Origin: Microseira sp. BLCC-F43
GTDB lineage: Bacteria; Cyanobacteriota; Cyanobacteriia; Cyanobacteriales; Aerosakkonemataceae
Length of the DNA stretch: 58,364 nucleotides
NCBI RefSeq assembly: GCF_041929235.1
Contig: NZ_JBHFNP010000225.1
Location: forward strand, 1 to 58,364
Direction of reading: 5' to 3'
Below the pieces are notes generated by a model. The model made no database searches. It was not told where the DNA came from and saw only the letters and a list, made by a program, of their open reading frames with translations. Each line of letters opens with the position of its first letter. Positions within the stretch are counted from its first letter, which is position 1. This document shows, piece by piece, positions 1-58,364 of the stretch. Made by a program: the position numbers and the translations under genes.

Positions 1-1
1 T

Positions 2-241
2 GATGTCAAATCAGGAAATTTCCCCTTTGTGCCACTAGAAGCTGGGGACAGTTTGCTAGCTGGGACAGATGATTGGGAACTGGTGCGGGTTCTAGTAATT
101 GGTTCTCACAGAGGAGTCAATTCTACAATTCGCACGCTTTATGTCGTTCGGTTTGCTCAAATTGACGAGTGGAGTCCCTTGTTACCTGCACCCGCTTCTG
201 GTGAGGTGATGAGTATTTTGACTCGGCGAATCAAGTTCTAG
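2..241 (+). CDS. Hypothetical protein, probably the C-terminal part of a gene that starts upstream of the window. The frame is open back to base 2.
   Basis: ORF track lists 29..241. No in-frame stop lies between base 2 and 29. No recognisable motifs. Confidence 0.2.
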   Translation, partial: DVKSGNFPFVPLEAGDSLLAGTDDWELVRVLVIGSHRGVNSTIRTLYVVRFAQIDEWSPLLPAPASGEVMSILTRRIKF

Positions 242-390
242 TGAATCATTAAGTACGATTGGGGGCGATCGCGTGCTGATGGAAGGATGCGATCGCCCAG
301 TTGCGTTCTGGGGTAGCGAAGGCGTATGTGTTCCACGCTCGGTTGCTAAGATGATTGTAATTATCATCGAGAATCCAGCATCAAACTAAT

Positions 391-861
391 ATGAAACTCC
401 CAAATTATCGAATTGGCGACCCAATTTTACCAACCGAATCAGAAGCGGCTATGGCACTAGCGAGTAGCCACATTTTGGCATCTTACTTAGAAAATCGAGA
501 AGGCAGTTGCACCATCAAACTGATGGAAGATGAAACTAACGGAAAAACAATAGAAATTCCGGCTCATGTCATGCAACTCTTGGTGGAGATTTTAGTACAT
601 ACGGGGATGGAACACCCGGTCAAAATTAAACCGTATACAAAAGAACTCGCAGACTATCAAGCCGCCGACATTTTGGGTATCACCCGTCACCAGGTATGGG
701 AATTAATGAACTCTGGCAAAATTCCCTATAAGATAGTCAGAAATGTCCATCGGATAAATTACCAAGATGTAATTGAGTATAAAAAGCAGGATGACGCGAG
801 ACGCGATCAAATTATGGATGAGCTGGTTGCTGAATCTCAAGCACTCGGTTTGTACGATTAA
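391..861 (+). CDS. Excisionase-family HTH DNA-binding protein, possible antitoxin partner of the downstream PIN fragment.
   Basis: The C-terminal segment ADILGITRHQVWELMNSGKIPYKIVRNVHRINYQDV is a typical MerR/Xis-type helix-turn-helix. A 4-nt gap separates it from the next ORF (operon-like). Confidence 0.5.
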   Translation: MKLPNYRIGDPILPTESEAAMALASSHILASYLENREGSCTIKLMEDETNGKTIEIPAHVMQLLVEILVHTGMEHPVKIKPYTKELADYQAADILGITRHQVWELMNSGKIPYKIVRNVHRINYQDVIEYKKQDDARRDQIMDELVAESQALGLYD

Positions 862-864
862 GTC

Positions 865-1095
865 ATGGCAAATTTCACAGTCGTCTACGATGCTAATGTT
901 TTATATTCAGCATCTTTGCGGGATTTTTTAGTTGAGCTGGCGCTGACAAAGCTGATTGAGGCGCGTTGGACGGAAGAAATCCACTCAGAATGGATCAGAA
1001 ATGTGCTTAAAAACCGTCCTGACACTACGATTGAACGACTCAACAGAACTAAAAATATGATGAATTCAAGTGTTGAAAATAGTCTGGTGACTTAA
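865..1095 (+). pseudogene. PIN-domain (VapC-like) toxin, N-terminal fragment only. Probably truncated by the repeat element that follows.
   Basis: The N-terminus FTVVYDANVLYSASLRDFL matches the first acidic motif of PIN domains. At 76 aa it is about half the normal length. The hairpin-MITE at 1186..1350 follows directly. Confidence 0.4.
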
Positions 1096-1185
1096 TAAAG
1101 CTAAGAGTTTGGGAATTCAAAACCCCCCGTATTTCAAGGGCAAGACTAGCGATGAAATTCGGATGTGGCTGACCCAGCATTCTTA

Positions 1186-1350
1186 GCTGAGAAATATTTA
1201 CCCGCTGGGAAATAAATTTCCCAGCTAATAGCTAAAGTCCACTTAAGTGGACTGAAATTGCTCATCAGTCCTCTTGAGAGGACTTAAGCTATTAGCCAGG
1301 GATTTTAATCCCTGGCGGGTGATGCCGTTGATGCAAGATCTCAGCAGAAC
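1186..1350. repeat. MITE-like element made of four tandem perfect hairpins (copy 1).
   Basis: The four hairpins are ctgggaaat-aa-atttcccag, agtccac-ttaa-gtggact, agtcctc-ttga-gaggact and cagggatt-ttaa-tccctg. The element is flanked by agctgaga and tctcagc. A second copy lies at 12815..13020. Confidence 0.6.
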
Positions 1351-1369
1351 AATATTGGTTAGATGAAAT

Positions 1370-1396
1370 GGTGCGTTACGCTATCGCTAACGCACC
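1370..1396. terminator. Hairpin GGTGCGTTACGCTATCGCTAACGCACC directly downstream of the cobN-like stop. A member of a dispersed hairpin family.
   Basis: A perfect inverted repeat GGTGCGTTA..TAACGCACC. The same element occurs at 10724..10750 and 19925..19951, each time at a 3' gene end. Confidence 0.45.
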
Positions 1397-1403
1397 CTAC
1401 TGA

Positions 1404-4400
1404 TTAAATTGTTACGCCTTCCAATTCTTCATCTGTCAACTCATACAATTCGCGTAACTTCTGCAACTTTTCAGGATCGGCTTCCCAAAAACCTCGCCCG
1501 TGCGCTTCTAACATTCTGCCCACAATATTGCGAAAAGCTTCTGGATTTGCTTCGCGCAATTTCTTCGCCATTTCTGCATCTAAAGCATAAGTATCCGCCG
1601 CCTGATCGTAAACCCAATTATCGGTAAAATCAGCCGTACCACCCCACCCAATTAACGCCGTCATCCGTTGGGAAATTTCATACGCGCCGCCGCTACCTTG
1701 ATTCGCCATTGCATCTGCCCATTTGGGATTTAATAACTTAGTGCGATATTCCATCCTCAGCAAATCTTCTAAATTGCGCGGCGTTGTATCTTTCGAGAAA
1801 CTTTCCACAAAACTAGCATTAACCTTCTTACCTTGTTGTTTCTCCGCCGCCTTTTTCAAACCACCCGTATTGGCATAATATTCTTGAATATCGGTTAAAC
1901 CATATTCAACCGAATCAATTTCTTGCACCACGCGACGAGTACTTTGCAATAGTTGGTTTAAAACTTCCTTGCGAGATTGACCTTTATCATTTCTGCCGTA
2001 ACTGAAGGCATTGCGACTTTCCCAAGTACCCGCCAACTCTTCTCCAGAGTCCCAATTTCCATCAGTAACTCGCTCATTTACTAGCGAACCAAAATCGCCA
2101 GCGGGGTTCGAGAATAGACGCGCAGTGGGATTGGGGATATTTTGCGATCGCATCCCCAAAACATGTTTTCTGATAAAATTCATCTCCTCCGGTTCATCCG
2201 CATCCGCCGCCCGTTGAAACAGATCGTCCAACAACTCAATAATATTGACAAAACTATCGCGAAAAATCCCCGAAAGATTAGCCAAAACATCAATCCGAGG
2301 ATGCCCAACATCCTCCAAAGATTTCAACTCATAACGCACAATCCGCCCCGTACCTTCCTTGACGGGTTCCGCCCCCACCAACTCCAACAAAATCCCCAAA
2401 GATTCACCCTTAGTTTTAATCGCATCCAACCCCCACAACATAACAGCAACCGTCTCCGGATACTCCCCATGTTCCTCCAAATGTTGATCGATAATCTTCC
2501 GCCCAATTTCCCTCCCCCGTTCATAAGCACCAGCAGAAGGCATCCTATAAGGATCTAAAGCATGAATATTCCGCCCCGTAGGCAAAACACCCGCACCATC
2601 TCTTAACAAATCACCCCCCGGTGCAGGCGGAATATACTCCCCATTCAACCCCCGCAACAAATTCCTCAACTCCTCCGTATTGCGCCCCAACAACTCTCCA
2701 ATCTTTCTCCTCTCCTCTTCCTCTTCTCCGCGTCCTCTGCGTCTCTGCGGTTCATTCTCTTCCTCTCCAAAATAAGCATCAAAATACGATGCCAACTCCT
2801 CATCATTTGGTGGTTCACCCAAAGTATGCAACCCCGAAGAAAACAGACGAGTTTCCAACACTTGCAAATACTCGTACAACTTGACTAAATACTCATTAAA
2901 TGCATGGGCACTAAACATCCGGACATTCTCCGGCGTAAAAGAAATGCCCAACTTTTTAGCATCCTCAAACGGACAATCAGCCTCCAATCCCGTATCCACA
3001 ATCTTCTTACAAATCGCCTCCTTAAGCGCATAATTCTTTTGCGGATCTTCCCGATATTCCGAGATTAAATCTCGCAGCGCCACTAATTCCTTATACAACC
3101 CCGCCCTCCCGTAAGGCGGCACATTGTGAGAAATCAGCACCCCATATCCGCGACGCTTCGCCAGGATAGATTCAGATGGATTATTCGCGGCATAGATATA
3201 CAAATTGGGAACATCTCCCAATAAGATATCAGGCCAAGAATAACCTGTATTTCCTAACGGAGATCCGGGCAACCATTCAACCGTACCGTGCATTCCAAAG
3301 TGAACTACAGCATCGGCTTGAAACTCATTTTGCAACCATTTATAAAAAGCTGCATATTGGGGATGGGGCGTCATATCCCGTTCAAACATTAGTCGCATCG
3401 GGTCGCCTGCAATTCCCAAAGGTGGTTGCACGCCAATCCAAATATTTCCTAACTCGATACCGCCGATGTAATATTCATCTCCGTATGTTTTGATACCGCT
3501 GCTGGTGAGAGATTTCCACTGCTTTTCGATGCGGGTTGTGAGTAGGTAACCCAGCCATTTATCCAGAGTTTTGGCATTGACAGTGTTGTACTGATTTCCA
3601 TCAAGTATCGAGTCAATAACTGGTTCCTCTTTTTTGCTACGAATTGTAGGTTCATCTGCTTGTTTAACGCGGCGGATTAATTCTTCTCCATCTTCTGGTA
3701 ATTCGCCGACTGTGTAACCTTGTTCTTTAAGTGCTTGGAGTAATTTAAGCAGACTGCGAGGTACATTTAATAATGCAGCCGTTCCAACTGCCCCATATCC
3801 AGGCGGGAAACCGTAGAGAAGAATGGCAACTTTTCGTTTTGAAGCAGGTTTTTGTCTTAATTTAATCCAATTTTTCAATCTGCCAGTTAAACGCTTGACT
3901 CGTTCGGGAATCAGATAAATATCTTCTCCAACTAACCCGCCTAATGGCACTGTATCAATTGCTCCATCTAATTCTGGCAATGCATATAATACGACACTTT
4001 GCAATCCTCCAATACCTTGGCGCGTCCAGGAATGGATATCTTGAATTAGCAAAGGTGCGGCAACGATATAAGGTATATTCTTGGCAGTTAAAATCCTTTT
4101 TGATACTTCTATCTGGCGTCCTGCCTCCATCGAACCAGCAGGGCCACCTACGAGGGGAAATCCGATGGTAGAAACTATAGCATCTACTTGGACTGCTTCG
4201 TTAGATAGAGAAGGTGTTTCAATATTACCAAGTTGACGTTGATTGGTTTCATATTGAGTTGTCATCCAATCGCGCACGGCGACATGCCCTTCAACTCCAT
4301 TAATAAAAATAGGTAAGGGAATGAGTCCAGCTTCTTCAAAGTAGTTAATTAATTTAAGAATATAAGGCTGTTTGGTTACAACGTGTTTGCGATAAAGCAA

Positions 4401-5111
4401 AATTCCAACTACTGGCAGATGGCGGGTTTCCGGTTTCGCTTGGCGATACCATTCTAAATATTGCCGCGGCGATTCAAAATATCCTTGATAGTCTGGGTGT
4501 AACAAACCCATGTTGGGGGTTTCGACTGGGGGCGGGATTTCTCCTACTTTTAATTCCAGATATTTTTCGGCTATTGTCCAGAACATGGAGGCGACGTTAT
4601 CTGTGCCGCCAGCATTCCAATAACCGTAAATAATCAGCCAGTTTCGCAAGTCTTGGACTTTTTGTACTGGGACGTATTTTAATAGTTTCGGCCCTACTTT
4701 CAGGAAGCTGATATAACCGGCGAGTTTGTCTTCTTCTTTGCCGTTGCTGAATTTATCTAAAATGAATTTAACGGGTTTGGGCATTCCTTTGGGTTTATCG
4801 CCTATTTTGAACGCACCAATTTGGGTTAAACTCATCAATTCTAAGGCGGACTCGAAGACGAGGCGGATGGGAATCTGCTGCACTCTTTCGCGCAACCACA
4901 TTACTTGGTCGTAGTCAAAGATTAAACTGGCGAAGAAGACATCTGCGCCAACGAGTGCGTCGGCGACGACTTCTGGTGAGGTGTTGAGGGCGCGATCGCT
5001 AAACACCCGCACATCCAACTCCGGACAGCGGGAAGTCGCCAACTGTGCGGCTTTCCGGTACAAGTCAGCGTTGAAGGATTCAAACCCAGCGATCAGAACA
5101 ATGCGTTTCAT
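1404..5111 (-). CDS. cobN: CobN/magnesium-chelatase large-subunit family protein (cobaltochelatase CobN-like).
   Basis: 1235 aa. Has the full-length CobN/ChlH domain architecture. It is a paralog of the 28566..32570 protein, sharing blocks such as LRGLNGEYIPPAPGGD and PTGRNIHALDP. An acidic low-complexity insert (EEENEPQRRRGRGEEEEERR) is encoded by a CT-rich tract near 2690..2770. Confidence 0.8.
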   Translation of the reverse strand: MKRIVLIAGFESFNADLYRKAAQLATSRCPELDVRVFSDRALNTSPEVVADALVGADVFFASLIFDYDQVMWLRERVQQIPIRLVFESALELMSLTQIGAFKIGDKPKGMPKPVKFILDKFSNGKEEDKLAGYISFLKVGPKLLKYVPVQKVQDLRNWLIIYGYWNAGGTDNVASMFWTIAEKYLELKVGEIPPPVETPNMGLLHPDYQGYFESPRQYLEWYRQAKPETRHLPVVGILLYRKHVVTKQPYILKLINYFEEAGLIPLPIFINGVEGHVAVRDWMTTQYETNQRQLGNIETPSLSNEAVQVDAIVSTIGFPLVGGPAGSMEAGRQIEVSKRILTAKNIPYIVAAPLLIQDIHSWTRQGIGGLQSVVLYALPELDGAIDTVPLGGLVGEDIYLIPERVKRLTGRLKNWIKLRQKPASKRKVAILLYGFPPGYGAVGTAALLNVPRSLLKLLQALKEQGYTVGELPEDGEELIRRVKQADEPTIRSKKEEPVIDSILDGNQYNTVNAKTLDKWLGYLLTTRIEKQWKSLTSSGIKTYGDEYYIGGIELGNIWIGVQPPLGIAGDPMRLMFERDMTPHPQYAAFYKWLQNEFQADAVVHFGMHGTVEWLPGSPLGNTGYSWPDILLGDVPNLYIYAANNPSESILAKRRGYGVLISHNVPPYGRAGLYKELVALRDLISEYREDPQKNYALKEAICKKIVDTGLEADCPFEDAKKLGISFTPENVRMFSAHAFNEYLVKLYEYLQVLETRLFSSGLHTLGEPPNDEELASYFDAYFGEEENEPQRRRGRGEEEEERRKIGELLGRNTEELRNLLRGLNGEYIPPAPGGDLLRDGAGVLPTGRNIHALDPYRMPSAGAYERGREIGRKIIDQHLEEHGEYPETVAVMLWGLDAIKTKGESLGILLELVGAEPVKEGTGRIVRYELKSLEDVGHPRIDVLANLSGIFRDSFVNIIELLDDLFQRAADADEPEEMNFIRKHVLGMRSQNIPNPTARLFSNPAGDFGSLVNERVTDGNWDSGEELAGTWESRNAFSYGRNDKGQSRKEVLNQLLQSTRRVVQEIDSVEYGLTDIQEYYANTGGLKKAAEKQQGKKVNASFVESFSKDTTPRNLEDLLRMEYRTKLLNPKWADAMANQGSGGAYEISQRMTALIGWGGTADFTDNWVYDQAADTYALDAEMAKKLREANPEAFRNIVGRMLEAHGRGFWEADPEKLQKLRELYELTDEELEGVTI

Positions 5112-5228
5112 AACCCAACCCCTGAAATATTTCTTTACTTCGATCTTAAAAGGGTTGTCGGGTTTAGAGTTTGTTCAATGCAATCCCAACCTTTGAAGGA
5201 TTGGGATTGCATTGAAATCCACTATCGG

Positions 5229-6419
5229 TCAATTGCGGTTAGAAGCTTCATGTTGCTGCCGCTGGCGTTTCGCAAAAGAACCAGCACCCACAGCACCCAA
5301 CGCCAAGAATGCCAGTGCAGAAGAGGGTTCGGGAACAGATTTGGAAGTATTGGGTGTTAAGAGGAAGGCTCGCTGTTGACCATTGTAAAAGCCGCGACCC
5401 ACAATCTGTCCCGCATTGTTGATGTCTACTACACTGTTTAGTGTCCAGCCAGGAGCGGAAACCAAGTCGTTGAGGTCGCTGATGCCACTGCTCTTTTCCC
5501 AGAAGAAGGGACGATTTTGCCCAGAAGTGATGTATGAGTAACCAATTACCTGGCCTAAGTTATTGATGTCAATGGGATTGATTCCGTTATCCCCTAGAGT
5601 ACCCAAGTCAGTCATGCCGCTGCTCTTTTCCCACAAGAAGGCGTGATTTTGCCCATTAGCGATGTTGGATTGACCAACCACTTGACCTAAGTTGTTAATG
5701 GCATAAGCAGCGCTAAAGTTACCCCCCAGAGTACCCAGGTTAGTCATGCCGCCGCTCTTTTCCCACAAGAAGGCGCGATCGCCATCAGTGGTGGATGAGT
5801 AACCAACCACCTGACCATAGTCGTTGATGGCTGTGCCATAAGTATAGCTATAGCCATAATAACTCCCCAGTGTACCTAGGTTAATCATGTCGCTGCCCTT
5901 TTCCCACACGAAGGCGCGATTTTGCCCATAACCAGAAAAGTAGGTGTATGTGTTACCAAGCATCTGACCTAAATTGTTGATGGCTGTGGCAAAGGCATAG
6001 CCATAGATACTTCTCGGTGGACCCAGCTCAATCATGCCGCTGCTCTTGTCCCAGAAGAAGGGATTTTCCCCATAGTTGTTCGCTCTATTACCAACGACTT
6101 GACCTAAGTCGTTGATCGCTGTGGCATAAGTATAGCCAGACCAGTTGCCATAGCCATAGATACTTCTCGGTGGATCCAGGTTAATCATGCCGCTGCTTTT
6201 GTCCCACAAGAAGGCGCGATTTCCCCCACCAGCGGTGTTTGAGCTACCAACCACCTGACCATACTCGTTTATGGCATAGGCAGAACTAGAGTCACCCCCC
6301 AGCGTACCCAGGTCTGTGATAGAAAAACTGATAGCATCGGCTCTTTGGGCGCTGGTGATTCCCAAGAATGCAGCGGCAGTTAGTGCCATACCAACTTTGC
6401 AAGCATTGAGTATTTTCAT
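5229..6419 (-). CDS. HAF-repeat extracellular protein with a PEP-CTERM sorting signal (paralog 1 of 4).
   Basis: Signal peptide MKILNACKVGMALTAAAFLG..AQRADA. About 40-aa repeats NxxGQVVG...(R/H)AFLWEKSSGMxDLGTLGG, including HAFLW. The C-terminal VPEPSSALAFLALGAVGAG..KRQRQQ is a PEP-CTERM motif followed by a TM helix and a basic tail. Confidence 0.8.
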   Translation of the reverse strand: MKILNACKVGMALTAAAFLGITSAQRADAISFSITDLGTLGGDSSSAYAINEYGQVVGSSNTAGGGNRAFLWDKSSGMINLDPPRSIYGYGNWSGYTYATAINDLGQVVGNRANNYGENPFFWDKSSGMIELGPPRSIYGYAFATAINNLGQMLGNTYTYFSGYGQNRAFVWEKGSDMINLGTLGSYYGYSYTYGTAINDYGQVVGYSSTTDGDRAFLWEKSGGMTNLGTLGGNFSAAYAINNLGQVVGQSNIANGQNHAFLWEKSSGMTDLGTLGDNGINPIDINNLGQVIGYSYITSGQNRPFFWEKSSGISDLNDLVSAPGWTLNSVVDINNAGQIVGRGFYNGQQRAFLLTPNTSKSVPEPSSALAFLALGAVGAGSFAKRQRQQHEASNRN

Positions 6420-6740
6420 AATTTCTCCTTTCCAAATTGATTGCTACAAAAAGAACAAAGCGCACAGTGAAAAGACTCGCTCTCGTGCCCACAGGTGCGA
6501 ATGGGATTCGCCTCAGCGAGTAGGTGCTATTTCTGTTGCTGAAAACTCACATCTTTTTCTTGATTTTTCACAAATTCGGGAGAATCGCAAATCAACCGGG
6601 TTTCTCCGAAAAATCGTTGGTTTGGAACTAGAGATCTACGCAGAAACTTTGGTGATAGGAACGCCGGTTTCTCCGAAAAACTAGAGAGCGCAGCCAGAAA
6701 CTTTGGTGATAGGTGAGGTGAATCGAAAACAGGCATCAGT
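6420..6740 (-). promoter_or_regulatory. Conserved 5' leader and promoter region of HAF/PEP-CTERM gene 1. The distal part contains CACCAAAGTTTC-TIR repeat copies.
   Basis: About 200 nt directly upstream of the ATG is near-identical to 14398..14597, 15747..15950, 16368..16568 and 17718..17900. The RBS is GGAAAGGAGAAATT-ATG. Confidence 0.45.
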
Positions 6741-7240
6741 TTGCCATGACTGTTTTCTAAATGCTGAAACAGGGCTTTTTAGAACTATTCTTTCAGCCTC
6801 ATGCACTGGGAGCGATCAATTAATTCACTTGATTTAAATATTTTCATGGAAACATAACCTTCAATTCCAGCTAATTTATCAAGGTGTTTCAGTAAATCTA
6901 CCATTTTGGTGCCAACTAGATTTGACTTTCACCATATCTTCACCGTGTTTTCACGGCATCTTCAAAAATCAAATAAGTATTTTTACGTGAATTGCAGGCG
7001 AGGTGTTTGGGATGTGCGAACGCGAGTGCGGAAGGCAGGCATATCGCCCCCCCCAGAAACCCGGTTTTTCTAACCATACCTTCGCCAAAGCCGACACCCT
7101 TAAGGGTGCGGCGTGACAAACTTTGGCTGCTTTGGCAGCCAAAGTTTGTTTCAGCCTGCTCTGGCAGGCTTTGTTTGTGTAGCCCCTGGTTTTAACCTGG
7201 GGGATCTTGGCGTTTCAGAACATTGGCTCAGGTATTATCT

Positions 7241-7310
7241 AAAAAACCGGGTTTCTTGAACCCCAGAAACCCGGTTTTTCTAAAAAACCGGGTTTCTTGA
7301 ACTTGGATTG
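7241..7310. repeat. Tandem palindromic repeat AAAAACCGGGTTTCT / AGAAACCCGGTTTTT (two overlapping perfect hairpins).
   Basis: Perfect inverted repeats. The same motif recurs at 7064..7080, 12386..12400, 18305..18338, 21394..21462, 22720..22736, 24944..24978 and 46977..46992. Confidence 0.6.
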
Positions 7311-7349
7311 TAAAAAATCAAGAATTCCTCCAAAACAAGCAAACTAAAT

Positions 7350-7575
7350 ATGAACTTGGATGCGATTGTCATCGGTAGCGGCATCGGCGGTCTAACCGCC
7401 GCCGCCTGGGTCGCCCGTGACGGTAAGCAGGTATTGGTCGCAGAAAGTCACGCCATTGCGGGCGGCGCGGCTCACAGCTTCGCGCGGCGCGGCTTTACCT
7501 TTGATTCTGACCCCTCGTTCTACTGCGGCCTCAGCGACCCGCGTAGCCCATATCCGGTGTGACAGGTTCTCGATG
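7350..7575 (+). pseudogene. Duplicated 5' fragment of the CrtI-family FAD oxidoreductase gene. It forms a direct repeat with 12452..12730.
   Basis: Encodes MNLDAIVIGSGIGGLTAAA..FTFDSDPSFYCGLSDPRSPYPV and then a stop. It is nearly identical to the N-terminus of 18390..19859, and homology continues past the stop. The same upstream palindrome and leader as at 18305..18389 precede it. Confidence 0.6.
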
Positions 7576-7907
7576 GCTGAATCGAGCGATCTTGGCAGCT
7601 TGAATTCTGATTTTGAGAGAAGGCGATCGCTTTTTCACCAACTCAGGCGCGAACGCGAGTGCGGAAGGGAGGCATATCGCTCTCACACACGCACATCCAA
7701 CTTGGCGCAACCAGGCAATCAACTCGAAACATTTCTTCATCTTTCACTGAATTAAAAGAATCGTCGGCTAAAACAGATTAGGAGATTTTCCGCCAACTCA
7801 ACTCCTATGCCTGGGGTAGCCAAGCGATCAACCAAAACCCCTGTAGAAATCCCATCAAAGGACAAAAGCATCAAGTTACCAAAACTTTTATCACCTTCTT
7901 TAAGAGC

Positions 7908-16568: not shown

Positions 16569-17717
16569 TCAATTGCGACTAGAAGCCTCGTGTTGCAGCC
16601 GCTGGCGCTTCGCCGCACCAGCACCCACAGCACCCAATGCCAAGAATGCCAGCGCAGAAGAGGGTTCGGGAACAGATTTGGAAGTATTGGGCGTTAAGAG
16701 GAAGGCACGGTATTGACCATTGTAAAGGCCATAGCCCGCAATCTGCCCCGCATTGTTGATTCCTACTACATTGTCTAGTATCCAGTCAGGAGCCCAAACC
16801 AAGTCGTTGAGGTCACTGATGCCGCTGCTCTTTTCCCACAAGAAGGGGCGCATTCGCCCATCAGCGGTGGCTGAGTAACCAAGCACCTGACCATAGTTGT
16901 TGATGGCTATGGCAAAGCTAAAGTCACCCCCCAGAGTACCCAGGTCACTCATACCGCTGCTCTTTTCCCAGAAGAAGCTGCGATATGGACTAGCAGCGGT
17001 GAATAACCAACCAATCACCTGACCATAGTCGTTGATGGCTCTGGCAAAACTAAAGTCACCCCCCAGAGTACCCAGGTCACTCATACCGCTGCTCTTTTCC
17101 CACAAGAAGGCGCGATATGGCCCATTTGCGTCGTATAAGCTACCAACCACCTGACCATAGTTGTTAATGGCTCTGGCATAGCTAGATTTACCCCCCAGAG
17201 TACCCAGGTTAACCATGCCGCTGCTCTTTTCCCACAAGAAGGGGCGACCTTGCCCATCAGCGGTGTTTGATTGACCAACTACCTGACCTAAGTTGTTGAT
17301 GGCATTGGCAGAACTATAGTCACCCCCCAGAGTACCCAGGTCACTCATGCCGCTGCTCTTGTCCCAGAAGAAGGCACGACTTTGCCCATCAGCGGTGCTT
17401 GAATTACCAATCACCTGACCATAGTCGTTGATGGCAGAGGCACCGCTATTGTTACCCCCCAGAGTACCCAGGTCACTCATGCCGCTGCTCTTTTCCCACA
17501 AGAAGGCGCGACCTTGCCCATCAGCGGTGTTTGAGCTACCAACCACCTGACCATACTCGTTGATGTCTGTGGCATAGCTCTGGTTATAGTCACCCCCCAG
17601 CGTACCGATGTCGGTGAGAGAAAAAGTAATAGCATCCGCAGGTTGGGAGGTAGCTAGTCCCAAGAACGCAGCGGCAGTTAGTGCCATACCGACTTTGCAA
17701 GCATTGAGTATTTTCAT
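16569..17717 (-). CDS. HAF-repeat PEP-CTERM protein (paralog 4).
   Basis: Signal peptide MKILNACKVGMALTAAAFLGLATSQPADA, HAF repeats, and C-terminal VPEPSSALAFLALGAVGAGAAKRQRLQHE. Confidence 0.8.
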   Translation of the reverse strand: MKILNACKVGMALTAAAFLGLATSQPADAITFSLTDIGTLGGDYNQSYATDINEYGQVVGSSNTADGQGRAFLWEKSSGMSDLGTLGGNNSGASAINDYGQVIGNSSTADGQSRAFFWDKSSGMSDLGTLGGDYSSANAINNLGQVVGQSNTADGQGRPFLWEKSSGMVNLGTLGGKSSYARAINNYGQVVGSLYDANGPYRAFLWEKSSGMSDLGTLGGDFSFARAINDYGQVIGWLFTAASPYRSFFWEKSSGMSDLGTLGGDFSFAIAINNYGQVLGYSATADGRMRPFLWEKSSGISDLNDLVWAPDWILDNVVGINNAGQIAGYGLYNGQYRAFLLTPNTSKSVPEPSSALAFLALGAVGAGAAKRQRLQHEASSRN

Positions 17718-18304
17718 AATTTCTCCTTACCAAATTGATTGCTACAAAAAAAACAAAGCGCACAGTGAAAAGACTCGCTCTCGTGCGCACAGGTACTCAT
17801 CGGATTCGCCTCAGCGAGTCTGTGCTATTTCTGTTGCCGAAAACTCACATCTTTTGCTTGATTTTTCACAAATTCGGGAGAATCGCAAATCAACCGGGTT
17901 TCTCCGAAAAATCGTTGGTTTGGAACTAGAGATATGCACACCCCTAGCACTCGCGTTCGCAGCTTGAAACCCGGTTTCTATGTGAGGTGAATCGAAAACA
18001 GGCATCACTTTGTCATGACTGTTTTCTAAATGCTGAAAGAGGGCTTTTTAGAACTATTCTTTCAGCTTCATGCACTGGGATCGATCAATATAGTCACTAG
18101 ATTTAACTATTTTCATCGAAACATAACCTTCAATTCCAGCTAATTTATCAAGGTGTTTCAGTAAACTTACCATTTTGGTGCAAACTTGATTTTACTTTTA
18201 CCAGAACTTCACAGGCTCTTCACGGCATCTTCAAAAATCAAATAAATATTTTTACGGAAACTGCTTGCAGGAAACCTGTTTGGGACGCGCGTTCGCCCCC
18301 CCCC

Positions 18305-18338
18305 AGAAACCCGGTTTTTTAGAAAAACCGGGTTTCTT
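18305..18338. promoter_or_regulatory. Perfect palindrome AGAAACCCGGTTTTTT-AG-AAAAAACCGGGTTTCT about 55 nt upstream of the oxidoreductase start. Candidate operator or terminator.
   Basis: Inverted repeat seen directly. The same arrangement precedes both 5' gene fragments. Confidence 0.4.
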
Positions 18339-18389
18339 GAACTTGGATTATAAAAAATAAAGAATTAGTAAATAGCAAGCAAACTAAAT

Positions 18390-19859
18390 ATGAACTTAGA
18401 TGCGATTGTCATCGGTAGCGGCATTGGCGGTTTAACCGCCGCCGCGCTCCTCGCCCGTTACGGCAAGCAGGTATTGGTATGCGAAAGTCACGCCATTGCG
18501 GGCGGCGCGGCTCACAGCTTCGCGCGGCGCGGCTTTACCTTTGATTCTGGCCCCTCGTTCTACTGCGGCCTCAGCGACCCGCGCAGCCTGAATCCGGTGC
18601 GACAGGTTCTCGATGTTCTGGGAGAATCTTTGCAGACGGTTACTTATGACCCGTTGGGACACTATCATTTTCCTGAAGGTACGTTTCCGGTTTATAGCAA
18701 TGGGCGGCGATATCGAGATGCTGTGGCAAAGATTACCCCCCAAGGCGCTATAGAATTAGAAAAATTTGAAAATCGCCTGTTGCCTTTGTACGATGGGATG
18801 AAAGGTATTCCTACTATTGCTTTACGCGCAGATTGGCAAATCATACCTATTTTATTGGGAAGATACTTGCCATCTTTATTAAAATTATTGCCCCACGTGG
18901 GAGTAATTCAAGGTTCCGTTGGCGAGGTGATGGATAAAGAGGTAAAAGATCCTTGGGTGCGGCGGTTAATCGATTTAGAATGTTTTCTGCTATCCGGTTT
19001 AAAAGCACAAGGAACTATCGCCGCTGAAGTCGCTTTTATGCTAGGCGAACGTACTAATATCGGCGTCGATTATCCCATCGGTGGAAGTGGGGCAATTGTA
19101 GATGCTTTGGTGCGAGGTTTGCAACGCTGGGGCGGAAAATTGCGATTGAATGCCCACGTCGAGCAAATATTAGTAGAATCGGGGAAAGTAGCGGGAGTGC
19201 GATTGCAGAATGGGGAAGTTATAAAAGCACCCATCGTTATTTCCAATGCGACGCTCTGGGATACTTATAATAAGTTGTTGCGTCCGGAAGATTTACCTTC
19301 TTCTTATCGTCAGCAATCGCTCTTAACTCCCGCCGTGGATAGCTTCATGCACTTGCATTTAGGTATCCGCAGTCAAGGGTTAGAACATTTGACAGGACAT
19401 CACGTTGTCCTTCGCGATTCTAATCGGGATATTACCGAACCTGGGAATACTTGCATGATTTCGATTCCTTCGGTGTGGGATAGCAATCTAGCACCCAAAG
19501 GACATCATGTAGTCCATGCTTATACTTTGGAACCTTTCGATGGATGGCGACGGGATGATAGTTATGAAGATAGGAAAAAAGAGCGATCGCATCCCCTTTT
19601 CCGCGCCTTAGAAAAAATTATCCCCGATCTGCGCGATCGCATCGTCCTGGAACTCATCGGTACACCCCTTACCCACGCCTATTATCTCCGCAGATACAAA
19701 GGAACATATGGTCCAGCTATTGCTGCGGGTAAAGGTACATTCCCCAGCATCTATACTCCCATCCCCGGATTGTACCGCACGGGCGATAGCACGATGCCTG
19801 GAATTGGCGTCCCCGCCGTCGCCGCTTCCGGTATTTTGTGCGCCAATAGTCTATTTTGA
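18390..19859 (+). CDS. NAD(P)/FAD-dependent oxidoreductase of the phytoene desaturase/carotenoid isomerase (CrtI/CrtISO-like) family.
   Basis: 489 aa. N-terminal Rossmann dinucleotide fold AIVIGSGIGGLTAAALLARYGKQVLVCESHAIAGGAA. The length and overall organisation are typical of amine-oxidase/CrtI-family flavoproteins. Confidence 0.65.
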   Translation: MNLDAIVIGSGIGGLTAAALLARYGKQVLVCESHAIAGGAAHSFARRGFTFDSGPSFYCGLSDPRSLNPVRQVLDVLGESLQTVTYDPLGHYHFPEGTFPVYSNGRRYRDAVAKITPQGAIELEKFENRLLPLYDGMKGIPTIALRADWQIIPILLGRYLPSLLKLLPHVGVIQGSVGEVMDKEVKDPWVRRLIDLECFLLSGLKAQGTIAAEVAFMLGERTNIGVDYPIGGSGAIVDALVRGLQRWGGKLRLNAHVEQILVESGKVAGVRLQNGEVIKAPIVISNATLWDTYNKLLRPEDLPSSYRQQSLLTPAVDSFMHLHLGIRSQGLEHLTGHHVVLRDSNRDITEPGNTCMISIPSVWDSNLAPKGHHVVHAYTLEPFDGWRRDDSYEDRKKERSHPLFRALEKIIPDLRDRIVLELIGTPLTHAYYLRRYKGTYGPAIAAGKGTFPSIYTPIPGLYRTGDSTMPGIGVPAVAASGILCANSLF

Positions 19860-19895
19860 GATTTGAGATTTGAGATTTGAGATTGCAGATTCAAG
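19853..19895. repeat. STRR-like heptamer tandem repeat (GATTTGA)n.
   Basis: gagatttgagatttgagatttgagattgcagattcaag. Confidence 0.7.
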
Positions 19896-19924
19896 ACTTA
19901 TGGAGCGACCATAAATATGGTAAA

Positions 19925-19951
19925 TGGTGCGTTACGCTACCGCTAACGCAC
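19925..19951. terminator. GGTGCGTTACGCTACCGCTAACGCACC hairpin between convergent genes.
   Basis: Third copy of the hairpin family. It is followed by ctacatatagaa, as the copy at 10724 is. Confidence 0.4.
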
Positions 19952-19968
19952 CCTACATATAGAAACTT

Positions 19969-20005
19969 TAACTGTCAACTGTCAACTGTCAACTGTCAAC
20001 TGTTA
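19969..20005. repeat. STRR-like heptamer tandem repeat (CAACTGT)n.
   Basis: aactgtcaactgtcaactgtcaactgtcaactgtt. Confidence 0.7.
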
Positions 20006-20011
20006 CCAAAC

Positions 20012-20416
20012 CTAAAAATTAGTCGAAATCGCTTGGACGGGACAAGTCGGGATACACTGTTCGCAGACGATACAGCGCGAGCGCGTAAATGTCAGCTTAA
20101 ACGTCTCCTTATCTAGGGTAAGGGCTTCCGTGGGACAGACGCCAGTGCAGAGTCCGCAATCGACGCAGATATTTTCGTCGATCAGGATTTCGCGACTAGC
20201 GAAGGAGACATTGATGTCTTGCGATCGCATCCACTCAATCGCCGCATCCAGCGCATCGATATCCCCGGATAACTCTACCACCAGCTTGCCGATTTGATTT
20301 GGCGCCACCTGAGCGCGGATAATATTAGCCGCCACGTTAAAATCCTTTGCCAGTCGGTAAGTCACTGGCATTTGGACGGCGCGTTTGGGAAAGGTTAGCG
20401 TTACTCGTTTTTTCAC
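20012..20416 (-). CDS. NIL-domain plus 2x[4Fe-4S] ferredoxin-domain protein.
   Basis: Two cysteine clusters, CVDCGLCTGVCP and CIVCEQCIPTCP. The N-terminal region matches the NIL domain. Confidence 0.65.
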   Translation of the reverse strand: MKKRVTLTFPKRAVQMPVTYRLAKDFNVAANIIRAQVAPNQIGKLVVELSGDIDALDAAIEWMRSQDINVSFASREILIDENICVDCGLCTGVCPTEALTLDKETFKLTFTRSRCIVCEQCIPTCPVQAISTNF

Positions 20417-20521
20417 GGCCTTACATAATTCCCTTTATTGCTATTTTAGCTCAAAATCTAATTAACCGCTAACTTGAATTTGAGGCATAATTTATGAGAA
20501 AGCGCTTTTATTTTTACAGCT

Positions 20522-21346
20522 ATGTCAATCGATATTCAACCAGATATTTCTCCCCGTCCCTTTCTGAAATGGGCTGGTGGTAAAACTAAGCTGATTCAGC
20601 AATACATTCCTTATTTTCCCCAGAATTTTAATAATTACTACGAACCTTTTTTGGGAGGTGGGGCTGTATTTTTTCATCTCCTGCCAAAATCTGCTGTTTT
20701 GACGGATATTAACCCAGAATTGATTAACGTTTATCGCTGCGTCAGGGATAAAGTTGAGCCTCTGATTGCACTTTTGGCAGAACATCAGCATAAACATAAT
20801 AAAGATTACTATTATCAGGTTCGCCAACGTTCTTATAATACAGATATAGAAAGAGCCGCGCGTCTAATTTATCTGAATAAGACTTGCTTTAATGGTCTAT
20901 ATCGGGAAAACTCCAAAGGTAAATTTAACGTTCCCATAGGTGAATACAAAAATCCTAAAATTTGCCATCCCGATTTACTTTATTCGGCAAGCTCAGCACT
21001 TCAGTCAGCCCAAATTGAGGTCAGGGGTTTTGCCGAGGTACTGAAGTATGCTAAAAGCAACGATCTGGTCTACTTCGATCCGCCTTACTATCCTATAAGT
21101 ACCACGAGTAATTTTACCGCATATAGTCGCTATTCTTTTAGTAAAGATGACCAAATTAGGCTAAGAGATGTATTTGCTGAACTTGCCAGTCGTGGGTTAA
21201 AAGTAATGTTATCTAATTCGGATTGTGACTTGATTCGCGACTTGTACAGCGAGTTTAAAATTCACAATATATCAGCAGCAAGGGCGATTAACTCTAATGC
21301 AAAGAAGCGAGGTAAAATTGCCGAGTTACTCGTCACGTCATATTAA
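20522..21346 (+). CDS. dam: DNA adenine methyltransferase (Dam-like, N6-adenine, GATC-type family).
   Basis: FLKWAGGKTKL near the N-terminus, the SAM motif YYEPFLGGGAVFF, and the catalytic DPPY motif (VYFDPPYYP). Confidence 0.8.
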   Translation: MSIDIQPDISPRPFLKWAGGKTKLIQQYIPYFPQNFNNYYEPFLGGGAVFFHLLPKSAVLTDINPELINVYRCVRDKVEPLIALLAEHQHKHNKDYYYQVRQRSYNTDIERAARLIYLNKTCFNGLYRENSKGKFNVPIGEYKNPKICHPDLLYSASSALQSAQIEVRGFAEVLKYAKSNDLVYFDPPYYPISTTSNFTAYSRYSFSKDDQIRLRDVFAELASRGLKVMLSNSDCDLIRDLYSEFKIHNISAARAINSNAKKRGKIAELLVTSY

Positions 21347-21468
21347 AGATTGTTGTTAGCCCAAATCATAACATAACTTACGCAATTCGAGGGGAGAAAC
21401 CCGGTTTCTCCCTCGATCTCTAATTCCCAAACCAAGGATTTTTGGGAGAAACCAGGTTTCTTTGCGTA

Positions 21469-21951
21469 TTAAAGATTGTTGTTAGCCCAAATAATAAAAC
21501 TAGACAATGTATGGACTGCTAACAGATTTTGATTAACTCCGACTTGTTGCTTTAACCAAGTAATTGCTCCTGGTTTCATCCCGCCACCGTCGAGCAAAAC
21601 AATAGCGGGTGCAGGATAGCAATTTTGGATATTCAAGTTGATGTAAGGAAGTTTTTCGTCAACCGAACCACCGACTTGTTGCCATTTACACTCAATTATT
21701 ATACCGGCAGGAATTGCCGGAGAACCAATAATATAAAAGTCTACATAGATATCTGTACCATAAATTCCTGGGCCAATATGCACCTGTCTTGCATACCTTC
21801 TTGGTAAGTTAGTAGAGTTTAGCAGGTATGCTAGTCGCTGCTTTTTCGGGAAGTTATCACCTACTTGGACATAGCCATGTCCCTGCAAAGCTCCTTCTAC
21901 AGTTTTTTCTAAGACATTGCCAGCTTTATTTGCTCTACCACCTTGAGTCAT
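21469..21951 (-). CDS. Small hypothetical protein with a PD-(D/E)xK-like motif. A candidate restriction endonuclease partner of the Dam-like methylase.
   Basis: The segment GTDIYVDFYIIGSPAIPAGIIIECKWQQ fits a D..(E)xK nuclease core. It is tail-to-tail with the methylase and 122 bp away. Confidence 0.35.
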   Translation of the reverse strand: MTQGGRANKAGNVLEKTVEGALQGHGYVQVGDNFPKKQRLAYLLNSTNLPRRYARQVHIGPGIYGTDIYVDFYIIGSPAIPAGIIIECKWQQVGGSVDEKLPYINLNIQNCYPAPAIVLLDGGGMKPGAITWLKQQVGVNQNLLAVHTLSSFIIWANNNL

Positions 21952-22013
21952 ATTTATATCAAAGAATAATTAATCAAATTATGACACAATAGCAGCAGAA
22001 AAAACCATAAGCT

Positions 22014-22700
22014 ATGCTAAATAACAAAGATACTCTTTGGTACAAAGGCATGGTTAATCCCCCGCCAGTATTAGAAACAGTTCCAACCGATACCTGGCTT
22101 GAGGTATCCTGGGAAGATTTTCTCACATTTGCAGACGATCCAACCTTAGCAAGCGCGAGGTTTTACTACGATGAAGGTTACATGAGGGTTGAAATGTCTC
22201 CACTTGGTTCTGCACACGGTCAAGATAATTCTATTGTTTCGACAGTTATCATCTTATTTGCTGCTCTGAATAATATTCCGATCAAAGAACTGACAAATAC
22301 CAGTTTTAGGAAAGCAAGAATGAGGGAAGCACAGCCAGATATTGCCTTTTATATTGGAGAAAATTTAAGATTCCCGCCTCGGAATAATGCACCAGTCAAT
22401 ATTGATGAATTAGAACCCCCCACCCTAGTTGTTGAGGTGGCTGCTTCGTCTTTAGAAGATGATACGACGCGCAAACAAAAACTATACCAAAGGATGGGAG
22501 TGAAAGAATATTGGGTTGTGAATGTTAACGCGGGTACAGTTATTGCCTGGTTGTTGTCTGCTACAGAATGCGTGCCAATTCGAGTATCTCAAGTTTTGCC
22601 GGGATTAGAAATGGCTTTGGTTGAAGAAGCACTGAAAAGATCGCAAACTGAAGATGATGGATCGATTGGTCGCTGGTTAATAGCAATGTTGAGCCAGTAA
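22014..22700 (+). CDS. Uma2-family (DUF820) putative restriction-endonuclease-like protein.
   Basis: Has the characteristic EYWVV motif (GVKEYWVVNVNAGTV), and the size and layout of cyanobacterial Uma2 proteins. Confidence 0.7.
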   Translation: MLNNKDTLWYKGMVNPPPVLETVPTDTWLEVSWEDFLTFADDPTLASARFYYDEGYMRVEMSPLGSAHGQDNSIVSTVIILFAALNNIPIKELTNTSFRKARMREAQPDIAFYIGENLRFPPRNNAPVNIDELEPPTLVVEVAASSLEDDTTRKQKLYQRMGVKEYWVVNVNAGTVIAWLLSATECVPIRVSQVLPGLEMALVEEALKRSQTEDDGSIGRWLIAMLSQ

Positions 22701-22734
22701 GTAGGTCAGGAATTACGCAAAGAAACCGGGTTTC

Positions 22735-23652
22735 TTAAACATGAATAATTCCCCGGTCGAACACGCGGTTATCCGTTCCAATTCCACTCACAACTATACG
22801 ATCTGCATACACTTCAAAGGCGGCAAAACTCAACTTGCTAGCAGAATGTTCGGTCCATTCGGAACGCCCCACAGGTCGAATTCCCGCACCGCCGCCGCAA
22901 ATTAAATAAGTCGTGCCGTTAATAGAACGAGTGCGTTCGTAATTGTGGTCGTGTCCGTTAATATAAAGTTGGACGCCGGATTTTTTAAACAGCGGTACTA
23001 AGGTTTCGATAAATGGTTGATTCACGCCATAAGCGCCGGATGAATAAATCTGATGATGACCAAAGACAATTTTCCAAGGGGCATCGCTACGACTGAGTTG
23101 TTGTTCTAACCAAACTAACTGATTTTTCCAATCGGCGTTGAAATTGGTATCTAAAGCAAAAAATTGCACCGAGTCGCGGCGAAATGTATAGTAACGCCCC
23201 TGCATATTAAAACCGGGATAGCTGACTTGCTTGTCGCCGTTGTCGGTGCGAATATCGTGGTTGCCCAAACAAGCGTGAAATTTTACCCCTTGCTGTAATA
23301 ATTTTTGATAAGGACGCTCAAAAACTGCACCAATTTTCTCAAATTCGCCGTTGGTGTAAATGTTATCTCCGGCTAAAATTGCCAAATTAAACGGGTTTTG
23401 GCTGTGATATTGCGTCATGGCTTGGGCGACGGCATACTGTCCTTGGGTGCCGGTGCCGGTATCTGCGACGGAGATAAAACGCAACAGCAGCGGATTTGGG
23501 GCAGGGGTAGGGGTTAAACTTGGCTGAATATCCTTACTTGGCTGAACATAGGTACTTTGGGCGCTTTGATTCCCAAGTAACTTGGCTAAAAAAGCTAAAC
23601 TTGTAACCCCAATGCTACTTAAAATTAAGAATTGACGACGATTGAGGCGCAT
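22735..23652 (-). CDS. Metallophosphoesterase (calcineurin-like/purple acid phosphatase-like) with a Tat signal peptide.
   Basis: Motifs GDNIY, GNHD and GHDHNYER. A twin-arginine signal MRLNRRQFLILSSIGVTSLAFLA. The start is moved to the internal Met at 23652, because the longer ORF overlaps the next gene. Confidence 0.7.
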   Translation of the reverse strand: MRLNRRQFLILSSIGVTSLAFLAKLLGNQSAQSTYVQPSKDIQPSLTPTPAPNPLLLRFISVADTGTGTQGQYAVAQAMTQYHSQNPFNLAILAGDNIYTNGEFEKIGAVFERPYQKLLQQGVKFHACLGNHDIRTDNGDKQVSYPGFNMQGRYYTFRRDSVQFFALDTNFNADWKNQLVWLEQQLSRSDAPWKIVFGHHQIYSSGAYGVNQPFIETLVPLFKKSGVQLYINGHDHNYERTRSINGTTYLICGGGAGIRPVGRSEWTEHSASKLSFAAFEVYADRIVVSGIGTDNRVFDRGIIHV

Positions 23653-23745
23653 ATGTATCCTCACGTAAAGCTTTGTAAGTTGTTCAAAAGCCAGAATACC
23701 AGAATGATAAATTAGGGCTTTGTCAAGGCGATCGCATTTGTACCA

Positions 23746-24930
23746 GTGAAAGCCCTTAAGGGAGATTTTATGACACAAGATCAACCTCAACAGCCAGAAA
23801 CAGAACAACAGATACCACCCACCACACCGACACCCAAAGCACCCGTGTCCCAGTCGGGGAAAGCGGTTCAAACAGTGGTTCAAACCCTGGGAGAAACCTG
23901 GAAAACCGTCCAACCTGTGCTAAAAGAAGGCACGGTTAAAACTTTGCGCGGCACAATTTGGGTGTTACAAGGCGCGGTGAATCAACTGGAAGGACAACCT
24001 CAAGCGCAAATTCAGCCTCCGGCGGATACCCTCCCAACGGCGGCGAAGCTTACCCCAGAAATGCCTGCATCTATTCCAGGGGATGGAGTAACAGCAGTAC
24101 CGCCAGCAACAACTAAACCTGCCCCACCGACAAAACCAGTTTCTCCACTGTCGAATGCGTTGGCGATCGCAGGCACTGTTATTATCACCCTGTGGCAGTG
24201 GTGGAAAGCCGTTATTGCCAAACTTCGTACCCTGTTGCCGGAGTCGGTGAAGCAAAAGCTACCCAATAATGATATTTTGTCGGCTGGGATCGGTACAATT
24301 TTGCTCCTCTTTTTCTGGTTAAATTCCTCCTCCTCACCCCCAGCAGTCGCTAAAGTTCCCCCCGCAATTTCCAACCCAGCACCAGAAATTAAAGTATCTC
24401 CGGAAGTTACCCCACTACCAGAAATCAAAGCATCTCCGGAAGCTACCTCAGCAGGGGAAACCAAAGTATCTGCGGAAGTTATCCCAGCACCGGAAGTAAA
24501 AGCAACCGAGGAAGCAAAAGCACCGGCGGAAATAACAATTCCACCTGCGGTTGAAACCCCACCCGAATTAACCGCACCCAAACCATCCAAACCTGTAGAA
24601 ACTGTTTTGCCGCCTGCCGCAGTTTTAACCCCAGAGCAAAAATTGCTTGCCGAAATTCAAAATAAAATCGCTGAAATTACCAAAGAATCCGCTCTTGGGT
24701 TAATTCAATCTGTTCAAGCTAATTTTCAAGCCGGACAGCTAACGGTTAAAATTAGCGACGATTGGTATAACTTCGATGTGGCTAAACAGGATAAATTAGC
24801 CGCCGATATGTGGAGTCGGGCGCGGGAATTAGACTTTAGCAAAGTCGAAATTTCCGACACTGAAGGCAGACTGATAGCTCGCTCTCCCATCGTTGGGTCT
24901 AATATCATCGTTTTGAAGCGTCAGCTGTAG
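23746..24930 (+). CDS. Proline-rich hypothetical protein with one TM segment and acidic repeats (PEVK-like).
   Basis: Repeats APEIKVSPEVTPLPEIKASPEATSAGETKVSAEV, a hydrophobic stretch LSAGIGTILLLFFWL, and a conserved-looking C-terminal domain. Confidence 0.4.
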   Translation: MKALKGDFMTQDQPQQPETEQQIPPTTPTPKAPVSQSGKAVQTVVQTLGETWKTVQPVLKEGTVKTLRGTIWVLQGAVNQLEGQPQAQIQPPADTLPTAAKLTPEMPASIPGDGVTAVPPATTKPAPPTKPVSPLSNALAIAGTVIITLWQWWKAVIAKLRTLLPESVKQKLPNNDILSAGIGTILLLFFWLNSSSSPPAVAKVPPAISNPAPEIKVSPEVTPLPEIKASPEATSAGETKVSAEVIPAPEVKATEEAKAPAEITIPPAVETPPELTAPKPSKPVETVLPPAAVLTPEQKLLAEIQNKIAEITKESALGLIQSVQANFQAGQLTVKISDDWYNFDVAKQDKLAADMWSRARELDFSKVEISDTEGRLIARSPIVGSNIIVLKRQL

Positions 24931-25204
24931 GGCATACACCAATCAGAAACCCGGTTTTTTCAAAAAACCGGGTTTCTTGCTGCGAACGCGAGTGCTAGGG
25001 GTGTGCATATCTCTAGTTATCAAACCGACGATTTTTCAGAGAAACTTTGGTGATTTGCCTAAGTCCTGGTTATTTGTTTGTCCGAGATATCTATCTTGTT
25101 CCCTAATCCTAATTATGGGTAATCGACCGGACATGATATTATATCAACTATCGGTTGGGGCGGATTTAACGAACAGAATGTTTGGTAAAACCCGCCCCTA
25201 CAAT

Positions 25205-25292
25205 CCCCATTACCAATTAGCAATTAGCAATTAGCAATTAGCAATTAGCAATCCCCATTACCAATTAGCAATTAGCAATTAGCAATTACCAA
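25205..25292. repeat. STRR-like heptamer array (CAATTAG/CAATTAC)n.
   Basis: ccaattagcaattagcaattagcaattagcaatccccattaccaattagcaattagcaattagcaattacc. A matching array at 26053..26092 flanks the other side of nanE. Confidence 0.7.
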
Positions 25293-25962
25293 TCCCCTCT
25301 ACATACGCTTTTACCAAATAATCAATCCCGGTAATAGCCGTACCAACTACAACTGCATAAGCACCTAAATTAAGCGCTTCTCGTGCCATTTTTGGAGAAG
25401 AAATACCGCCTTCGCAAATTACGGGAATGTCTAATTTTTCTACCATTTGAGTCAGCAATTCAAAACCGGGGGGAGACAAATGTTTGGTTTCGTTTGTGTA
25501 ACCGTAGAGAGTTGTTCCTACAATATCAGCACCCGCTTGGGCAGCTGACTTCGCATTCTCAATTGTATCCACATCCGCCATCACCAATTTGCCCAATTCA
25601 TCGTGAATTCGCTTAATTAACCCCGCGACTGTTTCCCCATTCGGGCGTTGTCGCAGCGTCGCGTCGATGGCGATGATATCCGCACCCGCAGAGGCGATCG
25701 CTTCTGCGTCTTCATACCGTGGTGTAATGTAAACTTCATAACCTGGTATTTGCTGTTTCCACAGTCCGATAATCGGCAATTTAACTTTTTGCCGCACCGC
25801 GCTGACATGATAGGGAGTATCAATTCGCAACCCTACTGCGCCTTGGTTCACCGCCGCTTGCGCGATTGCAGCAATGATCGCGGGATCGTGTAGCGGCGAG
25901 TCAGCAGGCGCCTGACAGGAAACAATTAGACCTCCACGGAGCGATATCATTTCTGGTAACAT
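25279..25962 (-). CDS. nanE: N-acetylmannosamine-6-phosphate 2-epimerase (NanE family).
   Basis: GGLIVSCQAPADSPLHDP near the N-terminus and the overall TIM-barrel NanE pattern. The start is set at MLPEMISLRGG. Confidence 0.7.
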   Translation of the reverse strand: MLPEMISLRGGLIVSCQAPADSPLHDPAIIAAIAQAAVNQGAVGLRIDTPYHVSAVRQKVKLPIIGLWKQQIPGYEVYITPRYEDAEAIASAGADIIAIDATLRQRPNGETVAGLIKRIHDELGKLVMADVDTIENAKSAAQAGADIVGTTLYGYTNETKHLSPPGFELLTQMVEKLDIPVICEGGISSPKMAREALNLGAYAVVVGTAITGIDYLVKAYVEGIGNC

Positions 25963-26098
25963 AAGCTGATTTTTGTAGGGGCGGGTTTTACCAATAACCA
26001 TTAAACTGCAACAGATCGTTAAAATAAACCCGCCCCTTTTTGGGTATGAGGAGAATTAGCAATTAGCAATTAGCAATTAGCAATTACCAATCCACCCA

Positions 26099-28408
26099 TC
26101 ATTTAATCGCGCAAGCAGCTGGAACATCAGCAACCATCAAGGCAGAGACGGCATCTAATAACTGTTCGGGAATAACGGGTTTAGTCAAATAATCATCGGC
26201 TCCCTCAGCGAGTATATTTGACAGATTTTCTGGCGTTTCTTGAGGAATTAGCGCCAAAATTTTGATGCCCCGTGTTGCCTTCGAGCTACGCAATAACCGC
26301 ATGACTTCATAACCACTCATTCCAGATAGTTGCACGTCCACTATGACGATCTGTGGTTGTAAAATCTCAATTTGCTTAACAGCAGCAGACCCTTCAATTA
26401 ACCATACCATCTGATAGTCTGCTGCGGTGAGAATATCGCAGATCAGGGTAGCACTTTCTTCCCGATCGCCAATTAAAGCAACGCGACCTGGAAGAATATC
26501 TGCTGCGCGTGCTGCGGCATCTCCCCCAATAGATGTTATCGGTTGACAGGGTAGCCAAACTGTAAAAATCGAGCCGACTCCGACAGTAGATTCAACTTCA
26601 ATTCGGCCTCTATGAAGTTCTATCAGTTGTTTTGTTAAAGCCAAACCCAAACCAACGCCTTCGTATTCGCGATTGTATGAAGTATCTAACTGTTGAAACT
26701 TCTGAAACAGTAAATGTCGCTGATGTTCGGGAATGCCGATGCCGGTGTCTTCTACCTGAAAGACAGCGGTATTTCCTTCTAACCAAACCCGCAGGATGAC
26801 TTTGCCATCGGGTGTGAATTTAATGCCATTGCTCAACAAATTCAACAGAATTTGTTTAAGGCGCTTGGGGTCAGCTCTAAAGCTGTCTTTGTTGGAAGGA
26901 ATCCGTAAATTTATCGCCAAATAGACGCCGTGTTCGATGGCTTTTCCCCGCAGGGTTTGCACCGTTTGAATTGCCAGTTCAGAAAGGGAAAAATCGGTGA
27001 TATTTAACACAGTTTTACCCGCTTCCACCTGAGACAAATCGAGGATATCGTTGATCAGTCCTAGCAGGTGTTCGCCGTTATCGTGGATAGTTTGTAGGTA
27101 ATCCCGCTGTCGCTGGGTGAGTTGACCAAAAGACCAACGCAACAGAGTGGAAGATAGCCCGATAATGCAGGTGAGGGGCGTCCGCAATTCGTGACTCATC
27201 GTTGCCAGAAATTCGCTCTTGGCGCGATTGGCAGATTGGGCGGCTAGCAGGGCGTCTTGCAGTTCAGAAGTGCGTTCGATCACCCTTTGTTCTAGGGTTT
27301 GTTTTTGTTGTTGCACCTGAGCATAAAGTTCGGCTTGGTGAATTGCAATCGCTAAGTGTTCTGCAATATGCCGCAGAAAGGTTTTTTCGCTTTCCTGCCA
27401 TTGACGCGGCTCAAAACATTGATGGGCAATCAGCAACCCCCACAATTGATCTTGAACCACAATCGGCACAACCAACTTGGCTCGTACCTGAATTCTTCCC
27501 ATGAACTCCAACATGCACTCGGAGAAGACGTAAGTACTTTCGACATCTTCCACCGCCAGGGTGAAGCCTTGGCGATATTTCTCCCGACGGTTTGGCACAT
27601 CAACAAAGCAGCGCTTATCCTCACCAGAATACAGCACAGAAACTATAGCATCGGAGACTCTGGCTTCGTAGGTAACGCGCCCCCAACCTTCGCAAGGAAT
27701 CATTGATTCATCATTATTCTGAATTTTGACTTCTGGCTGAAATTGATAAATTACTAATCGATCTGCCTGCAAAAAAGAGCGAACCTGTTCAAGTGCTGTT
27801 TCCAGGATTGCCGGTAACTCCAGAGTCTGGCGGATTTGGGTTGTTACCTGATTCAGGACGCCCTCTTGTTCGACTTGTTGGCGCAAAGCATCTTGGACGG
27901 GTTGACAAACAGAAACATAGGGGTAATCTGTTTCTAGGGTAGGCTCAAAGCTGGTATCGCTCGCCAGAATTTCTAGCAACGAGAGGGTAAACTCGCTCTG
28001 AAGGCTGGCGTCGTTGGGTTGGAGGATACGATTGGCTTGTTTTAAAGTTTCTGCGGCAATGGGACTATTGTTGAGTAGACTGGTGAGTTGGGAAACAAAG
28101 GCAGCGATCGCTTCCGGAGCAAAACTCAACCCCACGTGATAGCATTTCTGCTGAGGATTTGGGCAATCCAACGGTTGTGACTCGCAAGCCGTCCCCAACA
28201 GCAAGGCACTAAACCGCTGCGACACCAAGAAGGTAAAGCGTTCTGGCAACATTGTGGTAGGAACGGACATCCCCTGCACCACATCTTCGGTCAACAGTAG
28301 CGCACCTTCCCCAACTCTTTGAGCCATCTGCCCCAATGCCAGCCGCAGCCGATTAAAATTGGCAAGGGGCAAAGTGCGACGTAAAATTGAACTTTGGTAA
28401 CTTAGCAT
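26099..28408 (-). CDS. Hybrid sensor histidine kinase/response regulator (sensor-GAF-HisKA-HATPase-REC).
   Basis: H-box ATMSHELRTPL, a G-box region, and a C-terminal receiver domain with IVIVDVQLSGMSGYEVMRLL. Confidence 0.8.
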   Translation of the reverse strand: MLSYQSSILRRTLPLANFNRLRLALGQMAQRVGEGALLLTEDVVQGMSVPTTMLPERFTFLVSQRFSALLLGTACESQPLDCPNPQQKCYHVGLSFAPEAIAAFVSQLTSLLNNSPIAAETLKQANRILQPNDASLQSEFTLSLLEILASDTSFEPTLETDYPYVSVCQPVQDALRQQVEQEGVLNQVTTQIRQTLELPAILETALEQVRSFLQADRLVIYQFQPEVKIQNNDESMIPCEGWGRVTYEARVSDAIVSVLYSGEDKRCFVDVPNRREKYRQGFTLAVEDVESTYVFSECMLEFMGRIQVRAKLVVPIVVQDQLWGLLIAHQCFEPRQWQESEKTFLRHIAEHLAIAIHQAELYAQVQQQKQTLEQRVIERTSELQDALLAAQSANRAKSEFLATMSHELRTPLTCIIGLSSTLLRWSFGQLTQRQRDYLQTIHDNGEHLLGLINDILDLSQVEAGKTVLNITDFSLSELAIQTVQTLRGKAIEHGVYLAINLRIPSNKDSFRADPKRLKQILLNLLSNGIKFTPDGKVILRVWLEGNTAVFQVEDTGIGIPEHQRHLLFQKFQQLDTSYNREYEGVGLGLALTKQLIELHRGRIEVESTVGVGSIFTVWLPCQPITSIGGDAAARAADILPGRVALIGDREESATLICDILTAADYQMVWLIEGSAAVKQIEILQPQIVIVDVQLSGMSGYEVMRLLRSSKATRGIKILALIPQETPENLSNILAEGADDYLTKPVIPEQLLDAVSALMVADVPAACAIK

Positions 28409-28565
28409 TTGAAGGGTTTATTATCAAAAGCTGAATGCTTGGGCACATCAAAGCTTCTAACCTTTGGCGCCATCATTCAGGGAACATATTTAATTAATTA
28501 TCAATCCCGATTCCAGAACTGGGACAAGACTTAATGGTTTGTATAGGTAATATCTACAAAATACT

Positions 28566-31500
28566 ATGCATCGTATCGCCGCCACCCCTGGGGGTTGGAA
28601 TCCTGACACTGAAGGTGTAATCTTTGTCGAGCAAACCCCTGCTCCTATAGTCATTCTGACTGCTGCCGACACCGATATTCAAACCCTGGTTGCCGCTGTC
28701 AAGCAACTACCCGATGACTTTCCAGCACTACGGGTGGTCAATCTATTGCAGTTGCAGCAACAGCTAACCATCGATACCTATGCAGAACTTGTTCTGACAT
28801 CAGCACGGGTAATTATCCTGCGGTTATTGGGGGGACGCGCTTACTGGTCTTATGGATTGGAAGTCCTACAGGAGACAGTACGGCAAACCGGCGCCGCACT
28901 GATTGTACTCCCCGGAGATGACCGCCCCGACCCCGATTTGCTCGCTCTTTCCACGGTTTCTCTATCAAAGGTTAACCAAGTATGGCGCTACTTCACCGAA
29001 GGCGGCAGCGAAAATTGCGTTAACGCCCTCAAATTTGTCGCCGATATCTGCCTGGGACAATCCCACAACCCACCGCCACCCCAAGAAGTGCCGCGGGTGG
29101 GGCTTTATCGGCAAGAGGACTCTTGGACGCGGGGACCCGGAGACGCGGGGAATGACATCGACCCATCTTGTTCCCTACTTCCTAAAGTGGGACTGTTGTT
29201 TTATCGCGCGCATTATTTGGCGGGAAATACACTCCCAATTGATGCGCTTTGTCAAGCTTTAGCGGCACGACAGTTAGAACCAGTGCCGGTATTTGTTTCT
29301 TCGTTGCGCGATCGCGATGTCCAAGCCGAATTATCCCAATATTTCCAGCCGCCAGAAACAGCACCCGTGCAACTGATACTCAACACCACCAGTTTTGCAG
29401 TTGCAGATTTTAGCTTTTCGATTAGACTTGAGCCAAAATTCAGCCCCAAGACAGGCGAGACGCCTATTCCACAAGATTTATGGGAGAAGTCTAATTCAGA
29501 TTCAATCCACAATCTAGATGTCCCCGTTTTGCAAGTTATCCTCAGCGGCGGCACTGTAGAACAGTGGTCAGCCCAATTTCAGGGACTTTCCCCCCGCGAT
29601 ATGGCGATGAATGTCGCGCTACCAGAGGTGGATGGGCGAATCATTACCCGTGCGGTTTCTTTTAAAGCAATACAAACCCAAAATTCCCAGTTAGAGACGG
29701 ATGTAGTAATTTATCAACCCCATTTAGAACGGATAGAATTTGTGGCCGAATTAGCCGCTAACTGGGTGCGACTGCGGCAAACTCCCCCAGAAAAGCGACG
29801 AATTGCTCTAATTTTGGCAAATTATCCGTGTCGCGATGGCAGACTCGCCAATGGTGTGGGACTCGATACCCCTGCAAGTTGTGTAGAAATTCTCAAGGCG
29901 CTGCAACAAGCTGGATACTGGGTAGAAAATATACCCGCAACGGGGGATGAACTGATGCAACGTTTAACCGCTGGGGTGACCAATGACCCCGAAGGGCAAC
30001 AATTGCGCCCCGCAATGCAGCAGTTATCTTTGGAGGAATATCAAGCGTATTTTGCTACCTTGCCAGTTGAGGTGCAGAAAGAAATATGCGATCGCTGGGG
30101 AATTGGTAATGGGTCATTCCATTCCCAGGCGGAACCAGGGAACGAGGGTAATAGCAAAGAAAACCAATTAGCAATTAGCAATTACCAATTAGCAATTCCC
30201 GGCATTCAACTAGGCAATATTTTTGTCGGAATTCAACCGAGTCGGGGCTACGATCTCGACCCCAGTTTAAACTACCACGCCCCGGATTTAGAACCGCCCC
30301 ATAATTATCTGGCGTTTTATTATTGGGTGCGAAAACATTTTGGCTGTCACGCGATCGCTCATATCGGCAAGCACGGTAATTTAGAATGGTTACCGGGTAA
30401 AAGCGTCGCCCTATCGAATCAATGTTATCCCGAAATCGCCCTCGGCGCTTTGCCCCACCTCTACCCATTTATTGTCAACGACCCCGGTGAAGGTTCATCT
30501 GCAAAACGTCGCGCCCAAGCGGTTATTATCGCTCACCTCACGCCACCGATGACCAGGGCAGAATTATACGGTCCGCTGCAACAATTGGAAAGTTTAATAG
30601 ACGAGTATTACGAAGCACAGAATTTAGACCCCTCCCGACTCCCAGCAATCCGATCGCGCATCGCCCAGCTAGTAGAAAAAGAAAACTTGCATCAAGACTT
30701 GCAAATCGCTAATAGGCAAGAAAACCAATTACCCATTACCAATTACCCATTACCAATTACCCAACTAGACGGCTATCTTTGCGAACTAAAAGAAGCCCAA
30801 ATACGCGATGGGTTGCATATTTTTGGCCAATGTCCCCCAGGACGACAACTGCGAGATTTGATAGTTGCGATCGCTCGTCATCCAGGGGTCGGTCGTCTCG
30901 GTTTAACTCGCGCCTTAGCTCAAGATTTCGGCCTAGATTTTGACCCGCTTACCGCTGATATGTCAGCAGGTATTAGCCATCAGTCATCAATCATTGGTAA
31001 AGAATGTCGCACCGTCGGCGATATGGTTGAACTTCTGGAAGAACATGCAGCTAAATTAGTCGAACAACTAATATCTGAGTGCGAACAGCACACCTGCACA
31101 AGAGCATCTTTAAAAGCCACCCAACGCGAACTAGACTGGATACGCGCGCACCTCCTCCCCGCATTGCAACAAACTCACCAAGAAATTACCAACCTGTTGC
31201 GCGGACTCGACGGGCGCTTCGTCCCCCCCGCCCCCTCTGGCGCACCCACGCGGGGACGCCCGGAGGTTTTACCCACTGGTCGCAATTTTTACTCAGTTGA
31301 TATCAGGGGAATTCCCACCGAAACAGCTTGGGATGTCGGACGCAAGGCGGCAGAAGCTTTAATCGAACGCTACGCCCAAGAAAACGGAGAGTATCCGAAA
31401 GCACTGTGTTTATCCGTATGGGGGACATCCACGATGCGGACTGGCGGCGACGACATCGCCGAAGCATTGGCGTTAATCGGCGTCCAGCCGGTGTGGGATG

Positions 31501-32570
31501 GCCCGTCGCGGCGGGTGGTAGATTTTGAAATTTTACCAATATCGATTTTGGGGCGTCCCCGCGTAGATGTGACGTTGAGAATTTCCGGCTTTTTCCGGGA
31601 TGCTTTCCCGAATTTAATCGATTTATTCGACCAAGCCGTCGCAGCCGTGGCGGCGCTGGATGAGACGCCGGATGGCAATCCTTTGGCAGCTGCTGTGCGC
31701 CAGGAAACCCAGATGTGGATAGGTGCTGGGGTGGGAGAAGAACAGGCATTAGTGCGATCGCGCTATCGTATTTTTGGCTCAAAACCTGGTGCTTACGGTG
31801 CGGGATTGCAAGGTTTAATTGAATCCCAAAACTGGACAGATGAACAAGACCTTGCCCGTGCCTATATTAACTGGAGTTGTTACGCTTATACATCAGGATT
31901 TGGTAATAGGTCATTCCATTCCCAGGCGGAGTCAGGGAACGAGGGTAAAAACCAATTACCGATTACCAATTACCCATTACCCAACGCAGATCCAGAAGCC
32001 TTTGAACAGCGACTGCGGCAAATGCAAATAGTATTGCACAATCAAGATAACCGGGAACACGACTTACTAGATTCAGATGATTACTATCAGTTTCAAGGCG
32101 GTTTAACGGCATCGGTGCGTGCATTAACGGGCAAAAATCCTCAAACCTATTTCGGCGATAATTCTATTCCGAGTAATCCCAAAGTTAGGCAGTTAAAATC
32201 AGAAATTGCCCGCGTGTATCGTTCGCGCGTCGTTAATCCTAAATGGATTGCTGGGGCGATGCGCCACGGTTACAAAGGCGCGTTTGAAATCGCAGCAACG
32301 GTAGATTATTTATTTGCCTACGATGCAACGGCTAACTGCGTAGAAGATTTTATGTATGAAGGAGTTGCAGAAGCATATTTATTCGCTCCAGATGTACAGG
32401 CATTTATTCAACAGAAAAACCCTTGGGCATTGCGAGATATGGCAGAACGTTTGTTAGAAGCAAACCAGCGGGGTTTGTGGCAAAAAGTTGACCCAGAAAC
32501 CGTGGATAAATTGCGAGCGATCGCCCACCAAGCAGAAGCCAATATAGAAGCTACAAACTTCACATTGTAA
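28566..32570 (+). CDS. cobN: CobN/magnesium-chelatase-family protein (second paralog) carrying three in-frame repeat-element insertions.
   Basis: 1334 aa. Collinear with the 1404..5111 paralog. Extra peptide segments SFHSQAEPGNEGNSKENQLAISNYQLAIP, NRQENQLPITNYPLPITQ and SFHSQAESGNEGKNQLPITNYPLP are encoded by the repeat DNA at 30104..30200, 30715..30772 and 31898..31985. Confidence 0.8.
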   Translation: MHRIAATPGGWNPDTEGVIFVEQTPAPIVILTAADTDIQTLVAAVKQLPDDFPALRVVNLLQLQQQLTIDTYAELVLTSARVIILRLLGGRAYWSYGLEVLQETVRQTGAALIVLPGDDRPDPDLLALSTVSLSKVNQVWRYFTEGGSENCVNALKFVADICLGQSHNPPPPQEVPRVGLYRQEDSWTRGPGDAGNDIDPSCSLLPKVGLLFYRAHYLAGNTLPIDALCQALAARQLEPVPVFVSSLRDRDVQAELSQYFQPPETAPVQLILNTTSFAVADFSFSIRLEPKFSPKTGETPIPQDLWEKSNSDSIHNLDVPVLQVILSGGTVEQWSAQFQGLSPRDMAMNVALPEVDGRIITRAVSFKAIQTQNSQLETDVVIYQPHLERIEFVAELAANWVRLRQTPPEKRRIALILANYPCRDGRLANGVGLDTPASCVEILKALQQAGYWVENIPATGDELMQRLTAGVTNDPEGQQLRPAMQQLSLEEYQAYFATLPVEVQKEICDRWGIGNGSFHSQAEPGNEGNSKENQLAISNYQLAIPGIQLGNIFVGIQPSRGYDLDPSLNYHAPDLEPPHNYLAFYYWVRKHFGCHAIAHIGKHGNLEWLPGKSVALSNQCYPEIALGALPHLYPFIVNDPGEGSSAKRRAQAVIIAHLTPPMTRAELYGPLQQLESLIDEYYEAQNLDPSRLPAIRSRIAQLVEKENLHQDLQIANRQENQLPITNYPLPITQLDGYLCELKEAQIRDGLHIFGQCPPGRQLRDLIVAIARHPGVGRLGLTRALAQDFGLDFDPLTADMSAGISHQSSIIGKECRTVGDMVELLEEHAAKLVEQLISECEQHTCTRASLKATQRELDWIRAHLLPALQQTHQEITNLLRGLDGRFVPPAPSGAPTRGRPEVLPTGRNFYSVDIRGIPTETAWDVGRKAAEALIERYAQENGEYPKALCLSVWGTSTMRTGGDDIAEALALIGVQPVWDGPSRRVVDFEILPISILGRPRVDVTLRISGFFRDAFPNLIDLFDQAVAAVAALDETPDGNPLAAAVRQETQMWIGAGVGEEQALVRSRYRIFGSKPGAYGAGLQGLIESQNWTDEQDLARAYINWSCYAYTSGFGNRSFHSQAESGNEGKNQLPITNYPLPNADPEAFEQRLRQMQIVLHNQDNREHDLLDSDDYYQFQGGLTASVRALTGKNPQTYFGDNSIPSNPKVRQLKSEIARVYRSRVVNPKWIAGAMRHGYKGAFEIAATVDYLFAYDATANCVEDFMYEGVAEAYLFAPDVQAFIQQKNPWALRDMAERLLEANQRGLWQKVDPETVDKLRAIAHQAEANIEATNFTL
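30104..30200. repeat. Intragenic insertion of about 95 bp: conserved head ggtaat(g/a)ggtcattccattcccaggcgga.cagggaacgagggtaa plus a CAATTAG/CAATTAC heptamer array.
   Basis: A near-identical element lies at 31898..31985. A related heptamer array lies at 30715..30772. All are multiples of 3 bp and keep the cobN reading frame. Confidence 0.65.
31898..31985. repeat. Second copy of the intragenic repeat element inside cobN.
   Basis: tggtaataggtcattccattcccaggcggagtcagggaacgagggtaaaaaccaattaccgattaccaattacccattacc. Confidence 0.65.
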
Positions 32571-32573
32571 TAT

Positions 32574-32646
32574 TGGCTAATCGCTAATCGCTAATCGCAA
32601 AAAGGCCATTACCAATTACCAATTAGCAATTAGCCATTAGCCATTT
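32574..32646. repeat. STRR-like heptamer arrays (CTAATCG)n and (CAATTAC/G)n downstream of cobN.
   Basis: gctaatcgctaatcgctaatcgc ... ccattaccaattaccaattagcaattagccattagccatt. Confidence 0.7.
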
Positions 32647-32755
32647 ATATGATGTCCGGCAAATTGCCCTTAATTAAAACTCTCCGCGTCCCCGCATCCC
32701 CGCGTCCCCGCGTCAGTCCTAACTATGGGTATTCAAGCGTACATGATATTACAGA

Positions 32756-35698
32756 TCAATGGGAACTAAAACAAAGTTTGGAAACTCCAATCCAACCCGA
32801 AGTTTTCACCTTGATCCACTCAGAGTTTTGCAAAAGGTGAGTAGCATCCTCGGCGGAAAGAGGACGACTAAAGAAGTACCCCTGCATGTATTTGCAGCGG
32901 AGACTCCGCAATAACTCCTTGTGTTCTACTGTTTCCACTCCTTCTGCAACCACCTTGATATTTAGTACCTTGCCTAAAGCCACTATCGCCGCAATAATAG
33001 CCGCATCATTAGGATCTTTTGTCAGGTCGATCACAAAGGATTTGTCTATTTTTAGCTTGTGCAGCGGCAACTTTTTCAGATAGGAGAGCGAAGAATATCC
33101 TGTGCCAAAATCATCGAGTGAAATGCGGACTCCCATGTGATGCAATTCCAAAAGAGTTTCCCTGGTGTACTCCACATTTTTCATCGCAACAGATTCAGTA
33201 ATTTCTAATTCTAAAAACTTTGGTTCTAAACTTGTTTCTGACAAAACTCGTCCGACCATATCTACCAAATTAGCTTCCTGAAATTGTCGAGCTGAAAGGT
33301 TAACTGCTACGGATATCGGCGGCAACCCGGCATTTTGCCAAGCTTTATTTTGAGCGCAGGCAGTTTTTAGCACCCATTCGCCGATGGGTATAATCAGTCC
33401 GTTTTCTTCAGCCAACGGGATAAATGTTTCGGGGGACATAAACCCCTGTTGCGGATGTTGCCAACGCACCAAAGCTTCCATCTGGGTAATTTTACCAGCG
33501 GATGTATTAATTTGAGGTTGGTAGTGAACAACAAATTGTTGTTGTTCTAAAGCTGCGTGTAGCTTATGTTCTACAATCAATAATTCAGAAGCATTAGAAT
33601 TCATAACCGAGTTATAAAACTGATAGTTATTCCGGTTCTGTTCTTTAGCGCGGTAAAGAGCAGCATCTGCATTCTTTAACAGCGTTTCGCTATCTGTGCC
33701 GTCAGAAGGATAGATGGCGATACCGATGCTGCTACTGATATGAAGGTGATGTCCCTCTATCTCCAGATCTGGTTTGAGTGCTTCGAGAATTCTTTCGGCA
33801 ATTTTGGCGGCATCTTCTTTAGACTTAATATGGGTCAGTAAGACGGTGAATTCATCGCCTCCCCAACGAGCAATTGTGTCTTCCTCCCGCAAGCATTTAA
33901 CTAACCGTTTAGCAACCCCTTGCAACAAGCGATCGCCTATCAAATGACCCAAGGTATCGTTGATCTGTTTGAAACGATCCAAGTCTAAAAACATTACGCC
34001 CAAAATGCTTTGACTGCTAGCTGCATCTGTTAGTGCTTGAGACAGTCGCTCGTTGAATAGCATTTTATTAGGCAATCCCGTTAACAGGTCGTAGTTTGCC
34101 TGATAGCGAATCATTTCTGCCGAGCGCTGCCGTTCAGAAGCTTCTAGCGCCAAGGATACTAGATCGGCGATCGCAGCGGCAAAATTTTGTTCTTCCATCC
34201 CCCACTTGCGCTTAGTTCCCAGGTGTTCGTGACAGACAATCCCCACCATTTTGCCTTGCAACCAAATCGGTGCAGTTAATAGGGAAGTCATCCCCAGTAC
34301 GCCAAGATTGGAACGGTAATATTCTTGCGTTCTCAGATCGGTACTAACATCATACGCAGCTATTGTTCGCTCTTGTGTCAATGCTGCAAAATAGGCGGGA
34401 TAGTCGCTTGCTGCTATCTCAATTGTTTCTGCATTATGACCATTATTTCGATCGTACAAATTAAGGCGGCGCAACTGGGAGCAATTTTCGTTATATAACC
34501 ACACCGCCGCACGCTCAACCTCTAGGATACTAGCAGCAACTCCTGTAATTTCTTCCACAGCAGCGCTGAGACTGCCGTGATTCAATGTTTTACTTTTTGC
34601 TAAATATGCCAATGCTCGGTTTTGTTTGCGAAGGCGTTTTTCGCTGTTGCGTAATGTTTTTTCGGCTCGTTTGCGTTTGGTAATATCGCGCACGATCAGG
34701 ATGACTTGGGTTTTCTGGAACGGTACAAACCGCCCTTCAAAGGTTTTTTCGACGTTTTGAATCGGCAGGGAATATTCAATCGCCACTAACGACTTTGTCT
34801 TCATAACCTTGGCGATCGCATCCCGAAAGCGCTCCGCTACGCTGGGTGGAAAAACATCTTGCAAAAGGCAATCCAGTAATTGTCCCGCTGGCAGAAAAGC
34901 TTGTGATTCTCGCCCTGCCTGATAATCAATAATCCTGCCGTTGGCATCGAGGCGAAAATATAAGTCGGGAAATGCACCAAATATGGCTTTTATTTCAGCA
35001 CTCGCTTCCAGTAATTGATGCTCAATTAGCCAAATATGGCTAATATCCCGAAAGCTACAAACTCTGCCAACGATCTTTTCTCCTAACCGCTGGTTTAGGT
35101 AATAGCTCTCGAAAATTCTGCCATCTTTGAGAGCGAATACTCCGTATGCTTCTGCATCTGGTTCGGCGAGCAAGTCTTTAGCTTGACCAAGATATTGTTC
35201 GGGATATTTGAATTTTTCTAACATCAACGGTAGTATTGCTGTTAGCGATCGCGACTCTATAACTTCTTCGGGAATGTCGAACATTTCGACGAACCGACGA
35301 TTAAAAGTCACTATGGTTTCGCCGTTTTTAGTGGCTATTATGCCATCCCCCGTTGATTCCAGGGTTCCCAGCAACAACGCAAGCGATCGCTCTAATTCTG
35401 CTTCCGCTTTTTGCCGCTTCACTATTTCCTGCTGCAATTGCTCGTTAGCTATCTTTAACTTGGCAGTACACTCTTCGTATTTAATTTCTAACCCTGGGGG
35501 TGTTTGGTTCTCATTAGTACTTGGTCGGGACTTGTCCCATCGATCGCCAACTGGTTTTGATTGCACCCTTGTTTTGAGCAGCTTCGAGGTTGGTGCTAAG
35601 ATACACAGGCCAATCAATACTCCGATCAGGCCGCTTGCTAAATTTAACCACAAACCCGATTGTATAACTGCCTCTCTTACCCAAAATTCCTCTATCAT
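32756..35698 (-). CDS. Membrane-anchored PAS/GAF-GGDEF-EAL protein (diguanylate cyclase/phosphodiesterase).
   Basis: An N-terminal TM segment and coiled coil. A GGDEF active-site motif RWGGDEFTVLL. An EAL-domain motif MEALVRWQHPQQG, plus a downstream DDFGTGYSSL signature. Confidence 0.8.
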   Translation of the reverse strand: MIEEFWVREAVIQSGLWLNLASGLIGVLIGLCILAPTSKLLKTRVQSKPVGDRWDKSRPSTNENQTPPGLEIKYEECTAKLKIANEQLQQEIVKRQKAEAELERSLALLLGTLESTGDGIIATKNGETIVTFNRRFVEMFDIPEEVIESRSLTAILPLMLEKFKYPEQYLGQAKDLLAEPDAEAYGVFALKDGRIFESYYLNQRLGEKIVGRVCSFRDISHIWLIEHQLLEASAEIKAIFGAFPDLYFRLDANGRIIDYQAGRESQAFLPAGQLLDCLLQDVFPPSVAERFRDAIAKVMKTKSLVAIEYSLPIQNVEKTFEGRFVPFQKTQVILIVRDITKRKRAEKTLRNSEKRLRKQNRALAYLAKSKTLNHGSLSAAVEEITGVAASILEVERAAVWLYNENCSQLRRLNLYDRNNGHNAETIEIAASDYPAYFAALTQERTIAAYDVSTDLRTQEYYRSNLGVLGMTSLLTAPIWLQGKMVGIVCHEHLGTKRKWGMEEQNFAAAIADLVSLALEASERQRSAEMIRYQANYDLLTGLPNKMLFNERLSQALTDAASSQSILGVMFLDLDRFKQINDTLGHLIGDRLLQGVAKRLVKCLREEDTIARWGGDEFTVLLTHIKSKEDAAKIAERILEALKPDLEIEGHHLHISSSIGIAIYPSDGTDSETLLKNADAALYRAKEQNRNNYQFYNSVMNSNASELLIVEHKLHAALEQQQFVVHYQPQINTSAGKITQMEALVRWQHPQQGFMSPETFIPLAEENGLIIPIGEWVLKTACAQNKAWQNAGLPPISVAVNLSARQFQEANLVDMVGRVLSETSLEPKFLELEITESVAMKNVEYTRETLLELHHMGVRISLDDFGTGYSSLSYLKKLPLHKLKIDKSFVIDLTKDPNDAAIIAAIVALGKVLNIKVVAEGVETVEHKELLRSLRCKYMQGYFFSRPLSAEDATHLLQNSEWIKVKTSGWIGVSKLCFSSH

Positions 35699-35948
35699 TT
35701 TCCTATTTTGCTATTGAATACTTGCGGTTCTTTCTCGCGATTCAAAAAGCTATTTCACCTTCTCCTTATTATTTTAACTACTCTTTTTTTATCGTATAAA
35801 AGTTTAAAATTTATAAATATTTTACCCAGATTTTGGCGAATTAATTAAAGATTTAATCAAGTTATCAAACGTCGAGTTTTTTTGACAATTTAATCAATTC
35901 GGTTGATTTTAGCAACCGAATAATCACTGAAATTTTAGCTAATAGTTT

Positions 35949-38900
35949 TTACTGAATCGCTAGATCCGCTTTTTCTCGGTTTTGCTGCACTGGGATTTTA
36001 ATGCAAAACTCCGTTCCCTGTCCTAGAGTCGATTCGCACCAAAGCGCCCCGCCGTGTTTCTCGACTACAATTTGATAGGAAATTGACAAACCCAGTCCCG
36101 TCCCTTTACCCACAGGTTTGGTGGTGAAAAACGGGTCAAACAGTCGCGATTTCACTTCCTCTGGGATTCCAGACCCATTATCCCCAATCCGAATCAAGAC
36201 GCTTTCTCCTTGGAGTTCGGTCGTTATCCGAATACTTGGGTTAGGACAACTGCCATTACCCATGACCTCCTCAAGTGCATCGATTCCATTGCACAGAATA
36301 TTCATAAATACTTGATTGAGCTGACCTGGGTAGCACTCTACTCGCGGCAAATCCCCATAGTCTTTACTTATTGCAATACCAGGATCTTCAGTTCCTCCCT
36401 TGACTTTCCCTTGGGGACGCAGGCGATGTTGCAAGATTAACAGCGTGTTATCAATTCCTTCATGAATATCAACCGATTTGGTTTGCGCTTGGTCCAGGCG
36501 AGAGAAATTCCGCAAACTCAATACAATCTGGCGGATGCGTTCGGTTCCAACTTGCATTGAGGATAATATTTTCGACAAATCCTCCATGAGAAATTCCAGG
36601 TCAATTGCCCCGATCCGCTGTTGAATTTCACCCGCCGGTTTGGGATAGTACTTTTGATAAAGTTCCACCAATTCTAACAAGTCTTGCGTATATCGTTCGG
36701 CAAAGGCTAGGTTACCGTGGATAAAGTTGACGGGGTTGTTAATTTCGTGGGCAACACCAGCAACCAATTGACCCAAAGAAGACATTTTTTCCGTTTGAAT
36801 TAGTTGGGTTTGGGTTTGCTTGAGTTTATGCAAAGCTTGCTCTAGTTTTTGGGCTTGTTCTATGGCTCTTGCTTCCGATTGGCGCAGTGCTTTTTCTGCT
36901 CGTTCCCGTTCAATAACTCTCCCAAGTTGAGTGCCAATATTGGCGACAATTTCTAACAATTGTTCGTCAGGTTCTATCGCATCGGATGAGAAAAATTCCA
37001 GAACCGCTACCACTTCTGTCCCTACTAACACTGGGAAAGCAAAACCAGCTTTTACTCCCAGTTCTCCTGAGAGTTTCACTCTGGGAAAATCGGTGTATTG
37101 TTCCACCGCGTTGACATCGACGATCCATTGTGGTTGTTTGCTGCTGAAAACCCGACCAGGCAACCCGATTCCTGGGGCGAGGGGGGTGGCTTCGGTGATT
37201 TTGCGGAATGTCTGGAAGCGTTCTGGATCTTTGATGTTCCAAAGTTTTGTCGGGATTAATTCACCCGTTTCTGTGGGGATATAAACATGTCCGACGGGCC
37301 ATCCAGTATGATGGCAGATGCGTTCTAGACAGATTTGTAACGCGGCTTCGCTATTAGTGGCTTCGTTAGCAGCAGCAGTGACTGCTTGGAGTAATTTGAC
37401 GATTTTGTTTTTCTGCCGCAGTTCAGCTTGTGCTTGTTTGCGATCGCTTATCTCGCTTTCTAAAATTTGATTGGTCTGTTTGAGTGCAGCGGTGGCTTGT
37501 TCTAAGGCTTCTGCTTTATTTTGCGCTACAGAGGCAGCAGTGCGGGCTTGCTGGTAAAGTTCGGCTTGTTGAATCGCGATCGCTAACTGCATTGCCACCT
37601 GTTGCAGCAATTCTACCTCTGGCTGCTGCCAAACTCTCGTCCCCCGACACTCGTGAACGATTAGCAATCCCCAAAGTTTCTCCCCGATTAAAATCGGTAC
37701 GACGATGGTGGCTTGCACCTGCATCCGCCGCAATAACGCAGCATAGCAATTGGTGAAATTCTCCGTTGCCACATCGTTAACGATCCGTACCCTGCCCTTT
37801 TGGTACAGAGCGATATATTCCTTGAGAATACAATTATCTGTGACCAGCGATCGCGGCGATTGACCATTTTGGGCGATCGCGTCGCAGCTGGGGTTACTTG
37901 CCCGATCTACAATTGACCGCCAATTTCCCATTACTTCTTCGACAACGACTTTTCCTCCCCAGTCTGGATCGAACTGGTATATTACCGCCCGATCCGTATC
38001 GAGAAATTTTCTCACCTCCCCCACGGCTGTTTGTAAAATTGTTTTTAACTCCAGGGTGCTGCGAATTTGATCCCCAATCAGCCGCAGCAGCGATTCTCGT
38101 TCCATTGAAGCGCGAGTTTTGGCAAACAGACAAGCTTGTTGGATCGAAATCGCCAGTTGATTTGCCACTGCTTGGGCTAATTCTCGGTCGCTTTTTGACC
38201 AGTCGCGAATGTGGGAACACTGGTTTAAATATAAAATTGCGTGCAGTTTATCTTTCGTTTGCACTGGCACGACCAGCGAAGATTTGATCTGCGCTTTTTG
38301 GTATTCTTCGTTATCCGGACCAATCCGAGAGTCAGCCGCTATATCTGGAATCGCCACCATTTGACGATGTTGGATTACCCACTTGGTAATCGGTCCGTAG
38401 GGATGAAAATCTTCGATCGAAGGCGGAAAGGGTTCTCGACAAACTTCGTATAGGTGCTGGTGGTGGTACGCAAGGCGATGCATTGTTTCGCAGCAAGTAA
38501 CCGATTGTTGCCGATACGCCTTTGAATCCCCAGGGTCTTCCACCATATGCACCAGACAGCGGTCTACTCCCAACGCTTCTAACAGTTGCGCGATCGCGAA
38601 GGTTAATATCGTTTGCAGATCGAAACTCTGCCGCGTTTGGCTGGTGATTTGGTTCACCAGTTTCTCTCTGGCGATAATTTTTTGGGTTTGTGCTTCTACT
38701 TTTGTTTGACGAATAGCGATTTCCATCTGTTGAGCGATTAACTGCAAGAATTCAATTTCAGCCCTACCCCAACTCCGATTTTGCTCGCACCAGCAAGCAA
38801 TAATTCCTATACCCCCATCCGCTTGGGATGCTTCCCCAAGGTTCTCTATCCGCAAGGGAACCAATACTTTAGCATTGGCTTCCATTGCTTTTAATTTACC

Positions 38901-39371
38901 TTGCACCCCTCCAACCTCGGTTTTGCATTGGGCAATTGGCAACCGAGACAGCCATTTCGCCGCCTTACCCAACAGCGAACTGACACCAGTCCCGCTGTTA
39001 ATTATCAATTTACCCTGAGCGATCGCTACTCCATCCCCTCCAAACATTTCTACCGGATAATATCCTTTTTGTAAAGGCTGTTGATTACCCGTGACGCGAT
39101 CGCAGACTAATTGCACCTGTTTAGTACTATGAAAATACCACAAAAAACAACAATAATCTAGATGCAATAGGGTCGCAATTTGATCCACCACCGTTTGTAA
39201 AATCTCGCTGCTGCCAAATTCTATGCGATCTTTGGAGTTCCAAATTTTATCAACAACTTTTCGTAGCAGTACGCCCCGATTCAGCGGTTCTTGCAATTGG
39301 GAAACTTCCAGCTGTCTGCTGTCGTTGAAAATAGAATATAGCTTGCGTATAACAGAGTCATAGCTTAACAT
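35949..39371 (-). CDS. Multi-GAF-domain sensor histidine kinase.
   Basis: 1140 aa. Several GAF-like blocks are followed by the HisKA H-box [13 protein letters not shown] and a HATPase_c ([23 protein letters not shown]). Confidence 0.75.
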
Positions 39372-39480
39372 AGCTACACATTGACGATGAAGGATTATTT
39401 AATTTGCCAGGAACTTTGTAAACTTACATAATCATCTGAGAATTGAACGGCATCTTACAAGCCTGGTACGCCAAATTTAG

Positions 39481-41151
39481 CTAGAGAAGCAATTTCTCTC
39501 CCTTGTCCTCCTTGTCCCATCTATTGAGAGTTTCAGAACTTGCCGCACAGATTAAAGGTGACGCTGCACTGACCGATATTGCTTCTGCCTTCACACCCTG
39601 GCACAGGGGTATTTTAATCCAGAATTCTGTCCCCTGTCCTGGAGTAGATTCGCACCAAAGCGCGCCGCCATGTTTCTCCACCACAATTTGATAGGAAATC
39701 GACAAACCTAAGCCGGTTCCCTTGCCTAGCGGTTTGGTGGTAAAAAACGAATCAAATAGTCGCTGGCGCACTTCTTCGGTCATGCCAATGCCATTATCTG
39801 CGATCCGAATTAACGCGCTTTCTCCTACAACTGCGGTAATTATGCGAATCTTGGGGTTAGGGCAACTGCCATGGGCCATGCGATCTTCAATTGCATCGAT
39901 GGCATTGGCAATAGCATTCATCAACACTTGATTGATTTGTCCGGCGTAGCATTCCACCAAGGGCAAGTTGCCGTACTCTTTGATAACCTCAATTGCAGGA
40001 CGTTTATCTTTGGCTTTGAGTCTGGTGTGCAAAATCAGCAGAGTGCTATCAATCCCCTCATGCAAATTCACTAATTTCATCTCATTTTCGTCCATGCGGG
40101 AAAAACTCCGCAAGCTACGCACTATCTGACAAATGCGGTCTATTCCAACGGTCATCGAAGACAGCACTTGAGGCAAGTCTTGACTCAAAAATTCCAGGTC
40201 AATCGCTTCTATCTTGTCTTGAATTGCCTGATTGAATTGGGGATATTGCTCCTGATAAACGCGCACCAGTTCGAGCAAGTGTTGAACGTAATTAGTGGCA
40301 AAACTCAAATTACCGTGAACAAAACTGACTGGGTTGTTGATTTCGTGGGCGAGACTGGCGACAAGTTGTCCAAGACTGGAAATTCTTTCGCTATGAATCA
40401 GTTGAGCCTGAGTTTGTTTTAACTCTTGCAGCGCTTTTTGCAGTTTCTCCGCTTGGATTTTGGCAGCAGCAGTGGCTGCACAACTCTGACAATAGAGTTC
40501 AGCTCTCTGGATATCGAGGGCTAGCTGTTGCGCCTCATTTTCTTTTTGATACTGATTGACAACCGCATCTAAAGCTATCAGCAATTGTGTGGAAGCAGCA
40601 TCCTGAATGTAGCGCAGATGGGGATTATCCTGAGTTAGCTCTCTTGTATTTGCATCCGCCAAAGCTTTGACTTGAGCGATATAACTGCGGATCTGGTGGT
40701 CTAAGTTGAAGGGGAGTTCAAAGTACATCGCCAAGAGCGTCGCTGAGAGATGACCCGATAGTTTCAGCTTCTCGTCGCCGTTGAGCAGTCCGTTGTGCGA
40801 TGTTTCCATCAAATCGATATCGGCTAACAACTGGTGGCGCAACTTTTCCTGCTCGGCTTTATCTTGAGTACAGACCAGTCTCAGACACAACAAAGCCGTT
40901 CTTTGCGAAAGCATCCGCTGACGACCGCTGACATTGATTGCTGCGGCACTAATCTCTCTTTTGGTACTGATTTGATTGGGGTCGAAATTTGCAGCTAGAG
41001 CAAGCACGGGTGATAGCTCCAAACGTGACAGTCTACAGGTTCTAGTTTGAGTCAATGGTAGATGCAAGCGCGTAATGCCCCCCATTTCGCAAGCGCCAGA
41101 AAACAACTGGCTTTGACGTTTTGTCAAGCTTCCTCTAAAAAATTCAATCAA
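39481..41151 (-). CDS. Sensor histidine kinase, paralogous in its catalytic core to 35949..39371.
   Basis: H-box [19 protein letters not shown]-terminal HATPase almost identical to that of the upstream kinase ([28 protein letters not shown]). Confidence 0.75.
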   Translation of the reverse strand: MIEFFRGSLTKRQSQLFSGACEMGGITRLHLPLTQTRTCRLSRLELSPVLALAANFDPNQISTKREISAAAINVSGRQRMLSQRTALLCLRLVCTQDKAEQEKLRHQLLADIDLMETSHNGLLNGDEKLKLSGHLSATLLAMYFELPFNLDHQIRSYIAQVKALADANTRELTQDNPHLRYIQDAASTQLLIALDAVVNQYQKENEAQQLALDIQRAELYCQSCAATAAAKIQAEKLQKALQELKQTQAQLIHSERISSLGQLVASLAHEINNPVSFVHGNLSFATNYVQHLLELVRVYQEQYPQFNQAIQDKIEAIDLEFLSQDLPQVLSSMTVGIDRICQIVRSLRSFSRMDENEMKLVNLHEGIDSTLLILHTRLKAKDKRPAIEVIKEYGNLPLVECYAGQINQVLMNAIANAIDAIEDRMAHGSCPNPKIRIITAVVGESALIRIADNGIGMTEEVRQRLFDSFFTTKPLGKGTGLGLSISYQIVVEKHGGALWCESTPGQGTEFWIKIPLCQGVKAEAISVSAASPLICAASSETLNRWDKEDKGEKLLL

Positions 41152-41317
41152 GAAGCCTAAAAGTATTTTCTTGAGTCAATACTTAGACAGCTAACAAAAC
41201 GTTAAATTTAGATTCTTTTCAAATATGGGTCAAACGCGCCGCTGTTTTAGTAGTATTTCATACTAACTGCGACAATTTTGCAAAAGTATATATAATTTAG
41301 AGCTGGCAGTAATAGAA

Positions 41318-41376
41318 GGGCGGGCGGGACGCCCACCCCACAAGAGATTAATTTTGCTTGTGGGATGGGCGTCCCG
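41318..41376 (-). terminator. Strong GC-rich hairpin downstream of glmM.
   Basis: gggcgggacgcccaccccacaag-(loop)-cttgtgggatgggcgtcccgccc. A long near-perfect inverted repeat 36 bp past the glmM stop. Confidence 0.5.
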
Positions 41377-41411
41377 CCCGTCGCCTTGACTTATGACTTA
41401 TTACCGATTAG

Positions 41412-42896
41412 CTAGAGCAAGTATTTTTGGACGGCAAGTACTAAATTGTCAGCGCAGCGATCGGCAAGTTCTAAGCTGACGGCTTCAACCATAACCCGAA
41501 TCAGGGGTTCGGTGCCGGAAGCCCTGACCAGAACGCGACCCTCGTCGCCCATTGCGGTTTCTGCGTCTGCGATCGCTTTGTGTAGCGGTTCGCAGTTTTT
41601 CCAACCCAAGCGGACTTCCCGGTCTTCCACCCGCACGTTCTTTAACAGCTGGGGGTAAGTCTGGAAACTGCCATCCACCAGTTCCGCTAAAGACACGCCG
41701 CTGCGTTTCACCAGTGCTGCTAAATGCATTGCCGTCAGCAATCCATCGCCGCTGACGCCGTAATGGGGGCAGAGGATATGTCCGGATTGTTCGCCGCCCA
41801 ACATGGCGCCGTGTTGCAGCATGGCGGCGTGAACGTATTGATCCCCGACGGCAGTTCGCACCATCTGACCACCCAGTTTCTGCCACGCACGTTCAAAACC
41901 GAGGTTCGCCATTACGGTGGAAATAATTAGATTTCCCGGCAACTGTTGCGCGAAGGCCAAATTTTGACCCCAGAAATAGAGGATGTAATCTCCATCCACG
42001 ACGCGCCCGCAGCTATCTACCGCCATCACCCGGTCGGCATCGCCATCAAAGGCTAACCCCAGATCTGCCTTGTGGTGCTTGACAGCTTCTTTGAGGGAAT
42101 GGAGATGGGTCGATCCGCAATTGACATTGATGCGAGATCCATCGGGGCGATCGTGCAAGCAGATAACTTCTGCCCCCATTGCCTTAAATGCAGCTGGTGC
42201 CAGATGTACGGCGGCACCCCAAGCCAGATCTAAGACAATTCGCATTCCCCGCAGGTCTATTTCTCCCAGCAGCGGTTTGTGCAGCGATTCCAGGTATTCG
42301 CCAGTTAATTCGGCTCTTTGGTATTGGCGTCCCCAACAGCCGTTCAACATGGGAAAATCGGCGTTGCCTCTAATTCCAGCTTCAATTTTTTCCTGAATTG
42401 CCTGGGGTAGCTTGGTTCCATCCGCGCCAAAAAACTTAATGCCGTTATCCTCTGGGGGATTGTGAGAAGCAGAAATCATCACGCCCCCAATTGCCGGGGA
42501 AACGCTCGTCAGATAGGCGACGCAGGGCGTGGGGCAGATTCCCAAATGCCAAACTTCCAGTCCCGCTGCGGTCAACCCCGCTGACAGCGCCATTGCCAGC
42601 ATATCGCTAGAGTTTCTAGGGTCTTGGCCTACAATAACCGCGCCGGTAGCGCTGCCGTTACCAGATCGCAGCACTTGACCTGCCCAGAAACCAATTTGCA
42701 TTGCCAGGGGCGCGGAAAGCAAATCTCCCACCCGTCCGCGAATGCCATCGGTGCCAAATAAAGGCGTTGCTGGCAAATCGACTGAGTGCCAAACCGTACT
42801 GAAAGAAGTCTGTTTGATCGGATGTGCCGCAGGCGTCAAAGACAACGACGCTTCAGAAATGCCAGACAGTTGAGACTGGATCTGTGATGTAACCAT
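41412..42896 (-). CDS. glmM: Phosphoglucosamine mutase.
   Basis: [10 protein letters not shown] near the N-terminus, and the active-site serine loop [15 protein letters not shown]. Length and order are those of the phosphohexomutase family. Confidence 0.85.
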
Positions 42897-43100
42897 AATT
42901 AATCAACACTCCACACACGCTTTCTTGTGGACAATAGCACTTTCTTTAACTATTCCGCCCTAGTTTTAGATCGAGAGTTTGTCTCAGCTCCCTAGATTAC
43001 ACTACGTTAGACCAATAACCACTTGTCTTCCGTAAAGATACGGAAAAGTTGGGCGGAATTTTTTTAAAGATTGGGTGAATTGACAGTTTTCCGTTTGCCT

Positions 43101-43400
43101 CTAAACGCCCACCTCTGACAACAAAGGTTGGATCGTCTCCCAGGTTAGTCCTTGCTCGATGTAACGGGGTGCGGCGGGGTTATAGGGACTTGCTACCCGG
43201 TCGATAGAGATAATTGTGGCATCATCTGGCAAAACTGGCACATCCGGATCTTTCGCCGTCGGACGCATTAAAGAACTGGAAAAGCCTTTAAAAATAGCAA
43301 TTTGGTCGGCTTCGCCAAGGATTTCAACCGTCACAATTAGAACTTCGTGAGGACGCTTGGCGGTGTATCGTTCTAAACGCTGGGCTATTGAATAAGTCAT
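43101..43400 (-). CDS. Small conserved hypothetical protein (99 aa).
   Basis: Clean ORF in a typical intergenic context. No motif recognised. Confidence 0.4.
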   Translation of the reverse strand: MTYSIAQRLERYTAKRPHEVLIVTVEILGEADQIAIFKGFSSSLMRPTAKDPDVPVLPDDATIISIDRVASPYNPAAPRYIEQGLTWETIQPLLSEVGV

Positions 43401-43504
43401 TAGTCAATTGTGATTTGTCAGTTGTGTCGGGGCGGGTTGCACCAGCCATCGATGCCATCATCTACAGTTTATTTAAACCCGCCAAGAGTTGTTACTGACC
43501 AATT

Positions 43505-44101
43505 TTACTGTTCCATTGCCGAGCGTCCCTGTTTACCCAGCCGCACAAAAATAAAGTAGCTCAGGTAAAGGACGTAAATTATTAAGCCAACGATGCCGAG
43601 AAAGCCTAAAAACCCGGTGCTGTAACCGGCATGGAAAATTTCCTTGTAGCGCCAAGGTGGTTCTAGCCAAACGCGACAAGATGGTTGTTCGATCGCGCCT
43701 CCACCGAAGGCACAACCGAGGAAGAAGATTTGAGCCACAAAGCCAATCAGATTGTAAACTGTAACCGCCCAACGCCAGGATGTGAGAGCCAGTTTAAGCG
43801 ATCGCTGGGGCAGATCGTTGATTTCTTCGTTGATATCCGCCCAAAACCACAGGGAGGCGGGAATCAGGAGTCGCGCGATCGCCGCCGTGATAAAGCCAAT
43901 CTGCAATGACGCGATCAACAGGTATACCGTAATCAAAAGCAGGCTCGCCACTCGCCAGTAGATCGTTAACAGGCGTTGCACCGCTTCCGATCTTTTATAC
44001 AGTGCCCAGATTAGCAGAGTTAGGGGGATAAAAACTGTGAACAACAACGCCAGCCTATAATCCATCCAAACTAGCGGTTTAAACCAAACATTTTCTTCCA
44101 T
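43505..44101 (-). CDS. Hypothetical integral membrane protein (4-5 predicted TM helices).
   Basis: Hydrophobic segments LALLFTVFIPLTLLIWAL, VASLLLITVYLLIASLQIGFITAAIA, VYNLIGFVAQIFFLGCAFGGG and GFLGFLGIVGLIIYVLYLSYFIF. Confidence 0.45.
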   Translation of the reverse strand: MEENVWFKPLVWMDYRLALLFTVFIPLTLLIWALYKRSEAVQRLLTIYWRVASLLLITVYLLIASLQIGFITAAIARLLIPASLWFWADINEEINDLPQRSLKLALTSWRWAVTVYNLIGFVAQIFFLGCAFGGGAIEQPSCRVWLEPPWRYKEIFHAGYSTGFLGFLGIVGLIIYVLYLSYFIFVRLGKQGRSAMEQ

Positions 44102-44256
44102 AGATTGCTTCGAGCTGCTTTTTTTCTGGCTTTACCCGGTAGATAATTCAATTCCTATTTCAGTCTAATGATTTACTGCCAGGTTTTGAGGCAGCTTCTT
44201 AGGCCCTAATCGCCTCAATCGTAGACAGCGAGAGCTTTTGAGCCTAGTCATTATCT

Positions 44257-44942
44257 TTACCCGGTGCTTAAGCAGGCGGAGAACTTCCGCTCGTGCCATT
44301 TCCAGCGGTAGCCATCCGGGTCAAGTTGCGCGTACGCATCGGGGAAAGCATCACCCAATTTCTTCTTAAGTCCGCTCAACCAAACGGTTGATTTTCCCAC
44401 CCTGGATGCTGTGCCCTCTGCCTGTAAGCCACAAAGGTACGTCGTTAGAGTCAAGCGCTTGTTCCTGGGCAGAGGGTGCGCCGCCTTGGCAGAATTCCAG
44501 CACCAACTGTTTAAACAGCAGTTTCACCAGCGCCAGCAGCGCATCGCGATCGCGCCAAGCGAATCAGCGCGAATTTAACCTGCTGGCGGATGGAACCAGA
44601 CCTAGCAGCTTGAGTTTTTTGCTCGAGACCAGAAGCTATCGTGATACCCATTGAGTTACCCGATGCAATCAACGCGCGTTTCACCGCCGCCAAAGTTTCC
44701 GCACCTGTAGTTTTATCTGCCAGAATCGTTAGCAACCCGTGCATCAACTCATCCCGGTGATTCTTGTCAAGCTCCAGAAACTGCCGCAATATCTTGCCGA
44801 ATTTATTTCTCAAACTCTGGGGCGAGTTGGTTTCTACTTTCATGTGGACGAGTCGCCAAAGCGCTATCCTGCAAGCACCCGAACCGCTAATAAATTCTCC
44901 CTTTTTCTCTCCCTCACTCCTTTGATTTGGAGCCATCCCCAT
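44257..44942 (-). pseudogene. Possible frameshifted gene. Two adjacent minus-strand ORFs lie in different frames. Function unknown.
   Basis: ORFs 44511..44942 and 44257..44454 are separated by 56 bp with a frame change. No motif recognised. Confidence 0.2.
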
Positions 44943-45365
44943 TGCAGAATGAAACTTACGACACGAGATATGAGCTAGGGTTGGTTTACCGCTTTTTGTC
45001 CCTTGACGCTTAATTTTGATTATCGGTTGTCCATCAGAACCTAAAAACTGCTCAACCGGAAAAATCTGAACTAACCAGATTGCTTGGGTTAGTCATCCTG
45101 CGGTGAGATTCAAACCTTTCCCCTGTTCGACACACAACGAGACTATTAACTCAAGTTGCTAGTTATAAACTTTGGCGTTGCTAATTGCTAATTGCTAATC
45201 TTGGATTTTTAGCAATCTCGCCATTAGCCTCGTGACCCAGGCGGTCGCCTGGTCACGCCATTAGCCGCTCCCAGAGAGATAACTAGCAACTTGAGTTATT
45301 ATCAGGTGGTCAGCGTTGGCTGGTCAAATCGCCGTCGGGTTTATGGCTGCTTGATTCATATAGAC

Positions 45366-45455
45366 CAGGACTGACGCAAACACCAAAGTTTCTCTGAAAA
45401 ATCGTCGGGAAAGGAAACTAGAGATCTAGGTCGAAACTTTGGTGATAGGAACGCC
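45366..45455. repeat. CACCAAAGTTTC...GAAACTTTGGTG inverted-repeat (MITE-like) element.
   Basis: caccaaagtttctctgaaaaatcgtcgggaaaggaaactagagatctaggtcgaaactttggtgatagg. Related copies lie at 6590..6720, 15925..16025, 17880..17990 and 24975..25060 (inverted). Confidence 0.55.
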
Positions 45456-45692
45456 CTTGCGTAAGTCCTGTAGACATTAAAGGCGACAAAATCAAAGATG
45501 CAACATGATGGGACAGAAACGGGTGTGGCGAATCAGTTAGTTGAGCTGGGAGTTCCAAAACAAGATATCATGCTGGGGTATCATGCTCCCTATGCCCGGA
45601 AGCACACAGAGTTTGCCGTCGGCTGAGTCATCCAATTGGTCAATCCCACTATACCCTACAAATGTAAAACGCTTAATTTAGAAGGAAAAACC

Positions 45693-46451
45693 ATGACCAA
45701 AATTATTTCAATTCACTCCTATCGAGGTGGTACGGGCAAATCTAACACCACTGCTAATTTAGCCGCCACTGCTGCCTTATTAGGCAAGCGAGTCGCCTTA
45801 GTCGATACCGACATTCAATCTCCGGGTATCAACGTCCTTTTTGGCTTAAAAGACGACCAAATTAAGCGTACCCTCAACGATTATTTGTGGGGACGCTGCG
45901 AAATCAAAGACGCCGCCTATGATGTCAGCCACGTGCTTCAAGGTGCAGCGGGAAAAGAAGGCGGTAGCATTCATCTGATTCCCTCCAGCATGAAAAGCGA
46001 CGACATTGCCAAAGTTCTGAGTGAAGGCTACGATGTAGAGTTACTCCAAGAAGGGTTATACCAACTCAATGACCTGCTAAATTTAGACTATCTCTTCATC
46101 GATACGCACCCCGGAATTAACGAAGAAACCCTACTCTCAGTCGGCATTTCCGATACCTTAATTATTATCCTCCGTCCCGACCAACAAGACTATTTAGGAA
46201 CGGCAGTAGTAATTGAAGTTGCAGAAAATCTAGAAGTTCCCCAAATGTTGTTAGTGGTGAATAAAGTATTGCCAGACTTTGACCTCAAAGCGCTGCGGCA
46301 GAAAGTAGAAGAAACCTACAACAAACCCGTTGCAGGAATCATGCCGCTTTCCACTGAAATGATCCGCTTAGGCAGTCAGGGATTGTTTTCCTTGCAGCAT
46401 CCCAACCACGAGTTAACCGCTGAATATAAAGAGATTGTTTCTCATATTTAA
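45693..46451 (+). CDS. MinD/ParA-family P-loop ATPase.
   Basis: The deviant Walker A is SYRGGTGKSNTTANLAA, with the lysine at the position typical of MinD/ParA/Mrp proteins. Length ~250 aa. The start is set at MTKIISIH, which has the RBS GAAGGAAAAACC. Confidence 0.65.
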   Translation: MTKIISIHSYRGGTGKSNTTANLAATAALLGKRVALVDTDIQSPGINVLFGLKDDQIKRTLNDYLWGRCEIKDAAYDVSHVLQGAAGKEGGSIHLIPSSMKSDDIAKVLSEGYDVELLQEGLYQLNDLLNLDYLFIDTHPGINEETLLSVGISDTLIIILRPDQQDYLGTAVVIEVAENLEVPQMLLVVNKVLPDFDLKALRQKVEETYNKPVAGIMPLSTEMIRLGSQGLFSLQHPNHELTAEYKEIVSHI

Positions 46452-46480
46452 CCTTAGTAAAACCCGCCCCTAAGACCTCA

Positions 46481-46515
46481 GGCGTAGTTAGATACCCGAC
46501 TTATTAGAGAAGTCG
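46481..46515 (+). terminator. Hairpin downstream of the MinD-like gene.
   Basis: gatacccgacttattagagaagtcgggtatc is an inverted repeat 30 bp after the stop codon. Confidence 0.45.
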
Positions 46516-46553
46516 GGTATCTGGGTGTTATGTTTAGGACACGATCTAATTGA

Positions 46554-46964
46554 TTGATGATTATGAAAATTTTTGCTCTCAGACTCAAGCCCGAACAAGA
46601 TTTGAAAAAGAACCTGAAAAACTTTGTTGCTACTAACAAGATTCAGGCAGGATTTATCTTAACCGCTGTCGGCAGCCTCGCACAAGCAACAATTAGATTT
46701 GCTAACCAGAATGAAAGTCAAGTATTGTCAGGTAAATTCGAGATAGTTTCTCTCGTTGGCACTGTTTCAATAAACGGAATTCACTTACATATTTCCATCT
46801 CGGATTCTGAGGGGATAACCAGGGGAGGGCATTTAGATGATGGTTGTCTTATTTATACAACAGCTGAGATTGTAATCGGAGAAAACGAAACTCTAACTTT
46901 TTTGAGAGAGTTAGACGAGCAAACTGGCTATCAAGAATTAGAAATTATAACTAGAAATGAATAA
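46554..46964 (+). CDS. PPC/DUF296-domain protein (PCC DNA-binding-like domain).
   Basis: FEIVSLVGTVS..HLHISISD..G.TRGGHLDDGCLIYTTAEIVIGE fits the conserved PPC (DUF296) pattern found in plant AT-hook proteins and in prokaryotic homologs. Confidence 0.5.
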   Translation: MMIMKIFALRLKPEQDLKKNLKNFVATNKIQAGFILTAVGSLAQATIRFANQNESQVLSGKFEIVSLVGTVSINGIHLHISISDSEGITRGGHLDDGCLIYTTAEIVIGENETLTFLRELDEQTGYQELEIITRNE

Positions 46965-47257
46965 CTATAGATTCTAGAATCCCGGTTTCTTTGACAGGAC
47001 TTACGCAACCACAAGATGCGTACGCATCACCACCTAATAAACCATGTCTGCCAGCAGGTCACTACTAAAAATCTGATTTTTTCAAGTAGTCACCCCAGTT
47101 GCTAGTTATAAATTTAGAAGTTATAAAAGGCTTCGTCTTCGGTGTTTTTACGGAACGAATTTTGTTAAGCCAATCAAACATTCAGCAGTAGTTCTGAGGA
47201 TTTGGTTATCAGCCAAGGCTATCGTCATAACTAGCAACTTATCCATAAGTTACTTCT

Positions 47258-48433
47258 ATGGCGCTTAATTTAGCAAATCTTTGTTTGCTACCACCCCAGG
47301 ATTTACTTAGCAGTTACCAATTGAGTCAGCCCGTCGCCATTGGGGTAAATCAGGCACTAACGCAATTTCAACAGGCTTTATCTGGCGAGGAATCTTTGCA
47401 TGGGAATACTATCAATGCCGCCTTGCAGCAACTCACCCCAGTGGAAGTCATTCCCCTGGCGGAAGAATTCTCCACTGGCACTAACCTCAAGTGCCAGCAA
47501 GTTCACGAGTTTGACCGCTATATGGAACTCCAACATGTTAAAACTAAAGAACCTGCTAAGTTAATAGTTGCGAGCCTGTTGAGAGCTTATTTAGGTTTTT
47601 TAGAACTCAGTACAAGTCTGAGTTTTAATCCTAACAAAGCCTTGGTAAAATCTGGATTTACAACTTATGCTGTTCTCTTAAGAAGAGCGTTCGGACTACA
47701 GGAATATAATTGCGATGATAATATCAACGATAGCCATAATTATAATAGCAAACCAAACCTCACTCTTTCTCCGCTTCAGATATGGAAGAAAGGACATTGG
47801 GTATTTTTAGTATTTAGCCAAGGGTTAATTTTGAGTTTAAATCGCTTGGTTGATGCCATTGGTAACGACCAACTCGACCAAGCAAAACTTGAGTTAGAAA
47901 CTGCTGCTGAACTGATGTACGCATCGGGAGCAGCAATGAAATTAACTGGGAACTTCACTAGAGAGAAATATGAAAGTGAAATTCGCCCTACTATGATTGC
48001 AGGTAATCCCCAGTCGTTGGTAGAGTCAGAGAATTTAAGTGGGTTAATGATGTGGGATCACGATTATCTCATCAATGTCATTTGCAAGCAGAAGCTACTG
48101 CGAATCATGAAAACTTTACCCAGCATCCTCGCAGCCGAACACGAAAAATTTGTCCGATCTTATCAATGCGGCATATCTGATGGACACAAGAGTATTTGTG
48201 CGGAATTTGGAGGGGGTGAAATAGGGTCTTTGATAGCCGCTTCCGAAAGTAGTGCAGCTATCAAAACTTTGGAAAAATTTGAAAATAGCAGAGTCAAACT
48301 ACTCGACCCTACGGGTCGAATAAAGGGTGGCTGTCCGGTAAATATGACTCTAAGAGCAAAGGCTTCTCTGGAAATGATTCAATCTTGGAAGAAAAGAAAA
48401 AAAACTCAACACCATCACCATCCCGAATCCTGA
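47258..48433 (+). CDS. Hypothetical protein (391 aa) with a C-terminal KKRKKTQHHHHPES tail. First gene of the candidate terpene cluster.
   Basis: Clean ORF, co-directional and closely spaced with the next three genes. No motif recognised. Confidence 0.4.
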   Translation: MALNLANLCLLPPQDLLSSYQLSQPVAIGVNQALTQFQQALSGEESLHGNTINAALQQLTPVEVIPLAEEFSTGTNLKCQQVHEFDRYMELQHVKTKEPAKLIVASLLRAYLGFLELSTSLSFNPNKALVKSGFTTYAVLLRRAFGLQEYNCDDNINDSHNYNSKPNLTLSPLQIWKKGHWVFLVFSQGLILSLNRLVDAIGNDQLDQAKLELETAAELMYASGAAMKLTGNFTREKYESEIRPTMIAGNPQSLVESENLSGLMMWDHDYLINVICKQKLLRIMKTLPSILAAEHEKFVRSYQCGISDGHKSICAEFGGGEIGSLIAASESSAAIKTLEKFENSRVKLLDPTGRIKGGCPVNMTLRAKASLEMIQSWKKRKKTQHHHHPES

Positions 48434-48516
48434 ATCTTCTTTAGAGTTTACAAGTATAAAATGACTCTGGGACTCAAAGGCTGATAATCTGTGTATAAAT
48501 TCACCACGGCAAACCA

Positions 48517-49890
48517 ATGACATTAGAAAAAGAAAGCTTGGGATTACTTCAAGAAGCACTAGCACGACTAGAAGAAGGTTTTCACAACCTACCAAAATGC
48601 TCGCGCTCTCCTAACCTAGATGCTATGAGAACCGTGCTGTTGGAAGTCGCAGAACGGATGCAGGATAATTATCCCTACCACCATCCCCTCTACGCTGGGC
48701 AAATGCTCAAACCTCCCACAGAAATTGCCCGTCTTGCTTATACTTTATCCCTTTGGATCAATCCCAACAATCACGCCCAAGATGGTGGACGGGCAAGTTC
48801 GGCAATGGAGAAAGAAGCAGTTGCAGAAATTGCCAAAATGTTCGGTTGGGAAACTCATTTAGGACATCTGACCAGTGGCGGCACAATGGCGAATTTAGAG
48901 GGATTATGGGTGGCAGGAAATTTACAACCAAACAAAAAAATAGTCGCCTCTAATCAAGCACACTACACCCATGAAAGAATTTGCGGCGTGCTTCGCCTTC
49001 CTTTCCAATCCGTTCCTTGCGACAGTCGCGCCCGGATGGATGTATCAGCGCTGAAAAAACTGCTACAAGAAGGTGATATTGGCACGGTTGTTGTGACGAT
49101 GGGGACGACGGGAATGGGTGCTGTCGATCCCCTACCAGAAATTCTCGCACTTCAGGCTGAATATGAGTTCCGCATCCATGCCGATACCGCCTACGGCGGT
49201 TACTTTACTTTGGCAGATAATCTTGATGCCGAAACAAGAGCCGCTTTTGATTGTCTCAAACAAGTTGATTCCATTGTTGTCGATCCGCACAAACATGGAC
49301 TCCAACCTTATGGCTGTGGCTGCATTCTTTTCAAAGATCCCTCTCTTGGGAAGCTTTATCAACATAATTCGCCCTACACTTACTTTAGCTCTGAGGAATT
49401 GCATTTAGGTGAAATTAGCCTCGAATGTTCCAGACCGGGTTCATCTGCGGTAGCACTCTGGGCAACTCAACGTTTACTACCTACAATTCCAGGCGGTGAG
49501 TTTGCTGCTTATTTGAGTAAGTCGCGAACAGCAGCACTTACTTTTTTTGAGAAACTGCAAAATGATTCGCGATTTATAGTGCCTTTTACGCCGCAATTGG
49601 ACATTGTTGTTTGGGCTGTAAAATCTCAGAGTGCAAGCGAATCTTCACGACTGGCAAAGGATATTTTTCAAGTGGCAGGACAGGAAAATCTCCATCTAGC
49701 TACGGCGAATGTATCAAAAGAACTATTTTTAGAGACTGGGGCAGGAATTAATTGGGATATTGACTCTATTACCTGTCTGCGGTCTTGTCTGATGAAACCC
49801 GAACATCTGGATTGGATAGACAGTATTTGGCAGACGCTTGACTTAGTAACAACAAAGGTAATGAGAGAGGCTGTGTCAATAGCTACTTAG
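48517..49890 (+). CDS. PLP-dependent amino-acid decarboxylase (group II, fold-type I).
   Basis: HPLYAGQMLKPP resembles the HP.Y.gqm block of group II decarboxylases. The putative PLP-lysine region DSIVVDPHKHGLQPYGCGCILF, and a length of 457 aa. Confidence 0.65.
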   Translation: MTLEKESLGLLQEALARLEEGFHNLPKCSRSPNLDAMRTVLLEVAERMQDNYPYHHPLYAGQMLKPPTEIARLAYTLSLWINPNNHAQDGGRASSAMEKEAVAEIAKMFGWETHLGHLTSGGTMANLEGLWVAGNLQPNKKIVASNQAHYTHERICGVLRLPFQSVPCDSRARMDVSALKKLLQEGDIGTVVVTMGTTGMGAVDPLPEILALQAEYEFRIHADTAYGGYFTLADNLDAETRAAFDCLKQVDSIVVDPHKHGLQPYGCGCILFKDPSLGKLYQHNSPYTYFSSEELHLGEISLECSRPGSSAVALWATQRLLPTIPGGEFAAYLSKSRTAALTFFEKLQNDSRFIVPFTPQLDIVVWAVKSQSASESSRLAKDIFQVAGQENLHLATANVSKELFLETGAGINWDIDSITCLRSCLMKPEHLDWIDSIWQTLDLVTTKVMREAVSIAT

Positions 49891-49965
49891 GAGCATGGAT
49901 TAAGTAACATCCAAAACTTGTAGGTTGGGTTTCGTCAATTAAGTTAACTAGGGGAGGGATTTTCA

Positions 49966-50919
49966 ATGGCTCGAATTCGACGCTCAGACATTCCCGAATT
50001 TTATTGCCCGATAGAAGTAAGATTGAACGAGCATACTGATAAGGCTGAGAAAAACAGCTGGGAATGGGTGCGTAAATTTGGCCTTGTTCCAGAGGGAGGG
50101 GTCGAGTATCGAGCTTTGCAAGCAGAGAAAGCAGCTTGGTTGGTCGGTTACACTAATCCCGATGCTGCGGCAGATGACCTTTATTTGATAAGTGACTTCA
50201 TGACTTGGATATGCATTTATGACGATCTGTCTGACGCTGCAAATTTAGGGAAACATCCGGATAAATTATCTATTTTGCATCAACGCTTGGTGGATGTATT
50301 AAACGGTGCTGATGTCAGCGGTCAAGATGATAACTTGACTCAAGCATTACAAGACATTTGCCAACGGTTAATCCAAAGAACAAGTTGTGAATGGGTTGAG
50401 CGTTTTGCCAGGGATGTAGAACAGCAACTCCAAGGATTTGTATGGGAATCTACCAATCGTTTAGCGGGGATTACGCCAGATTTGTCTAGCTATGTAAAAT
50501 TACGTCCCTACTCGCTAACCATATTTCCCAACTTGGATTTAACTTGGGTTTCCCAGGATATTCCAGCGAATGCTAAATTCTTGAGACACATTTATGTCCA
50601 ACAGATGACCGTGATGGTATGCAATCATATCGGTTGGACAAATGACGTATTGGGAATCAATAGAGAGTTGCGGGAGGAAAATCCTCATAACATAGTCCTT
50701 GTACTACAGCAAGAATATAACCTCTCGCTGCAAGATGCTGTCAAACGAGCGGTGGAAATGTGCAATGCTGAGGTCAAAGCATTTCTTAACTTAGAATCGC
50801 GTCTGCCCTCGTTTGGTGAGACGGAAGATATAAGTCTGAAACGCTACATTGACGGACTGCGTTCCTGGATACGGGGTCATTTAAATTGGTGCTCTGAAAC
50901 TGCACGCTATCCTTTTTAA
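49966..50919 (+). CDS. Class I terpene synthase (bacterial terpene cyclase, sesquiterpene-synthase-like).
   Basis: Aspartate-rich DDLSD at about residues 86-90 (ICIYDDLSDAAN). An NSE/DTE triad NDVLGINRE roughly 140 residues later. A conserved Arg in LRPYS, and a C-terminal RY pair (ETARYPF). At 317 aa it is a single-domain enzyme. Confidence 0.75.
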   Translation: MARIRRSDIPEFYCPIEVRLNEHTDKAEKNSWEWVRKFGLVPEGGVEYRALQAEKAAWLVGYTNPDAAADDLYLISDFMTWICIYDDLSDAANLGKHPDKLSILHQRLVDVLNGADVSGQDDNLTQALQDICQRLIQRTSCEWVERFARDVEQQLQGFVWESTNRLAGITPDLSSYVKLRPYSLTIFPNLDLTWVSQDIPANAKFLRHIYVQQMTVMVCNHIGWTNDVLGINRELREENPHNIVLVLQQEYNLSLQDAVKRAVEMCNAEVKAFLNLESRLPSFGETEDISLKRYIDGLRSWIRGHLNWCSETARYPF

Positions 50920-50996
50920 GGGCACGAAGACTCTCCCCGTCCGATGAGCGATCGCACTAAACCGGGAGGTGGTAAAAAAATACTGACAAATCTTGC

Positions 50997-51755
50997 TTGA
51001 ATCGTCGGGTGGCACAAGATGCGATCCGCAAGTTGCGGACGGTTTTGCGATCGCACCAAGTTCGCTTCATCCAACTGGCAAGCAGACCAGAACACCTCAT
51101 AACCAAATCTATGCAATTTCTCGATAAAAACAACGAAATTATATTCCAAACGATGAACCATAGCGATATTGAAGAGACTGCTATTTGTATTTCCCAGGTT
51201 TTTTCAAGTTTTGAACCCCTCGCCAAAGCCCTAAAAATTTCCTTGAATGAGATGTATCGCTTGGCTTTACCTGTTTGTGAGAAAACGGCAGATGAAGCAA
51301 TTTCGATAATTGCTAAAGCTCGAAACACAAAAGAGGTAGTGGGTTTCATTATTTCCGAAAATTTTATGACAATTCATCCAGACCATCTGGGTATTGATAA
51401 TAAGTTTGAAGCACTTTTTTCTTGGCTGTCAGAACTGGAAGAAAAATACCGAAGCCGTAATCCGATTAAAGCTGGACAGGTACTGCATATTTTTATGCTG
51501 GGAGTCCAAGAGAAATACACTAAGAGACATATTGCCACAACCTTAGTGAAAGAAAACTTGAACTTAGCTAAACACCATAACTTTGAAATTGCTATTGCTG
51601 AGGCTACCGGAGTTGCTTCTCAGCACATATTTCGCAACCTTGGGTTTACTGAAGAGTTTGCCATTGAATACAAGTCATACAAGTTCAAGGGGAAAAACAT
51701 TTTTAGTTCTATTGAGCATCCTTCTAGTTGTCTATTGATGTCCTCTCCAATTTGA
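50997..51755 (+). CDS. GNAT-family N-acetyltransferase.
   Basis: An acetyl-CoA-binding-like region VLHIFMLGVQEKYTKRHIATTLV and a C-terminal FRNLGFTEEF. The true start may be an internal Met at 51111 or 51153. Confidence 0.55.
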   Translation: MNRRVAQDAIRKLRTVLRSHQVRFIQLASRPEHLITKSMQFLDKNNEIIFQTMNHSDIEETAICISQVFSSFEPLAKALKISLNEMYRLALPVCEKTADEAISIIAKARNTKEVVGFIISENFMTIHPDHLGIDNKFEALFSWLSELEEKYRSRNPIKAGQVLHIFMLGVQEKYTKRHIATTLVKENLNLAKHHNFEIAIAEATGVASQHIFRNLGFTEEFAIEYKSYKFKGKNIFSSIEHPSSCLLMSSPI

Positions 51756-51891
51756 AGAGTTTTTCTTCGGTTAAGTGTTTCATTTAGGGTAAACACTTCT
51801 AAATGAAGTTGACAAAAATATCTATTTATGTATCTGTTGAAAGAGTATTGACACTCCCCCGCTTAAAAGACGGGGGATTCTGTACTCAACG

Positions 51892-52599
51892 TCAGAGTTT
51901 GCTCGCTTCAGGGTTGCTCCAACTAGCGTAGTGACTCCAACTCCGGAGCGCGTTACTTTGGGGATGCCCTCCCCTAGCTTGCAATGCAAGATTTAAAATG
52001 TTTATTGCCGCGTTTTCATCTCTATTTAACCTGCATCCACACTTACAGATGTGGGTACGAGTTGATAGAGACTTTTTCACAATTGCCCCACAATTACTAC
52101 AGTTTTGACTGGTATATCGTGGGTTAACCGCAACAGCTTCTCGGTTAAACTTGCAAGCATTATACTCAACCCATTGTCTAAATTGCGTCCATCCAGCATC
52201 GCTATCCCCCCAACCCCCCTTATTAAGGGGGGCGAAGGGGGGATGGTTTTTGACCATATTGCGAACACTTAAATCTTCATAAGCTACTAAGTCGTTAGAC
52301 TTGACTACGCAACGCGCCAATCTTTTGGCGTGTTCATTACGCTGCCTACTTACTCTTAAGTGTTTCTTAGCAAATCGCTTTCTTGCATGAGATCGCCCAT
52401 TTTTACCCTTTTCTTTCTTGTAGATGCGACGCTGAGCATGTTTAATAGACTGTTCAGCTTTCTTTAGAAAGCGTGGATTTTCTTCCTGATGTCCGTTGGA
52501 ATCAGTATAGAAATACTCAAAGAGCAAAATGACGGGGGTCCCAAGTTCCCGTATACTGATACTCGGATTCTTTATAGAGAATGCCAATATTATCTTCAT
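51892..52599 (-). pseudogene. tnpB: IS200/IS605-family TnpB (OrfB), C-terminal fragment lacking the N-terminal domain.
   Basis: A RuvC-like region and the zinc finger CSNCGAIVKKSLSTRTHICKCGCRLNRDENAAINI. Only ~235 aa are present. Its 5' end overlaps the end of the 676-aa gene. Confidence 0.65.
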
Positions 52600-54547
52600 T
52601 GGTCAAAGGAACTGATTCTAAAATTCCTATTCCTTGGCCTCCATCTGTCGAATTTTTCAGATATTTATAACTAACATAGGCGCGATACAAAAGACTTGGG
52701 TAACGCATATCCATGGGTAGCTCAGCTTGTATTAGGTCATGTCGTTCCTCCTCTAGGCTGCTTAATTCTTTTCTGGTAATATCTAGCAGCAGGGACATAT
52801 TTTTATCCTGAAGATTAACCATAAAGATATGGCCTATATTGTCACATAAGACTATGCGATTAGGCATCGCTCCTTCAAATCGTACCCGTTGCGGTTCAGC
52901 AGCAGGAAAAAAGGCTCTCGCGGCTCTGGTTTGTCCAATTGTGAAACCATCATCATTGAAAACTATATGCCAACACCCTGAAGGACGCAACTCAGTAGAA
53001 CGCTCCCCAATTCCTATTCTGTCGATGTTAAAAATCCACCTTTCATCAGGATCGTTGGAAGCTTTGATTTTAATATTGATATCCTGCTCGCTTAAGACTA
53101 CAGCGTAAGTTCCACCATTACCTTCCAATCTGTAAGTTAAATTGGACTTTTCAATATCTGCAAGCTGAGGAATTACAACAGTTCGTCTGGCTTTGTCTAA
53201 CTTTACCGTGACAGTAGTAGGTCTATATTGACATCGGAATTGATCGATGGCAAAGTCTGAGGTTGCCCAGTAATCATAGTAAAACTTCTCATAAAAATGA
53301 GATTCAATTGTGCGGAGTGCATTTATACCAGGGCTGCTAAAATTCTCTTGCCAAAGTGGTGATACTGTGCCGTGCTTATAATCGAAAACCATCTCGATAT
53401 CTCTGGGCAAGACAATCACATCTACATTGGTATTCTGTAATTGTACCGTTTGAGGGCAACCAAGTCCTTCCCGAACACTAAGAAGTGGTAGAGTTTTCGC
53501 TCTACTATTACCTACCCAACCCACATCGGGACCGGCCGAGAAACTATCAGTATTGTTGACTTTAGTGTGAGCCGCTCCGGGGTGATCTGGATTAACTTGA
53601 TAGAGATATTGACTACCAAAGGTCAGCCGTCGTCCTAGGAGGTCAATTTCGGTGATAACTGCCCCTCCTTTAGGTTTCAAGGCTGATTGAATGCCCTGAT
53701 ATTGATCGGCTGCTTGGTAAGTCATACCCCTGCTACCATCAGAGTTAGCAGCGTAGCCCTGAGCAATTGTACCAAAGGGTTCAGCTACCTTTTCTGCATT
53801 CTCAGTTCTTTGGGCATATAGTGCTACTAAGGTGGGAATTCCTGCCGCTAACCCAGCAAGGGGGACTGCGATCGCTCCCAAGATGGAAGCTGCGGTAGAA
53901 GCGCCGATAATTCCTAACCCCAGGGAAAGCAAAGAAGTGGCAGTTGCTGTAACATCAAAGACCAAAGTTGTAGTAATCGAAGCTCGTTCAGGAGTGGATG
54001 AAGTCTTAGAAAGGACAATGCCATCTAAGATGACATTTCCTATACTCAAAAGAACGCCCAAGCCTTCTGTGAGAGAGGTTTTCACCACAGTGGTGACTAA
54101 GCTTTCGGAAACTTCCTTGGCTACAGCGCCGCTATTTCTTAAAGCCGGTATGATCTCAGTGATTACTTGAGATACTTCTGTGACCACACCATGGCCGTAT
54201 TGGGTTAAGTTCCAATAGCTTTGTACTCCCACTGCTAGATCTAAATCTGGGTTATCAGATTTCTCATACAACTCTCCCTCTGCAACCCAATTGATAACGG
54301 TTTTAACTAAGTCCGCTTTATTAGCGCCGACCCCAACCCCAGCAGATACACTACTACTGGCAGTTTTAGAGGTTACCTGACCTGTGAGGGAATCAACTTG
54401 AAACATTTCTCCCAGATTTTGGGCTTGTTCGTTGAAAAAGGTGCGGAAATTCTCAAAAGTTGGATCATTGGTTTCAATCCAGCGAGTCTCATCTAGATTG
54501 TTCTTGTTAATGAACTGAACACGGTATTGACCTGCTGTAGCTTCCAC
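52517..54547 (-). CDS. Large hypothetical membrane-associated protein (676 aa as called). It likely had an N-terminal extension that is now interrupted by an in-frame TAA.
   Basis: A central Gly/Ala-rich hydrophobic block LLSLGLGIIGASTAASILGAIAVPLAGLAAGIPTLVALYA. The called GTG start has no RBS. A strong RBS plus ATG lies at 54697, and 22 codons later an in-frame TAA at 54629..54631. Confidence 0.5.
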   Translation of the reverse strand: MEATAGQYRVQFINKNNLDETRWIETNDPTFENFRTFFNEQAQNLGEMFQVDSLTGQVTSKTASSSVSAGVGVGANKADLVKTVINWVAEGELYEKSDNPDLDLAVGVQSYWNLTQYGHGVVTEVSQVITEIIPALRNSGAVAKEVSESLVTTVVKTSLTEGLGVLLSIGNVILDGIVLSKTSSTPERASITTTLVFDVTATATSLLSLGLGIIGASTAASILGAIAVPLAGLAAGIPTLVALYAQRTENAEKVAEPFGTIAQGYAANSDGSRGMTYQAADQYQGIQSALKPKGGAVITEIDLLGRRLTFGSQYLYQVNPDHPGAAHTKVNNTDSFSAGPDVGWVGNSRAKTLPLLSVREGLGCPQTVQLQNTNVDVIVLPRDIEMVFDYKHGTVSPLWQENFSSPGINALRTIESHFYEKFYYDYWATSDFAIDQFRCQYRPTTVTVKLDKARRTVVIPQLADIEKSNLTYRLEGNGGTYAVVLSEQDINIKIKASNDPDERWIFNIDRIGIGERSTELRPSGCWHIVFNDDGFTIGQTRAARAFFPAAEPQRVRFEGAMPNRIVLCDNIGHIFMVNLQDKNMSLLLDITRKELSSLEEERHDLIQAELPMDMRYPSLLYRAYVSYKYLKNSTDGGQGIGILESVPLTNEDNIGILYKESEYQYTGTWDPRHFAL

Positions 54548-55192
54548 ATTTTGAATTATCGGTACCCAGTTAGAGTCAAGTTGAGCCTGCTGGTTAAGGG
54601 TTTTGACCGCTTGGGTCCAACGCTCAGTTTAGGTATCTAGGATTTTTTGAACCAAAAAACTACGACCAAATCCAGACATAGCAGAGTTTTGAACCATTTT
54701 ATATCTTCCTCTCTAAATTAAACATTACTTACGCCAAGTCTCTATCTGTAGCGTGTCATCTGGTAACCGCGCCATCTCCTGCGGCGAGAGCAGTTGGTAG
54801 GGAATGCTATAGCAGTGCGCTCTCGCGTATTTACGTACGAATGTTCTAGTAGCCTGCTGATAAAGCTTCTATTTCTAATGTGTAAACACACCAGCGCTCA
54901 TTGCTATAACTTGGTCAAGTGCAGCACGGGATATATCTACCAAATCTCTTCGAGTGTAGCACAGATCTAAAGAGCCGCTTTCAACGTAGTGCGTCTTGCC
55001 CAGCGTATTCCACAACTTCTCCCAGCCAATGAACGCTGCATCGACCATCCGAGAGTAACCAGGTGAAGCGCTGTGAGCATAAAGGTTTCAGAAATACAAT
55101 CTATGTCCACTCACGGCTTAATATAGGGAGTAATTACTAGAACCACAAAAACAAGGACATTCCCCGAATAAGTAGTACATCGATCGCGACAT

Positions 55193-56338
55193 ATGTTATC
55201 ATCGGCATCACTCGAATTACCCGCGACTGTCGTGTACACTGCCCTCAAGACCAAGTTAAAACTCACCCCTGCCCAAGCGGTGTTAATGGCAAAACACGCG
55301 GGGATTGCTCGGTTTACTTTTAACTGGGGACTCTTAACATGGATCGCGCTCTATTCTGAGGGGTTGAAGCCCAATACTTTGGTGTTGAAAAAGTTTTTTA
55401 ACAATCACGTGAAGCCTGTCTATCCTTGGATGAAAGAACCAGGCATTTGTCAAAAAGTGACCCAATATGCCTTCGAGCATCTGGGTAGGGCATTCGGTAA
55501 CTTTTTTTCGGGGAAAGCAAGTTATCCAAAGTTCAAGAAAAAGGGTCAGCACGATAGTTTTACCATCGATGCTAGTGGCAGACCGCTCGCCGTGGGCGGT
55601 ACGAGATTGAAGTTACCCACAATTGGCTGGGTATCAACTTATGAAGGTTTGCCCCACGTCACCACCAAAAAATTTACCATTTCACAAGCATCTGGCAACT
55701 GGTATATCAGTTTTACCTATGAAATAGAGCCTGAATTTACGTCTAAATCCCGTGACTTTATAGGTGTAGATTTGGGAGTAAAACAGCTAGCTACCCTGTC
55801 GAGCGGCATGGTAATTGCCAACCCCCAGGCTTTGAAGAAAGCACGGTCGCTTTTAGCGAGATTGCAGCGCCAGTTGCAGCGCAAACAAAAAGGTAGCAAA
55901 AGATATCACCGACAAAAGTTAAGGTTAGCAGCAGCTCATCAACGAGTAAAAAACATCAGACTCGATGCTACTCATAAAGCTACGACTTATATATGCAAAA
56001 ACCACGCCGTTGTTGTAGCAATTGAGGACTTAAATGTATCGGGAATGATGGCTAACCATAAACTAGCGGGTGCTGTTGCGGATGCCAATTTTTACGAATT
56101 CAGGCGACAAATTGAGTACAAAGCACAGCGCTACGGTTCCTGTGTCGTTTTAGTAGATCGGTGGTATCCATCAACTCAGTTATGTTCTAACTGCAAAGGA
56201 CAGCAGCCGATGTCTCTTAGCGATAGGATTTATGAGTGTTCGGCTTGTGGATTTGTAGCCGAGAGAGATTTCAATGCTGCTGTGAATTTAGAACAATATG
56301 CTCGGAGGGCTAAGCCGAGCCTGGACACAGAGGGTTAA
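55193..56338 (+). CDS. tnpB: IS200/IS605-family transposase accessory protein TnpB (RNA-guided endonuclease type), apparently intact.
   Basis: 381 aa. RuvC-I region FIGVDLGVKQLATLSSG, RuvC-II AIEDLNVSGM, zinc finger CSNCKGQQPMSLSDRIYECSACGFVAERDFNAAVN. Confidence 0.8.
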   Translation: MLSSASLELPATVVYTALKTKLKLTPAQAVLMAKHAGIARFTFNWGLLTWIALYSEGLKPNTLVLKKFFNNHVKPVYPWMKEPGICQKVTQYAFEHLGRAFGNFFSGKASYPKFKKKGQHDSFTIDASGRPLAVGGTRLKLPTIGWVSTYEGLPHVTTKKFTISQASGNWYISFTYEIEPEFTSKSRDFIGVDLGVKQLATLSSGMVIANPQALKKARSLLARLQRQLQRKQKGSKRYHRQKLRLAAAHQRVKNIRLDATHKATTYICKNHAVVVAIEDLNVSGMMANHKLAGAVADANFYEFRRQIEYKAQRYGSCVVLVDRWYPSTQLCSNCKGQQPMSLSDRIYECSACGFVAERDFNAAVNLEQYARRAKPSLDTEG

Positions 56339-56438
56339 TTGCGCCGTCGCTCCCTGTTGAAGTGTCAACTAATGTCGGGCATTGTCCGGGTTTTAGATAG
56401 CAGTACCTCACGGTAGCGAAACGATTAATCTCCCCCGT

Positions 56439-56636
56439 TTGTTTATGTCTAATATTGCCTTACGGGGAGGCGTTGCACCTGCCCGTGCGTATATTCCCGA
56501 ACTGCTGGCTGATGTAGTGGCTGGTAAAATTGACCCCTCACCCGTTCTCGATATGACCGTCGAACTCGATGGTGTGCCAGGGGGGTATGCCGCGATGGAT
56601 AGCCGAGAAGCGATTAAAGTAATGGTGCGACCGTGA
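56439..56636 (+). pseudogene. C-terminal remnant of a zinc-dependent alcohol dehydrogenase / formaldehyde-dehydrogenase-like gene.
   Basis: RGGVAPARAYIPELLADVVAGKIDPSPVLDMTVELDGVPGGYAAMDSREAIKVMVRP matches the C-terminal tail of MDR-family Zn-ADHs. The rest of the gene is absent. Confidence 0.45.
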
Positions 56637-56771
56637 ACTACCTACGCTCCAGCAAGCTGTGAGTGTAGGCTTCTAGCATTCCTGAGAACTACTAGAACTT
56701 CCTCCCTTGGTACTATTGGTAGTAGAGTCAGTTAATACAGGATTCCCTCAAAGGCATCCCCCCTGCCCCCC

Positions 56772-58037
56772 TTAATCAGGGGGGTTGGGGGGATGTCCCA
56801 GCCCCACACGCTTTAAGTTGATAGCGGCATTAATGTCGCGATTCACCCAAAGACGCTCTTTTTCATGCCAATACTCGCGGATATCGCAATCAGTGAACAT
56901 AAATTCATCACGATACGCGAGTAATTGAGATGTGTATGCAGGTTTGGCTGCTATTGCCCTAGCTCCAGCTTTTGAAGCTATGTATTCTAGGATTGTGAAA
57001 AACTGTCCAAAGGCGGCATCATTCCAAGACTTGTTCAAGCCTGATTTGGCACTTTGCCCGTTTGGAAGATAAGTCCCGTTTTCGTCCCGCCCAGCTTTGT
57101 TTCTCTTTGACAGAGCTTTTAAGTTTAAATCTTCACGTACAAAAACTTTTTTATTTGTCCGAACTAGGTCTTTCCTCGCTCTGGCAATACGTTGATGTTC
57201 TCGCGCTTCCCTCAAGGCTAGCTTACGTCTTGCCTTACTGCCTTTTTTCTTGGCTGATTTACGATTAGAAACTAAGGCTCGCCGCTTTTCAGACTTTCTG
57301 AAAGACTTTAGCGCTGGTAGTTTGGTATTTTCTGAAGTTGCCAAATAATCGTCTTCATGTAACACCGCATCCAATCCCAGAGTGTTATCCCAAGTGGGCG
57401 TTATCTCATCTGGCGTGAAAACTGGTACGTTTGGATCTTCGAGACAAATTGTGATGTACCAGCCATCAGCTTTCAAGGTTAACAAAGCATTTTTTAGTAC
57501 AAAACCATTAGGTAAAGGTCGATGTCAACGTACTTTTATCCAACCTTTTAGCTTTGAAATTGACAAGAATAACCAATCTTTTTCAATACGCTCAACGGTA
57601 ATGGCTTGACCTTCAATCCTCATGGTGCGGTAACGTGCCGCATTCTTGAAACGTGGCTTCCCACTACGATTACCATTGCTATCCCCTTTAATAAAGCGAG
57701 AGAAAGCCAAATCTACGCGGAGAGAAACATCTTGCAATGTCTGAGAGGGGACACGAGTAAAATCCAACAACTCTCCAGAATGACCCACTTTAAACAAGTC
57801 TTCTTTAAGAGTAGGAAGTTGTTTCTTTTGAGAGTATAAATCAGGATTTTCGCGTAGTTGAGGCAACGGACAACTGACTATTGAACAAGCATCAATGCGA
57901 CTGCGGTTGTTCTCCCACCAATCAAATCTGTCTCCTAGTTGCTTGTTGTACCAGTACTGGCAAATCCTCAACCAAGTATTTAGTTCTAGTTTTTGATTGG
58001 TATTTGGAACTGCCCGATACTGAGAGTTAAGCAACAT
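56772..58037 (-). pseudogene. tnpB: IS200/IS605-family TnpB split by a frameshift. The N-terminal part is 57525..58037 and the C-terminal part is 56772..57485.
   Basis: The N-terminal ORF has the OrfB N-domain (RICQYWYNKQLGDRFDWWENN). The C-terminal ORF has the RuvC and Zn-ribbon tail (AAINLKRVGLGHPP). The two are in different frames and about 40 bp apart. Confidence 0.65.
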
Positions 58038-58364
58038 TTTTAATCACCTCCTTTGTGACAACTATGCTAACATAAACGTAACGGCGTTGTACTGGCATAT
58101 GAAAAATCAAACATTGAACTTGCGAATATCAGAACGCAGATTAATAATTACGGTTATATTCAGCCTGGAAAGATAAGACTATGACTCAAATACTCGAAGA
58201 TTTCATTGACTCATTACCAACCCCAGAAATTGGTAATCAAGTCGCTGTCCCCACTCCCGCGTTGACTGACGGTCAACATAGGTCGGGGGACGCAACCTGA
58301 TTACCCCAAAATTCATCCCACACTGCCTTCGGTCAGATGTGGGGCTTCTTTTGGTTTGGGCTAA

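Follow-up and report, generated by a model that had tools for sequence, protein, structure and literature searches.

Cyanobacterial hairpin elements as candidate REPIN-like doublets of a two-hairpin module linked to Y1 transposase genes of subclass 1.2

Two short elements in a 58,364-nucleotide stretch of Microseira sp. BLCC-F43 DNA (hereafter the window) are built from hairpins whose stems differ between the two copies in paired fashion (agtcctc/gaggact versus agtccgtt/aacggact, and cagggatt/aatccctg versus ctggggtt/aaccccag), as a preliminary description had correctly reported. We asked what kind of element these copies represent and why their base pairing should be maintained. The preliminary description took them to be chains of tandem hairpins, but alignment of both copies combined with folding showed that each contains the same two-hairpin module twice, in inverted (head-to-head) orientation and with the GCGGG ends facing out. 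Searching the window with a covariance model of the module (R1) identified exactly four modules, two per copy, with three scoring 75-79 bits and a degraded fourth scoring 34 bits. No further full-length significant R1 match was present in the 58 kb, and the remaining matches with low E-values were partial hairpin self-matches within both copies. Hairpins of the form AGTCC...GGACT occurred four times in the window compared with 0.27 expected, and for both copies none of the shuffled sequences (0/200) was predicted to be equally stable. Both copies are located between convergent 3' ends.

Copy 1 spans positions 1187..1344, from CTGAG to CTCAG. Its module doublet is preceded by a vestigial IS701-type left tip and followed, beyond a 12-nt spacer, by the right terminus, which is also of IS701 type. 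At 158 bp it compares with 161-219 bp for full elements that carry both IS701-type ends. Its left module (1196..1258, minus strand) carries hairpins AGTCCACTTAAGTGGACT and CTGGGAAATTTATTTCCCAG and was matched over its full length by R1 (79.4 bits, E = 2.7e-21), while its right module (1262..1324, plus strand) carries hairpins AGTCCTCTTGAGAGGACT and CCAGGGATTTTAATCCCTGG followed by GCGGGT (77.9 bits, E = 7.5e-21). All four hairpins, at 1205-1224, 1236-1253, 1267-1284, and 1297-1314, are perfect, and the ggcgggtg tail lies at 1314-1321, just as originally described; hairpin 2 of the right module is identical in Microseira wollei (L059), UBA11372 (L096), and Microcoleus (L100). The right terminus (1330..1344, plus strand) reads GATGCAAGATCTCAG, one base off the consensus GGTGCAAGATCTNAG, and thus agrees with the IS701-family terminus at 14/15 bases, with the left end retaining CTGAGA only. 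In the predicted fold of copy 1, GCUGAGA is closed by UCUCAGC and ACCCGC by GCGGGU (z = -10.5). The flanks of copy 1 carry no 4-bp target duplication (TTAG versus CAGA), and no empty site was found in four related contigs; since all four contain an identical copy 1, no insertion polymorphism is visible. Judging by its ends, copy 1 may in the past have been mobilized in trans by a transposase of the IS701 family, whose members generate 4-bp target duplications. The element was said to abut a truncated PIN-toxin gene, and the truncation is real, with ORF 865-1095 covering the N-terminal 76 residues of a PIN_3 protein that is 189 aa long when complete (76% identity to a paralog of full length), although "abuts" is loose because the ORF stops 90 bp short. 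A separate GTAG REP is located at 1370-1400 of the window.

Copy 2 (12822..13023) forms a long, imperfect palindrome that has the 13-bp inverted repeat ATGATGCTGTTGG / CCAACAGCATCAT at its ends, and its predicted fold joins these two ends (z = -11.7). The 13-bp repeat had been singled out in the preliminary description and is found at 12822-12834 and 13011-13023, one base left of the position given by a quick count. It forms the tip of this longer palindrome, and as a transposase end it is putative. We placed the left boundary at ~12822, the point at which copy 2 ceases to resemble a paralogous repeat, rc(32642-32749); the paralog comparison fixed this boundary only, with similarity returning at 13084. 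The right-hand spacer of copy 2 is also present in locus L115. The left module (12856..12921, minus strand) is degraded (34.4 bits, E = 3.1e-8, two non-pairs), having a broken hairpin 2, the linker GCTACTTGC, and a 6-nt loop in hairpin 1. The right module (12925..12987, plus strand) carries hairpins AGTCCGTTTTAACGGACT and CCTGGGGTTTAAACCCCAGG followed by GCGGGT (75.5 bits, E = 3.6e-20). The perfect hairpins of copy 2 at 12897-12916, 12930-12947, and 12960-12977 and the ggcgggtg tail are as described, but the leftmost fourth hairpin is degraded. On its 3' side, positions 13025..13075 (plus strand) probably represent, with low confidence, a leftover module end (tCCCTGGCGGGt) and a decayed IS701-type end (gaCCAGATGtg), as CCCCTGGCG...GGTGCAAGAT comes after the matching spacer in L115. 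Judged from its sequence, copy 2 is a doublet whose shell differs from that of copy 1 and has partly decayed, and decay also affects its left module. The two elements thus have their core in common but differ in their outer shells, and they are not two copies of one MITE.

The module itself is 63 nt long and comprises hairpin 1 (AGTCC-nn, a TTNA loop, nn'-GGACT), the linker TTnnGCTATTAGC, hairpin 2 (likewise with a TTNA loop, on a stem of 7-9 bp whose sequence is free), and the end GCGGG. This consensus contains neither of the tags known from classical REPs, GTAG or CGTC. Scanning species-representative genomes for GGACTTNNGCTATTAGC returned at least 118 stretches, nearly all of them in filamentous or colonial cyanobacteria of many orders, and the hosts of the module include Nostoc, Calothrix, Rivularia, Fischerella, Microcoleus, Phormidium, Symploca, Coleofasciculus, Stenomitos, Pleurocapsales, and Cyanosarcina. 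The nine matches listed outside the cyanobacteria are located within genes and were dismissed as chance.

Comparison of modules between genomes revealed extensive covariation. In an alignment of 128 modules from more than 100 cyanobacterial genomes, 92.6% of stem cells were paired, compared with 24-51% when the partners were slid by 1-3 columns, and 398 cells were changed on both sides, with a covariation score of 0.527 versus at most 0.114 in the controls. An independent set of 140 distinct modules located beside Y1 genes, in an alignment that is fitted to the covariance model, was 97.5% paired and contained 499 two-sided changes, with a covariation score of 0.604 versus at most 0.099. Conservation is seen in the linker, in the TTNA loops, and at the foot of hairpin 1 (AGTCC/GGACT), while the distal stems vary freely. 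On the module strand, G:T mismatches outnumbered A:C mismatches (90 versus 20), an excess possibly inflated by subfamily founder effects and by the analyst-chosen stem register, and the loops read TTNA rather than TNAA. Taken together, the genome-wide search and the covariance model recovered hundreds of modules with covarying stems, and the additional copies carry hundreds of two-sided changes where uncompensated ones would have counted against pairing. The earlier proposal that base pairing is being maintained and that the hairpins matter as single-stranded structure is thus well supported.

Among the matches listed, a sequence profile located 207 modules in 110 loci, and -+ (head-to-head) pairs took in 152 of these modules; only 4 adjacent pairs were +-. 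The two arms of a doublet are non-identical, typically one AGTCCAyT arm with one AGTCCTCT or AGTC[AG]TCT arm, so the doublet element has a polarity. Only one of 123 listed elements lies within a long ORF, and doublets among these matches fall between divergent genes in 5/67 cases and between convergent genes in 22/67.

Unsupervised clustering of the ORFs within 1.5 kb of modules yielded a four-locus cluster of ~147-aa proteins, each flanked by doublets. The four proteins matched Pfam Y1_Tnp at 92-103 bits, and the NCBIfam IS200 model was passed (87 bits versus a cut-off of 55). The enzyme is not a class-2 RAYT, as the NCBIfam REP_Tyr_transpos model scored only 22-28 bits against its cut-off of 80 and the tyrosine motif is YVKNQKAHH, not the class-2 Y---NP. 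A module was located at most 250 bp from the 147-aa Y1/HUH gene in 12/12 loci inspected by hand. When homolog loci from six genera were picked by protein alone, modules of 42-75 bits directly adjoined the gene in 6/6, stood on both sides in 4/6, and were absent elsewhere in these loci (5.4 kb each); a module likewise adjoins the gene in two additional loci that were looked up. The typical order is module (-), gene, module (+), over ~640 bp, as in the L238 unit at 2393-3028. No other terminal hairpins are evident between the modules and the gene, and doublet arrays accumulate on either side of it.

This association was also apparent in 80 metagenome loci that were retrieved with the protein alignment only, disregarding modules. 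A module lay within 250 bp of the gene in 67/80 loci, and module density was 4.28/kb near the gene versus 0.43/kb away from it, a tenfold difference. By nhmmer, 13 of the 80 loci had no module within 250 bp and 7 had none at all, but the covariance model recovers most of these, identifying 302 modules across nearly all 80 loci. Homologs of the protein are numerous in cyanobacteria, mostly with one contig each, and each Y1 protein looked up had one genomic place; its gene neighbors (PAPS_reduct, AAA_23) are conserved in Limnoraphis (25 contigs) and Microcoleus. Across the protein alignment (lengths of 139-155 aa), no variation was seen at H53, H55, W94, Q95, K119, H121, and H122, and almost none at Y114. 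The HUH motif and catalytic tyrosine are thus kept, and the protein aligns to the ISHp608 and ISDra2 TnpA structures. Members of TnpAY1 subclass 1.2 have the motifs DH[IV]H, WQ, and YIKNQKEHH, are ~148 aa long, occur at low copy number, and are distributed in Cyanobacteria and Bacteroidetes (Quentin et al. 2018, PMC6006769), and the module-adjacent protein fits this subclass (DH[IV]H, WQ, Y[IV]KNQK-HH, ~148 aa, low copy, cyanobacterial). The 58-kb window encodes neither a Y1 gene of subclass 1.2 nor an IS701-family transposase, and the hairpin-1 variants in the window are identical to ones found beside Y1 genes elsewhere.

Since modules bracket the Y1 gene in the same orientation as they take in the doublets, the doublets can be regarded as its non-autonomous counterparts in a REPIN-RAYT arrangement. 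We therefore favor, with a probability of roughly two in three, the reading that the window copies are gene-less inverted doublets of REPIN type that correspond to the module-Y1 gene unit and on whose hairpins the Y1 enzyme would act. Enzymes of this superfamily, namely those of IS608 and ISDra2 and E. coli TnpA_REP, recognize hairpins in single-stranded DNA and cut beside them (PMC6006769, PMC3733652). By analogy, the Y1 enzyme would bind the module hairpins where the DNA is single-stranded, for instance in the template of the lagging strand, and would cut beside the conserved unpaired motifs (GCTATTAGC, GCGGG), such that doublets could be excised and reinserted. A copy that lost a hairpin would cease propagating. 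Because such copies would not be passed on, stems would change only in a compensated way, and loops and linkers would stay fixed. Action of the Y1 enzyme on the hairpins would account for the covarying stems, for the conservation of unpaired motifs and of loops, for the strand-specific G:T tolerance, and for the inverted arrangement of the doublets. In this reading, ordinary DDE-type MITEs have, as a second layer, acquired the doublet as their core. Some features run counter to the reading: the enzyme lies outside the class-2 RAYTs, the modules carry no REP tag, canonical IS200/IS605 enzymes work with hairpins on a single strand instead of inverted ends, 13/80 metagenome loci show no module within 250 bp by nhmmer, and copy 1 has neither a target duplication nor an intact left terminus.

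The genomic placement of the elements can also be read in terms of host function, with the modules serving as structured RNA or DNA (mRNA 3' stabilizers, transcription barriers, or nucleoid-protein sites) and the Y1 gene acting as their domesticated caretaker; every inserted copy would then be under selection. The near absence of elements from long ORFs, their rarity between divergent genes and frequency between convergent ones, and the location of both window copies between convergent 3' ends are all in keeping with this idea, as is the single-place, syntenic Y1 gene, which is what a domesticated gene would look like; REPs and MITEs have also been reported as RNA elements (PMC3733652). However, an intergenic bias is equally expected of tolerated selfish insertions, and copy 2 is visibly decaying. 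The favored strand is opposite in the two arms of a doublet, so a single transcript would fold only half well. The hairpins lack a following T-run, which also argues against intrinsic terminators, and the window produced no Rfam 15 match at gathering score, permissive E-values returning sub-threshold generic hairpins only, in both regions. We consider a host function unlikely as the explanation, although it is compatible with the favored REPIN-type reading rather than exclusive of it.

Several narrower identities were also considered for the hairpins. Resemblance to a CRISPR repeat was not significant, with CRISPR-DR46 reaching 21 bits where the gathering score is 50. The conserved tail raised the possibility of a TnpB/IscB guide-RNA scaffold, but the element is symmetric and such a gene is absent nearby. 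Binding palindromes of the HetR, LexA, or NtcA type were set aside because the stem sequences are not conserved, and a full-text literature search for the module motifs retrieved nothing relevant.

The termini around the doublets raise the question of whether the elements are simply DDE-type MITEs. Many doublets are enclosed by CTNAG-ATCTTGCACC ... GGTGCAAGAT-CTNAG termini, and termini CTNAGATCTTGCACC with 4-bp duplications were present in 8/13 inspected elements, the duplications observed being TATG, TAGA, TTTT, ATTA, TTTC, TAAA, and CAAA. Target-site duplications are thus clear at the level of the family, though lacking at copy 1. Of 67 doublets, 12 had both IS701-type ends, 7 had one, and 48 had none; a further end type, CAGGGCTATTTCATTC, bounds 7/67 with 9-10 bp duplications, CATTGGTGTCAACTTAAG ends bound 5/67 with 9-bp duplications, and many of the 67 have none of these three end types. 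The doublet core thus occurs in at least three kinds of MITE shell that differ in their ends, and the doublet is therefore a cassette common to MITE shells of different transposase families.

Scanning viral contigs for the terminus identified a 1152-bp IS in Deinococcus with these ends, the other matches being mostly chance. The L202 DDE transposase had IS701 as its best NCBIfam model (99 bits, under the cut-off of 150), and the GenBank product of the identical Deinococcus gene is "IS701 family transposase". Cyanobacterial homologs, in Nostoc, Calothrix, and Acaryochloris plasmids, have CTNATATCTTGCACC ends and TCGG or TTAA duplications. No modules were present inside these IS701-family elements, indicating that the doublet core is not their deletion derivative. 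An autonomous partner was also sought among the listed loci, where the sole long-range end pair (L052) was rejected, as the membrane-protein gene between these ends has two small elements, separate from each other, at its sides.

These data bear directly on the possibility that the elements are plain DDE-type MITEs moved only by IS701-family or similar transposases, with the hairpins as passengers whose stems are kept by a non-selective process such as template switching in quasi-palindromes or by the youth of the copies. The many doublets surrounded by IS701-type termini and 4-bp duplications fit this model, as do the autonomous IS701-family elements with matching ends in Nostoc and Calothrix, and close copies show G-C to C-G swaps that are hard to produce by point mutation but easy by arm-to-arm copying. 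Yet the IS701-family elements carry no modules, 48/67 doublets have no IS701 end, and others sit in unrelated shells with 9-10 bp duplications. Homogenization of palindromes would moreover leave the cross-order conservation of the unpaired linker and TTNA loops unexplained, just as passenger hairpins leave unexplained their tenfold enrichment beside the Y1 gene. We regard this model as improbable for the core, but from the termini and duplications we infer a second route in which shelled doublets would be moved by IS701-family transposases. The label MITE holds if taken broadly to mean a small repeat that is non-autonomous and has no coding content, and copy 1 does have an IS701-type terminus, but the core is REPIN-like and not a classical TIR/DDE MITE.

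The doublets could conversely be the preferred insertion target of an IS200-like gene cassette rather than its ends. IS elements are known to target REPs (PMC3733652; references in PMC3116915), and the position of the gene, exactly between a (-) and a (+) module, resembles insertion at the center of a doublet. Targeting would, however, be expected to place a multi-copy gene in many of the hundreds of doublets, whereas one syntenic place was seen, and neither the lack of other evident terminal hairpins between modules and gene nor the doublet arrays on either side of the gene fits such a cassette. This makes targeting very unlikely.

Repeat families of 21-27 nt that share a hairpin fold with compensatory changes and often lie within minitransposons were reportedly described by Elhai et al. 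in 2008, and the likeness to them raises the possibility that each 18-22 nt hairpin is an independent SDR-type mobile repeat inserted, perhaps via RNA, into minitransposons. Hairpins 1 and 2 are indeed alike in shape (7-bp stem and TTNA loop), but the fixed hairpin order and linkers of a single 63-nt unit, the occurrence of AGTCC hairpins nowhere else in the window, and the spread of modules over many orders compared with SDRs reported only in Nostocaceae (PMC5861425) leave this idea with next to no credit.

Returning to the REPIN-type reading, its broadest form holds that a phylum-wide cyanobacterial system of REPIN-RAYT type is based on subclass 1.2, until now an "orphan", with the 63-nt two-hairpin module as cognate substrate, that its doublets make up much of the catalogued hairpin MITEs, and that they have been captured by IS701-type and two other shells, with several mobilization routes; we consider the odds of this broader claim to be even. 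If the reading holds, it supplies a DNA partner for a Y1/HUH subclass that its describers called low-copy, not IS-like, and repeat-free, and it makes the function of subclass 1.2 testable with a defined 63-nt substrate. Common cyanobacterial hairpin MITEs would be recast as REPIN-like, which would explain the covariation of their stems, and the occurrence of one core in shells of different transposase families would represent an unusual layering of two transposition systems. In practical terms, these repeats fragment cyanobacterial assemblies, and the covariance model now detects them.

Among known systems, the closest parallel is REPIN-RAYT (Nunvar 2010; Bertels & Rainey 2011, PMC3116915), where a palindromic unit is likewise abundant outside genes, lies mostly in inverted doublets whose fold is a long hairpin, evolves its stems in compensatory fashion, and flanks a Y1/HUH tyrosine transposase gene. 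In REPIN-RAYT systems that gene is single-copy and vertically inherited; here, each protein looked up had one place, with conserved neighbors in Limnoraphis and Microcoleus. The module differs in being 63 nt long with two hairpins and conserved linkers, compared with the single 20-35 nt hairpin of a REP, and in having no GTAG or CGTC tag, and the enzyme here belongs to class 1 (IS200-like, Y---Q--HH), unlike the class-2 RAYTs (Y---NP). The RAYT/REP pair of N. punctiforme (Npun_F5543) was examined as a candidate and has an unrelated REP, GTTGGGTTGAGGAACGAAACCCAAC. The logic of REPIN-RAYT is already known, and what is new is the two-hairpin unit and its tie to a subclass 1.2 enzyme, with mobilization proposed from the arrangement of units and genes; such a system would extend REPIN-RAYT past the class-2 RAYTs to the IS200-like lineage and to a larger two-hairpin unit.

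In the survey that defined it, subclass 1.2 is listed as "REP: no" and as generally without IS200-type terminal secondary structures (Quentin et al. 2018, PMC6006769); in contrast, nearly every cyanobacterial member examined here is flanked by the two-hairpin module. Di Nocera et al. 2013 (PMC3733652) describe TIRtrons as Y1 genes flanked by long inverted repeats, and TIRtrons/TIRYT resemble the present units in that some of these repeats are self-complementary or "double palindromic" and gene-less dimers occur elsewhere in the genome. The TIRtrons described are mainly those of RAYT-like proteins from Proteobacteria and Acidobacteria and form modest repeat families, whereas the repeats here are far more widespread and more structured.

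Nezha and other cyanobacterial MITEs (Zhou 2008; Wolk 2010; Wang 2012, PMC3542288) are similar in size (130-170 bp), in their direct repeats, and in their very stable predicted fold. Compared by description, Nezha MITEs of Anabaena and Nostoc have terminal inverted repeats in common with ISNpu3, and the "group 1" MITEs of Anabaena sp. 90 contain three nested inverted repeats and have no matching IS (PMC3542288). Nezha and SDR repeats may overlap with the elements described here, although those reports do not link a hairpin core to a Y1 transposase. The IS200/IS605 family and its PATE derivatives, finally, use the same Y1/HUH type of enzyme, and recognition of hairpins in single-stranded DNA is the established mechanism of that family. 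Their ends are non-inverted, with both hairpins on one strand, and their copies are multiple and near-identical, whereas the present units have inverted ends and a gene seen in one place, with abundance confined to the gene-less form. Present sequence evidence favors classing the element as REPIN-like, a doublet of two-hairpin modules that is linked to subclass 1.2 and carried in MITE shells.

The doublet core, two 63-nt two-hairpin modules placed head to head, is common to two further MITE shells beyond the IS701-type one. The first carries CAGGGCTATTTCATTC ends and 9-10 bp duplications (cyanobacterial loci L075, L063, L095, L003, L053, L043 and L104), while the second carries CATTGGTGTCAACTTAAG ends and 9 bp duplications (L114, L048, L089, L018 and L088), with the target CACGTCGGT having been used twice. 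A separate 104-bp MITE in the window (12280-12383) has IS701-type termini, CTCAAATCTTGCACC ... GTGCAAGATCTCAG, of the same type as those on doublet MITEs, and is flanked by a clean 4-bp duplication, CAAA (12276-12279 and 12384-12387). This element lacks the hairpin modules, its core being a different palindrome (12318-12348).

In two genera, represented by Microcoleus FACHB-53 (L237) and Limnoraphis (L244-L250), the module-bracketed Y1/HUH transposase gene has a PAPS_reduct gene on one side and an AAA_23/SMC-like gene on the other; an HNH/ScoMcrA-type gene is also close by, so that these surroundings look like a defence island. At the Leptolyngbyaceae locus L241, type I-D cas genes (Csc2, Csc1 and Cas6) lie directly downstream of the Y1 gene.

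Within the window, four paralogous PEP-CTERM/DUF3466-like genes occupy the minus strand (5229-6419, 13123-14397, 14598-15746 and about 16560-17900). They are made of 132-nt (44-aa) tandem repeats with 85-90% identity, the number of which varies among related strains (396, 429 and 439 aa). Three 70-92-aa copies of an N-terminal FAD/NAD-binding fragment (7350-7562, 12452-12730 and 18301-18600), 90-93% identical, appear to have dispersed along with the PEP-CTERM gene units. A further dispersed repeat, which includes GACGCGG-type heptamers in tandem, is present at 12714-12824 and 32642-32749 in inverted relative orientation, and long CAATTAG/CCATTAC heptamer arrays are located at about 25187-25293, 26047-26091, 30152-30210, 30720-30764, 31940-31984 and 32586-32644. 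An 874-aa ORF (7908-10532, plus strand) exhibits the full major vault protein architecture, which is unusual in a cyanobacterium; its matches to Vault repeats 1-4 and to the MVP shoulder reach E-values as low as 1e-67.

To the left of copy 1, the window's first doublet element, lies a plus-strand gene pair (391-1095). Its first member (391-861) is an HTH_17 antitoxin-like gene, and the PIN_3 toxin gene behind it is truncated, retaining 76 of 189 codons; the same contig holds a complete HTH_17 and PIN_3 pair (L119, 8587-9630) past the start of the window. On the minus strand at 1370-1400, 26 bp from copy 1 and directly preceded by the stop of a CobN gene, is a REP-type hairpin with a GTAG tag, GTAG-GGTGCGTTA-GCGATAGCG-TAACGCACC. 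Since this hairpin resembles the REP class tied to known cyanobacterial RAYTs, two Y1-associated repeat families adjoin here.

Follow-up and report, generated by a model that had tools for sequence, protein, structure and literature searches.

The cobN gene of Microseira sp. BLCC-F43 carries repeat DNA in its reading frame at several places, and we think it very probable that this functional gene has passively collected the genome's own repeats in loops that tolerate insertion. On our best reading, such repeats are passengers, and they persist if they fall in a permissive loop, in the right orientation, and in a frame without stop codons. Two kinds of repeat would be involved: tandem heptamers, partly in inverted arrays around an A-rich centre, and a very small hairpin element. 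The heptamers would grow and shrink in 21-nt (7-codon) steps, while the hairpin element would have left a 29-nt remnant nested in the heptamers of sites 1 and 3, and full copies of ~69 nt at site 4 in sister lineages. Purifying selection on CobN would act as a filter, passing only what falls in a permissive loop with a net length that is a multiple of three and in a stop-free orientation and frame; the added peptides (SFHSQAEPGNEG, NYQLPIT...) would be by-products. The gene would then be a cyanobacterial example of "selfish DNA inside protein genes", a kind already known from Rickettsia. The features are listed below by their position in the window, the whole stretch of 58,364 nucleotides that was analysed.

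Table 1. Repeat features in and around cobN, with positions in the window.
Feature	Position	Strand	Description	Basis
Intergenic double-hairpin repeat	12300..12385	-	full-length member (GAGGCAGAGCCTC ... CGTTCCCAGGTTGAACCTGGGAACGAG)	RNA fold -47 kcal/mol, z-score -6.0
Intergenic heptamer arrays	25214..25293	+	AATTAGC units, stop-containing variant	repeat search
cobN	28566..32570	+	cobaltochelatase large subunit, 1334 aa; intact host gene	
Site 0	29125..29151	+	~3 units of octamer GGGGACGC family; in frame, aa 187-196, WTRGPGDAGN	TRF
Site 1, left arm	30105..30117	+	reverse-oriented heptamer units GGTAATG GGTCAT	sequence reading
Site 1, head	30118..30146	+	TCCATTCCCAGGCGGAACCAGGGAACGAG, decayed hairpin 2 of the double-hairpin repeat; FHSQAEPGNE	sequence match
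Site 1, right part	30147..30197	+	GGTAAT, A-rich spacer AGCAAAGAAAAC, 4.7 forward heptamers CAATTAG/CAATTAC (NQLAISNYQLAI)	
Site 2	30720..30763	+	GAAAACC leader, 5 forward heptamers AATTACC/CATTACC (ENQLPITNYPLPIT), no head	
Site 4	30981..30995	+	empty in window, aa 806-810 HQSSI; full double-hairpin copies here in relatives	
Site 3, left arm	31902..31914	+	GGTAAT A GGTCAT	sequence reading
Site 3, head	31915..31943	+	TCCATTCCCAGGCGGAGTCAGGGAACGAG; FHSQAESGNE	sequence match
Site 3, heptamers	31948..31982	+	AAAACC leader, 4 forward AATTACC/GATTACC/CATTACC; NQLPITNYPLP	
Intergenic inverted heptamer module	32571..32650	+	(GCTAATC)3, A-rich spacer, (CATTACC/AATTAGC)n	DNA fold z-score -3.8

An earlier, sequence-only reading had reported in-frame repeat DNA at three places in cobN. 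All three are real, but a fourth in-frame repeat was overlooked, the octamer at site 0, whose family also occurs between genes at 32681-32714. The inserts had been called multiples of three; the spans given for them (97, 58, and 88 nt) are not, but the true indels relative to related strains do keep the frame: the site-3 head indel measures 33 nt, and the heptamers vary in steps of 21 nt. Similarly, a common repeat with a head followed by heptamers describes sites 1 and 3 but not site 2, which never has a head. Rather than one heptamer-repeat mobile element, the inserts are a composite of tandem heptamers and a head that is gained or lost independently of them: relatives carry the heptamers without the head. 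At sites 1 and 3, as in Microseira wollei (L005), the 29-nt head is flanked by heptamer units, GGTCAT on one side and GGTAAT on the other. A 40-mer spanning this region, GGTCATTCCATTCCCAGGCGGANCCAGGGAACGAGGGTAA, is found exactly twice in the window, at 30112-30151 and 31909-31948, where chance predicts 0 occurrences. The whole site-1 insert forms one long imperfect hairpin (DNA fold z-score -4.6), and its ends are inverted heptamers (GGAATTGGTAAT / ATTAGCAATTCC).

In the window, 11 heptamer arrays reach 21 nt or more; they run head-to-tail with a 7-nt period as in STRR-type repeats. Only three of them lie inside an ORF, all in cobN (30163-30197, 30724-30763, and 31951-31983), with the predicted peptides NQLAISNYQLAIP, NQLPITNYPLPIT, and NQLPITNYPLP. 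Their AATTACC/AATTAGC units are of one family with those of the intergenic arrays nearby, among them the AATTAGC arrays upstream and a similar one at 26054-26091; the inverted module directly 3' of the cobN stop codon has the same architecture as the site-1 insert. Strand and unit type matter for translation: arrays of AATTACC units are stop-free on the forward strand only, and a pure AATTAGC array, once it reaches 21 nt, has no open frame among the six. The arrays in cobN are all forward and ACC-rich, and AGC-type units, which contain TAG, dominate the intergenic arrays. The site-1 array has just one unit in which a TAG would fall in frame, and that unit has TAC instead. Between relatives, the number of heptamers in cobN changes by 3 units (21 nt, 7 codons), probably through slippage or gene conversion. 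We regard the exclusive use of forward ACC-type arrays, the TAC in place of TAG, the 3-unit steps, and the decay of the head hairpins described below as signatures of a filter.

The inserts are polymorphic among close relatives. The site-0 octamer is common to the window and lineage L001, with unrelated sequence in its place in L002 and L003. The site-1 head is present in L003, partly deleted in L001, and absent from L002, which has GGGTCAT GGGTAAT TGGTAAT in place of the left arm and one extra 21-nt (7-aa) block in the right part. Site 2 is 21 nt (3 units) shorter in L003 and is built of different repeats in L001 (GCAGATG x3 and AATCTAAAATCTGAA). The site-3 head is present in the window and L003 and absent from L001, L002, and M. 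wollei, while the heptamers at this site are kept in all four relatives; compared with the 97% identical CobN of M. wollei, these 11 codons are the only indel in 525 aligned residues. Site 4 holds no copy in the window or L002, one in L003, at least 2 in M. wollei NIES-4236, and two in L001, where they lie in tandem, are 69 nt each (NSFPGSAWERDPRGSASLTPPPF x2), and have a perfect 13-bp stem. Given the patterns of the site-1 head, the site-3 head, and the site-4 copies, no single tree fits without repeated gain or loss. We infer that the head moves by a transposition-like insertion rather than by recombination. No target-site duplication of the kind that a MITE would show is visible at the heads, where the "empty" sites of relatives differ in a few flanking bases; without such a duplication or a clean empty-versus-filled pair, recombination or gene conversion between heptamer tracts would explain gain and loss of the head as well as transposition does.

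Every insertion site is a hypervariable loop. A set of 120 cyanobacterial CobNs, 1247 to 1412 aa long, shows seven variable loops; site 0 spans 11-118 aa, site 1 15-61 aa, and site 3 7-84 aa. The inserts are missing from the shortest orthologs (1247 aa), and distant orthologs lack the same segments in our alignment, which argues against an ancestral origin. Different repeats occupy these places in other genera: at site 1, Nostoc CobN has 9 x TGGGGAC followed by 6 x AATCCCC, and translated heptamers are predicted for at least 25 of the CobNs from 120 other cyanobacteria. Sites 1-3 correspond to gaps or short loops in the solved CobN 9uk9_A, which has 6 residues at site 3 compared to 31 in the window's CobN. 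In an AF2 fragment model the inserts are coil with pLDDT <50; since this model is weak (pLDDT 65, pTM 0.40), surface exposure is argued mainly from the alignment gaps relative to the solved homolog. The insert loops are probably surface-exposed and neutral.

Within the window's cobN, the head occurs at sites 1 and 3 only; it derives from a ~50-nt double-hairpin repeat, being a decayed copy of that repeat's second hairpin. The stem of the site-1 head has 2 mismatches to the canonical TTCCCAGGCGGAGCCTGGGAA and folds at -9.5 kcal/mol (z -1.2), compared to -17 kcal/mol (z -3.8) for the canonical form. The family consensus consists of GAGGCNGAGCCTC, a spacer that places CCCAGG 9-13 nt past the hairpin-1 stem, and then TTCCCAGGCGGAGCCTGGGAACGAG; its stems covary, and the hairpin-1 stem is kept by compensatory changes. 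Counted over the 58-kb window, there are two heads and one full copy. At least 120 loci carry the family, which spans Cyanobacteria, Planctomycetota, and Desulfobacterota; at some planctomycete loci (L009, L028, L052) it forms inverted doublets ~100 nt apart. It also enters unrelated genes. A histidine-kinase gene of M. wollei (L005, 6690-6760) contains a head copy in frame, with flanks and frame identical to those in the window's cobN; other members lie in genes of Oscillatoria princeps (AAA_16 STAND protein) and Hormoscilla (AAA ATPase). Across different genes, cobN included, the head family is read in all four of its open frames, and the heptamers fit a filter, so that an element selected to be translatable, as had been proposed, is a needless assumption for which we see no evidence. 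No Rfam model matches the double-hairpin family, a literature search found no paper containing its sequence, and a metagenome scan with a Microseira-specific pattern gave no match; there is no transposase among the 10 nearest ORFs of the window.

It is conceivable, if rather doubtful, that the head represents a class of double-hairpin mobile elements that is undescribed, very small (~50 nt), spread across phyla, and able to land in frame in essential enzymes, and that the CobN loops are ancient "landing pads" whose heptamers are continually overwritten by each genome's own family. This would imply active, sequence-directed copying of repeats, not mere slippage. Candidate overwriting families are AATTACC in Microseira and TGGGGAC/AATCCCC in Nostoc.

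The loops could also be adaptive, with their peptides or mRNA hairpins kept for a role in CobN as flexible linkers, interaction surfaces, translational pauses, or signals for regulated mRNA decay. The recurrence of insertions at the same loops in many genera would fit such a role, as would the strong hairpin formed by the whole site-1 insert and the persistence of inserts over dS ~0.2-0.5. We nevertheless consider it unlikely: the sequence, length, and even presence of the inserts vary between lineages that are 86-97% identical, orthologs of 1247 aa exist without them, the loops of the solved CobN are short at sites 1-3, the head hairpins in the window's cobN are decayed, and the frame of the family differs from gene to gene. 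It is much less probable still that the segments are ancestral, fast-evolving low-complexity loops that look like repeats by chance, or assembly artefacts. These loops are indeed variable in all cyanobacterial CobNs, but the two heads share 40 nt with 0-1 mismatch, the same head and flanks recur in the unrelated M. wollei gene, intergenic arrays at a distance of a few kb match the heptamers, a nearly identical ortholog differs by the clean presence or absence of the head's 11 codons, and the same architecture appears in four independent assemblies.

Sequence comparisons show that the cobN ORF encodes a genuine CobN. It matches TIGR02257 along its full length (residues 1-1325, model positions 1-1226) with 1643.8 bits, above the curated equivalog cutoff of 822.05. 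The protein is 100% identical to WP_374882479.1 of Microseira sp. BLCC-F43, and its closest solved structures are CobN, not ChlH (9uk9_A, E=0, 1161.6 bits; 7c6o_A, 871.9 bits; versus 407.9 bits for ChlH 4zhj_A). What the sequence-only reading took for a first CobN paralog (1404..5111, minus strand) is instead a BchH/ChlH-type magnesium-chelatase H subunit (TIGR02025, 1587 bits; 31% identity), and our alignment bears out that it has no such loops at sites 1 and 3. As that reading also stated, the cobN ORF is intact, with 0 internal stops in 1334 codons. It is likewise open in L001 and L002; in L003 it is cut by a contig end without an internal stop, and a full-length relative from the same cluster (P0129, 1368 aa) is complete. 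Every cobN indel among the window, L001, L002, and L003 is a multiple of three, and the six pairwise comparisons of these four lineages (~1200 codons) give dN/dS of 0.15-0.20 at dS of 0.23-0.49. The hallmarks of a pseudogene (frameshift, internal stop, dN/dS near 1) are thus missing from an open ORF whose indels are in frame, and the gene appears, from its sequence, to be a functional vitamin-B12 pathway gene that is not decaying. That it is a young pseudogene or a "pseudogene-in-waiting", with the inserts as its first lesions, is extremely improbable in view of this constraint and the full-length equivalog score, even though the M. wollei histidine kinase bearing the same head loses its reading frame downstream of the repeat cluster and the cobN of M. 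wollei is annotated as partial pieces only, the latter because the contig ends inside the site-4 repeats.

The inserts are comparable to the small dispersed repeats (SDRs) of Nostoc and to Rickettsia palindromic elements (RPEs). Elhai et al. 2008 (Genome Res 18:1484) are said to have described SDR1-8 of Nostocaceae as hairpin-associated repeats of 21-27 nt, often nested in tandem heptamers. The 29-nt head is likewise a dispersed repeat in the range of 20-30 nt, hairpin-associated and nested in tandem heptamers, in a filamentous cyanobacterium; this likeness is one of architecture. PMC5861425 reports no SDR-like repeat outside Nostocaceae; in contrast, Microseira belongs to the Aerosakkonemataceae and the family here reaches Planctomycetota and Desulfobacterota.

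RPEs are selfish palindromic repeats of ~100-150 bp found in frame in protein-coding genes of obligate intracellular alpha-proteobacteria, and many RPE families encode a conserved peptide (Ogata et al. 2000, reviewed in PMC10969869). Like RPEs, the repeat here is small, palindromic, and dispersed in unrelated, still-functional genes, where it is read through in frame and would add peptide where the fold probably tolerates it. The same family occupies several unrelated loci, different genes included, and shows presence/absence polymorphism at orthologous positions in close relatives (sites 1, 3, and 4). Unlike RPEs, the pieces are 29-69 nt long, occur with tandem heptamers in free-living filamentous cyanobacteria, and are read in four frames rather than encoding one conserved peptide. 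We rejected assignment to RPEs proper given the unrelated sequence, the lengths, and the cyanobacterial host; the resemblance is one of analogy only.

The heptamers resemble STRR arrays in being period-7, tandem, abundant, genome-specific, and mostly intergenic, but the AATTACC/AATTAGC unit is neither G-rich nor a classical STRR unit. In heterocystous cyanobacteria (Calothrix, Nostoc), tandem heptanucleotide repeats are under-represented within coding sequences (PMC4692102), whereas three arrays here lie in the reading frame of a conserved enzyme. REP/REPIN elements, mobilised by RAYT transposases (PMC3116915, PMC3733652), are also short conserved palindromes with many copies, sometimes in inverted doublets. 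Unlike them, the double-hairpin family has no GTAG or CGTC tag, its copies are not strictly extragenic, and, unusually for REPs, members from different phyla are nearly identical in sequence.

As a separate observation, HIP1 (GCGATCGC, 30088-30095) lies directly 5' of site 1; a HIP1 site has reportedly served as an SDR5 insertion site.

The ORF that carries the repeats, cobN (28566..32570, forward strand), encodes a complete enzyme of 1334 aa with zero internal stops. Its product is 100% identical to WP_374882479.1 of Microseira sp. BLCC-F43 and is a full-length CobN, scoring 1643.8 bits against TIGR02257 (cutoff 822); its best relative of solved structure is CobN 9uk9_A. The minus-strand ORF at 1404..5111, taken for a first CobN paralog in the sequence-only reading, proved to be a BchH/ChlH-type Mg-chelatase H subunit (31% identity). 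The neighbours of cobN are signalling proteins and a NanE-like enzyme, and no transposase was found among the 10 ORFs scanned around it. We compared cobN in pairs among the window, its closest relative (L001) and two further relatives (L002 and L003): dN/dS (Nei-Gojobori, ~1160-1210 core codons) is 0.15-0.20 in 6/6 comparisons, with dS of 0.23-0.49. All indels among the four are multiples of three and none of the ORFs has an internal stop; those of the window, L001 and L002 are complete, and that of L003 continues past the contig end. On these grounds we reject the idea that this cobN is a young pseudogene.

Translation of the ORF shows that repeat DNA is read in frame at all three places where it had been reported (sites 1, 2 and 3). 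Heptamers are indeed present at all three, but the head accompanies them at sites 1 and 3 only, and a fourth place had been missed, an in-frame octamer repeat at site 0. Likewise, the real indels are multiples of three, as had been claimed, but the spans originally assigned to the inserts (97, 58 and 88 nt) are not. The octamer family is also intergenic (32681-32714 and 12748-12782).

Repeat features of the window, with strand and reading or predicted fold
Feature	Position (nt)	Strand	Reading or fold
Octamer repeat (GGGGACGC / TGACGCGG family), site 0 of cobN	29125-29151		in frame, WTRGPGDAGN
Heptamer array, site 1	30163-30197	forward	translated in frame
Heptamer array, site 2	30724-30763	forward	translated in frame
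Heptamer array, site 3	31951-31983	forward	translated in frame
Peptides encoded by the cobN inserts: SFHSQAEPGNEG, NQLAISNYQLAIPGIQ, NQLPITNYPLPITQ, SFHSQAESGNEGK			predicted from sequence
Inverted heptamer module, immediately 3' of the cobN stop	32571-32650		(GCTAATC)3, A-rich spacer, (CATTACC/AATTAGC)n; DNA fold z-score -3.8
Full intergenic copy of the double-hairpin family	12300-12385	minus	long near-perfect hairpin, RNA -47 kcal/mol, z -6.0

Two copies of the 40-nt head lie in the window (30112-30151 and 31909-31948, at 0 and 1 mismatch), where chance would give none, and its 29-nt core, TCCATTCCCAGGCGGAnnCAGGGAACGAG, lies between reverse-oriented heptamer units (GGTCAT / GGTAAT). The complete site-1 insert forms a single long imperfect hairpin (DNA z-score -4.6). 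The inverted module that follows the cobN stop, omitted from the earlier description, is built in the same way and could serve as a terminator-like hairpin. A HIP1 site, GCGATCGC at 30088-30095, adjoins the insertion hot spot of site 1 on its 5' side and encodes the conserved C-D-R of ...CDRWG. A protein search with a short low-complexity insert peptide returned 4 candidates, the query's own protein not among them, and is uninformative.

Alignment of cobN DNA to the three relatives (L001 92% nt identity, L003 90%, L002 86%) shows that these segments differ between lineages. The site-3 head is present in the window and L003; L001 and L002 read GGTAAT-CGAAAGC-AAAACC there, a 33-nt difference. 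In M. wollei NIES-4236, whose CobN is 97% identical to that of the window over 514 residues, the only indel is this 11-codon head. At site 1, L002 is headless (GGGTCAT GGGTAAT TGGTAAT). Heptamers are common to the aligned lineages and the head is present or absent by lineage, so what had been described as one heptamer-repeat mobile element is a composite, in which the head is gained or lost separately. Heptamer counts differ by 21-nt steps: L003 is 3 units shorter than the window at site 2, and L002 is longer by one 7-aa block at site 1. At site 2 of L001 (5200-5260), GCAGATG x3 and AATCTAAAATCTGAA stand in place of the window's AATTACC heptamers.

A further position, site 4 (aa ~810), is empty in the window (30981-30995) and in L002 and holds full double-hairpin copies in other relatives. 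In L001 there are two tandem 69-nt copies in opposite orientation, both read in frame as NSFPGSAWERDPRGSASLTPPPF and forming a perfect 13-bp stem; L003 carries a single copy and M. wollei at least two. Because lineages group differently by the presence of inserts at sites 1, 3 and 4, there must have been repeated gain, loss or recombination. Neither a target-site duplication nor a clean empty site for the head was found between cobN of the window and that of the relatives, so the head may have moved by recombination between heptamer tracts. The cobN of M. wollei NIES-4236 is annotated as partial pieces only (P0126/P0127, 13779-bp contig), because the contig stops among the tandem site-4 copies of the double hairpin; such repeats break assemblies and gene calls.

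The inserts fall in loops that vary throughout the cyanobacterial CobN family. In an alignment of 120 cyanobacterial proteins (66-100% identity, 1247-1412 aa), the only strongly length-variable regions are sites 0 to 4 and two more, with loops of 15-61 aa at site 1 and 7-84 aa at site 3. These loops hold lineage-specific repeat-like peptides (GMGNGEW, SPFPIPN, ETNRRGAEDAEE, PPLSKGGLGG), and at least 25 of the 120 show peptide repeats of period 7, which mark translated heptamers. A Nostoc sp. cobN (L141) has filled the same loops with a different, genome-specific heptamer, the classical G-rich TGGGGAC: nine such units, an A-rich GAAAAC spacer and six AATCCCC-type units at site 1 (3530-3700), giving WGLGTGD repeats, and translated CTCCTAA heptamers at site 3 (5340-5560). 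Loops are short in the shortest orthologs and in the solved CobN; 9uk9_A has gaps at sites 1 and 2, and at site 3 has 6 residues against 31 here. An AlphaFold2 model of residues 400-1334 with 60 homologs (mean pLDDT 65, pTM 0.40) was too weak for a fold search; in it all three inserts are coil at pLDDT <50, a weak indication that they may be disordered. CobN loops tolerate insertions of up to ~100 residues, which is useful for engineering and also for annotation, since assemblies fragment within these repeats and leave the genes recorded as partial.

Which heptamers persist in coding sequence appears to depend on strand and variant, as under a selection filter. Seven being coprime to 3, every array of 21 nt or more passes through all three phases. 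In (AATTACC)n only the forward strand is free of stops, since the complement contains TAA, and (AATTAGC)n, with TAG forward and TAA in reverse, is closed in all six frames. Of the 11 arrays of at least 21 nt in the window, only the three in cobN lie inside an ORF. As expected, these are all forward and ACC-type, and in the mixed site-1 array the single unit where TAG would fall in frame reads TAC; intergenic arrays are mostly AATTAGC (25214-25293, 26054-26091). In Nostoc, intergenic DNA is reported to be enriched in heptamer repeats and coding DNA depleted of them (PMC4692102). Heptamers are as a rule excluded from genes; to persist in one they need a compatible strand and variant and steps of 21 nt.

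The head belongs to a far wider family. A scan of one genome per species for CCCAGGCGGANNCNGGGAAYGAG returned at least 120 loci. Among the matches listed, 29/120 are by their record titles cyanobacterial (Oscillatoria, Hormoscilla, Microseira, Iningainema, Calothrix, Scytonema and Nostoc) and the remainder are mostly Planctomycetota, then Desulfobacterota; the few MAGs of other phyla may be binning noise. The ~50-nt double-hairpin repeat (GAGGCNGAGCCTC, spacer, TTCCCAGGCGGAGCCTGGGAACGAG) is near-identical across these three phyla (L004-L140; e.g. L004 1014-1081, L010 600-760, L124 1420-1690). Hairpin 1, canonically GAGGC(A/G)GAGCCTC, is present in 118/155 copies among the matches listed; canonical hairpin 2 is TTCCCAGGC(G/A)GAGCCTGGGAACGAG, and CCCAGG mostly starts 9-13 nt past the hairpin-1 stem. 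The hairpin-1 stem covaries (CGAG/CTCG, GGAG/CTCC, GCAG/CTGC, TGAG/CTCA, GCCG/CGGC and others), and in a control with the partner strand shifted by one position pairing never exceeds 2 bp. Both cobN heads are what remains of hairpin 2, each with two mismatches in the stem; their folds reach -9.5 and -9.4 kcal/mol (z between about -1.1 and -1.2), compared to -17 kcal/mol (z -3.8) for the canonical hairpin. The full intergenic copy in the window is flanked by GATCTTGCAC motifs, which also lie beside Hormoscilla copies.

Neither the head nor the double hairpin matches any Rfam family; the sole real matches belonged to Acido-Lenti-1 RNAs, which are unrelated and lie in one planctomycete locus. When metagenomes were scanned with GGTCATYCCATTCCCAGGCGGA, the left flank of the Microseira type, there were zero matches, and a looser pattern found general family members but no Microseira-type heads. 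Our literature search found no paper with the element's sequence or peptides, and the cross-phylum family itself is possibly undescribed. These searches bring to light a widely distributed double-hairpin repeat without an RNA-family model.

Family members also interrupt other genes. We accepted as intragenic only three cases, all cyanobacterial, in which Pfam domains flank the copy on either side; long ORFs across copies in high-GC planctomycete genomes were rejected, because spurious ORFs are common in such genomes. In M. wollei (L005 6690-7300), a Microseira-type head interrupts the HATPase_c domain of a PAS histidine kinase, falling between profile positions 35 and 36, with flanks and frame (GNRSSHSQADPGNEGN) identical to those of the cobN head. 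Also within the split lie an extended PMPQE-type repeat cluster and heptamers of the AATTACC type; beyond a further cluster of repeats the reading frame is lost and the downstream part of HATPase_c lies in another one, which means that the gene is a pseudogene or that the repeats were misassembled. In Oscillatoria princeps (L070 ~7590-7612), a full copy in frame splits AAA_16 immediately ahead of the Walker A strand in a STAND kinase-type protein, and in Hormoscilla (L036 5243-5265) a hairpin-2 copy lies in frame between WHD and AAA domains. Taken together, these cases show the family read in all four of its open frames, as SQAEPGNE, FPGGAWER, PRRSQGTR and, from the reverse strand, FPGSAWER, which argues against any selected peptide and makes the proposal that the element is selected to be translatable unnecessary.

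The best-supported reading, which we consider likely, is of a functional gene with passenger repeats, kept where loop tolerance, strand, variant and length are all compatible. An adaptive role for the cobN loops or for mRNA hairpins is disfavoured, given the turnover of repeats among near-identical orthologs. Inteins, introns and programmed bypass were dropped, as the inserts are far too short and bear no sequence sign of such a mechanism.

The passenger reading has parallels. Small dispersed repeats (SDRs) nested within heptamers were reportedly described in Nostocaceae by Elhai et al. in 2008, work cited by PMC5861425 and PMC3116915; as far as that description goes, the Microseira head is alike in size and nesting. 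A later paper states that SDR-like repeats were not found outside Nostocaceae and that HIP1 has been proposed as an SDR5 insertion site in that family (PMC5861425). Microseira belongs to Aerosakkonemataceae. Rickettsia palindromic elements are in-frame selfish palindromes in functional genes (PMC10969869); the cobN repeats are alike in behaviour but are not members of that family. They offer a checkable case outside Rickettsia of translated repeat DNA in a conserved enzyme under purifying selection, with filled and empty alleles in close relatives. Elsewhere in the window, 132-nt (44-aa) tandem repeats occur in four paralogous minus-strand ORFs (5482-5816, 13364-14293, 14842-15641 and 16810-17579), of which the one tested is DUF3466-like.

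Follow-up and report, generated by a model that had tools for sequence, protein, structure and literature searches.

The whole contig of Microseira sp. BLCC-F43 that was analysed here (58,364 nucleotides, termed the window) carries four plus-strand open reading frames (ORFs) between 47258 and 51755, which raises the question whether they serve one biosynthetic pathway. A preliminary description regarded them as a four-gene unit for a terpenoid, for a terpene-amine hybrid, or for a decorated amine with a volatile terpene as a separate product. The co-directional arrangement and close spacing were borne out by ORF calling (83, 75 and 77 nt between the ORFs as first called, Table 1), and no terminator-like site was found in the plus-strand spacers of the cluster.

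Table 1. Features of the locus in window coordinates
Feature	Position	Strand	Remark
Second copy of the ~155-bp element	45144-45301		
Repeat AGTTGCTAGTTATAA, first pair	45154-45168 / 45277-45291		
Inverted-termini element, ~155 bp	47087-47240		Termini AAGTTGCTAGTTAT ... ATAACTAGCAACTT
Repeat AGTTGCTAGTTATAA, second pair	47097-47111 / 47225-47239		
ORF 1, SfmD-like	47258-48433	+	391 aa
Heme motif codons H268, H310, C314	48059-48061, 48185-48187, 48197-48199	+	H...HxxxC
ORF 2, decarboxylase	48517-49890	+	457 aa
PLP-lysine motif DPHK	49282-49293	+	
Insertion with TS	49938-51104		~1.17 kb, relative to TS-less loci L005 and L014
ORF 3, terpene synthase (TS)	49966-50919	+	317 aa
TS motif DDLSD	50221-50235	+	aa 86-90
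TS motif NDVLGINRE	50641-50667	+	aa 226-234
TS motif RY	50905-50910	+	aa 314-315
ORF 4, GNAT as first called	50997-51755	+	252 aa
GNAT, corrected	51114-51755	+	213 aa; insect-type arylalkylamine N-acetyltransferase-like
IS605-associated replacement	51848-56401		4.55 kb, specific to this strain
TnpB fragment in replacement	51892-52599	-	Pfam
ORF with TcdA/TcdB pore-forming domain in replacement	52517-54547	-	Pfam
TnpB in replacement	55193-56338	+	Pfam
Alcohol dehydrogenase (ADH), C-terminal remnant	56397-56633	+	79 aa; tblastn, 95% identity to L004 ADH residues 276-354
TnpB-like ORF	56772-58037		

Enzymes of the predicted amine module

The 391-aa product of the first gene, previously held to be unidentifiable, is identified by sequence, motif and predicted fold as an SfmD-type covalent-heme aromatic (tyrosine) hydroxylase. 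It matches the 3-methyl-L-tyrosine peroxygenase of PDB entry 6vdp (E 8.1e-13), and its residues H268, H310 and C314, invariant in an alignment of 14 sequences, align with H274, H313 and C317 of SfmD, for which the heme-binding motif was defined (PMC8179489). All homologs carry PF27188 (SfmD_perox), and the AF2 model (pLDDT 80, pTM 0.82) matches SfmD structures with a probability of 1.0 and TM 0.67-0.69, followed by weak matches to IDO1; SfmD is the sole significant relative in both sequence and fold. The family, the fold and the H...HxxxC motif, the Cys of which forms a single thioether bond to heme, are common to SfmD (saframycin), LmbB2/Orf13 (lincomycin, anthramycin) and the 391-aa protein, although identity to SfmD is only ~19% over the structural alignment and 41 residues separate the two heme histidines, compared with 37-40 reported for SfmD homologs. 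Moreover, the known enzymes are actinobacterial and accompanied by NRPS tetrahydroisoquinoline or pyrrolobenzodiazepine machinery, whereas the cyanobacterial protein has a decarboxylase and an amine N-acyltransferase as partners. Conversion of L-Tyr to L-DOPA is a known activity of SfmD (PMC8179489), and the same reaction, driven by H2O2 or by O2 and a reductant, is proposed as the first step here. The identification would thus supply the tyrosine ring hydroxylation that had been missing from the module. The described His-rich tail (HHHH) is real, but lineage-specific and predicted to be disordered. Between two Microseira strains, the SfmD-like gene and the GNAT gene showed fairly relaxed dN/dS values of 0.46-0.57.

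The assignment of the 457-aa protein to the PLP-dependent amino-acid decarboxylases holds (PF00282, 4.8e-28). Within group II it appears closest to tyrosine/L-DOPA decarboxylases, with the MfnA (2.6e-41) and Enterococcus (3.5e-34) types of tyrosine decarboxylase (TyrDC) as best NCBIfam matches and the Lactobacillus/Enterococcus enzymes 5hsi (1e-32) and 7cwx (8.5e-30) as best PDB matches. Both NCBIfam matches stay under their cutoffs, with 141.7 bits lying far below an equivalog cutoff of 299.4, so that the substrate is only a candidate assignment. Likewise, the TyrDCs of Lactobacillus brevis and Enterococcus faecalis and archaeal MfnA, which have the PF00282 fold and the DPHK motif in common with it, are candidate relatives and not established orthologs; TyrDCs comprise ~620 aa, whereas this enzyme is much shorter and aligns in three separate stretches. 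As the second step, it is proposed to take CO2 off L-DOPA, giving dopamine.

The fourth gene was correctly placed in the GNAT family of acetyltransferases (PF00583, 1.7e-6), but its ORF had been over-extended. Homologs comprise 214-216 aa, the alignment begins at residue 34-40 of the 252-aa ORF, the 39-codon leader has a dN/dS of 1.3, and DNA homology to loci without the terpene synthase picks up again at ~51102; together this points to ATG 51114 as the true start and leaves a TS-GNAT spacer of 194 nt. By sequence and model, the protein groups with the insect arylalkylamine/dopamine N-acetyltransferases (iAANATs), with PDB matches to Aedes aaNAT2 (4fd5, 1.9e-8) and a dopamine NAT-like entry (6v3t, 3.5e-5). 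The top 23 Foldseek matches of its AF2 model (pLDDT 84.5) all belong to the iAANAT/Ebony-C/A654L subfamily (TM 0.76-0.86), after which values drop to ~0.55. A654L is the top fold match, and the subfamily includes polyamine and agmatine acetyltransferases too. The catalytic Glu, the role of which is known from the DEPLN motif of arylalkylamine N-acetyltransferases (PMC6070697), is E34 (213-aa numbering) in an FEPL motif and invariant in the alignment; it is kept in common with the dopamine N-acetyltransferase of Drosophila, a member of the same structural subfamily. The third step would accordingly be represented by the acetylation of dopamine with acetyl-CoA to N-acetyldopamine. The substrates in this scheme are all assigned from characterised homologs that share 17-30% identity, and the order of the steps, the product and a physiological role of the cluster are put forward at the same candidate level.

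Conservation of the module in other cyanobacteria

As far as contig ends allow, the SfmD-like gene has a decarboxylase gene as its neighbour: the two adjoin in 11 of the 14 SfmD loci outside Microseira and form a divergent cluster in a twelfth (Tolypothrix); the other two loci have been reduced to remnants by deletion. Six of the SfmD loci, and two further decarboxylase-GNAT loci, carry a GNAT ortholog (70-85% identity). Two kinds of gene come after hydroxylase and decarboxylase outside Microseira, namely this GNAT or an Ebony-like A-T-AANAT synthetase of 814-852 aa. The C-terminal domain of the synthetase resembles the amine-selecting domain of Ebony (6dym, 8.6e-5), and its gene is adjoined by those for PanD and an exporter of the MFS or MatE type. 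This branch would replace the third step and lead to N-beta-alanyl-dopamine; Microcoleus Aus8_D2 features both branches in one genome (L007, L009). The partner of the SfmD-like gene in the Oscillatoria clade encodes a different, non-orthologous enzyme of 514 aa (best PDB match DOPA decarboxylase 7xin, 1.4e-75), a replacement that we infer to keep the same chemistry. Further genes at certain loci encode a phenol-type sulfotransferase, an alcohol dehydrogenase or an exporter.

We consider it fairly probable that genes 1, 2 and 4 represent a conserved cyanobacterial operon for an N-acetylated dopamine-like amine, and that the terpene synthase was captured and makes a separate sesquiterpene. A set for amine detoxification or catabolism, or unrelated neighbours brought together by the history of accessory DNA, would fit the IS605 debris adjoining the locus, the decay of several loci by in-frame stops and deletions, and the uneven dS along the cluster, which suggests recombination. 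This is nevertheless the least probable explanation, as the linkage of hydroxylase, decarboxylase and N-acyltransferase spans at least six genera and several chromosomal contexts (beside ParA, beside the alkane-biosynthesis genes ADO/AAR, beside Lpx genes) and persists even where two of the three functions are served by non-orthologous replacements, while the alternative branch features exporters and a dedicated beta-alanine supply by PanD.

The same three-gene logic could also serve another aromatic amine, either N-acetyltyramine formed from tyrosine via tyramine, in which case the heme enzyme would act at a late stage or on a different substrate, or N-acetylserotonin formed from tryptophan via hydroxytryptophan and serotonin, a melatonin-like route. 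Two loci (L023, L024) feature the decarboxylase-GNAT pair without the hydroxylase, and the SfmD-like genes of L006 and L007 contain in-frame stops; hydroxylation is thus dispensable in some lineages, the product of which may be N-acetyltyramine. The low decarboxylase scores, the tryptophan-acting members of the heme-dependent aromatic oxygenase superfamily together with the weak IDO1 fold matches, and the many arylalkylamines accepted by iAANATs (PMC6070697) argue in the same direction. Still, we regard another amine as unlikely for the module in general: SfmD, the one significant relative of the heme enzyme in sequence and fold, hydroxylates the ring of tyrosine and has the same covalent-heme motif, the Oscillatoria replacement is DOPA/tyrosine-decarboxylase-like, and phenol/catecholamine-type SULT1-like sulfotransferases stand alongside the cluster in three genomes.

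For the proposed dopamine-like product, the closest parallel is insect cuticle tanning, in which tyrosine hydroxylase, DOPA decarboxylase and dopamine N-acetyltransferase lead to NADA, and Ebony with aspartate decarboxylase to NBAD. The predicted order of reactions is identical. The alternative loci encode a protein of Ebony-like architecture, A-T with an AANAT-fold amine-selecting domain, beside a beta-alanine-forming aspartate decarboxylase. PanD is pyruvoyl-dependent; insect Black is a PLP enzyme. In contrast to the pterin/iron aromatic amino acid hydroxylase of insects, the cyanobacterial hydroxylase is a predicted heme enzyme, most loci have a decarboxylase of the bacterial TyrDC/MfnA type, and the genes are arranged in operons, at times with exporters or a sulfotransferase.

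Flanking repeats and loss of the alcohol dehydrogenase gene

The MITE-like repeats described next to the cluster are real, with four matches of AGTTGCTAGTTATAA compared with 0.04 expected by chance, but the first pair had been placed slightly off, and the two elements flank the ParA-like and PCC genes instead of the cluster. The ~155-bp element at 47087-47240 ends 18 nt ahead of the SfmD-like start; M. wollei (L004) and UBA11372 (L005) have it in the same place upstream of this gene, with invariant termini. Its RNA fold z-score is -2.56, and a role as 5' regulatory or MITE-like element is possible.

Downstream, the presence of IS605 remains was confirmed by three TnpB-like ORFs. The IS605-associated replacement stands in for the 5' ~800 bp of a Zn-alcohol dehydrogenase gene, which lies 3' of the GNAT gene in L004, L005, L007, L014 and L032-34. 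In megablast with L032/L033, which come from the same species and are 98.7% identical in DNA, window position 51847 joined L032 13699 and 56402 joined L032 14547, and L032 carries an intact 344-aa ADH at 13747-14781. Thus, the downstream ADH is destroyed in BLCC-F43 by IS605-associated DNA.

Origin of the terpene synthase

The class I terpene cyclase hallmarks of the third gene proved correct (PF19086 Terpene_syn_C_2, 1.7e-39), and its three motifs are invariant or nearly so among orthologs. In the PDB it comes closest to (+)-T-muurolol synthase (5e-44), followed by 10-epi-cubebol synthase (3.4e-36), and in NCBIfam to isoafricanol and delta-cadinene synthases. With these four enzymes it aligns over the full length (E 1e-36 to 1e-44), and it resembles bacterial cyclases of the cadinane/cubebane group in its single alpha-domain of ~317 aa, DDxxD, NSE, RY and pyrophosphate-sensor Arg, although it stays under every product-specific cutoff. 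It is probably a sesquiterpene cyclase, which would cyclise FPP to a product separate from the amine.

None of the 14 SfmD loci outside Microseira has the TS, nor has either of the two decarboxylase-GNAT loci. In blastn, window homology to L005/L014 ends at 49937/49874 and restarts at 51105/51102, and the DNA in between contains only the TS gene, 27 bp of native upstream sequence and ~185 bp of 3' sequence. With the EF-hand-TS locus L017, the match (89% nt) is limited to 49939-50919. The L005 spacer contains a hairpin, the right arm of which the insertion has removed in the window. By these alignments, the TS is a later insertion into the decarboxylase-GNAT spacer in Microseira only, where the bare gene would have been copied from an EF-hand-protein/TS pair. 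Its orthologs (58-82% identity), an uncharacterised cyanobacterial clade, occur in Moorena and three other contexts, always adjoining an EF-hand protein (179 aa), and no amine genes were found near them in these four unrelated contexts; the window TS, in contrast, lacks this partner and lies inside an amine operon. Consequently, the conserved module and the adjoining debris stand from the preliminary description, whereas the four-gene unit fails on comparison, the TS being scattered in related genomes.

A single pathway to a meroterpenoid, in which the TS product is attached to the amine after its decarboxylation and acetylation, or the TS itself acts as a prenyltransferase on it, would agree with the tight co-directional layout free of terminator-like sites, with the good Shine-Dalgarno sequence in the imported 27 bp, and with an intact TS inside the operon in the window, NIES-4236 and the metagenome contigs L032-34. 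It is very improbable given the insertion, the foreign contexts of the orthologs, the canonical motifs of a protein with ordinary sesquiterpene cyclases as nearest characterised relatives, and the absence of a coupling enzyme (ABBA or UbiA prenyltransferase) at the locus. Comparison gives the hybrid product no support and favours the third suggestion, a decorated amine alongside a volatile terpene. The TS is probably co-transcribed with the amine genes and under purifying selection (dN/dS 0.27-0.48), and its retention in every Microseira genome seen could mean a functional link that lies beyond the reach of synteny.

Gene set and assignment of the encoded enzymes

The four open reading frames on the plus strand that the preliminary description had proposed are real, and three of them (decarboxylase, terpene synthase and GNAT acetyltransferase) are supported by Pfam families. 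The motifs claimed for the terpene synthase are present as well, namely DDLSD (residues 86-90), NDVLGINRE (226-234) and RY (314-315), which like R180 are invariant or nearly so in ten orthologs, and the initial observation is therefore confirmed, albeit with corrections. Scanning the plus strand of the spacers for terminators gave none, and promoter-like sites were rarer there than in shuffled sequences. Rfam searches of 44000-58364 at the gathering threshold returned no match.

Features of the locus and of the loci compared with it (positions without a locus name refer to the window)
Feature	Position	Strand	Basis or remark
SfmD-like hydroxylase, 391 aa	47258-48433	+	ORF call
PLP-dependent decarboxylase	48517-49890	+	PF00282, 4.8e-28
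Class I terpene synthase	49966-50919	+	PF19086, 1.7e-39
GNAT, long ORF	50997-51755	+	PF00583, 1.7e-6; corrected start 51114
Inverted-terminus elements, ~155 bp each	45144-45301 and 47087-47240		termini AAGTTGCTAGTTAT / ATAACTAGCAACTT invariant
TcdA/TcdB pore-forming (translocation) domain ORF, 676 aa	52517-54547	-	PF12920, 5.2e-84
Zn-alcohol dehydrogenase (ADH) remnant, 79 aa	56397-56633		comparison with near-identical contigs
Split TnpB gene	56772-58037	-	HTH_OrfB_IS605 part 57525-58037; OrfB/TNB part 56772-57485
SULT1-type cytosolic phenol/monoamine sulfotransferase	L004 (Microseira wollei NIES-4236):11301-12161	-	between GNAT and ADH
SULT1-type sulfotransferase	L005 (UBA11372):~13363-14229	-	between GNAT and ADH
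SULT1-type sulfotransferase	L007 (Microcoleus sp. Aus8_D2):14872-15738	-	between GNAT and ADH
Ebony-like synthetase locus	L001 (Scytonema hofmannii PCC 7110):14212-17137		likewise in L006, L008, L009, L010
EF-hand gene before terpene synthase ortholog	L019:7231-7770; L017:606-1145; L020:7431-7970; L035:3358-3897

The product of the first gene had been regarded as unidentifiable. This no longer holds, as the 391-aa protein matches the SfmD structure 6vdp with an E-value of 8.1e-13 (phmmer against PDB sequences), and PF27188 (SfmD_perox) is annotated on 31 of 31 homologs in a large protein database. Profile scans of the protein with Pfam and NCBIfam gave no match; the empty Pfam result is due to the release used, which predates PF27188. 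SfmD is the 3-methyl-L-tyrosine hydroxylase of saframycin biosynthesis and also turns L-tyrosine into L-DOPA; its heme is held by an HxnHxxxC motif with His274 and His313 as axial ligands and Cys317 as single, activity-essential thioether, n being 37-40 in the published homologs (PMC8179489). H268, H310 and C314 of the window protein align to these three residues and are invariant in 14 of 14 cyanobacterial sequences, whereas the spacing of the histidines (n = 41) is one above the published range. With the AlphaFold2 model (pLDDT 80.2, pTM 0.82), Foldseek retrieved 6vdq, 6vdz and 6vdp as the top three structures (probability 1.0, target-normalised TM 0.67-0.69), followed by weak matches to IDO1 (E > 0.1), as expected for a member of the heme-dependent aromatic oxygenase superfamily. 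On the basis of sequence and predicted structure, the protein is assigned to the SfmD-type all-helical (SfmD/TDO-like) members of this superfamily, and we infer that it carries a covalent heme and hydroxylates the ring of tyrosine or a derivative. The SfmD family is rare, comprising about 504 cluster representatives (E <= 0.001) among 1.84 billion proteins. The His-rich tail noticed before does exist; it is neither conserved nor predicted to be ordered in the AlphaFold model, which rules it out as a metal site.

The decarboxylase scores 98.4 bits against PF00282 (cutoff 27) and features the DPHK motif with the PLP lysine at residues 256-259. Its closest solved relatives are tyrosine/L-DOPA decarboxylases of Lactobacillus and Enterococcus (5hsi, 1e-32; 7cwx, 8.5e-30), and a group II PLP-dependent aromatic amino acid decarboxylase with tyrosine/DOPA specificity is suggested. 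The best NCBIfam matches, MfnA (TIGR03812, 141.7 bits against a cutoff of 299.4, E 2.6e-41) and the Enterococcus-type model (TIGR03811, 118.2 against 905.3 bits), both stay below the equivalog threshold, so that this specificity is derived from context only.

For the acetyltransferase, the proposed family was borne out (28.7 bits with PF00583, the cutoff of which is 20.7), and the start of the long ORF was not. Its orthologs comprise 214-216 aa, their alignment with this ORF setting in at residue 34-40, the 39-codon leader of this ORF shows a dN/dS of 1.3, and DNA similarity to loci devoid of the terpene synthase restarts at ~51102. The start is placed, from these comparisons, at 51114 and not at 50997. 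Searches of the PDB with phmmer revealed the mosquito (Aedes) aaNAT2 (4fd5, 1.9e-8), a dopamine N-acetyltransferase-like enzyme (6v3t, 3.5e-5) and, weakly, the C-terminal domain of Ebony. Likewise, the top 23 Foldseek matches of the AlphaFold model (pLDDT 84.5) all belong to one subfamily (TM 0.76-0.86), which holds the Drosophila dopamine N-acetyltransferase, Tribolium AANAT, the Ebony C-domain, aaNAT2, agmatine N-acetyltransferase and the viral polyamine acetyltransferase A654L; generic GNATs are found far below, after a sharp fall to TM ~0.55. The glutamate of the DEPLN motif acts as general base and amine-binding residue in the insect enzymes (PMC6070697). FEPLAKA of the GNAT aligns to DEPLNKA of Aedes aaNAT2, and the Glu is invariant in 14 of 14 orthologs, whereas the Asp and Asn of the insect motif are not conserved. 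The DEPLN-motif Glu is also carried by the Ebony-like C-domains of related loci. Thus, sequence and model place the GNAT in the insect-type iAANAT / dopamine NAT / Ebony-C / A654L subfamily, and acetylation of an arylalkylamine is predicted, bearing in mind that polyamine and agmatine acetyltransferases belong to the same subfamily.

The hydroxylase-decarboxylase-acyltransferase unit in related loci

The comparison comprised 14 SfmD-containing loci outside Microseira, two further loci with decarboxylase and GNAT, and the Microseira loci. In 11 of the 14 the decarboxylase gene lies immediately downstream of the SfmD-like gene, including one locus (L011) whose contig ends within the decarboxylase gene. 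Both genes are clustered divergently in Tolypothrix, and they are unlinked solely in two of the 14 loci, both of which are obvious deletion remnants. In the Oscillatoria clade, the partner of the SfmD-like gene is a non-orthologous 514-aa enzyme with a DOPA decarboxylase as best solved relative (7xin, 1.4e-75); thus, the chemistry appears to be kept despite the gene replacement.

Family membership, motifs, synteny and insertion boundaries are the firm parts of this picture, and what goes further we infer from them. The pathway considered probable is that the SfmD-type heme enzyme would convert tyrosine to L-DOPA, the decarboxylase L-DOPA to dopamine and the AANAT-like GNAT dopamine to N-acetyldopamine, the sesquiterpene synthase being probably co-transcribed and acting independently on FPP. 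The main competing explanation retains this scheme for a different aromatic amine, e.g., N-acetyltyramine or a hydroxytryptamine derivative. It gains from the loci in which the hydroxylase is missing or a pseudogene and from the dependence of the decarboxylase specificity on context; altogether, it is regarded as rather unlikely.

Two branches differ in the acylating enzyme. In the GNAT branch, six loci hold an ortholog of the window's GNAT with 70-85% identity, often followed by an ADH gene. Three genomes also feature a SULT1-type gene, which suggests O-sulfation of a phenolic or catecholic product there; the gene is absent from the lineage of the window. In the Ebony-like branch, five loci encode a synthetase of 814-852 aa right behind the genes for the SfmD-like protein and the decarboxylase. 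It combines AMP-binding and PP-binding domains with a GGDSL phosphopantetheine site, and its C-terminal 228 aa match the amine-selecting domain of Drosophila Ebony over almost the full length (6dym, 8.6e-5, residues 6-207), while PanD (aspartate decarboxylase) and an MFS or MatE exporter adjoin the gene. As judged from sequence, the Ebony-type architecture of an A-T didomain, an AANAT-fold amine-selecting domain and a supply of beta-alanine is present in these related loci and not in the window. The pocket of the A-domain reads VDW..SL.DK, aligned with a GrsA ruler, and is presumably of the beta-alanine type, which serves as a lead only. The V235/D236 shift would be the signature of beta-amino acids. 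No paper in the literature search contained the presumed beta-alanine code VDWVISLADK, and searches for bacterial Ebony homologs gave no relevant paper. The synthetases may be bacterial Ebony homologs making N-beta-alanyl amines, and may be the first bacterial ones.

Microcoleus sp. Aus8_D2 carries both branches on separate contigs, the GNAT type in L007 and the Ebony type in L009. The SfmD-like gene of L007 has an in-frame TGA, and that of the Ebony-type locus L006 has two in-frame stops. Recoding as selenocysteine is ruled out for both, since the stops are TGA and TAA and differ in position, as would be seen in pseudogenes or with errors of assembly. Decay is also seen in two further loci: L016 (9968-11891) encodes an in-frame fusion of the SfmD N-terminus with the end of an Ebony-like C-domain, behind which PanD and GNAT are found, and L015 (8116-9595) retains no more of SfmD than the C-terminal 146 aa, adjoining GNAT.

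The terpene synthase and the flanking DNA

The third gene encodes a clear class I terpene synthase (136.1 bits against a PF19086 cutoff of 23.7) with cadinane/cubebane-type sesquiterpene cyclases as nearest characterised relatives. Product-specific NCBIfam cutoffs were not reached, neither for isoafricanol synthase (151 against 500 bits) nor for delta-cadinene synthase (138.6 against 400 bits). The proposal of a four-gene terpene-amine cluster was not upheld, since the synthase is not co-conserved with the other three genes outside Microseira. It is missing from all 16 loci outside Microseira (14 with SfmD, two with decarboxylase and GNAT) and accompanies the cluster in Microseira only, i.e., in the window, in M. 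wollei NIES-4236 and in three metagenome contigs (L032-34). This absence speaks against a true terpene-amine hybrid, which is considered highly improbable and for which the constant place of the synthase within the Microseira operon is the sole basis. Compared to UBA11372 and L014, a locus without the synthase, the spacer between decarboxylase and GNAT in the window contains ~1.17 kb of extra DNA (~49938-51104). Resemblance of the inserted segment to terpene synthase loci elsewhere sets in 27 bp 5' of the start codon and goes no further than the stop codon, and one arm of a hairpin in the uninterrupted spacer was removed by the insertion. Orthologs with 58-82% identity occur in four unrelated contexts, in Moorena producens and three metagenomic ones, none of which has genes for hydroxylase, decarboxylase or GNAT nearby. 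Every ortholog outside Microseira is immediately preceded by the gene of a 179-aa EF-hand protein. By these comparisons, the synthase is a late arrival in the cluster and probably distinct from the amine pathway favored here. M. wollei NIES-4236 (93% protein identity) and the contigs 98.7% identical to the window share the insertion, which makes it a fixed feature of the genus; the gene has stayed intact (dN/dS 0.27-0.48). EF-hand and synthase genes form an uncharacterised pair, of which the EF-hand member did not enter the Microseira operon. Scanning metagenomes with single-sequence patterns revealed no terpene synthase orthologs, and alignment patterns only retrieved distant relatives (25-57% identity) that have no bearing on the ortholog context.

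The DNA upstream of the cluster contains conserved cyanobacterial genes (phosphoglucomutase, DUF7734, DUF3177), a ParA/MinD-like ATPase and a PCC-domain gene. The inverted-repeat elements described in this region are real (four matches against 0.04 expected). Their interpretation as flanks of the cluster failed: the genes enclosed by them are the ParA-like and PCC genes, and other genomes likewise have the second copy 5' of the SfmD-like gene, which rules them out as cluster boundaries. Their interiors are dissimilar, and an RNA fold z-score of -2.56 was obtained for the second element. This element stops 18 nt short of the hydroxylase start and holds the same position in M. wollei and UBA11372; it is thus possibly regulatory and not a mobile MITE. 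In BLCC-F43 and its closest relatives, the PCC (DUF296) gene (46554-46964) separates the ParA-like gene from the cluster; it is missing at that position in M. wollei NIES-4236. Between the window (45636-51755) and NIES-4236, dS amounts to 0.06 for ParA, 0.20 for the SfmD-like gene, 0.20 for the decarboxylase, 0.07 for the terpene synthase and 0.14 for GNAT, and this unevenness suggests a recombination mosaic of the two Microseira strains. Regarding the first two genes, UBA11372 is nearer to the window than NIES-4236; regarding GNAT, it is more distant.

Downstream, the expected IS605 debris was recovered as TnpB remnants. Compared to the 98.7%-identical contigs L032 and L033, 4.55 kb of TnpB-containing DNA (51848-56401) replaces the first ~800 bp of the ADH gene, and a further 1.7 kb of L032 (14783-16502) is missing at window position ~56635. 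The 676-aa TcdA/TcdB ORF sits inside this strain-specific, IS605-associated insertion; it has no recognisable enzymatic or receptor-binding domains and is thus probably a toxin-gene fragment. The split TnpB gene is shared with the near-identical contigs and is thus an older IS605-family remnant.

Significance for a proposed cyanobacterial catecholamine chemistry

Every enzyme considered here belongs to a known family; their combination across filamentous cyanobacteria is without description in the searchable literature, in which neither a cluster of hydroxylase, decarboxylase and insect-type AANAT or Ebony-type synthetase nor a relevant paper on N-acetyldopamine in cyanobacteria was found. The loci follow the same logic as the insect synthesis of N-acetyldopamine and N-beta-alanyldopamine with a different hydroxylase. 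A far-reaching and at present speculative extension, which we hold to be doubtful, is that filamentous cyanobacteria possess a counterpart of this insect system: dopamine made by the SfmD-type enzyme would be N-acetylated by the AANAT or N-beta-alanylated by the Ebony-type synthetase with PanD and an exporter, and the products would leave the cell to take part in oxidative cross-linking or pigmentation of the sheath or to serve as secreted catechol signal or chelator, with the sesquiterpene synthase of Microseira wired into the same transcription unit. A covalent-heme SfmD-type hydroxylase would here replace the pterin hydroxylase of insects.

For genome mining, the locus calls for caution, as a terpene synthase gene found inside an operon may have joined it recently as a passenger, and a rule-based call would here report a terpene cluster in place of an amine pathway. 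Moreover, a hydroxylase-decarboxylase-N-acyltransferase route to N-acyl catecholamines is suggested, with conservation in at least six cyanobacterial genera. If true, this would represent convergence or ancient sharing with insect cuticle-tanning chemistry, including Ebony-like synthetases outside animals, and a second physiological setting for the rare SfmD covalent-heme family. Interest would be greater if the products turned out to be N-acyl catecholamines that are exported and act in structure or signalling.
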